In this document: positions 1 through 51,020 of the stretch, piece after piece
Layout: every line of letters starts with the position of its first letter
How positions within the stretch are numbered: position 1 is the first letter of the stretch
Source of the DNA: Blastocatellia bacterium
GTDB taxonomy: Bacteria; Acidobacteriota; Blastocatellia; UBA7656
Direction of reading: 5' to 3'
Assembly: GCA_036554605.1 (NCBI GenBank)
Contig: DATBMY010000447.1
Coordinates: 1 to 51,020, forward strand
Length of the DNA: 51,020 bases
Notes under the pieces: model-generated
What the model was told of the DNA's origin: nothing
Database searches by the model: none
What the model saw: only the letters and a program-made list of their open reading frames with translations
Made by a program: the position numbers and the translations under genes

Positions 1-92
1 GCGCGTCGACGGTTTCCTTTGTCCGGGTCGAGCAGGTACATCAGGCCCGCTCCGATGCCTATGCCGCTGATCAATGCCAGATTCTTATTCAT
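1..92 (-). CDS. 5' fragment (about 30 codons) of a small membrane/stress protein. The N-terminus MNKNLALISGIGIGAGLMYLLDPDKGNRRR resembles the start of BON/YtxH-type stress proteins. The rest of the gene lies left of the window.
   Basis: Own minus-strand translation: ATG at 92-90, open to position 1. ATGA overlap with the stop (91-89) of gene 89..877 suggests translational coupling. Confidence 0.45.
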   Translation of the reverse strand, partial: MNKNLALISGIGIGAGLMYLLDPDKGNRRR

Positions 93-877
93 TGCTTTCG
101 CTCCTTTCTGTCATCGCGAAGCCGCCGGTCATAGCTATGGCCGCGCTCGTAACCGCAGCGGAATGCCCGGTCGTTGCACAGCTCGCCGTAACAACTGCTG
201 ATAAACTCGGCCGCTTCATCATACGTCTTGCCGCGAGCGCCAGGGCGCAGCGCCGACTCGAACCCTTTTCTATAAGTCGACTCGTCGGTCTTGAAATCGC
301 CGCCCTGGCCCGCATAATCCACCTCTTCCACGTCGCGAAGTCCAACCCACCAGTCTTCTCGCGCGGCATCGAGCGTTTCGGCGCCCTCATCGCACATTAT
401 CTTTTGCGCGGCTTCGGCCTGGTTTTCGTCTTCGGCCAGCACGATGACCACCGAACGTCCTTTTCTGAGCGCATCCTCGTACAGATAAACTTCATCGCGC
501 GGCAGCCCCTCGTCCATCTCGTCTTCGAGGGCATCTCCGGATGCCGCGCCGAGAGCGGCCCCGCCCGCGCCCAACAGCGCCGCGCCGATAACGCCGCTGG
601 CAAATACCAGGCCCACTCCCGGCACGAGTAAGCTTGCGAGCGCCGTACCCGCCATCATGCCGGAAGAGGCTCCCAGAGCCGCGCCGACGACCCCACCCAT
701 TGTTTTGCCCATGCCGGGCTGCTCGGTCTCTGTCGTCGGGACGGCCTCCAGCTTTTGCGGATTATCGCCGGGCGTCAAAAGCGACACCCTCCGTCTGTCG
801 ATCCCATTTGAATTCAATTGCTCGATTGCGCGCTCAGCCTTTTCGCGCGACCTGAAGATTCCAACTGTGCTTTCCAT
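89..877 (-). CDS. general-stress-type membrane protein (YflT/GSP17M-like N-terminal domain, glycine-zipper hydrophobic core, acidic C-terminal half)
   Basis: 262-aa ORF. The N-terminus VGIFRSREKAERAIEQLNSNGI is typical of GSP17M-like domains, followed by a long GxxxG-rich stretch GGVVGAALGASSGMMAGTALASLLVPGVGLVFASGVIGAALLGAGGAALGAASG. Confidence 0.65.
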   Translation of the reverse strand: MESTVGIFRSREKAERAIEQLNSNGIDRRRVSLLTPGDNPQKLEAVPTTETEQPGMGKTMGGVVGAALGASSGMMAGTALASLLVPGVGLVFASGVIGAALLGAGGAALGAASGDALEDEMDEGLPRDEVYLYEDALRKGRSVVIVLAEDENQAEAAQKIMCDEGAETLDAAREDWWVGLRDVEEVDYAGQGGDFKTDESTYRKGFESALRPGARGKTYDEAAEFISSCYGELCNDRAFRCGYERGHSYDRRLRDDRKERKQ

Positions 878-1152
878 ATGATCACTCCCGTCTATGCAGT
901 TCTAAAGAGCCATCTGCCTGGTGTAAGACTCCGGTACGCCGATGGGGATAATTCACCCCCAAATGGTTGCTTTTAGTTCATCCACAAGGATAGAGACTAC
1001 CCGCGTTCTATTAAGTGGCAAGATGGATGCCAATCCGAGCCTGGGGCAGTCAGATGGTTGCCGGCGGCAACCACGCGAAGTAGAATCTCCCGACATTGCA
1101 GACGTATAATTGCAGGCGAGCCGTTTGAGGGTGGAGCGGTAAGTAGAGGGCT

Positions 1153-3120
1153 ATGGTTATTCTGCGGCGCTGGATTGCTTTGTTATCGGTACTTGCCCTG
1201 GGGCAGGTAGCCGAAGCAAGCCCTGCCGCCTCCAACAATTGGAGGCCGGTCACCCCTGAAGATATGAGGCTTACGGCCGCGACAATCGGCGACCCGGATG
1301 CCGATGCGGCAATACTATTCCGCGAAGGCTTCCTAAACGATAATGGCCCGGACCCCACGAATCTCAGGGTCTATATACGTATCAAAGTCTTCAACGAGCG
1401 CGGGCGGCGCTATGCGGACGTTCAACTCCCCTATCGCGCGGAGCTTGGACGCGTCAGCGACGTGACGGCCAGGACCGTACGGCCAAACGGCACGATTGTC
1501 GAGGTGAACGACCGCGACATCTTTGACGTCGTATTATTGAAGACGGTCAACACGGTCTGGCGTGCGAAGGTCTTTTCGATGCCCGCTGTCGAGCCGGGCT
1601 CGATAATCGAGTACCGCTATCGCCAGACCTACACGCGCGGGTTCAGGTATTTTCAACTTGATTTGCAATCGGAACTCTTCACCCGAGAGCTGCGCTATAG
1701 CATACAGCCGCAGGCCGCCTCGCGGCTCGACGTGCGGTGGGCGAAATTCAACACGCCGGTCAACTCCAAACAGTTCGATGCCGTTTGGGACGGCACATTC
1801 AATATAAAGGCCGAGAACGTCCCGCCGTTTCGCCGCGAGCCGCTTATGCCGCCCGAGCTAGCGGTGAAGATGTGGGGCTGGATTTACTACACGAACGAGA
1901 TAGGCACGGACGCCGGCAAGTACTGGCGCGATTACGCGCAACGCATGCACGAGCGCGTCAGCGACGAGACGACTCCGACGCGCGACGTGCGCAGGGCCGT
2001 CGAGTTGATAACGCTTTCGACCGAAAGCCAGCGCGACACTATCAAGCGCATATACGACTACGTGCAGAAGGAGATATTCAACGTCGGCGCGAAAGATAGC
2101 GAGGGAGATTTTCTCTCCTGGGCCGCGCTCAAGAAGAGCGATTCGCCGGAAGAGGTTATACGCCGTCGCTATGGGACGCCGCGCGAGATAAACCGGCTTT
2201 TTATCGCAATGCTGCGCGCCGCCGGATTCGACGCGCGCGTCGCCGAGCTCACAACGCGGGACGAGAATTTCTTCAAACGCTCGTTTCCCGATTCTTTCCA
2301 GCTCAACGGCGAGATCACGGCTCTCGTCTCTCGCGACGGCTCCGCGCAGTTTTTCGACCCGGGCACTCCGCATTGCCCTCTCGGGATGCTTTCGTGGGAG
2401 AAAGAGGCAGTGACCGCGCTTGTTTACGGCAAGCGCGATTGGAGCTTTACCGACACCCCGCTAACCGACGCGACGCGCAACTGTCAAGAGAGATCAACGT
2501 CGGTCACCTTACTGCCCGACGGAAAAGTCGATGCCAGGGTAGAGATGAAGGCATCGGGACAGTTCGCAATAGGGCTGCGCAATCGCTCGATAGACCCGAA
2601 CTCCGACGTGCATCATAAAGATATCGTAGCGAGCGTGCGAAATGTCTTGCCTGAAGCAGTTATCAACGAGTCGAGTGTAGCGCTGTCGAATTTGACCGAT
2701 TTGGGTGAGCCATTTAAAGCTTTATATAATTTCAGCGTCCCGCAGTTTGCCACTCGCACCGAGAAGCGGTTGCTATTAAAGCCGGCCCTGCTCAATCACC
2801 CCGACGAGAACCTGCTAAAGGAGCCGAGGCGCGCCAACAGCGTCTATTTTCAATACCCGTGGTCCGAAGTCGAGCGGGTAGAAATCGAAATCCCCAAAGG
2901 GTACGAAGTCGAGCAGCTGCCGGAGGCCGTGCGTTTAGACAACGGCGCGGCAAGCTATGAGGCCCGCTTTAAGCGAGAAGCTGACCGGGTCGTTTACGAG
3001 CGGCGCATGGCGGTCAATGGGATCTTTTTCCCGGCCGAACAGTACGCGGCCCTCAAGGGCTTTTTCGACCTTGTGCACCAGGCCGACCGCGCGGCAATCT
3101 CCTTCAAGCAACAGCAATAG
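1153..3120 (+). CDS. secreted DUF3857/transglutaminase-like domain protein, probably catalytically inactive
   Basis: 655-aa ORF with SD GAGGG and signal peptide MVILRRWIALLSVLALGQVAEA. The segment GTPREINRLFIAMLRAAGFDARV aligns by eye with the transglutaminase-core motif GxCxxFAxLFxALLRAxGIPAR, but has Pro where the catalytic Cys is expected. Confidence 0.75.
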   Translation: MVILRRWIALLSVLALGQVAEASPAASNNWRPVTPEDMRLTAATIGDPDADAAILFREGFLNDNGPDPTNLRVYIRIKVFNERGRRYADVQLPYRAELGRVSDVTARTVRPNGTIVEVNDRDIFDVVLLKTVNTVWRAKVFSMPAVEPGSIIEYRYRQTYTRGFRYFQLDLQSELFTRELRYSIQPQAASRLDVRWAKFNTPVNSKQFDAVWDGTFNIKAENVPPFRREPLMPPELAVKMWGWIYYTNEIGTDAGKYWRDYAQRMHERVSDETTPTRDVRRAVELITLSTESQRDTIKRIYDYVQKEIFNVGAKDSEGDFLSWAALKKSDSPEEVIRRRYGTPREINRLFIAMLRAAGFDARVAELTTRDENFFKRSFPDSFQLNGEITALVSRDGSAQFFDPGTPHCPLGMLSWEKEAVTALVYGKRDWSFTDTPLTDATRNCQERSTSVTLLPDGKVDARVEMKASGQFAIGLRNRSIDPNSDVHHKDIVASVRNVLPEAVINESSVALSNLTDLGEPFKALYNFSVPQFATRTEKRLLLKPALLNHPDENLLKEPRRANSVYFQYPWSEVERVEIEIPKGYEVEQLPEAVRLDNGAASYEARFKREADRVVYERRMAVNGIFFPAEQYAALKGFFDLVHQADRAAISFKQQQ

Positions 3121-3135
3121 CAGGTTAGGCGAGCA

Positions 3136-3378
3136 TCAGCACTGTTTCGTTGATCCGCTGTCGTGCGTAGTTTTCGATGTCTGCGGCAATATAACGGCGC
3201 TTTTTACCTGGACGAGACTTACCCAGCGCCGCTCGGCGAAGGCGCAACCGACTTGAAAGCAGACCGGGGCAAGTTCCGCGTAGGGCTGGCCATAATCTAT
3301 CTCGCAATCGTTTACGCAAACCGCCAGCGGCGACCCATCCGGTTCAACTTTCAATTTCTTGATAACCATACATTTCAT
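3136..3378 (-). CDS. small hypothetical ORF (80 aa), possibly frameshifted
   Basis: Only notable ORF in the 3121-3567 gap. A second minus-strand frame (3125..3319) ends ...GKKRRYIAADIENYARQRINETVLMLA, which looks more protein-like than the tail of this frame. No family recognised. Confidence 0.25.
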   Translation of the reverse strand: MKCMVIKKLKVEPDGSPLAVCVNDCEIDYGQPYAELAPVCFQVGCAFAERRWVSLVQVKSAVILPQTSKTTHDSGSTKQC

Positions 3379-3381
3379 CCC

Positions 3382-3399
3382 TTACGTCATAAGACGTAA
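3382..3399. promoter_or_regulatory. inverted repeat TTACGTC-ATAA-GACGTAA directly upstream of the small minus-strand ORF (possible operator)
   Basis: Perfect 7-bp arms read directly from the sequence; 4 nt from the 3378 start. Confidence 0.3.
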
Positions 3400-3567
3400 A
3401 AAGAGCCTTCTTTTATTCAAATCGAACCGGGCTAGTGATTCTTAGACCGCGCCGGGGCCAGAAAGGTTGCCACCCGCTTTCAATATATGCGGCTTGAGCA
3501 ATCAAGCAGTAGTTCTCTAAAATACCCAATCGGCTTAATATCGATTTCATAGAAGGTTTGCGATCAA

Positions 3568-4668
3568 ATGCTCAGACGAGTCATACATAACTGGGAGCTT
3601 AAGCTTTCGCAAAAGGATAAGAACCGTATTGTCAGGCCGTTTGATTGGGGGATTGAACACCTCAGCCACGCATTCGCTAAATCAAGTGAGCCGGCCGCTA
3701 GCGCTGCTCATTACGGCGCCACACCGGGCGACGCCCGCGCGATAATCGCGGAATTCAATAATCGTGTTATAGCCGACTCTCACGAGTTCTTCGCCGCGCC
3801 GGCCGTGCGGGACTATTTGCTCGAAGGCGAGCTGCTAAAGTTCACAAGCGCCGTCCGCACCCCTTATGAAGAGAATAACACCGCTTATGGCCGTTACTTT
3901 CCGGTCCCGTCGCGCGAAGGCGGAACGGTAGGGGCGTCTTCTGACGAGGTTGAGCGCGCGCGCGGGCGGGCCGTCGTCGTGCTGCCTCACTGGAACGCGA
4001 AGTCGCAAGAGCACGTAGGGCTCTGCCGCATACTGAGCCGCGCAGGAATCGCGGCGCTCAGGATGACGCTCCCCTATCACGAACAGCGAACGCCTCCGGG
4101 ATTCGAGCGGGCCGATTGCATGGTGAGCGCAAATGTCGGGATGACGCTTCAATCCATGCGCCAGGCCGTGCTCGATACCCGCTCGGCCATAGATTGGCTC
4201 CAGTCGCGCGGCTATGATCGCATAGGGATAATCGGTACAAGCATCGGCTCCTGCATAGGGTTCCTGACCTTCATACACGAGAAGCGGCTGCGAACGGGCG
4301 TCTACAATCACGTCTCAAGCTATTTCGGCGATGTGGTGTGGCGAGGGATAACGACCGCGCACGTTAGAAAAGGGCTGGAGCAGGAATTGACGCGCGAAGA
4401 AGTTCGCCAGGTCTGGCTCTCAATCAGCCCGAACGCTTATATACACCGGCTTAGAAACGACCGGCGGCGCGCGCTTCTGATATCGGGCCGCTACGATCTT
4501 TCATTCACGCCCGATCTATCGCAGTTACTGTTCGAGGAGTGCGACAGGCAGGGGGTCGGACTCGACCGGAAACTTATACCTTGCGGTCATTACACGCTCG
4601 GTCGCGCGCCTTTCAGGTACTATGTAGGATACCTGATTGTGAGTTACCTGCTAAGGCGGCTCAAGTAA
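3568..4668 (+). CDS. alpha/beta-fold hydrolase
   Basis: 366-aa ORF with nucleophile elbow GTSIGS (GxSxG) in IGIIGTSIGSCIGF and a late conserved His in PCGHYTLG. Weak SD GAAGG. Confidence 0.8.
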   Translation: MLRRVIHNWELKLSQKDKNRIVRPFDWGIEHLSHAFAKSSEPAASAAHYGATPGDARAIIAEFNNRVIADSHEFFAAPAVRDYLLEGELLKFTSAVRTPYEENNTAYGRYFPVPSREGGTVGASSDEVERARGRAVVVLPHWNAKSQEHVGLCRILSRAGIAALRMTLPYHEQRTPPGFERADCMVSANVGMTLQSMRQAVLDTRSAIDWLQSRGYDRIGIIGTSIGSCIGFLTFIHEKRLRTGVYNHVSSYFGDVVWRGITTAHVRKGLEQELTREEVRQVWLSISPNAYIHRLRNDRRRALLISGRYDLSFTPDLSQLLFEECDRQGVGLDRKLIPCGHYTLGRAPFRYYVGYLIVSYLLRRLK

Positions 4669-4708
4669 AGAATCACGACCATATTCTTGATCCTCGGAGG
4701 TATATAGC

Positions 4709-5809
4709 ATGGAGATTAACTCTCGCACGGGCCGTGTGCGCGCGCTTTTTGCCGCCGCGGCCATCGTGGCATTGTGCGCAACTGGTCTGGGCCGGCAAGC
4801 GGCAGACACAATAGCTTCCGAACTTTTCGACCTTAAGCAGGTTGCCCCCGGCGTGTGGGCGCTCATCGTCAAGCGCAACACAGCCGGCGCCGTATCGAAC
4901 GCCGCGTTCATTGAGATAGGCGACAAGGTGATGGTAATCGATTCGCACCTGACGCCACGGGCCGCGCGCGAGGCCGCGCGGATAATTGCCGCGGTTACAA
5001 ACAAGAAGCCTGTGCGCCTGCTCGTCAACACGCACTGGCACCCGGACCACGTCCAGGGCAACTCAACTTACTCGGCGAGCTTTCCCGGCGTGATCGACAT
5101 AGTCTCTCACGTCAATACGCGCCGCGATATTGCTTTGCTCGGCACGCCCTTGCTCAAGGACCAGAGGGTGCAGCTGCCCAAGCAGATCGCCGCCTGGAAA
5201 TCGCAACTTTCCACCGGACTGGTCGAGGCGCGGCCGATGACCGAGACGGAAAAGCGGCAGCTTGAGGCGAGGATAAAAGCGAGCGAGTTTTTGCTGGGGG
5301 AGATTCAAAACCTCGAAGTGACGCTGCCGACGCTGACCTTTGATCGCTCCATGGCGCTGCACGCGGGCGAGCGCGAGGTTCTGATACTCTATTTCGGCCG
5401 CGGCCACACCGAGGGCGACGTCGTCGTCTTTTTGCCGAAAGAGAAGGTTATCGTCACCGGCGACTTGCTTACGAACGGCATACCGTTCATGCGCGATGCC
5501 TACCCGCTCGAATGGAGCCAGACGCTGGCCGGGATCGAAAAGCTCGATTTTACGCAGGTCATTCCGGGACACGGGGATGTGCAGCAGGGGAAGGACCGCT
5601 TCATCATGCTTCGCGCCTTTCTAGATGATCTGATCCCGGCCGTGCGGCGGGCGATACAGGAAGGCAAGACGGTCGAGCAGGCAAAAGTATCGATCAAGGC
5701 GGAGCTTGCGCCCAAACATGAAAAGAACTTCCCCCCCGGCTCGTGGAATGGCGGCGCGGAGGCTTCGATTGAGCGCGCTTATGCCCATGTCAAGAACGCG
5801 CGGATGTAG
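4709..5809 (+). CDS. secreted MBL-fold metallo-hydrolase
   Basis: 366-aa ORF with SD GGAGG, an N-terminal signal-like segment, the HxHxDH motif NTHWHPDHVQG and downstream GHTEGD and PGHG motifs. Confidence 0.88.
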   Translation: MEINSRTGRVRALFAAAAIVALCATGLGRQAADTIASELFDLKQVAPGVWALIVKRNTAGAVSNAAFIEIGDKVMVIDSHLTPRAAREAARIIAAVTNKKPVRLLVNTHWHPDHVQGNSTYSASFPGVIDIVSHVNTRRDIALLGTPLLKDQRVQLPKQIAAWKSQLSTGLVEARPMTETEKRQLEARIKASEFLLGEIQNLEVTLPTLTFDRSMALHAGEREVLILYFGRGHTEGDVVVFLPKEKVIVTGDLLTNGIPFMRDAYPLEWSQTLAGIEKLDFTQVIPGHGDVQQGKDRFIMLRAFLDDLIPAVRRAIQEGKTVEQAKVSIKAELAPKHEKNFPPGSWNGGAEASIERAYAHVKNARM

Positions 5810-5890
5810 TTAGTCTTGTAGCCGCATTTTTGCGCATGCTAATATGGATGCGTCCAATTTAATAGGGATTATCGGAGGTCTTTGAGATAT

Positions 5891-6154
5891 ATGCCTATTT
5901 ATGAGTATATATGCCAAAAATGCGGCTCTCATAGGGAGGCATTGCAAAAAGTGACGGATGCGCCGCTCAAGCGCTGCCAGAAGTGCCGCGGGAAGCTCGA
6001 AAAACTCGTTTCTCGCACGAGCTTTCAGTTGAAAGGCGGCGGCTGGTATGCGACGGATTATTCGAGCAAGCCGGCGACAAAACCGGAAAAGAGCGAGAGC
6101 AAAAAGGGCGAGGGCAAGAATACCGAAACCGTCTCCTCGACCGACAGCAAATAG
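5891..6154 (+). CDS. FmdB-family zinc-ribbon putative regulatory protein
   Basis: MPIYEYICQKCG...RCQKCRG (two CxxC pairs) is the canonical FmdB/CxxC_CxxC_SSSS start. The ATG at 5891 is preferred over the in-frame TTG at 5882; GGAGG lies upstream. Confidence 0.85.
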   Translation: MPIYEYICQKCGSHREALQKVTDAPLKRCQKCRGKLEKLVSRTSFQLKGGGWYATDYSSKPATKPEKSESKKGEGKNTETVSSTDSK

Positions 6155-6214
6155 GGCAGGCAATTTTCACTATCCGTTTTTGCCACTCTTCGCCATTTAT
6201 CCACTCTCCTTACC

Positions 6215-6237
6215 GGGCCGGCCACAGGAGCCGGCCC
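6215..6237 (+). terminator. GC-rich hairpin GGGCCGGC-N7-GCCGGCCC downstream of the FmdB-like gene
   Basis: 8-bp perfect stem followed by CTTAGTTTT; 60 nt after the stop at 6154. Confidence 0.5.
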
Positions 6238-6426
6238 CTTAGTTTTCCCAGAGGTCCAGGACCGAGACGCGTGCTGGCCGAGCACGCAAGTTCAATACCC
6301 CCGTCCGTTCTCAAATAAGGTGAACGGGCCGAAAAACAACTCCCGACGAGCGCCCGGCATCTTAATTAACGAATGCGGCAAACCATAGCGGAAGCCGCAT
6401 CGTATAAGAGAAAGAGAAAGGAGTTT

Positions 6427-6690
6427 ATGATGGCTAGCTTCCGGGACCCCGCAAGAACATTCGCCCCTATGGAGGTCATCGAGCGGCTCCTTGAGATAGC
6501 AGATCATTACGGGCACGCACCGGTGCTATATCTTTCATCGAGCGGCGATCTAACCACGTATCTCGATTCACTCGGATTCGATGTTTATAGTTTAACCACG
6601 AATACAGAGGCGGCTTTCGACGCTTCCGGGCCCACAGTCCTTGTCTTACCCAACGGCAGCCGGTCGCACGAAAGCGCCACTGCTCATTAA
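6427..6690 (+). CDS. hypothetical protein (87 aa)
   Basis: ATGATG start at 6427 preceded by GAAAGGAG; followed by the strong terminator at 6708. No recognisable motif. Confidence 0.5.
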   Translation: MMASFRDPARTFAPMEVIERLLEIADHYGHAPVLYLSSSGDLTTYLDSLGFDVYSLTTNTEAAFDASGPTVLVLPNGSRSHESATAH

Positions 6691-6707
6691 GTCCCATTCT
6701 GTATAGT

Positions 6708-6762
6708 AAAAGCGAGAGGCGAGAAACGAGGAGCTTCCTCGTTTCTCGCCTCTCGCTTTTTT
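6708..6762. terminator. bidirectional intrinsic terminator between convergent genes
   Basis: Perfect 25-bp stem AAAAGCGAGAGGCGAGAAACGAGGA / TCCTCGTTTCTCGCCTCTCGCTTTT with a 3-nt loop, flanked by an A-run and a T-run. Confidence 0.85.
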
Positions 6763-6773
6763 GACACTCTCTC

Positions 6774-8021
6774 CTAACCCCGCTTGTGGCCTTTCCTCGT
6801 ATCGGTCGATGCGGGCTGTGATTCGAGCAGGTCGCTCCTGAGCAATTCCGCCAATCGCACATCACCGCTGGTCACCACCTTGCGATTTGAGACCGTAGCT
6901 CGCCCGAAGACCGGCAGCGGAGCGAGCCGGCCCGCGCTTCGCGCCCTGAGAGCTGTGCGGTAACGCGACTCGCGCGGGTTTATCTCGTAGGCCGCGCGAA
7001 AATGCTCCTGCGCGAGCATAAGGTTCTCTTCGCGCAGGTATATCAGCCCGAGGTGATAAAGCGCCGCGTCGAACTTGGGATCCAGCTCCACGCAGCGGCG
7101 CAGGTGGCGGATCGCTACTTCCGTCCTGCCATTCTCAAGGTAAGCCCGCCCGACAAGATAGTACATCTCGGGCGTGGGCTTTAGCCGCAGCGCGCGCTTC
7201 AGATGCGCGAGCGCCTCGTCGAGCTTGCCCTCGCTCACCAGTATGCGGCCGAGCCCGTAATGGGCCGTGAATGAGTTTTTCTTGAGCTTAAGCGCCCGTC
7301 CCAGGTGCAGCTTCGCCGGTTCGAGCTCGCCGTCGTCGCCGCATATGACTCCGAGCATCAGCAGAGCCATGTAATTGTCCTGCTCTCTTTCGACCGCGCG
7401 CTCCAGGTATGCGCGCGCAAGGACGGGTTTGTTGACGCTGAAAAAATGCTCGCCGATGAAGAATGCCAGCGCCGCGTTCAAGGGATCAAGCACGAGCGCT
7501 TTTTCGAAGTATCGTATGCCGCGCTTGGCGTTGCCTTCGACAAACAGATCGGCGCCGGTGTTGAGCAGTCTGGCAAACAGGTCGGGGTTGTCGCCGGCAA
7601 AAACTTCCAGCATGCGCTCGAGCCGCTTTTCTAGCCTCTCCTGTTCACTGATCTCTTCGTAGTGCTCGGCTATGCGGTCTCGCCAGAGGATTTCGAGCTC
7701 GCCGCCTTCGACCGCTCCGCGTTCGAGGAGATGCTCCACCAGCGCGTCAAGCATCGCGTGGTCGTAGAGGCCGCTCGTCGCCTGGCGGTGGACCAGTTCG
7801 AGCACGATCTGGAGCCGTTCATGCGCTCGCGAGAGTTGAGTCTCAAGTATGCTTATGCGCTCCAGCAGATGCTCTTCGATGGTCGGCTTGAGCAGGCTCT
7901 CAATGCCACCATAGGCCGCGGCCGTGGGCGTGCCGGTGATGACCATCAGCTTCATGCCACAGGCCGAGCATGTATCGCGGTCGTATGAGTTAGGAAGAGT
8001 GCATCGCTGGCAGAGTATCAT
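6774..8021 (-). CDS. TPR-repeat protein with N-terminal zinc ribbon and coiled coil
   Basis: 415-aa ORF with N-terminal CQRC...CSAC. The C-terminal half contains repeated TPR-like units (AxxxLGxxY, ALxLxP patterns). Confidence 0.8.
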   Translation of the reverse strand: MILCQRCTLPNSYDRDTCSACGMKLMVITGTPTAAAYGGIESLLKPTIEEHLLERISILETQLSRAHERLQIVLELVHRQATSGLYDHAMLDALVEHLLERGAVEGGELEILWRDRIAEHYEEISEQERLEKRLERMLEVFAGDNPDLFARLLNTGADLFVEGNAKRGIRYFEKALVLDPLNAALAFFIGEHFFSVNKPVLARAYLERAVEREQDNYMALLMLGVICGDDGELEPAKLHLGRALKLKKNSFTAHYGLGRILVSEGKLDEALAHLKRALRLKPTPEMYYLVGRAYLENGRTEVAIRHLRRCVELDPKFDAALYHLGLIYLREENLMLAQEHFRAAYEINPRESRYRTALRARSAGRLAPLPVFGRATVSNRKVVTSGDVRLAELLRSDLLESQPASTDTRKGHKRG

Positions 8022-8116
8022 CTCTATCCGGCCCCCGGCTAGCGGCTTCAGTCAACCTTGTCGCCTTGAAAGTGGCTTCGGGGGCTGCTTTCAAGGGTTC
8101 ATCCATCGCGCGAAAT

Positions 8117-8974
8117 TCAGTACTGATAGAACCCCTTGCCCGTTTTACGACCCAGCCAACCCGCGTCAACATATTTCTTTAGCAGCGGGCACGGCCTGTA
8201 CTTCGGATCGTTGAAGCCATCATATAACACATTCATAATCGCGAGGCAAACATCAAGTCCTATGAAGTCGGCGAGCTGTAGCGGTCCCATTGGGTGATTC
8301 ATTCCAAGCTTCATCACCTCATCTATGGCGCTGGCTGAGCCGACGCCCTCGTAGAGCGCGAAGATCGCTTCGTTGATCATAGGCATCAGCACGCGATTGG
8401 AGACAAAGCCGGGCGCGTCGTTGACCTCGACGGCGGTCTTGCCCATGCTCTCGGCCAGCTGGCGCGTCGCCTCGTAAGTATGATCGGATGTCGCGATCCC
8501 TCGGATAATCTCTACGAGCTTCATCACCGGGACGGGATTCATAAAGTGCATGCCGATAAAGCGGTCGGGGCGGCTCGTTACGGCCGCAAGCTTCGTGATG
8601 GAGATGGAGCTGGTATTGCTGGCCAGTATCACATCGTCGCCGGCGAGTTCGTCGATCTGGCGGAAGAGTGTCGATTTTGCGGCGAGGTCCTCCGTTATCG
8701 CTTCGACTATGAAATCCGCCCCGTCGAGATCGGAAAGATCCGTAGTCGGGCGTATGCGCGCAATGATCTCTCGCTTTTCGTCGGCTGAAAGACGCTGCTT
8801 GTCGACGTCGCGCTGGAGGCTCTTGTCTATTGCCGAAATACCGCGCTGCAGGAACTCCTGCTTCATATCGCACATGACCACGTCAAAGCCCGTGCGCGCG
8901 CCCACCTGCGCAATCCCGTTACCCATCGTCCCTGATCCCACAACGCCAAATCTCTTTATCACCACAGCCTCCAT
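8117..8974 (-). CDS. hbd: 3-hydroxybutyryl-CoA dehydrogenase
   Basis: Rossmann motif [12 protein letters not shown], plus ASNTSS, HFMNPVP and a [12 protein letters not shown]-terminus. I chose ATG 8974 ([15 protein letters not shown], 285 aa) because the longer ORF to 9115 overlaps the upstream gene. Confidence 0.9.
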
Positions 8975-9035
8975 CAATTGTTGAATGAGCGCGCTCTGAT
9001 TATATCCCACGCGCGCCCTTTTGGCTCCTCTTAGT

Positions 9036-11045
9036 TCAGTTAGCCCTTCGCTCCAGTTTTTGCAGGTAATCCTCGACGTCTTTGCGAACGGGGGTGCCGG
9101 GCAAGGCCAGCTCAAGATATTTTCTAAACTCCGCGATGGCCTGCTGCGGCTGCTTCATTTCCTCGTAGGTGCGGCCGAGGTTGACGTGAATTGAGGCAAA
9201 CCATTCGGGGACGTGCTCCTGCGTGCGCTTGAACATGGCGAGCGACTCGTCAAAGCGCCGCGTCCTGAAGTATAAGTCCGCCAGAGCGTGAGAGGCGACG
9301 GGCCGGGGCTCGATCTCCATCGTCCGGGTCAAATGCTGTTCGGCGCGCGCGGTGTCATCGGCGCGGGCCTGGCGGGGGGCGGCGGGACCCGCCGCCTCGG
9401 CGCGTCTCATGTAGAGCTGTCCCAGATTAAGGTGGATAGTCGTAATCTCTTTCTTGTTCGAGGGCCGCATCTCCAATTGTTGGAGTGCGGTTTCCAGTAT
9501 TTCTATCGCCTCGTTTATTCTGCCCAGCCGGAAAGCAACGTAGCTCGACGCGAGATACGCGACCGGACTGTCCGGGCCAAAGCTGAGCGCAACCTCCGCT
9601 TGAGCCTCTCCCTCCTTGACCCAGCCCGCATCCATGTATGCGCGGGCAAGCGCCGCGTGGGCGCGGGCGGAATCGGGAGCAACCGCAACACTGTTCTTAC
9701 AGATTGTCAGCGTATCTCGCCAGGCGCGATTATGTAGAAAATGGGCTACGCCCCAAACCGTGATTATCAAGACCGCAGCAATAGTGGCCGTGACCTTCCC
9801 GCGAACCGCGCCTCGTCCCTCGGCCAGCCAGTTTATTGCGAGCGCGACGGCGAGACAGAACCCGACTGACGGTAGATAAAGGTATCGCTCCTGGACCAGG
9901 TATTCTGGATCGAAATGGCGTATTCCGAACAGTGGAGGGGCGAGCAGCGTGATAAACCATAGCGCCGCAAATTTCAGTGCGCGCTCACGAGACTTCCATA
10001 CGCCAACCCCGAGAGCGAGTATCAAGGCGAGCGGCGCGATAAAGGAGAGGCTCAGCGGAGTTTCGACTACAGCGGTATAATGCTGATAGCTGTATCCGGC
10101 GGGCAGTATCATCAACTTCAGGTACTTTGCCACGGCGAGAGGCGCGGTCAGAATAATATGAGCGAGCGAATGGCGCGCTATCTGATCCGACAGCAACGCG
10201 TCCAGCGCGTTGTAGCGCATCAATAAATAGATAAGAGTCGGGATCAAAAACAACGCTGCGCGTTTTATGGCGACCAAAAGCAGGCGCCGGCCCGAGATAG
10301 GGCCCGCACGGAGATAATACTCCGTATAAATGACGACCAGCGGCATCGCGAGCGCAGTCTCTTTGTTGAGCAATGCGAGCAGGTATAGCAACAGCGAAAC
10401 AGCGGCGAGCGGAAAGCTCTCCGTCTTGCGATAACGAAGATAGGCGTAATATGAAGAAAGCAGAAAGAGCGCCAGCAGCAACTCGGTCGCGCTCGCTAAC
10501 CACGCCACTGCTTCTGCGTGCGTGGGATGTGCGGCGAAGAGTGCGGCGGTCAAAAGCCCAATCCGCCTCTGTCCAGTAAGCTCCGAGATCACCGCGAAAA
10601 CCAGAAACGTGACCCCGGCATGCAATAGCACGCTCATAAGGTGCCAGGCCCAGGCCGTTTGCCCGAACAGCGCATAATTGATCGTGAAGAGCACATTCAA
10701 GAAGGGCCGGTAATAAGAGCTAACGGCGAAGTTTATGTCTTCGGTCGCGAATGACCAGATGCTGGTCGTGAAGGCGCGGGGCAGATTGCTGAAGCTCTTC
10801 ACATATTCGTTGCGCAGTATCTGTAAAGAATCGTCTGCCGCGAACCCGTTCCATAGGGTGTTGATCGATACGATGATTGCGATAGCGACCGGCAAAAGCG
10901 CGTACGCGGCGCGAAAACTTTGTCCCGGAACCTTTTCGTATCTCCCGGCGCTCTCCGGGCCGCGTGCCTCGGCAAGCGCAGGAGCTGACGCGGGCGACAC
11001 CTGAGCCGCGCGGGACTGACCGGTTAAGTTATTTTTTTTTGGCAT
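9036..11045 (-). CDS. TMTC/GT39-like polytopic membrane protein with C-terminal TPR repeats (putative glycosyltransferase)
   Basis: 669-aa ORF with about 10 hydrophobic helices, the segment [18 protein letters not shown] typical of TMTC/DUF1736-type proteins, and TPR units in the last ~200 aa. Confidence 0.75.
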
Positions 11046-11315
11046 GGCTTTGAAAGAGGCTCATAAACTGCGTTCGATCCGGCGCGCCGTGCGTATCTAT
11101 AAGAGTGACGGGCCCGGCCAACGCGAGAATAGATTCTAAGCAAGGCAAGGTTGGCAGCGCAAGATTGCCCGTGACCCGTACGGTGTTTATGCCGTTTGAA
11201 CTAACGGGCGGGCGTGTTCGTAGGTATCGCTTGAATGACATCCTGAATGGTTGGAGCATCGTCAGTCAATTGTTGCTAGTTGGTACTTTTAGAAAGAAAC
11301 GGGAGAGGAATCTTT

Positions 11316-12269
11316 ATGAAGAGAATCGCTTTTCTATCGCTGGCGCTGGCGCTGGCGATAAGCGTCGGTGTTAACGGAACTTCAGCGCGCCCGACCGCGC
11401 AGGCGGGCGCTGGCCTGCTTCAGCTTCTGCCTGATGGCAGCGGCGTCGCCATAGTCGACGTACAAAAGATAGCCGGGAGCAGCCTCTGGGCAACGCTTGC
11501 GTCACAGGATTCGATCAAGAAGGGTATAGGTGACGTGCAAGAGGAGTTGACGAAGGTGGGCATAAGCCTCTCCGACATCGAGACGGCGGCCGTTTCGTTT
11601 GCGGTTTCGGGAGGTGGGCAGACGACAGTCATCGTGACCGGCTCGTTCAATCAGGATAGGATACTGGCTCATTTGCGCGAAAAGGAGAACGTCAAGGTCA
11701 CAACCGAGAGTTACAAGGGCGCTCAGATCTTTAATATCGGCACCACGAACAAGCCGAGCGATGGCGCGTTTTCATTTTATGACCCCCGCACCGTGGTGGT
11801 CGGGTCAATAGCCGGCGTTCGCGCGGCTATTGATGTGAAGACGGGCTCGCGGCCCAGCATCGCGCAGAACTCGAAGCTCGCTTCGGCCCTGGCTTTAAAC
11901 CCGCCAGCCGCGATCAGCTTTGCCGTTGATATGCCGCCCAGCGCCTTTGGTGCAAAGGCGGGGAACTCCTCTATACCGATCCCCGACTTTTCAAACGTCA
12001 AGATGATCTTCGGAACCGTGGATGTAGCTGTTGGGCTCGACATTAACGCGACGCTGCGCACGGAAAAGGCGGAGCAAGCGCAGGAGCTGGCAACCCGGCT
12101 CAACTCGCTGCTCGAAATGGGCAAGGCCTTCCTGGGCTCAATGACAGGTGACCCGAAGATGGCGGGAATTGCCGAGGCGCTCAAGACCGTAACCGTGAGC
12201 GGCAGCGATATTGACGTGAAAATAGTTGGCAGCATTCCCGGCGAGGTCTTAACGCAGCTTATGCGTTAA
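11316..12269 (+). CDS. secreted protein of unknown function
   Basis: ATG 11316 with SD GGGAGAGGA and signal peptide MKRIAFLSLALALAISVGVNG. The track ORF starts at an upstream TTG (11280). Confidence 0.7.
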   Translation: MKRIAFLSLALALAISVGVNGTSARPTAQAGAGLLQLLPDGSGVAIVDVQKIAGSSLWATLASQDSIKKGIGDVQEELTKVGISLSDIETAAVSFAVSGGGQTTVIVTGSFNQDRILAHLREKENVKVTTESYKGAQIFNIGTTNKPSDGAFSFYDPRTVVVGSIAGVRAAIDVKTGSRPSIAQNSKLASALALNPPAAISFAVDMPPSAFGAKAGNSSIPIPDFSNVKMIFGTVDVAVGLDINATLRTEKAEQAQELATRLNSLLEMGKAFLGSMTGDPKMAGIAEALKTVTVSGSDIDVKIVGSIPGEVLTQLMR

Positions 12270-12292
12270 GCAAAAGGCTCGGAACAAGAATA

Positions 12293-12348
12293 AAGCCGCG
12301 GAGCGGGATTATGTTGATCATAATCCTCGCCTTCCGCGGCCTTATTTT
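12293..12348 (+). terminator. imperfect long hairpin + T-run
   Basis: AAGCCGCGGA...GGGATTATG / CATAATCC...TCCGCGGCCTT followed by ATTTTT, 24 nt after the stop. Confidence 0.65.
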
Positions 12349-12365
12349 TCTGGGCGCCGGGACCG

Positions 12366-12755
12366 TCAGCCCTCTTTGAAGCTCGAATTGTTACGTGAAA
12401 GGAGCGTCTTTATGCCCCCTATCAGCGTCTCGAACTCGACGGGCTTCGACGTGGCATAATCTGCGCCCATCTGTAATGCCTCGCTCGCCACGGCGCTCCC
12501 ATACGCCGTGATTGCCATAATAGGTATACTCTGTAACATCGGATGCTCGCGCAGAATTCTTATCATTTCGATGCCGTTGAGGTTCGGCATGTGTATGTCG
12601 GTTATTATCAGGTCGGGAAGCTCGGCTTCGGCGACTTCCAGACCAATCTGCCCGTCGCCGGCCGTAACGACCGAGTAAGATTCCATCTCTAAAAGCTTAG
12701 CCATCATCTCGCGAGTATCGTCGCTATCATCGACAACCAGGATCTTATCCGGCAC
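12366..12755 (-). CDS. stand-alone CheY-like response-regulator receiver
   Basis: ILVVDDSDD...LIITDIHMPNLNG...AITAY...KP signature. A GTG at 12755 with AAAGGA 7 nt upstream is preferred to the TTG at 12809. No output domain, and no kinase nearby. Confidence 0.85.
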   Translation of the reverse strand: MPDKILVVDDSDDTREMMAKLLEMESYSVVTAGDGQIGLEVAEAELPDLIITDIHMPNLNGIEMIRILREHPMLQSIPIMAITAYGSAVASEALQMGADYATSKPVEFETLIGGIKTLLSRNNSSFKEG

Positions 12756-13169
12756 AATCAGAATCCTTTCTGTAGCTTCTCTTCCACTGCATCTTTTTGC
12801 CCAAAGCAAGCGAGGGACATTGAGCCTGCCGGCGGCTTAATAAAATCGCGCTCCGTCGCCAAACATAAAAGAAGGCGCGTGAAGCTATAGTAATGAATCA
12901 ACATTTTAAACGCATCAGGAGACGTCGTTGCAGGGTAGGCGAAGCGGCAGATACTATGATATTTACTTTGACTGGATAAACAGCGGCTGTCGCAGGCTGC
13001 CGGCCATTGCGCTTCATCGCTTCTTTTAAATTCAGCGTCTGCGTTAATGCTGTGCTAGCACTGCTAAGGTTGTCCACTTCGGCTTCCCCCGTACACAAAG
13101 TAGCTCAACCTAAAGGGTGAGTGGATTATATTCGAAAGAGGCTTGAGTGTCTACGGAGGGAGCGATTTA

Positions 13170-13796
13170 CTATGCGGTTTGCTTGCGTCGCGACTTGTAG
13201 TCGGCCCACAGGCGGCAAACCTTGATCCTGTACTCAACAAGGTCGCGGCTGACGCGATAACGTCGGGCTATCAGTTCGGCGCTCTTGCCCGCTTCAACCG
13301 CGTGCTTTAGAGCGAAATAGGGGATTAAGGTGGCGGCGCCCACCGCATAAGCGACCTCTTCCTGGTTCTTGTCGAAATCGCGAAAGCGTACGCCCGCCGT
13401 CTCTTCAGCTATCATGAGCTTAGTTGGTGAGTGGCCCAAAATGACGTGGCAAATCTCCTCCATAAGCGTAGCGGCCTGGCGTTCGCGGGTGTGATTCGGA
13501 TTGAGGAAGACCAGTCGCGAGCCGTCGGGCAGGGGGCGGCTTGCCCCGCCCGACCAGCCCTTTCCGCTGTCTCCGAGCAGAACGCGCCTGCTTTCAGCCG
13601 ACAGCCCCTCGACCGACTTCAAATCCATAACCCGGATCTTCACATAGGGGGCTAGCTTCCAGGGGTCGAGGGGCTGATCGAGGGGCGTCGCCGCGAACTC
13701 TCGGATCTTTAGCGCAATGCGCTCGTAAACGCGCCGCTTCGCCGTCGGTGGTAGCATCTCTTCAATCGAGTGAACCTGACTTGCGTCGCTATTCAT
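13170..13796 (-). CDS. ImmA/IrrE-family (COG2856, peptidase M78-like) metallopeptidase with variant EExxH site
   Basis: ATLMEEICHVILGH aligns with the family motif (F/T)xxHELGHxxLH; the C-terminal helical part is LIARRYRVSRDLVEYRI. ATG 13796 overlaps the xre stop by 8 nt. The longer ORF to 13919 lies inside xre. Confidence 0.75.
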   Translation of the reverse strand: MNSDASQVHSIEEMLPPTAKRRVYERIALKIREFAATPLDQPLDPWKLAPYVKIRVMDLKSVEGLSAESRRVLLGDSGKGWSGGASRPLPDGSRLVFLNPNHTRERQAATLMEEICHVILGHSPTKLMIAEETAGVRFRDFDKNQEEVAYAVGAATLIPYFALKHAVEAGKSAELIARRYRVSRDLVEYRIKVCRLWADYKSRRKQTA

Positions 13797-14226
13797 TAGT
13801 GTCGGTCTGCGTCGTGTTGCCCTTATTGGAAAACTGCGTGTAGGCGACCCGGAACAACTCCGCCAGCGCCTTGGCCATATCCGGGTTGAGATTGCGGTCA
13901 GCCCGCAGGTGCGCTTCAACTATGCTCGGCGTCGATTCGGTCGGGAAATATATGACCGGCTCAACGTAAGCGGCCGCGCCGCGGAATTCCTTATCTTCCC
14001 CCAGCAGAGTCCCTCTCATCAATCGCTCAAGCGGGATACCTAGCCACGACGCGAGACGGGCAAGCGTCGCGCTGTCGGGCACCCCTATCCCGTTTTCGAT
14101 CCTTGAAAGAGTCGAGGCGCTCACATTTATCCTTGTTGCAACCTGACGCAACGACATCTTTTCATCCAGCCTTTTGCGTTTCACGTACTCACCCAACTCA
14201 ACGATATTTAGCGTAGCTTCTGTCAT
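13789..14226 (-). CDS. XRE-family HTH repressor (ImmR/DdrO-like architecture: HTH_3 + ~80-aa C-terminal domain)
   Basis: KRKRLDEKMSLRQVATRINVSASTLSRIENGIGVPDSATLARLASWLG. ATG 14226 is preceded by AAGGAGG. Confidence 0.85.
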   Translation of the reverse strand: MTEATLNIVELGEYVKRKRLDEKMSLRQVATRINVSASTLSRIENGIGVPDSATLARLASWLGIPLERLMRGTLLGEDKEFRGAAAYVEPVIYFPTESTPSIVEAHLRADRNLNPDMAKALAELFRVAYTQFSNKGNTTQTDTNE

Positions 14227-14259
14227 ATAAGGGTCGACCTCCTTAGACCTCTCGCTCCT

Positions 14260-14289
14260 GTATAACATAATTTGTGTCACGCTTGCAAC
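14260..14289 (-). promoter_or_regulatory. candidate xre promoter (TTGCAA-N17-TTATAC) overlapped by operator-like site O1 GTGTCACGCTTGCAAC (14274-14289)
   Basis: Hexamers and spacing read directly. O1 matches O2 at 12 of 16 positions. Confidence 0.45.
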
Positions 14290-14303
14290 GATTTATTTTA
14301 TCC

Positions 14304-14348
14304 TTGAAACAATCCGGAACCTCCGGTACAATGTTTCACGTATGAAAC
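14304..14348 (+). promoter_or_regulatory. candidate rightward promoter TTGAAA-N17-TACAAT with operator O2 GTTTCA-CGTA-TGAAAC (14333-14348) over the start site
   Basis: Near-consensus sigma70-type hexamers with a 17-nt spacer. The spacer contains the palindrome CCGGA-ACC-TCCGG (14314-14326). The TGAAAC half-site recurs in the -35 region. Confidence 0.5.
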
Positions 14349-14365
14349 AGCAGGAGGCGAGCAAG

Positions 14366-14539
14366 ATGCCTAACGGGTATTTAGGAGAGTTCGACCGGGA
14401 GCTGGAGTTCTGGGAAGGCTATGAATTCTGGTCAGCCCAGCTTGAAGCGAAGATGGAAGAGTGGGATGGTCCTGGGGCAGAGAAGCTGAAGATTGTCGAT
14501 TTCAGGCAAAGCGAGGGAAGTGATGTCCTCCCGTTTTGA
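14366..14539 (+). CDS. very acidic small protein (57 aa), unknown function
   Basis: ATG 14366 is preceded by AGGAGG 7 nt upstream. MPNGYLGEFDRELEFWEGYEFW... is rich in E/D/W. First gene of the rightward operon. Confidence 0.45.
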   Translation: MPNGYLGEFDRELEFWEGYEFWSAQLEAKMEEWDGPGAEKLKIVDFRQSEGSDVLPF

Positions 14540-14693
14540 TGAATTCTGGGACAGTTTCGACGCGCTCTGGCGCCGCATAGAGGTTCTAGGCCGCCGCGTA
14601 AAGGATTTGGAAGCGCGCCTGGAGTTTCTGGAGTCGCCCGGGGTGTTGGATAAGACTAAAAAGGAGCAACCGGCAGATGAGCGCAGCAATTGA
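14523..14693 (+). CDS. small coiled-coil protein (56 aa), unknown function
   Basis: ATG 14523 with SD GAGGGAAG; overlaps the previous ORF by 17 nt. Heptad-like segment RRIEVLGRRVKDLEARLEFLE. Confidence 0.45.
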   Translation: MSSRFDEFWDSFDALWRRIEVLGRRVKDLEARLEFLESPGVLDKTKKEQPADERSN

Positions 14694-15699
14694 AGATCCC
14701 AGCCTGGTTATAAATCGGGCAAAGACGATAGCCGCCATGGGTATGGTTGAGCGCGATTATGACGGGTTCAATGTCATTTCGCCCGGCGTGAAGAAAGAGA
14801 GCTTCCGCGTCTGGAAGGATGAAGAGGGTCGCGTGCAATGCAACTGCCCGCGGTTTGACGAGCTACGCGCGAATGATCCGCGATTTCGTTGCGAACACAT
14901 CCTGGCGGTGAAGTTTCACCTGGAGCCGCCTGACGAAGAGCCGATTGCGGTGACCGAGCCCGCAGGCGAAAAGCAGCCGCGACGAAAGTCGGCTCGTGCC
15001 GCCGCGGCTGAACTCTTTAACGAGGAGACGGACCATATTGAGTCAGGAGGTAAGCTAATCACCATGCCGTTTGCTGAAACTCTTAAAGAATTGTCGCAGG
15101 CCGTATCGCCTGAGTTGATAAAACAGCGCATCGGGTGGCGCGACCGCATGGGCCGCGAGCACGAGGTCGATTATGTCGAGTGGCACGTAGTCGCTGACTT
15201 GCTAGATAGGATCTGCCCGGACTGGTCGCACGAGGTTCTCTCTATCAAGCAGATAGGCGATTATGTCGCCGTGACCGCTTCTATAACCATACAGGGCGTG
15301 ACCCGGCAGGGCGTTGGGACCGGCTCCGCTTATGACGAGAAAGGGATCAAGAAGGCCGAGCACGATGCCTTGAAGCGGGCCGCGGTCAAGTTCGGCATCG
15401 CGCGTGAGCTTTATAGGCGCGAAGAGGAAGAGGCCACCGAGAAGCGCTCGGGCGGCGCGAGTGCCAAAGCTGATTTTCCACGCGAGCCTATAGCAAAAAC
15501 AATGGCCGATCTTGTGACTCCGAAACAGCTCGTCGCGATTCGGGCCATCGCCAGTGCGCAGGCTATTGACGCCGAGGCCGACTGTCTTGAGATGCTCAAG
15601 TGCCGGCCCGAAGAGTTGTCGCGGCGAGCAGCAAGCGCCTTTATCGATTATCTGAAATCGAAATCGGCGGGTGCGGAAGAGATACGCCACGCCGGATAG
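14677..15699 (+). CDS. SWIM zinc finger fused to a Rad52/Rad22/Sak-family single-strand annealing protein
   Basis: CNC-x16-CEH (aa 55-74) is the CxCxnCxH SWIM signature. Aa ~128-247 carry VDYVEWHVVADLLDRI...GVGTGSAYDEKGIKKAEHDALKRAAVKFGIARELY, the conserved end of the Rad52 annealase fold. SD AAAGGAG; 17-nt overlap with the previous ORF. Confidence 0.8.
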   Translation: MSAAIEDPSLVINRAKTIAAMGMVERDYDGFNVISPGVKKESFRVWKDEEGRVQCNCPRFDELRANDPRFRCEHILAVKFHLEPPDEEPIAVTEPAGEKQPRRKSARAAAAELFNEETDHIESGGKLITMPFAETLKELSQAVSPELIKQRIGWRDRMGREHEVDYVEWHVVADLLDRICPDWSHEVLSIKQIGDYVAVTASITIQGVTRQGVGTGSAYDEKGIKKAEHDALKRAAVKFGIARELYRREEEEATEKRSGGASAKADFPREPIAKTMADLVTPKQLVAIRAIASAQAIDAEADCLEMLKCRPEELSRRAASAFIDYLKSKSAGAEEIRHAG

Positions 15700-15744
15700 G
15701 CAATCTTTCGGAAGCGCGCTCGTTAGTAGTGAGGAGGAAGTAAG

Positions 15745-16239
15745 ATGCAGCAACATGAAATCGTATTTGAGCAGATGTCCGGTATGCCGGCCGTCACAAG
15801 CTCCGAGGCTCGCAAGCCTCGCAAACCGCGCGCTCCACGTAAGGATTCGAAAAAGAGCCGGATTCTTGACCTCTACCGCGGCGGTCTAACCGATCTCGGC
15901 GAGATTGCAAGAAATGTGAAGACGCGCCCGAGCTATGTGGCCGGTGTGCTTCAAAACGCGGGACTCATTCATGGCTACTTTGATCTCTACACCACCACGG
16001 CGAGAGATCAGAACCTGTATAGCCGGTTCTTTCGCAATAAATTGAGCTTCAAGTCTATTGAAGCGGCCAAAGAATCGGTTGCGCAGATCGCGCGACTTTA
16101 CGAATACTTCGAGCGCATTGGCGACCGCGCCGGCCAGCATCATGCCGAGGTGCTTGCGCTGACGGGCCGCAATCGCGCTCGCTTCAGCGGGAAGAAAGAA
16201 GAGTCGAAGGTATTCGAAGAGTGGCTGTTCAACCACTGA
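15745..16239 (+). CDS. hypothetical protein with basic N-terminus and possible wHTH (164 aa)
   Basis: Strong SD GAGGAGG. KPRKPRAPRKDSKKSRILDLYRGGLTDLGEIARNVKTRPSYVAGVL looks like a short HTH. No family recognised. Confidence 0.6.
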   Translation: MQQHEIVFEQMSGMPAVTSSEARKPRKPRAPRKDSKKSRILDLYRGGLTDLGEIARNVKTRPSYVAGVLQNAGLIHGYFDLYTTTARDQNLYSRFFRNKLSFKSIEAAKESVAQIARLYEYFERIGDRAGQHHAEVLALTGRNRARFSGKKEESKVFEEWLFNH

Positions 16240-16260
16240 AAGAGAGAATAGGCGAGCTAG

Positions 16261-16295
16261 AAGGACAGTCTCGGCGGGCTGTCCTTATTTTTTTT
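16261..16295. terminator. intrinsic terminator AAGGACAG-N10-CTGTCCTT + T8, shared by convergent genes
   Basis: 8-bp stem and a T8 run read directly. The T-run overlaps the stop region of the minus-strand amidohydrolase gene. Confidence 0.75.
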
Positions 16296-17145
16296 CCAGC
16301 TTCAATATCTTCGCCGCATTGTCGTGCAATATTTTTTGCCTCACGTCGGGCGAGAATCCTTCAAGCGTATCGAAATCCTTAAGCCATCTTTCGGGCATTA
16401 TAAAAGGGTAATCGCTCCCGAACATTATTCTATCCTGAAGCCGCGTGCGGGCCTCGTCCATGATCTGCTTCGGTATATATCTGGGCGACCAGCCCGACAG
16501 ATCCATGAAAACGTTCGATTTGTGCCCGATTATAGCGAGCATCTCTTCGTGCCAGGGCCACGCCGGGTGCGCGCCTATGATTATAAGCTCGGGAAAATCG
16601 GCGGCGACCATATCCAGGTAAATCGGCCGCGTGTAATCCATCTTTATCCCCATGCCCCCGGGAGTGCCCGCGCCGAGCCCGTTCGTGCCGGTGTGGAACA
16701 GCGCCGGGACTCCAAGCTCTACGATCGTTTCGTATAGCGGATAAAACTGTTTTTCGCTCGGATAGAACGCCTGAACGCCGGGATGAAACTTCGCGCCGAT
16801 CAGCCCCAGTTCCGTTATCGCGCGCTTCATCTCCTCGACGGCTTTCTGACCTTTCCACGGATCGACGGAGGCGAACCCCACAAACTGCCGCGGATACTTT
16901 TTGACGATGTCGCCCACCTCGTCGTTCGTAAGTGGGGGCAGCCCCGTGGCGGTTTCCGCGTCCCACGCGAGCAGCACGCCGGTAATGTCCAGCTTTTCAT
17001 AAAGCTGCGCGACCTCTGCCATCTCGCGCACCGGAACGGTTGTACGAAAGAAGGTTTCGGCCGCGACGCGGAACGGTTTTATCGCCTTGTCTAGAAAGCT
17101 CGCGGTCGGCAGATGAACATGCATGTCGATAGCTATGGGCATCAT
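16285..17145 (-). CDS. amidohydrolase-family (TIM-barrel metal-dependent) hydrolase
   Basis: N-terminal IDMHVHLP (HxH), an internal HTG motif and FGSDYPF near the C-terminus. SD GAGGGAAG. Confidence 0.82.
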   Translation of the reverse strand: MMPIAIDMHVHLPTASFLDKAIKPFRVAAETFFRTTVPVREMAEVAQLYEKLDITGVLLAWDAETATGLPPLTNDEVGDIVKKYPRQFVGFASVDPWKGQKAVEEMKRAITELGLIGAKFHPGVQAFYPSEKQFYPLYETIVELGVPALFHTGTNGLGAGTPGGMGIKMDYTRPIYLDMVAADFPELIIIGAHPAWPWHEEMLAIIGHKSNVFMDLSGWSPRYIPKQIMDEARTRLQDRIMFGSDYPFIMPERWLKDFDTLEGFSPDVRQKILHDNAAKILKLEKK

Positions 17146-17257
17146 TCTTCCCTCGATCTTCTGTTTGAAAGCTATCCTATCAGATTGCTCGCTCGCGTGT
17201 CTGCCCGCGCGAGTCTATGCTACTTTTATTAATGAATATCTGAAGAGGTGAAAATGT

Positions 17258-18622
17258 ATGGCTATTGCTACGATAAACCCCGCAACCGGCGAGACGCTGA
17301 AATCTTTTGAGCCGCTTTCGGACCGGGAGATCGAAGGGAAAATCGCTCGCGCCGATCAGGTGTTTCGAGATTCCCGCCGCAATTCTTTTGAAGACCGCGC
17401 TCGAAAGATGATGACGGCGGCCGAGATACTTGAATCGGAAAAAAGGCGCTTCGGCGAATTGATGACGACCGAGATGGGTAAGCCCATCAGGGCCGCACTT
17501 TCCGAGGTTGAAAAATGCGCCTGGGTCTGTCGCTACTACGCTGAAACGGCCGCGGCGCATCTTTCGGATGAGGTCGCCGAGACGAATGCATCGCTAAGTT
17601 ATATTCGCTATCAGCCTCTCGGACCTGTGCTCGCCGTGATGCCGTGGAATTTCCCTTTCTGGCAGGTATTCCGGTTTGCCGCCCCCGCCTTGATGGCCGG
17701 TAATACCGGTCTGCTCAAACACGCCTCGAACGTCCCGCAGTGCGCGCTCGCTATAGAAGATATATTCTTGCGGGCCGGGTTTCCCGAAGGAACTTTTCAA
17801 ACGCTACTCATCGGCTCGGACAAAGTCGAGCGCATCATCGATGACGCGCGCGTGAAAGCAGCCACGCTGACGGGCAGCACCCCTGCGGGCGCAAGCGTCG
17901 CCCGGCGCGCGGGCGAGCGCATAAAAAAGACGGTGCTCGAGCTTGGCGGCAGCGACCCGTTTATCGTTATGCCGAGCGCCAACGTCAGTGAAGCCGCGAA
18001 GACCGCCGTCACCGCGCGCACGATTAACAACGGCCAGTCGTGCATAGCCGCGAAACGGTTCATCGTTCACGAGAGCGTAGCTGATGAGTTCGAGCGATTC
18101 TTTGTCGAAGGGATGCGATCTTTGAAAGTCGGCGACCCGATGGACGAGGCGACCGATATCGGGCCGCTTGCGACCCGCGGCATCCTTGAAGAGCTTGAAG
18201 AACAGGTCCGCAAAAGCGTAGAAGCAGGGGCGCGGGTGCTTACGGGCGGCAAGCGAACCGGCGTGCGCGGTTACTACTACGCCCCGACGGTCTTGACCGA
18301 CATACCAAAAGAGTCACCCGCGTATGTCGAAGAGATATTCGGCCCCGTCGCGTCCCTCTTGCGCGTGCGCGATATTGATGAAGCCATCGCCGTTGCAAAC
18401 GATACGGTATTCGGCCTGGGCAGCAGCGCGTGGACTAATGACGAACAAGAGCGCGCACGATTCATTGACGAGATCGAGGCGGGAAACGTATTTATCAACG
18501 GCATGGTCGCAAGTGACCCGAGATTGCCGTTTGGCGGCGTAAAAGAATCAGGCTACGGCCGCGAGTTGAGCCGCTACGGCATCCGCGAGTTCGTCAATAT
18601 AAAGACGGTCTGGATCAAATAA
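17258..18622 (+). CDS. sad: NAD(P)-dependent succinate-semialdehyde dehydrogenase, Sad/YneI type (aldehyde dehydrogenase family)
   Basis: INPATGE N-terminus, MPWNFPFWQV, LELGGSDPFIV (catalytic Glu), GQSCIAAKRF (catalytic Cys) and a FGGVKESGYGRELS C-terminus. From memory these closely parallel E. coli YneI. Confidence 0.88.
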   Translation: MAIATINPATGETLKSFEPLSDREIEGKIARADQVFRDSRRNSFEDRARKMMTAAEILESEKRRFGELMTTEMGKPIRAALSEVEKCAWVCRYYAETAAAHLSDEVAETNASLSYIRYQPLGPVLAVMPWNFPFWQVFRFAAPALMAGNTGLLKHASNVPQCALAIEDIFLRAGFPEGTFQTLLIGSDKVERIIDDARVKAATLTGSTPAGASVARRAGERIKKTVLELGGSDPFIVMPSANVSEAAKTAVTARTINNGQSCIAAKRFIVHESVADEFERFFVEGMRSLKVGDPMDEATDIGPLATRGILEELEEQVRKSVEAGARVLTGGKRTGVRGYYYAPTVLTDIPKESPAYVEEIFGPVASLLRVRDIDEAIAVANDTVFGLGSSAWTNDEQERARFIDEIEAGNVFINGMVASDPRLPFGGVKESGYGRELSRYGIREFVNIKTVWIK

Positions 18623-18704
18623 GATTTTGGATTTTGGATTAGGGAACCTGATAGAAACTAGCTTGCGGGCTTTTCAAGCGCCCGGAAATCCAAAATCCAA
18701 AATC
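18623..18704. repeat. 82-nt palindromic element: 18-nt perfect inverted repeat built from tandem GATTTTG heptamers; acts as spacer/terminator between convergent genes
   Basis: GATTTTGGATTTTGGATT (18623-18640) and AATCCAAAATCCAAAATC (18687-18704) are exact reverse complements. A small inner hairpin CGGGC-N9-GCCCG is present. Confidence 0.7.
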
Positions 18705-18707
18705 GAA

Positions 18708-20372
18708 CTACTGTCCAGCCTGGACGGTCTCCTGGCCGGGCGGCGTCTTGCGCGGCAGCTTCTTATCGCGCATGGCGGCGTTATAGGCAAACGCGGCTAT
18801 GATCGTAGCTGCCTGCTTCATGTCGTCTTCTATTATGCGCTCGTACACATCCATGTTCGTATGATGTGTGCGCGTGTTGTATTCGATGGGGTCTTGAATG
18901 AACTGGAAGCCCGGCAGACCCACCGCGTCAAATGACTGATGGTCGGTCCCTCCCGTGTTGGAGATGGTCAGCGTTTCCGCGCCCAGTTCCTTAAACGGAG
19001 CAAGCCACGTTCTGAAAATCGGCCTGACCGCTTCGTTGCCTTGCATGTAAACACCGCGAATCTTGCCGGTGCCGTTATCGAGATTGAAGTAAGCCGAGAA
19101 CTTCTCATGGGCGGGCAGCAGCTCAAACCGGGGCGCGTTCCCCTGGCCGCCCTGTCCACCGATGCGTCTGCCGTAGTGTTTCGTCACGTGCGCGCGCGAG
19201 CCAAGGAGGCCCTGTTCCTCTCCGCTCCAAAGCCCTATGCGAATCGTGCGACGGGGCTTGAGATTGAGCGCTTTGATTATTCTGAGCGCCTCCATCATCA
19301 CCGCCGAGCCCGACGCGTTATCGGTGGCACCGGTTCCCGCGTGCCACGAATCGTAGTGCGCGCCGAGCATTACGATTTCGTCCTTGAGGTCGGTGCCCGG
19401 TATCTCTGCGATCACGTTGTAGTCGTTTACGTCCTGGTCATAGAATCGGCTGCTGAGGCTTATTTCAGCCTGTACCGCCACGCCCTTCTCGATCATGCGG
19501 ATCATGCGGTTGTAGTGCTCGGGCGTGACGACGAGTTGCGGCACGACTTTTGGCGCGTCCGTCGAATAAGCCGACACGCGCCTTTCCATGGGATTATCTG
19601 CCGGGGCTCCGGCGGGGCGTGGGATCGAGGCAGCGCCGACAAAAATAACGCCGCCGTCGCCGTTGCGGGCTGTGGGCTCAAGGACTACGGCCGCGCCTTC
19701 GGAATATATAAACTGCCACTTCTTATTTGAGAACTCCAAAGCCGCCCTCTGTTCGGGGGTCATCTCGCGCCGGCGGCCGGAATCTCGCTCTCCGGGCGGC
19801 GCGCTGTTGGCCAGACGCAGAAGGTCTTCGTCCGACGTGCGGCGGGCCTTCGCCTCAAAGTGCGCTTTCACCTCGCGCGGGCCGTCGATCAGCACTATGG
19901 CGTCTTTGAGCTTGCCACGATATTTCTCCAGATCGGCCTCGGTCTTCGCATTGAGATAGACGACCTGCCCGCGAACGGTGCCGTTCGTGCTCGGCGACCA
20001 GGCTTTAGGATAGGCCACAAGCGGGCTGAAGCTGGGTTTGATGATATTGGCCGAAAAGGCTTCGAGCGACCAGCCGCGTCCGAACGGGCCCCATTGCTCA
20101 AGGTGGACATTCTCCAGTCCCCATTCGGCAAGCTTCTTCTTGGCCCATTCCTGGGCCGCGCGCATATTGGGCGAGCCCGTGAGCCGCGGGCCATGCACGT
20201 CGGTCATAAAGCTTATAAGCTCCATGACTTGAGAGCGTTTCAAGCCCTCCTCTTTGATCTTGTTTATGGCGTCGATGTCTATTTTTTCTTGCGGGGTTTG
20301 CGCGATTGCCGTCACGCCCGTAAACGCGACGCTCACGATGAGCAAGAAGACCGTAGCGTATCGCCTGATCAT
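18708..20372 (-). CDS. secreted M28-family metallopeptidase (aminopeptidase-like)
   Basis: LGAHYDSWHAGTGATDNASGSAVMMEALR and LWSGEEQGLLGS are M28 zinc-ligand motifs. ATG 20372 has SD AGGAGGAG and a signal peptide MIRRYATVFLLIVSVAFTGVTAIAQ. Confidence 0.85.
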   Translation of the reverse strand: MIRRYATVFLLIVSVAFTGVTAIAQTPQEKIDIDAINKIKEEGLKRSQVMELISFMTDVHGPRLTGSPNMRAAQEWAKKKLAEWGLENVHLEQWGPFGRGWSLEAFSANIIKPSFSPLVAYPKAWSPSTNGTVRGQVVYLNAKTEADLEKYRGKLKDAIVLIDGPREVKAHFEAKARRTSDEDLLRLANSAPPGERDSGRRREMTPEQRAALEFSNKKWQFIYSEGAAVVLEPTARNGDGGVIFVGAASIPRPAGAPADNPMERRVSAYSTDAPKVVPQLVVTPEHYNRMIRMIEKGVAVQAEISLSSRFYDQDVNDYNVIAEIPGTDLKDEIVMLGAHYDSWHAGTGATDNASGSAVMMEALRIIKALNLKPRRTIRIGLWSGEEQGLLGSRAHVTKHYGRRIGGQGGQGNAPRFELLPAHEKFSAYFNLDNGTGKIRGVYMQGNEAVRPIFRTWLAPFKELGAETLTISNTGGTDHQSFDAVGLPGFQFIQDPIEYNTRTHHTNMDVYERIIEDDMKQAATIIAAFAYNAAMRDKKLPRKTPPGQETVQAGQ

Positions 20373-20516
20373 ACTCTCCTCCTGATGGGATGTTTTATTG
20401 AAGGTCTTATGCAATGTCTGAAAGTCATGTACAGCCGGCATAAGGCCGCGGTTACTACTTTTTGCGCCTGATTGTCTTCGGAGAGATTAGATACTACTTT
20501 TTGGCGTGGCTTGCGG

Positions 20517-21911
20517 TCAACCTTGCGCACCTTCGGCCGCGCCCTTCTTCCGCCTCTGCTTTATCCGTATGGGCGTGGCGAAAAAGCCGTACTCTTCGCG
20601 CAGGCGGTTTTCGAGATAGCGCTCGTAAGAAAAGTGCAGTCGCGCCCTGGGGCTGCGCGACGATGTGAAGACGACGAATGTAGGCGGGCTAATGGAAGGC
20701 TGCGTTATGTAAAGCACGCGTATCGGATAGCGAGATTTCGTGGTCGCGCGCGGCTGTTCGAGGTAGCGCTCGAAGAAGCGGTTAAGCTCGGATGTGGGAA
20801 TCCGTTTGCGCCGTTCTTCGTATGCCCGGCGCGCAATCTCAAGCAGCTTTGTAACTCTCTGCCCCGTCTTTGCCGATATGAATATTATCGGAGCATAGTC
20901 GGCGAACTTCATCATCTCGCGTATGCGCTTCTCGTATTCATTCGTAGTGTAGGTATCCTTCTCTACCGCGTCCCACTTGTTGACGGCGATTATGAGGCTC
21001 GCGCCGGCCTCGTGCGCGTAGCCTCCGATCGTCGCGTCCAGATGGGTCGGACCTTCCACTGCATCTATCAGCAGTATCGCCACGTCGGATTGTTCGAGGT
21101 GGCGCTGGGCCATGATGACCGATAATTTTTCGGCCATAAGCTCGGTCTTGCCCCTGCGTCTTATCCCTGCGGTGTCGATCAATCGAAACCGCGAATCTCC
21201 ATACCCTATCTCGGTGTCGACGGCGTCGCGCGTAGTCCCAGGTATGGGCGAGACTATAACGCGCTCTTCGCCCGTCAGTCGATTGACCAGCGACGACTTG
21301 CCTACGTTTGGGCGTCCAACGATGCTCAGGCGAATCTCGGTCGTCTTCTCGTCGCGTGTAGAGGGTGCAGGCAGCAGGTCAAGCACTGCGTCAAGCAGTT
21401 CGGCCACCCCGTTTCCATGCTCGGCCGATACGGGGAATACCTGGTCGAACCCCCACCGCTCGAACTCCGCGGCGTCGGCCTCCTGCCTGAGACTGTCGAC
21501 TTTGTTGGCGGCCACAAAGACCGGCTTGTGCATCGAGCGAGCGAGCGCGGCCAGTTCTTCGTCGAGCGGCGTAATGCCAGCCCTGGCGTCCGTGACCAGC
21601 ACTATTAAGGATGCCTCTTCCAGGGCCGCCCGGGCCTGCCGCAGTATGTTGGAGGGTATGAGCTCGCGCTCGTCGGGGATTATGCCCCCGGTGTCGACGA
21701 GGCGGAACTCGCGGTTTCGCCACTCGGCGCGTCCGTATATGCGGTCGCGCGTTATGCCCGGCTCATCGCCCACAATCGCCCGCCGCGTCCCGGTGAGCTT
21801 ATTAAAGAGCGTCGATTTTCCGACGTTGGGCCGACCCAGTATCACCACTGTTGGAAGTTCAGTCTCTCGGGCGTCTGCTTTCTCCGTTGCTAAAGGGTCG
21901 ACCTGCTCCAT
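20517..21911 (-). CDS. der: ribosome-biogenesis GTPase Der (EngA)
   Basis: Two tandem GTPase domains (GRPNVGKSTLFN...DTGG and GRPNVGKSSLVN...DTAG) plus a KH-like C-terminus. SD AAGGAGG. Confidence 0.95.
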   Translation of the reverse strand: MEQVDPLATEKADARETELPTVVILGRPNVGKSTLFNKLTGTRRAIVGDEPGITRDRIYGRAEWRNREFRLVDTGGIIPDERELIPSNILRQARAALEEASLIVLVTDARAGITPLDEELAALARSMHKPVFVAANKVDSLRQEADAAEFERWGFDQVFPVSAEHGNGVAELLDAVLDLLPAPSTRDEKTTEIRLSIVGRPNVGKSSLVNRLTGEERVIVSPIPGTTRDAVDTEIGYGDSRFRLIDTAGIRRRGKTELMAEKLSVIMAQRHLEQSDVAILLIDAVEGPTHLDATIGGYAHEAGASLIIAVNKWDAVEKDTYTTNEYEKRIREMMKFADYAPIIFISAKTGQRVTKLLEIARRAYEERRKRIPTSELNRFFERYLEQPRATTKSRYPIRVLYITQPSISPPTFVVFTSSRSPRARLHFSYERYLENRLREEYGFFATPIRIKQRRKKGAAEGAQG

Positions 21912-21995
21912 AGTTCATGCCTCCTTCTTGAATTTATCTTGCCGCTTCGAGCTTTTACAAGCTGAGCCGCTGATATATGATCTGCGGCCGAAGCG

Positions 21996-22469
21996 ATGCT
22001 TAAACTCCTAAAAAGATTATGGCGGCGGCCACGGCGGGCGCGCGCGGCGCACCTGCTGCTTGGAGAGCGAGGCGAGCGCGCGGCGCTTGAGTATCTCGCG
22101 ATTGAAGAAGGATACAGAATTGTCGCAACAAACTTCCGCGTGCCGATAGGACGAGCAATCAGCGGCCAAAAGATAACGGCCGAAATAGACATCATCGCCT
22201 ACGATGAAGATACGCTCGTCTTCGCGGAAGTAAAGACTCGAACTTCAGACGAGATGGTCGGGCCTGAGCGCGCGGTCGATTTGCGAAAGCAGAGACAGAT
22301 CGCTCGCGCCGCCCGCCGCTACCGGCAGTTGATGAGCATACAGGCTGAAGCCTACCGCTACGACGTGGTGACGGTCATAGCGCGCGCGGAAGGAGAGAGC
22401 ATTGAGCTTCTGCGCGGTTTCTTTGATGATACGGTTTTTTTGCGCGGGCGCTTCTTCAATAAAGAATAG
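21996..22469 (+). CDS. yraN: YraN-family (UPF0102) endonuclease-like protein
   Basis: GERGERAALEYL...EIDIIAYDEDTLVFAEVKTR...YRYDVV pattern. Confidence 0.82.
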   Translation: MLKLLKRLWRRPRRARAAHLLLGERGERAALEYLAIEEGYRIVATNFRVPIGRAISGQKITAEIDIIAYDEDTLVFAEVKTRTSDEMVGPERAVDLRKQRQIARAARRYRQLMSIQAEAYRYDVVTVIARAEGESIELLRGFFDDTVFLRGRFFNKE

Positions 22470-22509
22470 GCGGAACAGCCGAGACTATGCCGCCTATTCT
22501 TTTAAACAT

Positions 22510-23616
22510 TTACTCGAAATCGATTTCGGTTTCGGCCAGGTACTTGGCGGCATCGGTCGGATTGAGCGGGTTGATATACATGCCGCTGCCCTGTTCGAAT
22601 CCGGCCCAGATAGTCGTTCGCACCAGTATCTCTATATGCCAGTGGAAATCCTCGCGGATCGTGCCGTAATCGCCTGTTCTCGGCAGTATGTTCAGGTTGG
22701 GCGCCGAGTGTACATAGAAGTTATAGGGCGGATTGCCTAACAGCTTATAGACTTTCATCAGCACGGTCTTAAGTATTCTGGCCAGCTCAACCCGTTCTTG
22801 CGGAGTTGTCTGTATGAAGGAATGCTGGTGCGTTTTCGGCAGTATATGTATCTCGTAAGGCATGCGGGCGGCGAACGGTATATAAGCGACGAACTTGTCG
22901 TTCTCGGCCACGACGCGGTCGCGCTGGCTCATGGCCACAAGCACCGAGCCATCACGATTGTATATCTTGTTCTCGTAGTAAAAGAGCTGGTCAATGTGCC
23001 GGCACCATATGCAGCCTTCGCCTTTCGTGTAGTGCTCTTTGGAGTGGTCGAGCTTGACCTTCAATGCGTCGGGGACGACTGTTGTGGCGATTATCTGCGC
23101 GTGCGGGTGCGAAAGCGACGCGCCCGCCGCTTTGCCGTGGTTTTTGAATATGAGCACGTACTTCAGTTTCAGGTCCCGCTCGAGGTCTACGTTGCGTTCC
23201 CACCAGCTATCGACGATTGCCGCCACCTGATGCATGGGCTGCTGTTCAAGATAGACGTCGTGGTCGGGCGATTCTATAACCACCTCGTGCGCCCCGTACC
23301 CGGTAGCCATTTGAAACATCCCGACTCGACGGAGATTTATCTCGGGGAAGATCCCAAAGGCCGGGAACTTATTTGGGACAACGCGGGTCACCCAGCCGGG
23401 GCTGTTTGGTTGGCCGCCGTTGTTGCGAATGCTAAAGATTTCGGGCGGCGTCATCTGTTCGTGTCCGTAGCAGAACGGGCAGCGCGCCCGCGTTTCGGCG
23501 CTCTCTTCTTCGCGTCGCGGTTCGGGCGCTTCGGGCCGCTGCGCTCGCGCCGATGATATGATGACCCACCTGCCGCTTATAGGGTCTTTTCTCAGTTCCG
23601 GGCTGAATTCAGGCAT
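22510..23616 (-). CDS. galT: galactose-1-phosphate uridylyltransferase-like (HIT superfamily branch)
   Basis: CPFCYGHE zinc motif and SHPHAQI (HxHxQ) active site; duplicated half-barrel length (368 aa). Confidence 0.78.
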   Translation of the reverse strand: MPEFSPELRKDPISGRWVIISSARAQRPEAPEPRREEESAETRARCPFCYGHEQMTPPEIFSIRNNGGQPNSPGWVTRVVPNKFPAFGIFPEINLRRVGMFQMATGYGAHEVVIESPDHDVYLEQQPMHQVAAIVDSWWERNVDLERDLKLKYVLIFKNHGKAAGASLSHPHAQIIATTVVPDALKVKLDHSKEHYTKGEGCIWCRHIDQLFYYENKIYNRDGSVLVAMSQRDRVVAENDKFVAYIPFAARMPYEIHILPKTHQHSFIQTTPQERVELARILKTVLMKVYKLLGNPPYNFYVHSAPNLNILPRTGDYGTIREDFHWHIEILVRTTIWAGFEQGSGMYINPLNPTDAAKYLAETEIDFE

Positions 23617-23956
23617 AGTTTTTCTTCTTTCCTCGATTATAACTTAGCTCCGCGGGAGCTTTAAAAAGCCGACAAAACGGACGCATGCAATCGGCATTGA
23701 GAGGTGCGACCATTCCTATTGCTCGCTCAATCTCATTTGAATCGATCCGGTAAATAACCTGGGCGCTGCATGCGTTGATCGTCAAATATACTTTCGAGCA
23801 CCCATCGCGTCAACAGCCCTGTGCTGCCCGCGCCGCTCTGGCAACATCTTTTAATGTCGGGAGCCGTCTGCTAAACTTTAATCAGGCAGCGCTAAGGAAG
23901 CTCCAGCCCGTCATTAGCCATCGGGCGTGCCGTTCAGTAAAGATTCGGAGGATTAT

Positions 23957-25171
23957 ATGAAGTCACTATTGCTCGTGCGGTTGGCGGCCATCATGGCACT
24001 TGTCGGCGTATTGCTGGTTACCTGCGTGGTGCCCGACTCAATCGTCGCCGCGCAAAGCGGACGCCAGCCGCCCAAAAAGAAGGTTGAGAAAAAGACCGAG
24101 GAACAGAAACAGAATCAGCAGGCCAATCCTCAGCCGCAGGAGCCCGAAGAGCCTGAACCCCCCATAACCCGAGACCAGAAAGACGAGCCGCCGCTCAAGC
24201 TTTCGACCGAAGTCGTCAACGTCGACGTCACGGTTATAGATAAAAAGAGCGGCCGACTCATTCCGAACCTCACGCAGAAGAACTTCACGGTTTATGAGGA
24301 CAACGTAAAGCAGGAACTTTCAAACTTCGCGGGCGGCGAGGGCCCCATGACGGTTGTGCTGCTTCTAGAGAATAATTTCCGCAACCGGTATTTTTACAGC
24401 TACTATGACCCGAATTTCGCGCAAGAGATCTTTCAGGCGGCCGCGAGCTTTGTCCAGGGGTTCGTAAAGCCCAGAGATTACGTCGCGGTCGTCACCTTCA
24501 GCATGAGGCCAAAAGTCATACAGGACTTCACAAGCGACAGGCAGAGGCTATACCAGTCGGTAGTCGCGGGTTATCGCGATACTCTGAATTTCAGTGAAGC
24601 CAATGTCTATGACGCGCTTTCATTCGTGCTGCTGGGAGGCAAGGCCATCCAGCTTTACAACGAAGAGATCGGCGAGAGCGAGTACACCGGCCTGCAAGAG
24701 GTTGAGGGACACACGGCGGTCATACTGATCACGCTCGGGTTCGATACGTTCAGCCGTATAACTTACGATAAGGCGCTCAGGATAGTCGGAAACGCCGGAG
24801 TGCCGGTTTTCACTATCGGCGTCGGGAACCTCTTTTATAAGAAGTACGGCGACAACCTGCCGCCCGAGCTGCGGCTGTCGTTCGCGCAGGCGCAAAACAG
24901 CCTCAACTCGTTTGCGAGGCTGAGCGGCGGTATGTACTTTCCAATGACGTTTGAGAGCGAGATCCCCTCCATTATGCGCAGCATCGAGGCGGTGCTTAGA
25001 AACCAGTACAGCGTCGGATATATGCCTACGAATACTCGGCGCGAAGGCAAAGAGCGCAAGATCAAAGTGGAAGTAGATGTTGATGGAGACGGCGTGCCGG
25101 ATACGAAGAATCTGGAAATACGACATCGCCAGAAATATAACGAGCCGGACGACAGGCCGAAGAAGAAGTAG
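23957..25171 (+). CDS. secreted VWA-domain protein (VWFA-related acidobacterial domain type)
   Basis: ATG 23957 with SD GGAGG and a signal/TM segment. STEVVNVDVTVIDKKSGRLIPNLTQKNFTVYEDNVKQ is the characteristic start of this family. Confidence 0.82.
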   Translation: MKSLLLVRLAAIMALVGVLLVTCVVPDSIVAAQSGRQPPKKKVEKKTEEQKQNQQANPQPQEPEEPEPPITRDQKDEPPLKLSTEVVNVDVTVIDKKSGRLIPNLTQKNFTVYEDNVKQELSNFAGGEGPMTVVLLLENNFRNRYFYSYYDPNFAQEIFQAAASFVQGFVKPRDYVAVVTFSMRPKVIQDFTSDRQRLYQSVVAGYRDTLNFSEANVYDALSFVLLGGKAIQLYNEEIGESEYTGLQEVEGHTAVILITLGFDTFSRITYDKALRIVGNAGVPVFTIGVGNLFYKKYGDNLPPELRLSFAQAQNSLNSFARLSGGMYFPMTFESEIPSIMRSIEAVLRNQYSVGYMPTNTRREGKERKIKVEVDVDGDGVPDTKNLEIRHRQKYNEPDDRPKKK

Positions 25172-25191
25172 CGAGCATAGAATCGTCGGAT

Positions 25192-25218
25192 GGCGGGCAT
25201 CTCTTTTAGATGCCCGCC
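25192..25218 (+). terminator. hairpin GGCGGGCATC-N7-GATGCCCGCC after the VWA gene
   Basis: 10-bp perfect stem, 21 nt after the stop. No clear T-run. Confidence 0.45.
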
Positions 25219-25244
25219 ACCCGGCGGCCGATCAACAGGCATTA

Positions 25245-26003
25245 ATGGCTGAGCGAGAGCATCCGGAAAACGATCCACACGATCCATCAGGGATAATCCT
25301 ACAATCCATATTCGACGACGCGCTCAGAGCCGTGGTGAAGCGGGAGCCGAAGCCTGTTGTGGAGGCGCGTTTCTATCCATACGCCGGGCTATCCTCAACT
25401 ATAAGATTGCGTCGCGGTCGCGTCTATGTGCGCGTTTCGGACGTGTTGCGCCATTCGCCGCGAGAGGTGCTGTACGCCCTGGCCTGCATACTCGTCTCAA
25501 AGCTTTACCGCCTGAAGGTATCCAAGGAGCACGAGAGGACCTATCGCCAGCACACGCTCAATCCTTCAATACTCGACGCTTCGGAGGATGCGCGCCGCAA
25601 GCGCGGTTATAAAATAACCACGACGCCGCGGGGGAAGATCTTTGACCTTGAGCGTCTCTTCGATGAATTGAATGAGCGTTATTTCGCCGGGACGCTTGCG
25701 CGGCCCAGGATTTCGTGGAGCGCGCGGCGGGCGCGTCGCGTTTTGGGACACCACGATCATATACACGGGGCGATCATTATTAGCCGGCTGCTTGATAGCC
25801 CGCGAATACCCCGGTTCGTGCTCGAATATGTCTTATTTCACGAGATGTTACACATAAAACATCCGGCGCGTGTTGTCGGAGGGCGAACTATTTATCACAG
25901 CCGCGAATTCCGCGAAGAAGAGCGAGAATTCGGCCACTACGAAGAGGCGCTGAGGTGGCTGGAAAAGATATCCCCGCCTGCTCGCCCTCGTCGCCGTCGC
26001 TGA
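25245..26003 (+). CDS. SprT/DUF45-like zinc metallopeptidase (HExxH)
   Basis: LFHEMLHIKH motif near the C-terminus, in a context like SprT-like/WLM proteins. ATG 25245 was chosen because the longer track ORF overlaps the VWA gene. Confidence 0.7.
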   Translation: MAEREHPENDPHDPSGIILQSIFDDALRAVVKREPKPVVEARFYPYAGLSSTIRLRRGRVYVRVSDVLRHSPREVLYALACILVSKLYRLKVSKEHERTYRQHTLNPSILDASEDARRKRGYKITTTPRGKIFDLERLFDELNERYFAGTLARPRISWSARRARRVLGHHDHIHGAIIISRLLDSPRIPRFVLEYVLFHEMLHIKHPARVVGGRTIYHSREFREEEREFGHYEEALRWLEKISPPARPRRRR

Positions 26004-26137
26004 TGGAAGGGAACAATTCCTCGTGACGTGCGTTAAAGGGTATGAGCGAACGATCCTGGAAGGTGAATTGGAACGTGGATTATTTCTTTCACCGATCTCG
26101 GGACCCGAGTTCAGAACAGAATATCCTTCTCCTTAAG

Positions 26138-26163
26138 ACGGGGCGCCTCGGGAGGCGCCCCGT
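26138..26163 (+). terminator. hairpin ACGGGGCGCCT-CGGG-AGGCGCCCCGT
   Basis: 11-bp perfect stem followed by TAGTTGTCTT, 134 nt after the SprT-like stop. Confidence 0.55.
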
Positions 26164-26395
26164 TAGTTGTCTTAGTCGCTAGCATTCCAAAGATCCACAA
26201 AGTCAGATATTTCGTGGATGAGATTCTACGAAATATGCCGGAATTATTTTTGAAACCAAAGACTGGAAGCGACGTTAATATTGGTGTGAGTGAACGATAG
26301 CAGTGGACCGCGATTAATTCATGCGCCTGATGGTCGTGGCCCTGCTTGCTATTCTAAGCGTTGTCGCTTGGGGTGAATCCTCCTCCATTACTCAC

Positions 26396-26430
26396 CGGGC
26401 GTCGCACGCGCGACGCCCGTTCTCTTTTAT
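26396..26430 (+). terminator. hairpin CGGGCGTCGC-ACGC-GCGACGCCCG followed by TTCTCTTTTAT (plus-strand orientation)
   Basis: 10-bp stem with a U-rich tail on the plus strand only. It sits 22 nt beyond the stop of the minus-strand permease gene, so it could also serve that gene as a plain hairpin. Confidence 0.5.
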
Positions 26431-26441
26431 AGCCCTTCTCG

Positions 26442-27581
26442 TCAAACCAGTTTCTTGCGGAATCGAAGCGCGCTCAAAACGATCAGCACAAAACCCATCA
26501 GCGATAGTATCATCACCTCTTCAAACAGGTCCCCGAACGTCGCCCCGCGCAGGACAATACCGCGAATTATCTCTATGAAGTGTGTTGCGGGGACAAGCGA
26601 CCCGATGAACTGCATTACGACGGGCATCGAATCGCGCGGAAACATGAAGCCGGACAGCAGGACCGACGGGAGCATAATCAGCCATGCGAACTGCAAAGCC
26701 TGCATCTGGTTTTGCGCCCGCGTCGAAATCAGCAGTCCTATCGCAAGGGCAGTGAAGAGAAATATGACAGACAACGATAAGAGCAAGGTCACCGATCCGT
26801 TGATCGGCACGTCAAAGACAAGACGCATAACTGCCAGCACGCTTACCGTCTCGAAAATGCCTATAAGTGCGTAAGGTACGAGCTTGCCCAGCATTAAACC
26901 GAAAGGGCGAACCGGAGTGACCAGCAACTGCTCAAGCGTGCCGCGCTCGCGCTCGCGCACGACCGAGAACGCGGTGAGCATGGTTGTTATCATTTGCAGT
27001 ATTATCGCGATGAGCCCTGGCACCATGAAATTTGCCGAGCGGGAGTCCGGATTGAAGAGCATCTTTGGCCGCACGTCGACTGGAAGCCCCCCCATGCGCG
27101 CCTCCAACTCTCCCGCCAGCCGCTCCATAGACTCTGTCAGGCCGACCTGACTCGATACCTGCAAGCTTTGAGACGCGATGCTCGAATCCGATCCGTCGAT
27201 TAAAACAAGGACGGTTGCCTGGCGATTTGAAGCAAGTCGCCCCGAATATTCGGGCGGTATCTTTATGCCTACTTTCACCCGGCCCGATATGATTGCGTTA
27301 TTCAGCTCGTCGTCGGATGCGACATACTCGATGATGTGGAAATAGTCCGTATTCTCGAAGGCATCGAGAAGTTCGCGAGACTCGCGCCCGACATCCAGGT
27401 TATAAACGGCGGTCTTTACGTCGCGCACGTCCGTGTTGATCGCGTAGCCGAAGATCAGCAATTGCATCATCGGGACCACGAGCATCAAGACCAGCGTGAT
27501 GGGGTCGCGGCTGATCTGAATGATCTCCTTATAAAAGACGGAGCCGAATCCCTTAAACATTGCCAGCCCCATTTTGACCAT
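26442..27581 (-). CDS. ABC-2-type transporter permease
   Basis: Six hydrophobic helices after a large periplasmic loop (YbhS/YhhJ-like layout). The start is ambiguous: ATG 27581, or ATG 27560 ([20 protein letters not shown]), which overlaps the ATPase stop by 8 nt. Confidence 0.85.
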
Positions 27582-28518
27582 TGGCCGTCTGGGCCCGCTT
27601 TGTCAGCGTCACGAAAACGTCTTCGAGCGAAGGACGCGCCTGTTTTATCTCGGCCTGGGTGATGCCTATCCTCTCCAGCCTCTCTCTTATGCGGTCGAGA
27701 GGCACGGCCCGATCCATCAGCAAGTGAATCGATTGACCGAATATGGTCGCGCTCGACACATAATCGGCCCGCTTTAGCTCTGCAAGCGCAACCGTAGTAT
27801 TTGGGCATATGACTTCTACCCACATCGACTCGGCGGGCGTCACTTCGGGCAGCCGCTTCAGTTCATCCGGGCGTCCATAAGTGATCAGATTTGAGTTGTA
27901 TATGTAACCCACGCGCGCGCAGCGCTCGGCTTCATCCATATAATGAGTCGTTACAAAGAGTGTTATCCCCGCGCCTGAAAGCTGAAAGAAAAGATCCCAT
28001 AATTCGCGCCGCGCCACGGGGTCGATCCCGGCCGTAGGCTCGTCAAGAAAAATGATCTTCGGCTCATGAACGAGTGCGCAAGAAAGCGCGAGCCGCTGCT
28101 TCCAGCCGCCCGACAGCGCTCCGGCGCGGCGGTCGACAAATTCCCTTATGTGAGTCAGCTCGATCACTTCCTCGCGCCGGCGCTTGAGCCGGTCGCCCTT
28201 CAGGCCATAGACGTGAGAGTAGAAGTTTATGTTCTCCCAGACCGTGAGGTCCTGATAGAGACTGAACTGCTGTGACATGTAACCGATGTTCTGGCGTATC
28301 TCCTCAGACTCTCTGATTATGTCGAACCCCGCGACACTTGCCGTGCCCGCCGAGGGCGCAATGAGTCCGCACAGCATTCTTATGAGCGTAGACTTTCCCG
28401 AACCGTTTGGTCCAAGAAAACCGAATATCTCACCGCCTTCTACCGTAAAGCGGAGATCGTTTACCGCAACGAAGTCGCCGAACTTCTTTGTCAAACCATT
28501 GATCTCTATCGCAGCCAT
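27553..28518 (-). CDS. ABC transporter ATP-binding protein
   Basis: Walker [10 protein letters not shown], signature LSGGWKQRL, Walker B IIFLDEPT. Confidence 0.92.
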
Positions 28519-28524
28519 ACCAGT

Positions 28525-29676
28525 CTATCTCATGATCGTGACATCGGCGGCCATGCCGGCACGCAGCTTACGGTCTCCATCCTTGAGTCGCACGCGCACG
28601 CCAAAGACCTGATGCGTCCGCTCTTCGCGTGTCTGGACGTTGCGCGGAGTGAACTCGCCCTGCGCGGCGATCTGCTCAACACTGCCCGAAAAAGCTGTAT
28701 CCCCAAAAGTATCGACCGTCACCGAGACTTCCTTGCCCAACTGTATGTGACCGAGTTCCGGCTCAGGCACATATACGCGCACCCAGAGCCGGCTCAATTC
28801 AACCAGCGTCGCGACCGAGGCGTTTGGGGTGATAAGATCTCCGGGCCTCACCTGTAGCACTTCGACATAGCAATCCGACGGGGCGCGGATTTCAAGCTCG
28901 GTCATCTGAGTATCGATCTGCTGGAGCCCGGCGCGGGCGCGCTCCAATTGCGCCTTCGCCGTTTCGATGTCCTCGCGCCGCGCGCCTCGCTCTACAAGCT
29001 CGCGCCGTGCCGCGGCCTGTTTGTACTGGCGCTCGGCTCGCGCAATCTCTTCGCTGCGCGTCCCGGCAAGAAGAAGGTCCAATCGCTGGCGGGCCGCCTC
29101 TTGCCGCGCCGCGGCGCGGTCGAATGCGGATTTCGCGTTATCGTAGTCCTGACGTGATTGAACGCCGGTTTTGACAAGCTGCTCTACTCTGGCGAGCGTG
29201 GCCCGCGCAACGTCCAGGTCGGCAGATGCCGCGGCCATCTCAGCGCGCGCCGCGTCAACTTCCTGATCCCGCGGCCCGTTTCGAGCAAGCTCATAAGCCA
29301 TCCAGGCCGCTTCGGCCGAGGCGCGCGCCTCGGCCACCTCTTCCGGTCTGAACCATTTCTCGGTCTTTTCCAGGTTCGCTTCCGCCTGCGCGACCGCGGC
29401 GAGGGCATCGGCGCGGCGCGCATCTAGATCGTAGCTTTCGAAGCGGACCAGCGCCTCTCCTTGCTTCACCATCTGGCCTTCCTTAACTAGCACCGCGGCT
29501 ATGCGCCCGCCGACCTTTGAGCCTACATGAATCTCGTCGGCTTCGATCGTTCCGGATAAAACCAGGCGGTCGGGCGCGTCTTGCCCGCTGAGGTATCTCC
29601 AGGCCGCTGCCGCGGCGGCTGCTACCGCTATCAGCGCGACGATCAGTATAGTTTTTCGAAAGCGACTTTTGTTCAT
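28525..29676 (-). CDS. HlyD-family membrane-fusion/periplasmic adaptor protein
   Basis: N-terminal TM helix, a long Ala/Arg/Glu-rich coiled coil and a C-terminal beta-barrel segment. Positioned between the TetR and ABC genes. Confidence 0.85.
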   Translation of the reverse strand: MNKSRFRKTILIVALIAVAAAAAAAWRYLSGQDAPDRLVLSGTIEADEIHVGSKVGGRIAAVLVKEGQMVKQGEALVRFESYDLDARRADALAAVAQAEANLEKTEKWFRPEEVAEARASAEAAWMAYELARNGPRDQEVDAARAEMAAASADLDVARATLARVEQLVKTGVQSRQDYDNAKSAFDRAAARQEAARQRLDLLLAGTRSEEIARAERQYKQAAARRELVERGARREDIETAKAQLERARAGLQQIDTQMTELEIRAPSDCYVEVLQVRPGDLITPNASVATLVELSRLWVRVYVPEPELGHIQLGKEVSVTVDTFGDTAFSGSVEQIAAQGEFTPRNVQTREERTHQVFGVRVRLKDGDRKLRAGMAADVTIMR

Positions 29677-29688
29677 AGCTCGCCTACG

Positions 29689-30360
29689 TCAACGCCCGGC
29701 GCGCTTTTTTGTAGCGGCGGGCTTCTTATTCTTCGATTTGCGCTTAACGCTCCTCGCGCCGTTTAAGAACAGGTCTACGGTGTGATCGGATAGACGTTCT
29801 ATAAACTCATTATCATATTTTTCTTTGCCGAGGATTACCGATATAAGCGGTTGCGCAACCTGAAAGATAAGCACCATGCCAATGAGGCTTACAGGCGCGA
29901 GGTCCGTATCTATCTGCCTCAGTTGCTTGCGGCGAAGGCCTTCGCGCATAGCCTCGCGCGCCAGGGCATAGTTCGGAATATAATGTTGTTCCGCTATCTC
30001 CTTCAGGTATTTGCCGCCGGATATCATCTCGCGCAGAAGTATGCGGGCCAGGTTTTGGTGGCTGAAGACATAAGTGGCGTAAGCCTTTACGAACCCGCGC
30101 AATCTTTCCTCAACGGAATCGAGTCCGGCGGTTGACTCTAGAAGTAAGGCCCGAATTTCTCCGGCGGCGTTTTTGAGAATGGCGCGATAGAGCCCCTCCT
30201 TATTACCAAAATAGTAGTGAATCATCGCGCCGTTTACGCCGGCGCTAGCGGTAATCTCGCGAATGCCGACGCCTGCAAACCCTTGCGAGGCAAACAACCC
30301 CTCGGCCGCTCGCATGATATTCGCCTTCACCTTAGGATCGTCCGCCCTTGGCCTCCCCAT
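29689..30360 (-). CDS. TetR/AcrR-family transcriptional regulator
   Basis: N-terminal HTH FASQGFAGVGIREITASAGVNGAMIHYYFGNKEGLY. SD AAGGAGAG. Confidence 0.88.
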   Translation of the reverse strand: MGRPRADDPKVKANIMRAAEGLFASQGFAGVGIREITASAGVNGAMIHYYFGNKEGLYRAILKNAAGEIRALLLESTAGLDSVEERLRGFVKAYATYVFSHQNLARILLREMISGGKYLKEIAEQHYIPNYALAREAMREGLRRKQLRQIDTDLAPVSLIGMVLIFQVAQPLISVILGKEKYDNEFIERLSDHTVDLFLNGARSVKRKSKNKKPAATKKRAGR

Positions 30361-30375
30361 ATCTCTCCTTATCGG

Positions 30376-30399
30376 ATTTAATCAAACGCTTGATTAAAT
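30376..30399. promoter_or_regulatory. probable TetR operator: perfect inverted repeat ATTTAATCAA-ACGC-TTGATTAAAT
   Basis: 10-bp arms, 16 nt upstream of the tetR start, in an AT-rich promoter region. Confidence 0.55.
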
Positions 30400-30565
30400 A
30401 ATATACTATCGCTCTGATAAGTCAACATCGCGGGCGATCTGGACAGAGCGAGCCTGGCTCGGATCCCTTCAGGTCAGCTACTTGAGTGGAGATTAATCGA
30501 TCGGCGGAGTGATAACATATGAAAGCATTCCGTTCTTCAACGAGCAGATCTACAAGAGTCAGAGA

Positions 30566-32251
30566 TCAACGCCGCAACCTCCTGACCAGCATGCCTGTTG
30601 CGGCTTTCAACTGCTCGACGCCTAATAGCCACGCGCAAGCATAAAAGACTATCGCGCCGACTCCGACCGATGTCCCAACGTTTACCAATCTTGCCCAGAA
30701 ACTATGGCCCAGCCACGCGCCGGCCGCATTCGTCACTCCCCAGCATACGCCACCCATCATGATTGAGGCGGCTATTATTTTCGCCGTCGCCACCAGTGTC
30801 GCCCGGCCCTCGATCCCTTTAATGCGCCGCCGGATCAAGAGGTACAACAGTATGAAATTGAGAAGGGCGACAATCGAAGTCGATAGAGCCAGCCCGCGCT
30901 CGCGCATCGGGTCGACGAGCAACCAGTTCAATATGAAGTTTATTAATATCGAAAACAGGCTGATTAGCATAGGCTTGCGCGCATCACCGAGCGCGTAAAA
31001 TGCCGGCGCAAGTATCTTGATGGCGGCGTAGCCAGCAAGGCCTATGGCGTAAAAAGCGAGCGCGTCGGCCGTGCGGCCCGTATCGGCCGCCGTAAAGAGT
31101 CCGCGTTCGTATATCAGCGCGATGATCGGGCCGCCCAGCACTATGAGGCCTATAGCGGATGGGATGGTTAAGAGGAATGCCATCTGGATCGAGCTGGCAA
31201 GCGTATGTCGAAATTCATCGATGTCATCTCGCGCGGCGCTTCTCGATACTGCGGGCAGCGTAGCCGTGGCGATGGCCACGCCGAACACCCCGATGGGAAA
31301 TTGCATAAAGCGGAATGCATAATTAAGCCACGATACCGCGCCATTTTCGGGAATGGCCGAAGCAAAGTTGCTGTTGATCAGCACGTTTATTTGAACGGCC
31401 GCGCCGCCTATGAGCGCCGGCCCCATCAGTTTCAGTATGCGCCGGACTCCGGGATCGGAAAGACTGAGCGCCGGCCGAAACCTTAAACCAATCCGGCGCA
31501 GACTCGGCCATTGCACCGAGTACTGAAGAAAGCCGCCGATGAGCACCCCGTAAGCCATACCTGCTATCCCTTCTACGGGATTCTCGATTATGGATTGGAA
31601 AGGCCGAGAGAATGTCGGGTCAGTGAGCAGCGCCGCCATGGCTACGCCGCCGACTATCGAGCCTATATTAAAAAAGGAGGATGAGAGCGCCGGGATTGCG
31701 AAGCGGTCGCGCGCGTTAAGGATGCCCATTGCCTGCGCCGCGAGCGCGACCAGAAGGATAAAAGGCATCATGATACGCGTGAGCCTTACGGTCAGCGCAA
31801 ATTTTTCCGGATCCTCCTCAAACCCATGCGCGATGAGCAGAACCACCTGAGGCGCGAAGATTATCCCGAGCACTACAATAGTTCCGAGCACGAGGATAAG
31901 CAGGGTGGCTATGTAATTCGACAGCCTGAATGCCGCCTTCTCATCTTTATTGACGAGGTAATCCGAAAATACAGGAACGAAGGCGCTCGAAAGCGCGCCT
32001 TCCGCAAAGAGATCTCGAAGCAGGTTCGGGATGCGAAATGCTATGACGTAAGCATCGTTGGCGATGCTGCGCGATGCGCCGAAAAAGAATGCGAAGACCA
32101 TCTCGCGCGCAAGTCCTAGCACTCGACTTGCCATGACGGCGAGACTGACAATGCCGGCCGAGCGTGCAACGCTTGCAGGCTGGCGCGTCGAGATTCCCGC
32201 CTGTTCGGAGACGGCGGTCTTCGGCTGGTCGCGCTCTATGGGAGGATTCAT
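30566..32251 (-). CDS. murJ: lipid II flippase MurJ (MviN)
   Basis: SRVLGLAREMVFAFFFGASRSIANDAYVIAFRIPNLLRDLFAEGALSSAFVPVF is the conserved MurJ N-terminus. About 14 TM helices; 561 aa. Confidence 0.9.
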   Translation of the reverse strand: MNPPIERDQPKTAVSEQAGISTRQPASVARSAGIVSLAVMASRVLGLAREMVFAFFFGASRSIANDAYVIAFRIPNLLRDLFAEGALSSAFVPVFSDYLVNKDEKAAFRLSNYIATLLILVLGTIVVLGIIFAPQVVLLIAHGFEEDPEKFALTVRLTRIMMPFILLVALAAQAMGILNARDRFAIPALSSSFFNIGSIVGGVAMAALLTDPTFSRPFQSIIENPVEGIAGMAYGVLIGGFLQYSVQWPSLRRIGLRFRPALSLSDPGVRRILKLMGPALIGGAAVQINVLINSNFASAIPENGAVSWLNYAFRFMQFPIGVFGVAIATATLPAVSRSAARDDIDEFRHTLASSIQMAFLLTIPSAIGLIVLGGPIIALIYERGLFTAADTGRTADALAFYAIGLAGYAAIKILAPAFYALGDARKPMLISLFSILINFILNWLLVDPMRERGLALSTSIVALLNFILLYLLIRRRIKGIEGRATLVATAKIIAASIMMGGVCWGVTNAAGAWLGHSFWARLVNVGTSVGVGAIVFYACAWLLGVEQLKAATGMLVRRLRR

Positions 32252-32294
32252 CGCGTCTGATTCTATATGGTTTATTGAGACTATTCCATTGGCG

Positions 32295-32335
32295 AAAAAA
32301 TGGCCCGCAACGAGAGATCAACTTAGTTGCGGGCC
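32295..32335 (-). terminator. intrinsic terminator GGCCCGCAAC-N14-GTTGCGGGCC + T6 (minus-strand sense)
   Basis: 10-bp perfect stem followed by ATTTTTT on the minus strand, 23 nt after the regulator stop. Confidence 0.8.
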
Positions 32336-32357
32336 TTTCGAGGAGGGTTGCTTAACT

Positions 32358-33740
32358 TTATTCGAGATCGAGTTCTTTTATGCGCGTCAGCAGAGTCTTA
32401 TAGCTAACGCCGAGACGCTCCGCGGTCCGGGACTTATTAAACTCACACTCGCGAAGCGTCTGATCTATCTTCCGTCTCTCGACAAGACGCTGCGCGCGCA
32501 CGCTCACTTCGGCAAGGCTGCCTCGAAGATCGAATCCGCTCAAAAGCGAGAGTTCTTCGCGCAGTGTGTATTCAGCCGGCGGGCTGATGTTTAAATCCGC
32601 GGGCGCAATCTCCGTGCCGAGGGCCAGAATGCATGCGCGCTCGATTGCGTTTTCAAGCTCGCGCACATTGCCCGGCCAGTCATAGTCTTCAAGCGCGCGT
32701 AGCGCATGCTCGGAGAGCTTCAGCGGCATGCGTCGCAGCTCGCGCCCGTATTTAGAGGCGAAGAATTCGGAGAGCTGGCGTATGTCGGACCGGCGCTCGC
32801 GCAAGGCCGGTATGTGAACGGGGAAAACCGCCAGTCGAAAATAGAGATCCTCGCGAAACTGTTTGCCCGCGACCGCCGCCTTCAGATCGCGATTCGTCGC
32901 TGCGACTACCCGCACGTCGACATCGATGTCGGCCGAGCCGCCCAGTCTGGTTATCTTCCGCTCTTCAAGCACGCGCAGCAGCTTCGATTGTACAGCCGGT
33001 GCGATCTCACTTATCTCGTCCAGGAAGATCGTGCCGCGCGCCGCAAGCTCGAACTTCCCGACGCGCCGCTGATCCGCCCCGGTGTAGGCCCCCTTTTCGT
33101 GACCGAATAGCTCATTCTCGATTAGCGTATCGGGGATTGCCGCGCAATTGATGGCGATGAACGGGCCCGCCCGGCGCGGACTGAGATGATGTATCGCTCT
33201 GGCGAAAAGCTCTTTGCCAGTGCCGGACTCGCCCAGCAGCAACACTGAAGTAGGAGTCTGCGCGACCTGTTGTATTTCGCGCCCGACCTTTTGCATCGCC
33301 GCGGAATCGCCGATAATGCGCGGGAATCCGTACCGGCGTGCGTACTCTTCGCGCAGCAGGAGGTTTTCGGCTCGCAACCTCGCCTCTTCGAGCGCGCGCG
33401 CTACGAGCAAGAGCAGGTGCCGGCTGTCGACCGGCTTCTGTAGGAACTCATAAGCGCCCTCTTTCACCGCCTGAACAGCCTCTTCTATCGTGCCGTAAGC
33501 GGTCAGAAGGATCACTGCCGTGTTGGCATCCGACGTCTTGGCCGCGCGAAGTACCTCCAGCCCATCCGCGCGCGGCATCTTTAAATCGGTTATGACCAGC
33601 TTGTATCTGGTCTCATTTATCCTTCGCCGCGCCTCGGCTCCATCGCGAGCTTCGTCGACCGTATGCCCCGCGTTTTCAAGCGTCAGGCGAAGCATTTGCC
33701 TGAGACTGTCTTTATCTTCAACAAGTAGTATTTCCGCCAT
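32358..33740 (-). CDS. sigma-54-dependent NtrC-family response regulator (receiver + AAA+ + Fis HTH)
   Basis: ILLVEDKD...DLKMPRADG receiver, GESGTGKE Walker A, GAYTGA loop, and a C-terminal RTAERLGVSYKTL HTH. ATG 33740 is preferred to the upstream TTG at 33758. Confidence 0.9.
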   Translation of the reverse strand: MAEILLVEDKDSLRQMLRLTLENAGHTVDEARDGAEARRRINETRYKLVITDLKMPRADGLEVLRAAKTSDANTAVILLTAYGTIEEAVQAVKEGAYEFLQKPVDSRHLLLLVARALEEARLRAENLLLREEYARRYGFPRIIGDSAAMQKVGREIQQVAQTPTSVLLLGESGTGKELFARAIHHLSPRRAGPFIAINCAAIPDTLIENELFGHEKGAYTGADQRRVGKFELAARGTIFLDEISEIAPAVQSKLLRVLEERKITRLGGSADIDVDVRVVAATNRDLKAAVAGKQFREDLYFRLAVFPVHIPALRERRSDIRQLSEFFASKYGRELRRMPLKLSEHALRALEDYDWPGNVRELENAIERACILALGTEIAPADLNISPPAEYTLREELSLLSGFDLRGSLAEVSVRAQRLVERRKIDQTLRECEFNKSRTAERLGVSYKTLLTRIKELDLE

Positions 33741-33794
33741 CGCTGATATAAAGGACAAGTTCGTAGTGATCGAATTAAAGGGAGACTCGATAAA

Positions 33795-34640
33795 TCACCT
33801 GAAGACGCCAGGCGGAACATTCGCGCGACGGGCCGCATCCATCAGGGCCTCGATGTCGCTTTGCGCTTTCGTGCGAGCCGCTCGCGCTTCTTCAAGCTTC
33901 AATTGCACTTCATCACGCTCCTGCTGAAGGTGAGCTAAATAGAAATTATCCCCTGTCACAGTGTTATTAGTGATGCGCTGGTTTAAATCGCGCAAGCGGT
34001 TTTCATATAACTGTGCGCGTCGATCGGCAGACTGCCTGGCCTCGGTGAGCTTTGCGTATTGCGCGCGGTAATATTCCTCGTTGGGCTTGCCATCTTCGGA
34101 AGCTGCCTTCGGTCCGCTCGCCTCCTTAAACCCCTTCTCGCGTCCATATTCGAGGAGTTGCTTGAGGTCCGCGGCAGCGGCGCGCGCCTGCGCGCGCAGC
34201 TCGTTGAGGCGCTGGCCCGTCTGCTCAAGCTCGGCGGCGGATTGATTCCTATCCCTCGGCGTCTGGCCTGATCTATTTAACTCATTCCTGATAGCGGTTA
34301 CCCTCAGCTCGGTCTCTTCGGCCTGCCGCTCGAGGGCATTCGCGCGCTCGCGGGCGCTTCTGACGCGTTCACGCCAGGAAGCCTCTTCGGGAGTTACATC
34401 ATTGCCCTGCGCTTTTCCAGCCTCGACCTTGCCAGCCTCGGTCGATGCTGCTTCCTCATCCGATTGCTCGGGTACGGGACGTACCACGTCGTCCGTCGAG
34501 AGCCTTGGCGTTCTCTTTTTTGTGGACGCAGGCTGCTGCGCGTGAGCAATAGCGAGCGCGAACGCGCATGTCAAAAAAATGGCGATAAGGCGAGGGAGCC
34601 GCTCCACTGCCATCAAAGGAAGTGACCGAAAGCTTCTCAT
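33795..34640 (-). CDS. secreted Ala/Arg/Glu-rich coiled-coil protein, unknown function
   Basis: ATG 34640 with SD GGAG 5 nt upstream and signal peptide MRSFRSLPLMAVERLPRLIAIFLTCAFALAIAHA, followed by a long heptad-like sequence. Confidence 0.7.
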   Translation of the reverse strand: MRSFRSLPLMAVERLPRLIAIFLTCAFALAIAHAQQPASTKKRTPRLSTDDVVRPVPEQSDEEAASTEAGKVEAGKAQGNDVTPEEASWRERVRSARERANALERQAEETELRVTAIRNELNRSGQTPRDRNQSAAELEQTGQRLNELRAQARAAAADLKQLLEYGREKGFKEASGPKAASEDGKPNEEYYRAQYAKLTEARQSADRRAQLYENRLRDLNQRITNNTVTGDNFYLAHLQQERDEVQLKLEEARAARTKAQSDIEALMDAARRANVPPGVFR

Positions 34641-35111
34641 AAAATCTCCGGCTGTTTGCGCTGGGAAATCCAAGAGGGGCAGAAACTAGCGCAAGAATAA
34701 CCCAGGTGGGCACAGGGCGCAATAGTAAAGCTCAAACAGCCAGGGCAATTGCAAAGTAGCACTACCGGCGTAAAAACGAGGTTCAGCGCCTCAACCCGAT
34801 AGGCACTATACTTTCTCCTTGCCCCTGCCAGATTCCTGATCCCTTGCTTTAACACCAACCCGGTAATCAAATTGTTGATCACTTCCATCACCTGCGCTGC
34901 TTCTCCTCTCTTCAATCGGCAAGCATCCTCTCAGTATCAAAGATAAAAGGGTCGGATTATTTCTCTACCGAGAAGCTTGCGATGTTATGCTTCATCTAAG
35001 ACCTTCCTCCGGTTCTGTTTTGTACTACTTTTGATCTTGAACCGAGGTAGGTCTTTTCTTTTCAATTGGCAAGCGACTTTGCTGGAACCCTGTATGGCGG
35101 CGATGAATGAG

Positions 35112-35150
35112 AAGGCGCGAGAGTATCATGCTTGATACTCTCGCGCCCTT
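35112..35150 (-). terminator. hairpin with 15-bp perfect stem (GGCGCGAGAGTATCA-TGCT-TGATACTCTCGCGCC) after the EF-hand gene
   Basis: Read directly; 36 nt downstream of the stop at 35186. Only a modest U-tract on the minus strand. Confidence 0.6.
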
Positions 35151-35185
35151 TCCTGCTTGGAGCGGTCGTCAGTAGCTAAAGTTAA

Positions 35186-35890
35186 TTACTGGGGCTGGCC
35201 CTCTTTCTTCGCTTTCGCCCTCTCGGCCATCTGCCGAACGGCCGTGCCCGCCTCGTCGCGCGTCACCGAGCCGTCCTTGTTGAGATCCAGGCCCTTGAAT
35301 GCGCGCTCATTGCCCATCTCTTCGGCGGTTATCTTTCCGTCTTTATCCTTGTCGTACTTGGCAAAAAGATTCGCCACTTCGACGCCCCCCGTGGCCTGGC
35401 TGTGCGCTTCGTTGACGGCCTGGAAGAAACGGTTCATCTCTTCCTGAGTCAGCTCGCCATCTTTATTCTGGTCGAGTTGATCGAAGACCTCGGCGAGCTT
35501 TGCGAATTCCTCGCGCGTGACTTTGCCGCTGTTGTCGGAGTCGAGGTATTTGCTGAGGGTCTCGCCGAAACGCGGCCCGCGAAATTCCGTGCGCCCGCCG
35601 CGCATGCGATTGAACTCTTCTTCGTCGACAGAGCCGTCCTTGTTTTCGTCGAGACGGTCAAAGAATTGCGGCGGCATCTGAGAAGGGAACTCGTCGCGGG
35701 TGAGTTTCTTGTCCTTGTTCTTATCCAGATCGGCGAAGGTGGGCATCTGCATCTGCATCCTCATGCCACCCGGCCCGCCCGGTCCCGCCCCCGGAGGCGG
35801 CATCTGGGGCGGATGGTCCTGCGCCCGCGCCGCGCCCGCCCCGGCAAGCATTACGCTCGTTAGAAACATCAATGCGAAAAACTTCTTCAT
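35186..35890 (-). CDS. secreted calcium-binding protein with six EF-hand loops
   Basis: Signal peptide, then DLDKNKDKKLTRDEF, DENKDGSVDEEEF, DSDNSGKVTREEF, DQNKDGELTQEEM, DKDKDGKITAEEM and DLNKDGSVTRDEA (DxDxDG-type loops). SD GAGGAAG. Confidence 0.88.
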   Translation of the reverse strand: MKKFFALMFLTSVMLAGAGAARAQDHPPQMPPPGAGPGGPGGMRMQMQMPTFADLDKNKDKKLTRDEFPSQMPPQFFDRLDENKDGSVDEEEFNRMRGGRTEFRGPRFGETLSKYLDSDNSGKVTREEFAKLAEVFDQLDQNKDGELTQEEMNRFFQAVNEAHSQATGGVEVANLFAKYDKDKDGKITAEEMGNERAFKGLDLNKDGSVTRDEAGTAVRQMAERAKAKKEGQPQ

Positions 35891-35918
35891 GTGTTCTTCC
35901 TCGTTTTCAAAACAGTCG

Positions 35919-38900
35919 CTAGAAATTAAACCTGAGGCTCGCGCGAATGTTGCGCGCGCCTCCGCTCCCGCCGAATGGGCCGCCGCCGCCGACGCCGCGG
36001 TTCGCTATGCCGAAGAAGGGCGAAGTCAGCGTCCCGTTGTACGGTCCGGGATTGAATCGGTTGAAAATGTTATTAACGTCGATGCCGAACGTCAGATTGT
36101 ATTTGTGACGCGCGCCGCCACCGAACGGGCCTCCCATTACCATGCCGCCGCCACCGCCACCGCGCTGGACCATCATCTGCGGGCCGCCGCCGCCACTACC
36201 TGCCCCGGCCCTGCTGCCTCCACCGCCGCCACCGCGGCGTCCGCCATCGCCCCCGCGATTGCCGCGCTGGTTCTGATTCTGAGCCTGGGTGGTATTCTGC
36301 TGGCTTTGCTGTCCTTGGCTCTGACCCGCGGCCATTCTGGGAAAGTTATTCGGCGCCGCGCCGAAGCCTATGGTCTTCGAGATTCCCATACTGACGGTGA
36401 AGAAGCCCGGCCCCTCACCGAAATTGCGCGGGATGATCTCCTCGCCCGGTCGCGGGTCAGGGTTGAATGTGCCGAAGGGCGTCACGATTGCTCCCGGATC
36501 GTCAGGGTCCGCAAACGACGGGCGGTCGCTGAAGACGCTATCGCGGTTGTTGTCGCGCCCGGTAACGATGTTAAAGGGTCTGCTGCTCCACGCGTTCATG
36601 CGAGTAAACACGCGCACGTCCCACGGGAGTGTAGTCATCACCATTGCATACATCGAGTGGCGGGAGTCATTTCTATCTCGCCCCCACTCGGTCGAAAGAT
36701 CGTACGGGTCGGCCGGGTTGCTGTACGCCCCATCCGTATCGTTTCGCGAATGACCGAGCGTGTAGCCGCCAAAGAAATTGAACCTCGGATTGATCTGGCC
36801 GCGCACGTTAAAACTCAACTCGTGACGCTCGGAGGTGCCCGTCGATTCGAACTGGAAAATAGGCCCCTGGCCGGGGAAGGGAAGCACCGGCTGCCCATTG
36901 TTGATTGCTACCGGCGCATTTATATTGCGCGAGCGCAGAAGGTGCACCCCGCGAATCCACCTGTAGGTCACGGCCCCGAATATTCTCCTCGGGAACTGGC
37001 GCTCGAAGCTGGCATCAGTCCTTATCGTGTAAGGCGCGTTAAGCTCTTCGTCCTTGATTCGTATAGTCGACTGGCGCGGCGTTGCGCCCCCCAGATCCGG
37101 CGGCACGTTCGTAAAGAAGTTCGGGTTGATGATTACGAACTGCTGCTGGTGCAGCCCGTCGAGCCGTATCGTGTCCGAGGTGATGCCGGTGTTGATCCAG
37201 TTATTGAATATGCCACCGCCGACGCGTATTGTGTTCTTAGTGCCCTTCGGCGACCAGGCGGCGCTCAATCGCGGCGCGATATTGATCTTGTCTTGCAGGT
37301 GGGTCTGGAAATCATGGCGCACCCCGTATGACAGGCTGAACTGCGGCGTCACGCGCCAGTCATCCTGTATGAACCATCCCATCTCCCACTGCGAAAAACC
37401 TATGAAGGGATCGCCACGGTTAATTGAAAACTGCGACGGGCGGTAGCCCGGCACCCCGCGCACCACGCGACTGTAAAGCTCTATCGAGCTGATGGCAATC
37501 GGCGCGCCATCCGGCCCGATTATGATGCTGCCGTCGGGGTTGCGCTCGAAGTCGCGCCCGAAGGTGAAGGTGCCGCCAAAGTTTGACTGGTTGAGATTCT
37601 TGAGCCGCTCGCCTTCAGCTCGGAAGCCTGCCTTGATCGTGTGGGTCTTGTAGGTGTAGGTGAGCGTGTCCGTAAAGTCGAGGTTCTGGTTCTCGTTGTC
37701 GGTGAACTGCTGGCTGCCGCCGCCGTTGAACGAGTCGAGCACGTTTATCGCTATCGCGTCGGTGATCGAGAGCGAATCGTTTCTGCGACGGCTCAATTGC
37801 AGGCGCATCTCGTTTACGGCCCGCTCCGTAGCTATCGTAGTCAGCGAAAATCTGATCGTGTTCTCGCTAGAAGAGGTTATCGAGCCTCGCTCGGGCAAGT
37901 TGAATCCGCCTCCCGATCCTCTCCTCGATTCGTTCTCGGAGTGACGGAACTGAAAACCAAGCGTGTGTTTCTTGGTCGCAAGGTAATCGGTCCGGATCGA
38001 GAAGTTTAAATTGCGGGTCGGCGCGACGATCGTGGCGAAGAACGGCTCGGGCAAAAACGTTACGGGGTCGAGCACCGTCGCGTTCACCACGTCGTTATTA
38101 TCGTTTTCAGTCCTGTAAAAATCGAAAAAGAAGCCCCACCGATTGCGGATGATGGGGCCGCTCAAGTGCCCGCCGTATGTGCGCGTCTGGTAGGGCGCCT
38201 TGAAGGACGCGAACGGGTCGCGCGAATTCATTGACTCATCATTGAAAGACAGGTTGAAACCGCCGTGGAATGTATCCGAGCCGGGCTTGGTTATTATCTC
38301 GAATCGCGCATGGCCCGGCTCGTTGTACTCGGCCGAAAACGGGTTCATGTTTATGTTTATCCGCTGGATGGCCTCTTTAGGCGGCAGCCCTCCGCGCTCG
38401 CGAAATCCGCCCACATAGATGGCCGCTTCTTCCCCGGCCGCGCCCGCCATCTGGCGCAGCGTCGCCAGCAGCTCGTCCGGGTCGTCGGGAAGCGCTTCAA
38501 GATCTTTTTCGGTAAGCGTGATGGCCGATAGGTTCTTGTCGGGCTCGGGCGAAATTCCGGCTTCGTTTTTGACTTCGACCTGCTCGGTGATCATCACCTT
38601 GAGCCTGATATTAAACGGCGCCGTCCGGCGCGTCGTCAGGTCGATCTGCTCTTCGAATCTTGCGAAGCCCTCGACTTCGACCGAGATTGTATAGATGCCC
38701 GGCTTGATATTCGTGAAACGAAACTGGCCGATATCGTCGGCGACGGTCGTCTGCTTGTTGCCCTGCTCGTCTTCGAGCGTGACGGTGACGGCCGCAAGGT
38801 ATGCGTTGGATTCATCGCCTACAGTGCCGCGAAGCTCGAAGCCGCCCTGGGCCAGAGCCTCGCCCGCGGCAGTGAGATTAATAAGGAGCAGAATCAAACT

Positions 38901-38927
38901 GAGGGTTATTGATAATGTTTTTTTCAT
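35919..38927 (-). CDS. Oar-like outer-membrane TonB-dependent-receptor-type protein with N-terminal CarboxypepD_reg domain
   Basis: Signal peptide MKKTLSITLSLILLLINLTAAGEALA. GTVGDESNAYLAAVTVTLEDEQGNKQTTVADDIGQFRFTNIKPGIYT is a carboxypeptidase-regulatory-like fold. Long beta-rich body with an aromatic C-terminal ...ASLRFNF. An alternative GTG start lies at 38936. Confidence 0.85.
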   Translation of the reverse strand: MKKTLSITLSLILLLINLTAAGEALAQGGFELRGTVGDESNAYLAAVTVTLEDEQGNKQTTVADDIGQFRFTNIKPGIYTISVEVEGFARFEEQIDLTTRRTAPFNIRLKVMITEQVEVKNEAGISPEPDKNLSAITLTEKDLEALPDDPDELLATLRQMAGAAGEEAAIYVGGFRERGGLPPKEAIQRININMNPFSAEYNEPGHARFEIITKPGSDTFHGGFNLSFNDESMNSRDPFASFKAPYQTRTYGGHLSGPIIRNRWGFFFDFYRTENDNNDVVNATVLDPVTFLPEPFFATIVAPTRNLNFSIRTDYLATKKHTLGFQFRHSENESRRGSGGGFNLPERGSITSSSENTIRFSLTTIATERAVNEMRLQLSRRRNDSLSITDAIAINVLDSFNGGGSQQFTDNENQNLDFTDTLTYTYKTHTIKAGFRAEGERLKNLNQSNFGGTFTFGRDFERNPDGSIIIGPDGAPIAISSIELYSRVVRGVPGYRPSQFSINRGDPFIGFSQWEMGWFIQDDWRVTPQFSLSYGVRHDFQTHLQDKINIAPRLSAAWSPKGTKNTIRVGGGIFNNWINTGITSDTIRLDGLHQQQFVIINPNFFTNVPPDLGGATPRQSTIRIKDEELNAPYTIRTDASFERQFPRRIFGAVTYRWIRGVHLLRSRNINAPVAINNGQPVLPFPGQGPIFQFESTGTSERHELSFNVRGQINPRFNFFGGYTLGHSRNDTDGAYSNPADPYDLSTEWGRDRNDSRHSMYAMVMTTLPWDVRVFTRMNAWSSRPFNIVTGRDNNRDSVFSDRPSFADPDDPGAIVTPFGTFNPDPRPGEEIIPRNFGEGPGFFTVSMGISKTIGFGAAPNNFPRMAAGQSQGQQSQQNTTQAQNQNQRGNRGGDGGRRGGGGGGSRAGAGSGGGGPQMMVQRGGGGGGMVMGGPFGGGARHKYNLTFGIDVNNIFNRFNPGPYNGTLTSPFFGIANRGVGGGGPFGGSGGARNIRASLRFNF

Positions 38928-39066
38928 GCTTATCACTTTTCAGCGCTATCTTTTTCAAAGAGTTCATGCGGGCTCGTGCGGCCCGACCGCCTCGCTGCCT
39001 GACGACTCTCCACAAACTCCATTACCGCTTCTCGCGTCAAAGGTTCCAATTTATCCACTGAGGGCA

Positions 39067-39495
39067 TCACTTCTTTTTGCCGTGTTCTTCTCTGTTTTCT
39101 CGCATGCGGTCCTGTTCCTTGACCATCTCTTCGAACTTCGGCAACTGCTCCGCGCTGAGCACGGCCCGCATCCTGTCGCGCCCCTGCTGTCGCGCCTCGT
39201 TAAAGCGAGGCTCGAACTCTTTCACCCGCGGCTCCATCTCGCTTCGTATATCTTTATACTTACTGAACGTCTCTTCGAGGATTGACCTGATCTGCGTCTC
39301 CTGCTCGGTCGTCAGCGAAAGCCTCTCGTCCATCTTCTTCAGGATACGGTTCGATGGATCGCCGCCGCGTTCGGGGCTGTTGGGACTCGCCCACTGCTGA
39401 TACAGATTGAGCGAGAGCGCTCCCGCCACAAATCCTATTACGAATACGGACACGACCAGAAGTCGCGCCTTGGTAGTGCTCGATCTACTTTCCAT
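39067..39495 (-). CDS. Spy/CpxP-family (LTxxQ) periplasmic protein
   Basis: TM/signal segment, then LSLTTEQETQIRSILEE and LSAEQLPKFEEM LTxxQ-like motifs. ATG 39495 (SD GAGGA) overlaps the anti-sigma stop by 11 nt. Confidence 0.78.
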   Translation of the reverse strand: MESRSSTTKARLLVVSVFVIGFVAGALSLNLYQQWASPNSPERGGDPSNRILKKMDERLSLTTEQETQIRSILEETFSKYKDIRSEMEPRVKEFEPRFNEARQQGRDRMRAVLSAEQLPKFEEMVKEQDRMRENREEHGKKK

Positions 39496-40018
39496 TCTCT
39501 TTTTCCTCAACCGCAACTAACGTCTCCAGCACGTCGTCAGCCGTGGGCTCGGGGTAATCGTAAAAGTTATTAAACATAACGCGCTCGCTCGGTCTTACGG
39601 TCGCCTGGGCGCTCGCGCCTCTGGGCGGCGCGCTGCTCCAGAGCAGTGTCGCCCCGATGATCAACGCGAGCAACATGGCCATGGCCGGTATCAACTGGCG
39701 CGCGGTGACAAATAACGCCGCCGTCCATGACTCTTCAGGTCTTGCCAAAAGCGATTCGGGGCCTCGCTCGATCCTCGCCCTCAGCGCTTTAAAGAACTCG
39801 GGACCCGGCTCGACTCGCTCGCTCGTCCCGGCCATATCGAGCGCCGTGTAATAGAGCGTCATGCTCTGGCGCTCGAGCGAGCAGTTGCGGCAACTGCCCA
39901 GATGGTTTTCAAGCGCCGCGCGCTCTTCGGCCGTGAAAGAGCTGGTTGGTCGCGCGCGCATCATCTTGCGCGCCTGCCGGCAGACGATTCCCATAACTGC
40001 ATCCTTCCTGATACTCAT
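39485..40018 (-). CDS. anti-sigma factor (zf-HC2-like) with one TM helix
   Basis: ENHLGSCRNCSLE motif and the central TM AALFVTARQLIPAMAMLLALIIGATLLW. ATG 40018 forms an ATGA overlap with the sigma-factor stop. The longer track ORF lies inside the sigma gene. Confidence 0.75.
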   Translation of the reverse strand: MSIRKDAVMGIVCRQARKMMRARPTSSFTAEERAALENHLGSCRNCSLERQSMTLYYTALDMAGTSERVEPGPEFFKALRARIERGPESLLARPEESWTAALFVTARQLIPAMAMLLALIIGATLLWSSAPPRGASAQATVRPSERVMFNNFYDYPEPTADDVLETLVAVEEKENGK

Positions 40019-40893
40019 TTTGACTTCCTCTGCATGCGCTCGCCGCTCAACACGAGCCTCTTCATTGCGGCTCGCAGCGTGCGCCTCGCCCTGAAGGCCC
40101 GTACCTTTACTTTCGAGGAACCCCATCCCGTCATATCCGATACTTCTTTGACCGAGTAGCCGTCCCGGTCCATCAACACGACGACGAGCCGGTCTTCCGG
40201 ATCGAGCTTTGAAAGCAGCCGGTCGGCGATCTCGGCCGCATCGCGCTGCCGCTCCTCGCTCAGGTGGCGGGCGCGGGCGGCTTCCAGCATCTGTATCTCC
40301 AGCCACTCGTCGTCGGCCGTCTCGCTCTCACGCGGCATCTGCTGCTCAATTCGACGCCGCTGCGCTCTCAGATGATCGTAGCAGGCGTTGACGGCGATCC
40401 TCGCGACCCAGGCCTCGAACGAACGGCCCAGCGTGAACGTGCCGAGCGAAAAGAATGCCTTTGCGAAGACTTCCTGCGCTATGTCCTCAACCATGTCGCG
40501 ACGGCGGAAGAAGCTGCCGATTATGCTGAAGACGCGCTGGCTGTGGCGTCGTACGAGCAGCTCGAAAGCGTCGGAGTCGCCCGCGAGGCTGCGGCGCACT
40601 ATCTCATCTTCTTCTTCGTTGGCCGGGGGCAGGACCGCGACCGAAGCGCCGGGGCTTTCATCAGCGCGCAACTCCTGCTCGCTGCTCTCTCTCCCGTCAT
40701 CGAATTGACCGATGACTACCTGCTCTACTTCAGCAGCGGAGTTAGCGAGCGGGCCGCTAGCCGTGCTATGCGCGTTGCGGTTCTTGGCCTGTTTCAATCC
40801 ACGCTCCACTGGTATTTGCGGGATGAAAGAGCGTCTCAGCCTCTTCGCCCCGGACGAAACTAACAACCCTCTTGAGTGTCGCCTCTGCTTCAA
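40015..40893 (-). CDS. ECF (group IV) sigma-70 factor, possibly with a ~95-aa N-terminal extension
   Basis: Region 2 AFELLVRRHSQRVFSIIGSFFRRRDMVEDIAQEVFAKAF and region 4 YSVKEVSDMTGWGSSKVKVRAFRARRTL. The start is uncertain: TTG 40893 (292 aa) or GTG 40599 (194 aa, canonical length). Confidence 0.85.
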   Translation of the reverse strand: MKQRRHSRGLLVSSGAKRLRRSFIPQIPVERGLKQAKNRNAHSTASGPLANSAAEVEQVVIGQFDDGRESSEQELRADESPGASVAVLPPANEEEDEIVRRSLAGDSDAFELLVRRHSQRVFSIIGSFFRRRDMVEDIAQEVFAKAFFSLGTFTLGRSFEAWVARIAVNACYDHLRAQRRRIEQQMPRESETADDEWLEIQMLEAARARHLSEERQRDAAEIADRLLSKLDPEDRLVVVLMDRDGYSVKEVSDMTGWGSSKVKVRAFRARRTLRAAMKRLVLSGERMQRKSK

Positions 40894-40936
40894 TATGGCG
40901 CAAAATGCCTGAACTAGATTTTAGCTAAACTTGATA

Positions 40937-40961
40937 AACGTAAGAAAGCCGTCTTTGTTCA
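40937..40961 (-). promoter_or_regulatory. candidate ECF-type autoregulated promoter TGAAC-N16-CGTT
   Basis: Minus strand reads TGAACAAAGACGGCTTTCTTACGTTTA, i.e. a GAAC -35 and a CGTT -10 separated by 16 nt, 44 nt upstream of the TTG 40893 codon. Confidence 0.45.
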
Positions 40962-41136
40962 GCTTTTTGCCCCCACCTGCCGGGCAGCGATATTATCGAT
41001 GCAAAGAGCTTTCGAGCGACCAGGTCAAGCCCGCAAATCCATAGACGGCCGGCCGCGCCGGGCGGTTACTTAAATTATTCCCGGTAATTTACGGCCACCC
41101 GCATCCTTCGATGAGAATTATTCAGGAAGCCCTCTC

Positions 41137-42600
41137 TCAATTCTTGCGGATCGTGTGGGCTTCGGTCGGCTCGCCCGCCATTGCGCCCTGGGCTATGAGT
41201 ATCGGCGCCCCGTCGCGGCTCAAACTCGGGAGCCTCATCCAAAACAGCAACGCCGCCACCAGACATAGCATGCCGCCAAAGGCAACCGTCCGAGGCGCGC
41301 CGAGCCTGGTCGCGAGCGCGCCCGATAGAAGGCTGCCGAAAGGCGCCATCCCCATAAGGCTCATGGAAAAAAAACTCATAACGCGCCCGCGCATGCGGTC
41401 GGGCACCATCGTCTGAAGCAGCGTGTTCGATGCCGCCATCTGTAGCAGCAGCGCAAATCCCACCGGTATGAGCAGCGCCGTCGAAAGCATCAATGAACGC
41501 GAGAGCGAAAAGAGTATTATCATCGCGCCAAACAGCGCCGCGCTCGCCGCCACCACCCGGCCCAGCCCCTCGACCTGCCTGCGCGCCGCAAGCGTGAGCG
41601 CTCCCGACATCGCCCCGAGCCCCGCCGCCCCCGTCAGAAAGCCGAGCGCGCTCGGCCCGCCTTCGAGTATCTCCGCGGCAAAGACCGGAAGCAGGACTAT
41701 GTACGACAGCCCGAATATGCTCACGAAGGCGACCATCAGCAGCAGCGCGCGTATGGGCCTTGTGCGGCGCACGTAATCGAACCCTTCCTTGAGGTTCGAT
41801 AAGGCCGAGCCCGCAGCCTGCTCGCTCGTTCCCGCTTTTGGGCGTATCACGAGCAGGCCGGCAAGCACCGCAAGATAGCTGACCGCGTTTACCAGAAAGC
41901 ACGCCCCTTCGCCCAGCCACGCGATGATTATTCCGGCCATCGACGGCCCCAATACGCGCGACGCCTGTATCATCGACGAGTTGAGCGCGATCGCGTTCAT
42001 CAGGTCTTGCTTGCCGACAAGCTCGACCAGGAATGATTGCCTCGCGGGAAGATCGAAGGCGTTTACGAGGCCGAGCGCGAGCGCGAGCGCGAAGACCGCG
42101 CCCACCGTGACGCGCCCGCTCAAGGTGAGGACCGCGAGTATCGACGCCTGGATCATCATCAGTATCTGCGTCAGTATGATTATGCGGTGGCGGCTGCGGC
42201 GGTCGGCCACAACCCCGCCGAGCGGCGTGAGCAGAAAGACCGGAATCTGGCTCGCAAATCCGATCAGCCCGAGCAGCCACTCGGAGCCCGTCAGACGATA
42301 GACGAGCCAGCTCTGCGCCACGCTCTGCATCCAGGTGCCGCTGAAAGAGACAAGCATGCCGAAAAAGTATATGCGGTAATCGCGATGATTGAGCGCTCGC
42401 GTGATCTCTCTTATGCGTTCGGCCCTGCCCTCTTTCTCTGTCACACTGGGATTGTAGTTAGCCGGTGGGCGCGCCTCAAGCGCATCTCGCGCGAAACTCG
42501 CCGGGCTTGACCAATGGGTGCGGCCGGCGCAGAATTCTAGCGAATGTCGAAGGATATAGTTGAGATGGCTGCCCGGATAGCGCGCGATCTTCAAGAGCAA
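41137..42600 (-). CDS. MFS transporter (MFS_3/EntS-like layout)
   Basis: NHRDYRIYFFGMLVSFSGTWMQSVAQSWLVYRLTGS...VVADRRSRHRII, with 12 predicted helices. The true start is probably internal (e.g. GTG 42444), because the first ~50 codons overlap the divergent UDG gene. Confidence 0.8.
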   Translation of the reverse strand: MLLKIARYPGSHLNYILRHSLEFCAGRTHWSSPASFARDALEARPPANYNPSVTEKEGRAERIREITRALNHRDYRIYFFGMLVSFSGTWMQSVAQSWLVYRLTGSEWLLGLIGFASQIPVFLLTPLGGVVADRRSRHRIIILTQILMMIQASILAVLTLSGRVTVGAVFALALALGLVNAFDLPARQSFLVELVGKQDLMNAIALNSSMIQASRVLGPSMAGIIIAWLGEGACFLVNAVSYLAVLAGLLVIRPKAGTSEQAAGSALSNLKEGFDYVRRTRPIRALLLMVAFVSIFGLSYIVLLPVFAAEILEGGPSALGFLTGAAGLGAMSGALTLAARRQVEGLGRVVAASAALFGAMIILFSLSRSLMLSTALLIPVGFALLLQMAASNTLLQTMVPDRMRGRVMSFFSMSLMGMAPFGSLLSGALATRLGAPRTVAFGGMLCLVAALLFWMRLPSLSRDGAPILIAQGAMAGEPTEAHTIRKN

Positions 42601-43425
42601 CTGGAGTTTTATCGCGAGATCGGGGTCGAGGATATAGGCGGCGCGGCCGGCTCCCGGAAACGGGCTCCGGAAGCCGGTTCCAGGGAAATGCCTTCGGAGA
42701 CCGAGACCCTGGCCTTAGGCGAGCCCGCGCTCGCCGTCGAACCGGAAGATATGCCCAGAAAAAAATCACAAACCGAGCAGGCAGGGTTGTTTGGCGATTT
42801 CTCCGGCGACAACGGGTCCGGCAGCGCGCCTCGCTCGAAGGCGGCCGCGCTGCCGGTCATCGCCGTTGACCCGTCGCTTGAGGCGATACGAGAAGATATA
42901 GGCGAATGCACCCGCTGCAAGCTGCACGAACACCGCAGGAATATAGTCTTTGGCGAAGGAAACCCGCACGCGACGCTCGTCTTCGTGGGTGAAGGGCCGG
43001 GAGCCGACGAAGACGCCACGGGCCGCCCTTTCGTGGGCCGAGCGGGCCAGCTGCTCGATAAGATAATCGCGGCAATCGGTCTCAAGCGCGAAGACGTCTA
43101 TATTGCGAACATAGTCAAATGCCGGCCGCCGGGCAACCGCACCCCCGAGCGCGATGAGGTCGCCACCTGCGAGCAATTCCTCTTTCGCCAGCTTTCGCTG
43201 ATAAGGCCCGCCGTCATTGTTGCGCTCGGGTCGCCCGCGTTTCAATGTCTTGTTAGAACTCGCGAGCCTATAACAAAGGCGCGTGGTGAGTGGAGAGAGT
43301 GGAACGGTTTCAAGGTTATGCCTACTTACCATCCGGCTTACTTATTGCGCGTGCCCGAGAAGAAACGCGAGGCATGGGAGGATATGAAACAGGTGCGGGA
43401 CTACCTTAACAGCAAACCGCGCTGA
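42544..43425 (+). CDS. family-4 uracil-DNA glycosylase with ~110-aa low-complexity N-terminal extension
   Basis: CTRCKLHEHRRNIVFGEGNPHATLVFVGEGPGADEDATGRPFVGRAGQLL...NIVKCRPPGNR...PTYHPAYLLR motifs. Confidence 0.85.
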   Translation: MSKDIVEMAARIARDLQEQLEFYREIGVEDIGGAAGSRKRAPEAGSREMPSETETLALGEPALAVEPEDMPRKKSQTEQAGLFGDFSGDNGSGSAPRSKAAALPVIAVDPSLEAIREDIGECTRCKLHEHRRNIVFGEGNPHATLVFVGEGPGADEDATGRPFVGRAGQLLDKIIAAIGLKREDVYIANIVKCRPPGNRTPERDEVATCEQFLFRQLSLIRPAVIVALGSPAFQCLVRTREPITKARGEWREWNGFKVMPTYHPAYLLRVPEKKREAWEDMKQVRDYLNSKPR

Positions 43426-43471
43426 GGGCGAAAGTATTGTGATCGAGGCCCTGCGAGGCCGAAGTCACGGC

Positions 43472-43813
43472 TCAGGGAGCGGTGGTGTGGGCGTGAGACG
43501 AAGACGCCCGCATCCGCAAGAAGCAGTCGCGGCAATAGACGGGGCGGCCCTGCGTAGGTCTGAAGGGCACGGTCGTCTCTATGCCGCACAGCGCGCACTT
43601 GACCGCTACTTCGACGCGCTCGCGCGGGAAGGCTTGCCCGTAAAGCGCCATGTTGGCCGCTATGCGGTCGTTCTTCTCTTTCTTACAGGATTTGCACCGC
43701 TTGGGATCGTTCTTCAAGCCCTTGTCCGCGAAAAAGAGTTGTTCCCCGGCGGAGAAGATGAACTCTTCTCCGCAATCGATACATTGAAGCACCTTATCCT
43801 TGTACTCGTACAC
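43472..43813 (-). CDS. zinc-ribbon domain protein (two CxxC...CxxC units)
   Basis: GTG start with SD AGAGGAGG. CIDCGEEFIFSAGEQLFFADKGLKNDPKRCKSCK and CALCG...PVYCRDCF patterns. Confidence 0.75.
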   Translation of the reverse strand: MYEYKDKVLQCIDCGEEFIFSAGEQLFFADKGLKNDPKRCKSCKKEKNDRIAANMALYGQAFPRERVEVAVKCALCGIETTVPFRPTQGRPVYCRDCFLRMRASSSHAHTTAP

Positions 43814-44146
43814 TGTGGGCCTCCTCTTGATACCGTGGTCACCTCAGAGAGTCGCGTCCGTCATCGTCAGGGATCGCAGCGTCGAATTCTACTTGTGTCA
43901 ATTATTATGTAGGCGAGTAGAATCTGATCTCCCTGAAGGACCTGACCACCTGCTTGCCTTTTAGCCCGCTGCAATCATAAGCAACTTCCCGCCAAACTTG
44001 GTTAAAAGCTCGATAACCAACCTGAGCGACTGCCAGCCATTATCGCTTTATTTATTGTTGTGTCAAGCAGTTTGTGGAAAAAAACTACCCCTTCGTCCGG
44101 CCCCCGAAAATGGCCCGCGGCGCACACCGCGAATAGGAATTAATTA

Positions 44147-44175
44147 TTGACTTGAGAGGAACTCTCTGGTACTTT
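44147..44175 (+). promoter_or_regulatory. candidate promoter TTGACT-N17-TACTTT for the 44250 gene
   Basis: Hexamers and spacing read directly, about 75 nt upstream of the ATG. Confidence 0.3.
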
Positions 44176-44249
44176 GCGGCCAGAAAGAGAGCTTTTCCTG
44201 CCCCTTCGGTTACCGCAAACCAGTTCCCCCTTTTCCCAAAGGAGTATCA

Positions 44250-45170
44250 ATGAAACTCATGCTTCGCGTTGCGGTCGTCGTCTCGGCCTTTATACTCGTC
44301 TCGCTCTCCACCCCTGCCTCGGCCTGGCAGGATGATGACAAAGCCGAACCCGTTGCTAAGGGGGCTGACCTTTACTGCACAGGCTTCATATCCGATGCGT
44401 CTCCTCGCGCCGACCTCCAGATAATAGGCGCCGTACAAGAGAATATGAAAGCCACCTACGCGCAGGGCGACGTAGTATTCTTAAGTAAGGGGCGCGAAGC
44501 CGGAGTCCAGCCCGGCGCGGTCTATTACATAATTCGCCCGCTCGGCTTGATAAAGCATCCCTTCTCGAAGAAGAAGCTCGGCCACTATGTCAGGGAGCTA
44601 GGGCTGCTCAGGGTCCTCGAGGTCAGCTCCAAGACTTCGACCGCTGAGATACTGGTGTCGTGCGATATCGTAGAGTTCGGCGACCTGCTCAAACCGTATG
44701 AGGAGATGGAGTCTCCCACTCGGCGCGAGCACCGGCCGCTGCCTCGCTACGGCGAAGGCTCGGGCGGAGTGACGGGCCAGATAGTGATGTCGCCCGGCTT
44801 TTACGAAAACCTGTCGGCCAATCGCGTGGTCTTCTTAGACCTCGGCGCGCGTCAGGACGTACAGCCCGGAGATTACTTTACGATCTATCGCGAGATCGGG
44901 CCGCGCGAGGGCATCACCGTCACGCCGAAGGATGATGTGGTCAAAGATCGCAGCCGCGGCTATAGCAGCGACCGTTATCGCGGAGGCAACCTGTCGGTGC
45001 AGGCGCCGCGCAAGCCTCTCGAAGATGTGCTCAAGACCCGGCCCGAAATACCGCGCAAGGTGCTGGGCGAGCTCGTTGTCTTGAAGGTCGAAAAGAATAC
45101 TTGCGTCGCTAAGATCACTCGCACGACGGACGTGGTTACCATAGGCGATTTCGTAGAGCGCGCGAATTGA
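44250..45170 (+). CDS. secreted protein of unknown function with an internal two-fold repeat
   Basis: SD AAAGGAG and signal peptide MKLMLRVAVVVSAFILVSLSTPASA. Two similar modules: GDVVFLSKGREAGVQPGAVYYIIRP...LRVLEVSSKTSTAEILVSCDIVEFGDLLKP and NRVVFLDLGARQDVQPGDYFTIYRE...LVVLKVEKNTCVAKITRTTDVVTIGDFVE. Confidence 0.7.
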   Translation: MKLMLRVAVVVSAFILVSLSTPASAWQDDDKAEPVAKGADLYCTGFISDASPRADLQIIGAVQENMKATYAQGDVVFLSKGREAGVQPGAVYYIIRPLGLIKHPFSKKKLGHYVRELGLLRVLEVSSKTSTAEILVSCDIVEFGDLLKPYEEMESPTRREHRPLPRYGEGSGGVTGQIVMSPGFYENLSANRVVFLDLGARQDVQPGDYFTIYREIGPREGITVTPKDDVVKDRSRGYSSDRYRGGNLSVQAPRKPLEDVLKTRPEIPRKVLGELVVLKVEKNTCVAKITRTTDVVTIGDFVERAN

Positions 45171-45245
45171 TAAAAGAAGCTAAGGCCCAGTCAGGACTGT
45201 AATTCTCGTACGTGAGTTTCTAGAGCGTCCCTGAAAAGTCCCGCA

Positions 45246-45330
45246 GGGGCGAGATGTTTATAGCAACAGGCGTAAATAGAATCCTAGCGGCGGTAGGAGC
45301 GGCATAAAACATTTCGCTCCTACCGCGGCT
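45246..45330. repeat. REP-like intergenic element: inverted copies of a ~20-nt motif (GGRGCGARATGTTT(T)AT..C) plus a 12-15-bp hairpin that doubles as terminator
   Basis: GGGGCGAGATGTTTATAGC (45246-45264) versus the reverse complement of 45301-45320, GGAGCGAAATGTTTTATGCC. Hairpin GCGGTAGGAGCG-N13-CGCTCCTACCGC (45290-45326). Confidence 0.55.
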
Positions 45331-45340
45331 CACTTTTCGG

Positions 45341-47713
45341 CTACTTGTTCTGCCGGTTCGAATCCCTCATCCTGATGAGCATCTGAAGCTCTTCCCGGCT
45401 CTTCTTTAATTCATCGGCGCTGACTTCGGCCTTGCTCAACTCTATGTATCTGGAAAGGTGAGTTACGGCCGGGGCGAATTTCTGGTCGCTCCGATATGCC
45501 TGAGAGAGATAGTAGTGAGCCAGCGGCAGCGTGGCCATCTTGATCGCCGATTCGCCCTCTTCAATCGCGCGCTTGAGATCGCCTTTCAAAAGGTGATTGA
45601 GCGAGCTTGTTTGAAGCACAAGCGCCATACGCGCTTTGTCGCCTTTCGCCATCTGTTTTGCGGCGTTGAGCGCGGTCCTCGCCTCGTCGAGCTGCGCGCT
45701 GTAATCCTTCCCCGATTCCGTGTCGTAGTAGGCGAGCCGCGTCAGCGCTTCGCCCACCTTGTGATTGACCTCGGCCATCGCCGATTCGTTGCGGAAGCGC
45801 CCGCCCCCGAATATCAGGTGCGATATTGAAAGCCCTTTGAGCGAACGCGCCGCCGCAATCTTCTTCTTCGATACCTGAGCGAAAAGCGCCAGCGCAAGCT
45901 TCGCCTCGTCGACGGCTTTTTGTAGCTTGTCGACCGACTCCTGGTGCATAAGCACGTCCGCAAGTATGAGGTGAGCGGGGGCGGAGTTCGGGTTGTTCTT
46001 GATGGCGTTGCGCAGCTCGCGCTCCGCGCCTATCATATCGCGCCGGAAGAAGAGCACGTCGCCCAGTACCACGCGCGGAAAGTCCCAGTACGGATGGCGC
46101 TTGATGATCTCTTTCAGTCGCGCCTCGACCTCGGTCGGGTCGAGGTTCAGGTTGAACTTGGCCTCCAGCAGCAGCGTCTCCGCCTCATAGTCGGTCTTGC
46201 GCGCCGCGACCGCCTGTTGAAAGCTCCTTACGGCGTCGGCCTTTCGCCCGAGCGATTGCTCGGCGCGCCCGCGATAAACGAGCGCGTCCGGATACGACCC
46301 GTTGCTGCGTTTGATCGCCTCGTCAAGTTTCTGTATGGCCTTATCCATCTCTTGCCGGTTGAATAGATCTACGCCGTCAAGGAAAAGCTCGCGCGCTTCC
46401 TTCGATATGTTTTGATCGTCGGTGACCGAAACGCTGGTTATAGCGTCAATCTCTTCCGGAGGCGGCGCGAGCGATTCTTCCTCGCCGCTGCTGAAAGCGA
46501 GGTTTACTTCGACGAACCTCGTTTTGCCTGACTGGACCCTTGCGCGGCGCTGGCGGGTGACGCTGCCGTGCGTGAATGAAAGCAACCGCTCGCCGCCCGG
46601 GACTCGCCGCGTAATCTCTCTGGTGTTATTGATGGTCCCAACGGCCGCGCCGTCTATCGATACGGTGACGCCTTCAAGCTCGGGCGCGCGGATGACGATG
46701 GAGCCGCAATCGGCCGGGTTATTGCAACTGCTCGGCACTATGGAGAGCGGTATGTCATTGGCCTCGATAGATGTCGTATTGCCGCCGGGGTGCTGCGTGT
46801 TATTGGTAAACTCCGGAACTTTGTCGCGAACATAATTCTTCAGCTCCACATAAGTGACCATGCCGTCCGAGTCTTTATCCGCGTTGCCGCGCAAGCCTTC
46901 GAGCAGGCAGTAAGTGAAGACGCCCTGGCCCTGGCCTCGTCCCTGGCTCAGGTTGTCGTACTCGCCCGCGGTCTCGGTCTGGTCCGCGGCCCAGATGAAT
47001 CCGACGCCGCTGCCCTCATTCAATTTTAGCCGCTCGACAAGAATGCTGTTAGCGCGGACGGTGGCCTCGCCCCCTCGCCCCGGCATAACCATCCCCGCGC
47101 TGTGACAGGTGTCGGAAAGCACTATGCCTTTCTTTGCCGGTATCTCGCGCACGGCCTGTTGAAAAGCTTCCATAGGCATCCCCGTCCGCGCCATGTCGCG
47201 AAGATCGCTGTCATACAACACAAAGTATGGCAGCTCTTTCGTCCTGCCCTCTTTCGCGTCGTACTGCGGCGAAAGGACTCCGTGAGCGGCGATGAATATC
47301 ATGAAAAAATCATCGGCCCGCGCGCGCGCTTTTAATAATTTGATGGCCGATTCGACCTCGGTTCTTGTCGCCTGCTCATCTTTGAGCAGAAGGATGTGAT
47401 CTTCGGGAAACGCCCCGCCCTCTTCGCTCCTGAGAAAATCCGCTATGGCCTGCGCGTCGTCCGCGGCGTTCTTGAGGTTTTTTATCTCATACCCGCCGAG
47501 GTTCTGGTCGCCGTTCTTGTAGCGCGAGACGCCGATCAGCACTGCCCATAGCTGGATGTTCTTCGCGCGCCCGCTCGCAATCTCAACCTTCGTCGCCCCG
47601 ATTCTCTTCAGCCCGCGCTCGCGCCCGTCCTGAGCCAGCGCGGTTGCTGTCACGGCCAGTGTAACGATCAGGCCGGTCATTAGCGCGAAATCGATCCTGT
47701 GAGATCTTCTCAT
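45341..47713 (-). CDS. secreted caspase-family (peptidase C14) protease with PEGA-like domain and C-terminal TPR repeats
   Basis: ATG 47713 with SD GGGGGAG and a signal peptide. Catalytic dyad contexts FIAAHGV (His) and LSDTCHSAG (Cys). VIRAPELEGVTVSIDGAAVGT...RFVEVNL is PEGA-like, followed by ~350 aa of TPR-like repeats. Confidence 0.82.
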   Translation of the reverse strand: MRRSHRIDFALMTGLIVTLAVTATALAQDGRERGLKRIGATKVEIASGRAKNIQLWAVLIGVSRYKNGDQNLGGYEIKNLKNAADDAQAIADFLRSEEGGAFPEDHILLLKDEQATRTEVESAIKLLKARARADDFFMIFIAAHGVLSPQYDAKEGRTKELPYFVLYDSDLRDMARTGMPMEAFQQAVREIPAKKGIVLSDTCHSAGMVMPGRGGEATVRANSILVERLKLNEGSGVGFIWAADQTETAGEYDNLSQGRGQGQGVFTYCLLEGLRGNADKDSDGMVTYVELKNYVRDKVPEFTNNTQHPGGNTTSIEANDIPLSIVPSSCNNPADCGSIVIRAPELEGVTVSIDGAAVGTINNTREITRRVPGGERLLSFTHGSVTRQRRARVQSGKTRFVEVNLAFSSGEEESLAPPPEEIDAITSVSVTDDQNISKEARELFLDGVDLFNRQEMDKAIQKLDEAIKRSNGSYPDALVYRGRAEQSLGRKADAVRSFQQAVAARKTDYEAETLLLEAKFNLNLDPTEVEARLKEIIKRHPYWDFPRVVLGDVLFFRRDMIGAERELRNAIKNNPNSAPAHLILADVLMHQESVDKLQKAVDEAKLALALFAQVSKKKIAAARSLKGLSISHLIFGGGRFRNESAMAEVNHKVGEALTRLAYYDTESGKDYSAQLDEARTALNAAKQMAKGDKARMALVLQTSSLNHLLKGDLKRAIEEGESAIKMATLPLAHYYLSQAYRSDQKFAPAVTHLSRYIELSKAEVSADELKKSREELQMLIRMRDSNRQNK

Positions 47714-47817
47714 ACTGCTCCCCCTAAAATATGGAGAGCGCGAGTCGAGCCGCACGCGCTCAAAACGCGCTCGCAAAGCAATGCATCAAAAATATTGCCT
47801 GCTATTCAAGCAAGCCT

Positions 47818-48855
47818 TCAGGGCCTTACTACCGGCGGGGGCACCGGGCGAATAGGCTCCGACGAATCTTCAAATGGGTCCGCGATGATAATAGCCGCGC
47901 CCGCGCCAGCGGCAGCGGCGGCCACCAGCAGCGAATTGCGCGCGTTCCAAAATGTGTTTTGCTTGACATCGACGTTATAGGTGAACGACACCCGAGTACC
48001 TTCTATGCTAACCGCAATCGCGCCGACACAACGTGCCGCGCCGACCGTCCACGGCGCGGTCGCGATGCCCTGGCTGTCGGTCCGCTCGCGCGATGTCTGA
48101 CCGGCGCCGGCCCCGACTCCGATTGTGCCGAGACAGGGATCGCCAAGCGAAAAGATCACGGCCACATCCGGGACCGGCCTGTCGTTTTCGTCCGTCACCT
48201 GTATCTGTATCTGGCGAGTGCTGCGCGCGGCGACGCTTAGGCGCGCGCCCTGTCCCGCGGGCGGGCGCAGGCGATAGTTGGCCTGCGCTCCCGACGATTG
48301 AGTGACTATAAGCTCGCCCGCGAGGGCCTCTTCCGACGCCATCCCGTCTTCGACCGTCACGCGAAAATCGGCCTTCGCCGAGGCCAGCAATTGCTTGCCG
48401 CCGGCTTCGACGTAAGCGCCGGCTTCATCACCGAGGCGAGCGCGCATCATTCCATTTATCAGCGACGCGATCAGGATGTGACGCCCCTCGGTTTCGGGGT
48501 CGCCCGGCGCTGAAGCAAAGCGGGCCAGAGCGCCGGAGCCGAGCGTCACCTCTCCCACTTTATCGAATGACACCCGCGCGCGCGCGCCCTTCGGAACGCT
48601 TATCAGCTCGCCGCCCCAGAGGTGCTGCTCGCGCTCGACCACCCGGCCGTCGACGGCCACCATCGCCCGGTTGCCCGCATCGGCCACCGTCTGTATAAAG
48701 GTGTTAGAGACTCGGATTATCCCGATGGGGCCGGTTCTCCCGCTTGCGAAAAGCCGGATCGTGTCGTCACCCGCTGTTGCCTTATTCGGCAGCGCGACGG
48801 CAATTAATGCGACTGTCACAAGCAACACCGTTGATGCTCTTCTAAGGTTGTTCAT
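47818..48855 (-). CDS. signal-peptide protein with FecR-like domain, Big_1-like Ig domain and C-terminal hydrophobic anchor
   Basis: Strong SD GAGAGGAGAG. GGELISVPKGARARVSFDKVGEVTLGSGALARF is FecR-like. IQIQVTDENDRPVPDVAVIFSL...RTDSQGIATAPWTVG is invasin/intimin Ig-like. The tail is LLVAAAAAGAGAAIIIA + Pro-rich. Confidence 0.7.
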   Translation of the reverse strand: MNNLRRASTVLLVTVALIAVALPNKATAGDDTIRLFASGRTGPIGIIRVSNTFIQTVADAGNRAMVAVDGRVVEREQHLWGGELISVPKGARARVSFDKVGEVTLGSGALARFASAPGDPETEGRHILIASLINGMMRARLGDEAGAYVEAGGKQLLASAKADFRVTVEDGMASEEALAGELIVTQSSGAQANYRLRPPAGQGARLSVAARSTRQIQIQVTDENDRPVPDVAVIFSLGDPCLGTIGVGAGAGQTSRERTDSQGIATAPWTVGAARCVGAIAVSIEGTRVSFTYNVDVKQNTFWNARNSLLVAAAAAGAGAAIIIADPFEDSSEPIRPVPPPVVRP

Positions 48856-48885
48856 ATCTCTCCTCTCGCGCGCGCCACGGTCCTG

Positions 48886-51020
48886 TTATCTTCTTTGTCG
48901 AGCGGCGGCCGTTCCGCTGCACGCGGAGCCGACAGCGCCTGACGTAGCCGTCGCGCTCGACTCGTCGTCAAACACGGTCACGCGAACGGTTCGCACCCGC
49001 GGGTTATCCGAAGCGCCCGTGAACCTCTGCGTGATGGTGAAGCTCTGCCCTCGCGCTATGCCGCGCTCGGCAATGTTCTGCTCCAGATTATTTATTGTGA
49101 ACGACGAGCCGACCGCGCGGCCCGCGCTATCAAGGAATTGATAGGTTGCGCGCATCACGTTGCGATTCGAGTCGTAAGCCGCAAATCGCACCGTGAATTC
49201 GTCGCCCGACCGGCATAGCGTCACGACCGGCGCGGCGGACGGGTCAGCCGGGTCTATCAACCTCACTTTTTTCTTGACCCGGCCGACGAGCGCGATGCTT
49301 ACCTGCTGGGTCGTGTTCGTCTGGATCGTCAGCACATCGTTGACCTCATCGGGTAACAGGTCTCTCACCGCGGGCTGGGTGCCTTCCGGGATGACGGCCG
49401 GGATTACCGGATTGAACGACACGCGAATCACGACCGTCCCGCCCGGCGCGACGTTGACCGGGAGGCTTGAGCCGCTTGAGGTCGTGACCATAAAGACGCC
49501 GCTGTTGTCGGCCCTCCTTTGATTGCCGGTTACGCGCTCAAGCGTCGCCGAGCGAAGCTCAAGCGTAGAGCATCCGGCATTGGCAATAGTAAAGGTCTGC
49601 GTTTCAGGATTGCCGCGCGGAGTTCCGCGCGCGCGCACCCGCTTGAAGCGCAGCTCAGTTACATTGCCCTGTATGACGGCGCTGGCTGGGGCGGTGGCAT
49701 TGCCCGTCAGCTCGATTGTTATCTCAGGCTCGAACGGATCGTTGGTCGCCAGTATCAGGCATGCCCGGACCGCGCCGCACGCGTTCGGATTGACCGTGAC
49801 GTTTATGGTTGCCGTCTCGCCCGGATCTATGGGGCCGGTCGGGCAGCCGGACAAAGTAAATCGCGCGCTCTGGTCAGGATCGGTATCACTGCATCTTCTT
49901 ATCACGCATCCATCAAAACTGAGCGGAGCCGTTCCGGTGTTCATCACCTCGACCATCCTCGTCGTCGGCGCGTTGAGAGGCACGTTGCCGAACGCGAGCG
50001 GGCTCGTAGTTTCGGCGTCGGGACGAGGCAGCTTCGTCTCTTCGCTATCGAACATTATCTCCGACGTGTTGGCCGAGCGGTCGGCGACGTTATCTATCGC
50101 GGGCCGGTCAATCACCGTCGCGGTGTATATGCCCGTTGGCGAAGCGGGTATATCAGCCGCGGTGAACTCACCGTTATCATCTACATCGGCTTGCGCAAGA
50201 AACGACACGCCGTCGATAACGATACTTTCGTCGACTATGCGGAACACGGTCACCGCGAAAAGCTCTACTTTCGCGCCCGCGGCGGGCGGGCTGTTCAATT
50301 TTCCGGTGACGGTCACGGTGTCGCCCTCGCCGGTTACCACGCTCAAAGAGTCCGTAAAATTCAGGAGCGTGTTTGGCCCTTCGTCTTCGTCTCCGTCGTC
50401 ATTGGGAGTAGGCCCATCGCCGTCAAGATCTATCAGGGCCGCGGGCGGATCGTCCTCGTCCGGAACGGGACGGGTAATCGCGTTGCGCGAAATCAGGTTG
50501 CGAAGATTCGACCCCACCATTCGCCCATCCAGGCTATCGAGGACGAGCACGCCCGTCGGATTATCCTCCAGCGCGTTCTGCTCTACGCGGTTATGGCCCA
50601 CTGTGTCGTTCGGGCATGCGGGCGCGATAGTGACGGCCGCGCGCGTGAAATTGATGAGCCTGATGCCGCGCACCGTGTCTCGATTCGAGCGAATCCACAA
50701 TCCGTCGGCGATCTTGTTCTGCCCGTCGATGGTCACGCCCGGCTGGCAGCCCTGCGGGTCATCATCGGGCGCGACGCACCCGTCGATTATAATGTCGGGC
50801 CACGCGAGCTGAGGCAGCGCGGAATCGAGCAAGATCGTCTCGTCGTTGAGTTCGGGGGCGAAAGTGATAGTAGCCGCGCCGCCGTTGCAATTGGCGAGCT
50901 CGATGGCCTGCCTGAGCGAAAGCTCACCCGTAGCCGGCGGCGCGCCGGGCGCGCTATCCGCCTCGGTCGTCACTACGAGCGAGAGCGGCATGACAGGCCC
51001 GAGAACTATGCGGCGCGCCA
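48886..51020 (-). CDS. large secreted CSLREA-motif/beta-helix protein with choice-of-anchor-D (HYDIN/PapD-like) Ig domains; N-terminus outside the window
   Basis: The frame stays open upstream of the first Met to position 51020. GELSLRQAIELANCNGGAATITF is the CSLREA-type motif, DLDGDGPTPNDDGDEDEGPNTLLNF follows, and two LxFGxV...N.G...L segments occur further on. Confidence 0.75.
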   Translation of the reverse strand, partial: ARRIVLGPVMPLSLVVTTEADSAPGAPPATGELSLRQAIELANCNGGAATITFAPELNDETILLDSALPQLAWPDIIIDGCVAPDDDPQGCQPGVTIDGQNKIADGLWIRSNRDTVRGIRLINFTRAAVTIAPACPNDTVGHNRVEQNALEDNPTGVLVLDSLDGRMVGSNLRNLISRNAITRPVPDEDDPPAALIDLDGDGPTPNDDGDEDEGPNTLLNFTDSLSVVTGEGDTVTVTGKLNSPPAAGAKVELFAVTVFRIVDESIVIDGVSFLAQADVDDNGEFTAADIPASPTGIYTATVIDRPAIDNVADRSANTSEIMFDSEETKLPRPDAETTSPLAFGNVPLNAPTTRMVEVMNTGTAPLSFDGCVIRRCSDTDPDQSARFTLSGCPTGPIDPGETATINVTVNPNACGAVRACLILATNDPFEPEITIELTGNATAPASAVIQGNVTELRFKRVRARGTPRGNPETQTFTIANAGCSTLELRSATLERVTGNQRRADNSGVFMVTTSSGSSLPVNVAPGGTVVIRVSFNPVIPAVIPEGTQPAVRDLLPDEVNDVLTIQTNTTQQVSIALVGRVKKKVRLIDPADPSAAPVVTLCRSGDEFTVRFAAYDSNRNVMRATYQFLDSAGRAVGSSFTINNLEQNIAERGIARGQSFTITQRFTGASDNPRVRTVRVTVFDDESSATATSGAVGSACSGTAAARQRR

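Follow-up and report, generated by a model that had tools for sequence, protein, structure and literature searches.

The locus lies in a window of 51,020 nucleotides, the whole stretch of Blastocatellia bacterium DNA that was analysed. On the minus strand, the gene for an M78/COG2856 peptidase-like protein of 208 amino acids (13170-13796; PF06114, E=1.5e-16 in Pfam) overlaps by 8 nt the gene xre for an XRE-family repressor of 145 amino acids (13789-14226; HTH_3, E=8e-15 in Pfam). Across a gap of 139 bp, four plus-strand genes form a divergent operon. Gene C (14366-14539) encodes a small acidic protein of 57 amino acids, gene D (14526-14693) a small helical or coiled-coil protein of 55 amino acids, gene E (14677-15699) a SWIM::Rad52 annealase-like protein of 340 amino acids (Rad52_Rad22, E=8e-13 in Pfam), and gene F (15745-16239) an orphan all-alpha protein of 164 amino acids. 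An intrinsic terminator with an 11-bp stem, a 4-nt loop and a T-run (16261-16295, plus strand) closes the operon, and its T-tract runs into the 3' end of a convergent amidohydrolase gene. Shine-Dalgarno sequences could be read directly upstream of C, D, E, F and xre.

An earlier sequence-only reading had described an integrase-less XRE/M78 switch facing a terminated four-gene operon, with the 8-nt overlap and the 139-bp gap, and all of these features were found. Its 17-nt overlaps at the first two operon junctions were present at D/E only, the C/D overlap being 14 nt, and D, which it had given as 56 amino acids, was shortened to 55 by orthologue alignments that take the ATG at 14526 as its start. 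The M78, HTH_3 and Rad52 assignments were all matched in Pfam. For SWIM, the full-length E protein scored 19.3 bits, under the cut-off of 19.6, while the isolated N-terminal domain passed with 21.7 bits. No family was found for C and F in Pfam, PHROGs, PADLOC or NCBIfam, and D had no family match. All six open reading frames nevertheless varied between species as coding sequences do (codon position 3 > 1 > 2) and were kept in up to 16 species, which is more than chance would give.

The gap between the two gene sets contains a plus-strand operon promoter at 14304-14332 (TTGAAA, 17 nt, TACAAT), which matched 10 of 12 positions in a consensus scan and has both hexamers kept in the 16-species alignment. 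The predicted main operator, O1 (14332-14349), reads TGTTTCA-CGTA-TGAAACA, with perfect inverted arms of 7 bp around a 4-bp spacer. It begins at the last base of the operon -10 element and spans the expected transcription start. The O1 box has no second copy anywhere in the 51-kb window, even when up to 3 mismatches were allowed, and occurs once per related locus. In the 16 species the phylogenetic footprint consisted of almost invariant -35 and -10 elements and a nearly invariant 18-bp box, TGTTTCA-N4-TGAAACA.

On the minus strand, a promoter for xre is suggested at 14259-14288, with a -35 element TTGCAA (14288-14283), an 18-nt spacer and a TGn-extended -10 element TATACA (14264-14259). It was read directly from the sequence, as the consensus scan passed over a -10 element whose last base is not T; both elements lie inside conserved blocks of the 16-species alignment. 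An arms-only scan gave a weaker predicted operator, O2 (14274-14289; GTGTCA-cgct-TGCAAC, 2 arm mismatches), which covers the -35 element and the spacer of this promoter and is predicted to be the autoregulation site of xre. Most of the 16 loci have O2 in the conserved form GTATCA-N4-TGCAAC, and its arm variant TGCAAC recurs in the recA box of locus L152. A degenerate site, O3 (14295-14310; ATTTTA-tcct-TGAAAC), was obtained from the same type of scan and the alignment. Its right half CTTGAAACA coincides with the operon -35 element and is kept in 16 of 16 loci as CTTGAAACA or CTTGCAACA, and O3 is a weak operator candidate. The AT-rich stretch TTTATTTTA (14292-14300), also conserved, is located between both promoters.

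The XRE protein is 77-96% identical over 15 loci. Its N-terminal HTH is joined by a variable linker to a C-terminal segment conserved as PVIYFPTES.P.IVEAHLRADRNL.P.MAKALAELFRVAY.QF. The profile of the protein matched DdrO (6JQ1, 6RNX; E~4e-5) in the HTH region only, and a profile search detected no sequence similarity between the two C-terminal domains. The XRE protein also gave weak PADLOC matches to the capH and RmrA models. The M78 protein, 67-92% identical over 15 syntenic loci, is of ImmA size and has no GAF domain; a profile search found no relative in the PDB. Its invariant metal motif, E113-E114-I-C-H117 followed by H122 and E146/E147, replaces HExxH, and the EExxH form is common to 132 of the 150 nearest representative clusters. 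Proteolysis by this protein is not assured, because a glutamate (EEICH) stands in place of the first zinc-binding histidine of HExxH. Natural HTH-M78 fusion proteins that bear the XRE motif AHLRA together with EExxH, and a lone XRE homologue at L058 with the same C-terminal motif and two boxes upstream, suggest that the two proteins are functional partners.

The open reading frame of C was intact in 15 loci and has a conserved core, W.GYEFWSAQLEAE. Its near-invariant C-terminal SDVLPF appears to resemble the tip of the bacterial SSB tail, DDDIPF. The core of D, EEVWESFDALWRR...LSRQV.ELEARL, was conserved in 14 loci, and the distant locus L070 has D and lacks C. Protein E has its SWIM domain at about residues 8-82 and its Rad52 core at 132-238, separated by a disordered linker; a C-terminal module of three helices (282-332) carries the motif VTPKQLVAIRAIA...PEELSRRAASAFID.LK. 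The SWIM residues CxC...CxH are invariant in 38 homologues. An AF2 model of E (pLDDT 79.8) showed a Rad52 fold, matching human RAD52 (8bjm, E=5e-6) and Mgm101 (E=1e-4) in Foldseek. All named members of the 3013 E homologues come from Blastocatellia or Acidobacteria, and viral homologues reached only 27-41% identity over the core. In protein F (AF2 pLDDT 73.5), an N-terminus that is basic and disordered precedes an HTH-like unit of three helices (36-71) and a helical bundle, and the motifs GYFDLYTTT and DRAGQHHAE are invariant in the alignment. No structure in the PDB or BFVD matched F at E<=0.001, and its 1413 homologues are all annotated as hypothetical and belong to no Pfam family.

In 16 Blastocatellia species the six-gene block was found in strict synteny, flanked each time by the same housekeeping genes, and its identity across the species equals that of the flanking genes. 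The description of the neighbours as ordinary chromosomal genes was therefore correct, and the block is conserved as a unit without integrase or att site. No integrase, att site or att-like repeat, tRNA gene or structural gene was found at the locus, nor was there a deviation in G+C. Because of this synteny, the flank-level identity and the lack of tRNA genes, repeats and a G+C anomaly, the block is regarded as chromosomal, vertically inherited and non-mobile; homologous blocks do not always lie in complete prophages or ICEs. At the distant loci L069 and L070 the XRE/M78 pair and the operon are still inherited together despite other neighbours, while lineages with dispersed genes have a separate box at each of them (L041, L050, L058, L062, L071).

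A metagenome scan for the exact 18-mer, with the module's own context excluded, returned 46 sites, and 25 of these precede a relevant start codon at a distance of 3-91 bp. The genes concerned are recA (19 sites, on 19 contigs), F homologues (2, at L041 and L050), and one gene each for XRE, a short Rad52 protein, uvrB and ruvA. About 21 of the 46 sites were inside genes or in unrelated taxa (CPR, Bacillota, Bacteroidaceae and others), so the exact 18-mer also arises by chance at that scale. The RecA proteins of the boxed contigs belong to Pyrinomonadaceae/Acidobacteriota. When recA loci were picked by protein identity alone, the box arms were present at -90 to -95 in 6 of 6, with a different spacer in each. 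The G+C content was 0.41-0.52 for the boxed recA contigs and 0.42-0.49 for these six loci. Four box copies were present in the intergenic region of the distant module L069 (G+C 0.34), and two at the lone Rad52 gene of L071 (G+C 0.68). No box was found outside the module in the 51-kb window or the 16 syntenic loci, and the box search covered about 1% of any of these module-bearing genomes.

The recA, uvrB and ruvA boxes come from sister lineages rather than from the source genome. In other Blastocatellia/Acidobacteriota contigs the operator of the pair precedes recA, uvrB, ruvA, Rad52, F and XRE genes. The pair therefore most likely governs several loci as one regulon, in which the adjacent operon is the best-repressed member, and the term self-contained used in the sequence-only reading was not supported. 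A purely local switch, as that reading had it, in which the pair controls only itself and the adjacent Rad52 operon and the repair-gene boxes belong to other lineages, would agree with the lack of boxes away from the module across the window and the 16 syntenic loci, and with the origin of all recA evidence from lower-G+C Pyrinomonadaceae-type contigs. It was nevertheless considered unlikely, given the small share of each genome seen by the search, the high conservation of repressor and box across lineages of G+C 0.34 to 0.68 and the box retained at each dispersed gene. A toxin-antitoxin-like COG2856/XRE module that neighbours unrelated genes by chance is scarcely credible. Such pairs have been so described, for example in Brucella (PMC10538038), but here the operator overlaps the divergent operon's promoter, the box is found at repair genes too, and pair and operon were co-inherited at L069 and L070 with other neighbours.

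An anti-phage or abortive infection system, in which a damage-sensing regulator of the CapH/CapP type drives a defence operon with E and F as effectors, is very unlikely. Many defence operons have a divergent CapH/CapP-like pair upstream that responds to DNA damage (bioRxiv 10.1101/2022.04.27.489752), the XRE protein has weak capH and RmrA matches, and the functions of C, D and F are without assignment. However, no PADLOC model matched C, D, E or F, the fold of E is that of a repair annealase, the operator is common to recA, uvrB and ruvA, and a fixed locus with vertical inheritance in 16 species is unlike a patchy defence island. The synteny and flank-level identity also disfavour the satellite element that had been proposed, and the viral loci closest to E contained no box and no XRE, M78 or F homologue. 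That the locus is the remnant of a decayed prophage or ICE, an immunity region with a recombination module and no host function, is highly improbable. Immunity pairs of the XRE/M78 type and annealases of the Rad52/Sak type are characteristic of the early regions of phages (PHROG matches), and the Rad52 protein of phage contig L072, which also encodes a separate SWIM-like open reading frame, shares the C-terminal module of E at 46% identity; an ancient phage origin is plausible. Against a remnant stand the lack of integrase, att site, tRNA gene and structural genes, the constant context at housekeeping-level identity in 16 species and the coding variation in all six genes; in addition, there was no match in the INPHARED phage collection and no box in 845 kb of viral loci.

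The preferred reading, with a probability of about 0.62, is that XRE and M78 are a chromosomal repressor/anti-repressor pair like ImmR/ImmA, DdrO/IrrE and CapH/CapP that would switch a DdrO/IrrE-like DNA-damage response in Blastocatellia; desiccation is probably also part of this response. Judging from anatomy and conservation, an XRE dimer would bind the GTTTCA-N4-TGAAAC boxes, O1 on the -10/+1 region of the operon and O2 on the xre promoter. The perfect O1 would give tight repression of C-D-E-F, and the weaker O2 a milder autorepression of xre-M78. After DNA damage, by analogy and from the natural HTH-M78 fusions, the M78 protein may inactivate the repressor at its conserved C-terminal AHLRAD segment, by cleavage or possibly by binding alone; the Rir/Crh pair works without cleavage (PMC6868357). 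On derepression, the SWIM::Rad52 protein would act on single-stranded DNA ends in the manner of DdrA and Rad52, by annealing or protecting them, with putative accessory roles for C, D and the HTH-like F; C may interact with proteins that bind the SSB tail. Boxes at recA, uvrB, ruvA, Rad52, F and xre, present in sister lineages and presumed for the source organism, would place these genes under the same control. Among the options raised at the outset, a LexA-independent repair cassette like DdrO/IrrE with DdrA fits best.

ImmR/ImmA of ICEBs1 and phage phi105 likewise combines a small HTH repressor with a single-domain M78 protein of ImmA size, divergent from its targets, but the present locus lacks genes for integrase, excisionase and conjugation, keeps a fixed position in 16 species and has repair genes as its predicted targets. 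CapH/CapP of CBASS and other defence operons has the same divergent layout and is known to respond to DNA damage, and CapH-CapP fusions exist, as do the HTH-M78 fusions in the present M78 subfamily. CapP, however, has peptidase, HTH-like and GAF domains and HExxH, with a cysteine-switch loop in part of the family, and its targets are immune operons; here the predicted targets are repair genes, and PADLOC gave no defence protein. E has the Rad52 core in common with DdrA and phage Sak/Rad52-type annealing proteins (Pfam; PHROG 'Erf-like/SSAP'; Foldseek) and, like ddrA, its gene would be under a damage regulon, although E adds an N-terminal SWIM domain and the three-helix C-terminal module and has no partner exonuclease. 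The LexA/RecA SOS system follows the same logic, a repressor box before recA, uvrB, ruvA and the repressor's own gene, while here the repressor is an XRE HTH protein and a separate peptidase would be expected instead of RecA-stimulated self-cleavage.

DdrO/IrrE (PprI), which serves radiation and desiccation responses in Deinococcus, likewise consists of an XRE repressor and a COG2856/M78 protein, with an SOS-independent regulon and a palindromic promoter box that is also present at the repressor's own gene (PMC5552922, PMC6868357). The Deinococcus regulon comprises recA, uvrB, ruvB, the Rad52-family gene ddrA and a SWIM protein (PMC5552922), and the regulon predicted here overlaps with it in recA, uvrB, a ruv gene, a SWIM-domain protein and a Rad52-family protein, the last being represented in Deinococcus by ddrA, in an operon with a small open reading frame. 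The DdrO operator is a 17-bp RDRM, TTMTGT...ACAKAA, whereas it is GTTTCA-N4-TGAAAC here. No sequence relation between the M78 protein and IrrE could be detected; with 208 amino acids, the M78 protein lacks the HTH-linker and GAF domains and has EExxH for HExxH; the C-terminal domain of the repressor is unrelated in sequence to that of DdrO. No counterparts of C, D and F were detected in Deinococcus, where irrE and ddrO are unlinked, while here, in a different phylum, the two genes overlap and adjoin the target operon, and SWIM and Rad52 are fused in one protein. A LexA-independent damage response of this kind has so far been shown only in Deinococcus and probably also operates here in soil Acidobacteria.

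The xre gene (13789-14226, minus strand) codes for a protein of 145 amino acids with an HTH_3 domain (PF01381, E=8e-15), and the adjoining M78 peptidase gene (13170-13796, minus strand) codes for a protein of 208 amino acids with a Peptidase_M78 domain (PF06114, E=1.5e-16). The 8-nt overlap of the two genes described in the sequence-only reading was borne out by the ORF list and the sequence, and the 139-bp gap and the four-gene plus-strand operon behind it were also confirmed in the sequence. The operon encodes the 57-aa acidic protein C (14366-14539), the 55-aa coiled-coil protein D (14526-14693), the 340-aa SWIM::Rad52 protein E (14677-15699) and the 164-aa orphan F (15745-16239). Each ORF has a Shine-Dalgarno sequence, and the operon ends in a terminator (16261-16295) consisting of a stem-loop and a T-run. 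As D starts at the ATG at 14526 in the orthologue alignments, the overlap of C and D is 14 nt and not 17 nt as first reported.

A Pfam search supported the HTH_3 and Peptidase_M78 assignments as well as that of Rad52_Rad22 in E (PF04098, E=8e-13). The SWIM assignment stood in part: full-length E reached 19.3 bits against a cut-off of 19.6 bits and so was not called, but the isolated domain scored 21.7 bits. The SWIM signature C55, C57, C72 and H74 (CxC...CxH) was invariant in 38 homologues of E. C, D and F had no family match in Pfam, PHROGs, PADLOC or NCBIfam, the M78 protein had none in NCBIfam, and an Rfam scan of the window returned no matches. A promoter-like sequence, TAGACA-17 nt-TATAAT (11 of 12 positions matching), lies just past the stop codon of the M78 gene (13125-13153, minus strand) and points to a response-regulator gene (12366-12809); a doubtful ORF of 66 amino acids is contained in the same 360-bp gap.

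The module was found between the same neighbours in 16 loci, all of them from representative species of GTDB. According to the Pfam families of the flanking genes, one flank encodes a response regulator, a secreted protein and a TPR/GT39-like protein, and the other an M28 peptidase, an aldehyde dehydrogenase and an amidohydrolase. The identities to the window proteins in these loci were 67-92% for the M78 protein, 77-96% for XRE, 62-84% for E and 66-88% for F, and a comparable range was obtained for the flanking amidohydrolase (79-93%) and aldehyde dehydrogenase (75-89%). C and D evolve faster than the other module genes, yet their ORFs remain open and have conserved cores. In all six genes the third codon position was the most variable. 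The pairing of XRE and M78 was retained in 15 syntenic and two distant loci. Contigs that carry the clustered module include CAWDRU010000002.1 (7.9 Mb, module at about 3.75 Mb), CAVSKO010000002.1 and CAWHTK010000004.1, the last being the closest relative. The distant modules, L069 (G+C 0.34) and L070 (G+C 0.48), encode E proteins with 54-57% identity and keep the layout of M78-XRE facing Rad52-F, in other neighbourhoods and with C or D absent in some cases; no integrase adjoins either of them.

This comparison showed the six genes to be conserved as a unit, and the earlier statement that integrase and excisionase genes are absent and that the neighbours are ordinary chromosomal genes held in the window and in the 16 syntenic species. 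The window contains no tRNA gene, no att-like flanking direct repeats and no G+C anomaly, and there is no room for an integrase or further genes between the module and the flanking genes. The module is a core chromosomal block and not a mobile element. A prophage, ICE or satellite was rejected on the same observations: integrase, att repeats and a tRNA target were all missing, and the insertion site was the same in 16 species. In two of the loci (L010 and L011) F is followed by a 1.6-kb insert with a beta-lactamase-like gene in the opposite orientation, which was set aside as unrelated to the module.

Alignment of the intergenic region from 16 species revealed a sharp footprint, consisting of CTTGAAACA (-35), 17 nt, TACAAT (-10) and, directly after it, a palindromic box of the form TGTTTCA-N4-TGAAACA. 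The operon-side copy of this box, O1 (14332-14349, TGTTTCA-CGTA-TGAAACA), has perfect inverted arms of 7 bp and extends over the final base of the -10 element and the expected transcription start of the operon. On the xre side three elements are conserved: a predicted weaker operator O2 (14274-14289, GTGTCA-cgct-TGCAAC), a TTGCAA hexamer and a TGn-TATACA element. The latter two probably form the xre promoter; this is inferred, as the scan tool did not call that promoter. Predicted palindromic operators are thus present both at the operon promoter (O1, -10/+1) and on the side of the divergent xre-M78 pair (O2).

With up to 3 mismatches allowed, the perfect box had no second copy in the 51-kb window, and it occurred once in each related locus. 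Two other window sites were rejected as boxes. The site at 22417, with 2 mismatches, lacks a supporting context, and the site at 35123 (GTATCA-TGCT-TGATAC) makes up the loop of a terminator hairpin that follows an EF-hand gene. This hairpin, GGCGCGAGAGTATCA-tgct-TGATACTCTCGCGCC (35109-35142), is long, perfect and terminator-like, and lies 3' of the EF-hand gene (35186-35890, minus strand, 234 aa); it has no relation to the box, which its loop resembles.

A metagenome scan with the exact 18-mer, from which the module's own -10 context was left out, returned 46 loci, which were oriented and compared by their flanking ORFs. Twenty-five of the 46 sites were located 3-91 bp upstream of the start codon of a relevant gene. 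The downstream gene was recA at 19 sites, a homologue of F (49-50% identical) at two, and uvrB, ruvA and a Rad52 gene (147 aa, without SWIM) at one site each. At one further site the box preceded an XRE homologue (50% identical) with the same C-terminal motif, two boxes and no adjacent M78 gene. The RecA proteins of the box-bearing recA contigs were assigned to Pyrinomonadaceae/Acidobacteriota, their named relatives being 86-90% identical, and one cluster of F homologues includes a Pyrinomonadaceae member. A circular contig of 5.3 Mb (ERZ26165376 ctg355689) represents the lineage with the recA box. The other 21 sites (about 12 distinct sequences) lay in CPR Woesebacteria, Bacillota, Bacteroidaceae, a lineage of G+C 0.66 and contigs of unnamed taxa, some of them inside ORFs. 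They were treated as background, being inside ORFs or near nrdR, dnaA (Bacteroidaceae), PEP-mutase genes or a TetR gene (G+C 0.66).

In an independent test, recA loci were picked by protein identity alone, which gave six distinct RecA proteins corresponding to nine places. GTTTCA-N4-TGAAAC or a one-mismatch variant was present at -90 to -95 in all nine places (6/6 RecA proteins), and the spacer differed at each box. Four copies of the box occur in the intergenic region of the distant module L069, and a lone Rad52 gene (L071, G+C 0.68) has two, one of which abuts a -10-like element as in the window. No perfect-arm box was found in 80 viral loci (845 kb), where only about 0.1 would be expected by chance. 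The boxes upstream of recA, uvrB, ruvA and Rad52 genes were seen in related lineages and not in this genome.

Several further features were recorded at these loci. In the recA upstream regions (L017-L059, L063-L068 and L152-L154) a second conserved element, ATTTCACAAA(C/T)GC, directly follows the box, and a conserved TTTTCCACTAA(n)TT lies about 60 bp upstream. Tyrosine-integrase genes are located 1-2 kb downstream of recA in two loci of the Pyrinomonadaceae type, L063 (5070-6245) and L066 (5017-6168), and a type I restriction gene occupies that place in the sister contigs L064 and L065; the region may be an integration hotspot. On three identical contigs (L026:10942-10959, L033 and L060) of Candidatus Woesebacteria (CPR, G+C 0.38) the 18-mer is found about 10 bp upstream of nrdR, which is followed by a ribonucleotide reductase gene. 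This may be a coincidence or reflect a related regulator. In the Bacillota contigs L044 (1425-1460) and L051, assigned to Ca. Fermentithermobacillaceae by the cluster of a Ku protein encoded about 3 kb downstream, the 18-mer is preceded at a distance of 4 bp by an additional CTTGAAACA half-site and is situated between two divergent genes which, by eye, are PEP-mutase/isocitrate-lyase-like. Four more perfect-arm boxes with an exact spacing of 36 bp (L069:4373-4496, G+C 0.34) lie inside the expanded linker of a 408-aa Rad52 gene (P0116), in frame and encoding VS(P/S)MKQ-type repeats. They could be an intragenic operator array that serves as a roadblock or as a sink for the repressor, or could have arisen as a side effect when the repeats expanded.

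The distribution of the box is like that of an operator in a DNA-damage regulon. The evident candidate for binding the box is the XRE protein, because it is encoded beside the box in every module, because it has its own weaker box on the xre side and because the lone XRE homologue carries two boxes. An argument of this kind is how DdrO was first identified (PMC1978522). In a profile search against the PDB, DdrO (6JQ1 and 6RNX) was among the best matches of XRE (E about 4e-5), with the alignment limited to HTH residues 10-78. The C-terminal segment PVIYFP...VEAHLRADRNL...MAKALAELFRVAY.QF had no match in this search.

The M78 domain (residues 84-192) is the sole Pfam domain of an ImmA-sized protein of 208 amino acids that lacks HTH-like and GAF domains, and neither single-sequence nor profile searches found a relative in the PDB, IrrE included. 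In place of HExxH it has the motif E113-E114-I-C-H117...H122 together with E146/E147, which was invariant in 16 species; the catalytic Glu is retained, as are the second His and the Glu further downstream (E146/E147). A search of 1.84 billion representative proteins gave 285 clusters at E<=1e-10, and among the best 150 of these EExxH was present in 132 and HExxH in 12. Since the motif is invariant in 16 species and EExxH is present in 132 of the 150 nearest clusters, the M78 protein belongs to a conserved EExxH subfamily and is not a decayed copy.

Nine of these 150 clusters were long forms, two of which were analysed with Pfam and proved to be fusions of HTH_3 and M78. The sequence AHLRA directly followed the HTH in three of the nine long forms and was absent from all 141 short forms. 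A 'Rosetta-stone' pattern of this kind supports the view that the XRE and M78 proteins of the window are direct partners, and the AHLRA segment is singled out as the putative element recognised by the peptidase. P0409, P0414 and P0417 are single-chain fusions (311-328 aa) of an XRE HTH, AHLRA and an EExxH M78 domain, and could be self-cleaving LexA-like regulators. The M78 protein might inactivate the repressor after DNA damage by cleavage, as IrrE, ImmA and CapP do, or by sequestration alone, as in Rir/Crh (PMC6868357); the two modes would be equally compatible with the present findings. Any cleavage would be predicted to fall near A-H-L|R-A-D.

The structure of E was predicted by AF2 with a pLDDT of 79.8 and comprises three confident domains joined by disordered linkers. 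Strands at 184-217 followed by a helix at 221-238 make up the beta-beta-beta-alpha core of Rad52, and a Foldseek search supported this fold, with human RAD52 (8bjm, E=5e-6; 8rjw, 2.6e-5) and yeast Mgm101 (1e-4) as matches. The 76-residue C-terminal module had no Pfam match. More than 3000 homologues of E were found, and all named ones are from Blastocatellia or Acidobacteria MAGs. Viral homologues have only the core in common (27-41% identity), and tblastn against the INPHARED phages gave no match. One phage contig (L072:3291-6918) encodes a SWIM-less Rad52 protein of 362 amino acids in which the E-type C-terminal module 'TxKQ...ELS.K.AS.FI..L' occurs twice, and 2 kb upstream of this gene a separate ORF of 124 amino acids with a SWIM-like CxC...CxH. 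This unfused arrangement could be the ancestral state of E and hints at an old phage origin.

F is one of about 1400 'hypothetical' proteins in a family without a Pfam entry, and all named members of this family are from Blastocatellia or Acidobacteria. The all-alpha model of F combines a three-helix HTH-like unit with a helical bundle, and matched nothing in the PDB or BFVD at E<=0.001. Homologues of F in other lineages have a box of their own. D is a conserved helix or coiled coil in the orthologue alignment. C ends in a near-invariant SDVLPF (14519-14539), which resembles DDDIPF, the C-terminal tip of bacterial SSB; C may compete for, or recruit, partners of the SSB tail. The SDVLPF codons double as the start of D in another frame, so that both frames constrain them.

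A more far-reaching reading, to which we assign a probability of about 0.4, is that Blastocatellia, and perhaps the wider Acidobacteriota, would place all of their response to DNA damage and desiccation under a repressor other than LexA, and that an atypical M78 protein with EExxH would inactivate this repressor. The strategy of the Deinococcus type would then have a second instance, probably assembled independently, and would bring with it new repair factors, namely the SWIM::Rad52 annealase, the putative SSB-tail mimic C, the coiled-coil partner D and the HTH-like F. In this computational analysis the predicted regulon is seen in sister lineages and would by extension be present in this genome. 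In this organism, whose own recA region lies outside the visible sequence, the switch may be purely local.

Outside Deinococcus, COG2856/XRE pairs have been described in phages, ICEs, defence operons and TA-like modules (PMC6868357; bioRxiv 10.1101/2022.04.27.489752). PADLOC gave generic HTH/M78 regulator matches (RmrA, capH). A defence system, a prophage remnant or a TA module fits poorly with the fixed locus and vertical inheritance, with the box at repair genes and with the lack of a PADLOC match for effectors. A known anti-phage system was rejected, as the regulator matches stood alone and nothing significant was obtained for C-F.

Control of chromosomal repair genes by a COG2856/XRE pair has been demonstrated in Deinococcus only, and the literature search found such repair regulons for Deinococcus alone. 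It returned no prior description of Acidobacteria with IrrE and DdrO or with Rad52 and SWIM, nor of the box itself or of SOS motifs in Acidobacteria. In Myxococcus an XRE-only regulator, DdiA, is known, and the work on CapH/CapP regards such pairs as one damage-responsive family. If the regulon reading is true, the repressor/peptidase logic would serve generally as an alternative to LexA, a soil phylum that is dominant but poorly studied would gain a testable operator and regulon, and the findings would point to C, D, F and the SWIM::Rad52 protein as new repair proteins and to a subfamily of M78 proteins in which the metal site is changed. Acidobacteriota are abundant in arid soils, and the reading bears on the desiccation survival of those in desert soil.

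The module resembles the COG2856 (M78)/XRE pairs ImmR/ImmA, DdrO/IrrE and CapH/CapP in that an HTH_3 repressor gene and a Peptidase_M78 gene, here overlapping by 8 nt, diverge from an operon, with predicted palindromic operators at the promoters, including the xre side. It differs from them by EExxH in place of HExxH. The lone M78 domain is unlike IrrE, which consists of a peptidase, an HTH-like linker and a GAF-like domain, and unlike CapP, since HTH-like and GAF domains are lacking. At the sequence level the C-terminal dimerisation and cleavage domain of DdrO was not matched, the profile alignment being confined to the HTH. The 17-bp RDRM operator of DdrO/IrrE, TTMTGT-N5-ACAKAA (examples in PMC1978522), also differs from the box TGTTTCA-N4-TGAAACA. 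The Deinococcus RDR regulon contains recA, uvrA/B, ruvB, the Rad52-family gene ddrA, which shares an operon with a small ORF, a gene for a SWIM-domain protein and ddrO (PMC5552922), and it is this regulon that the predicted gene set resembles, with the box at recA, uvrB, ruvA and Rad52 genes in the related lineages.
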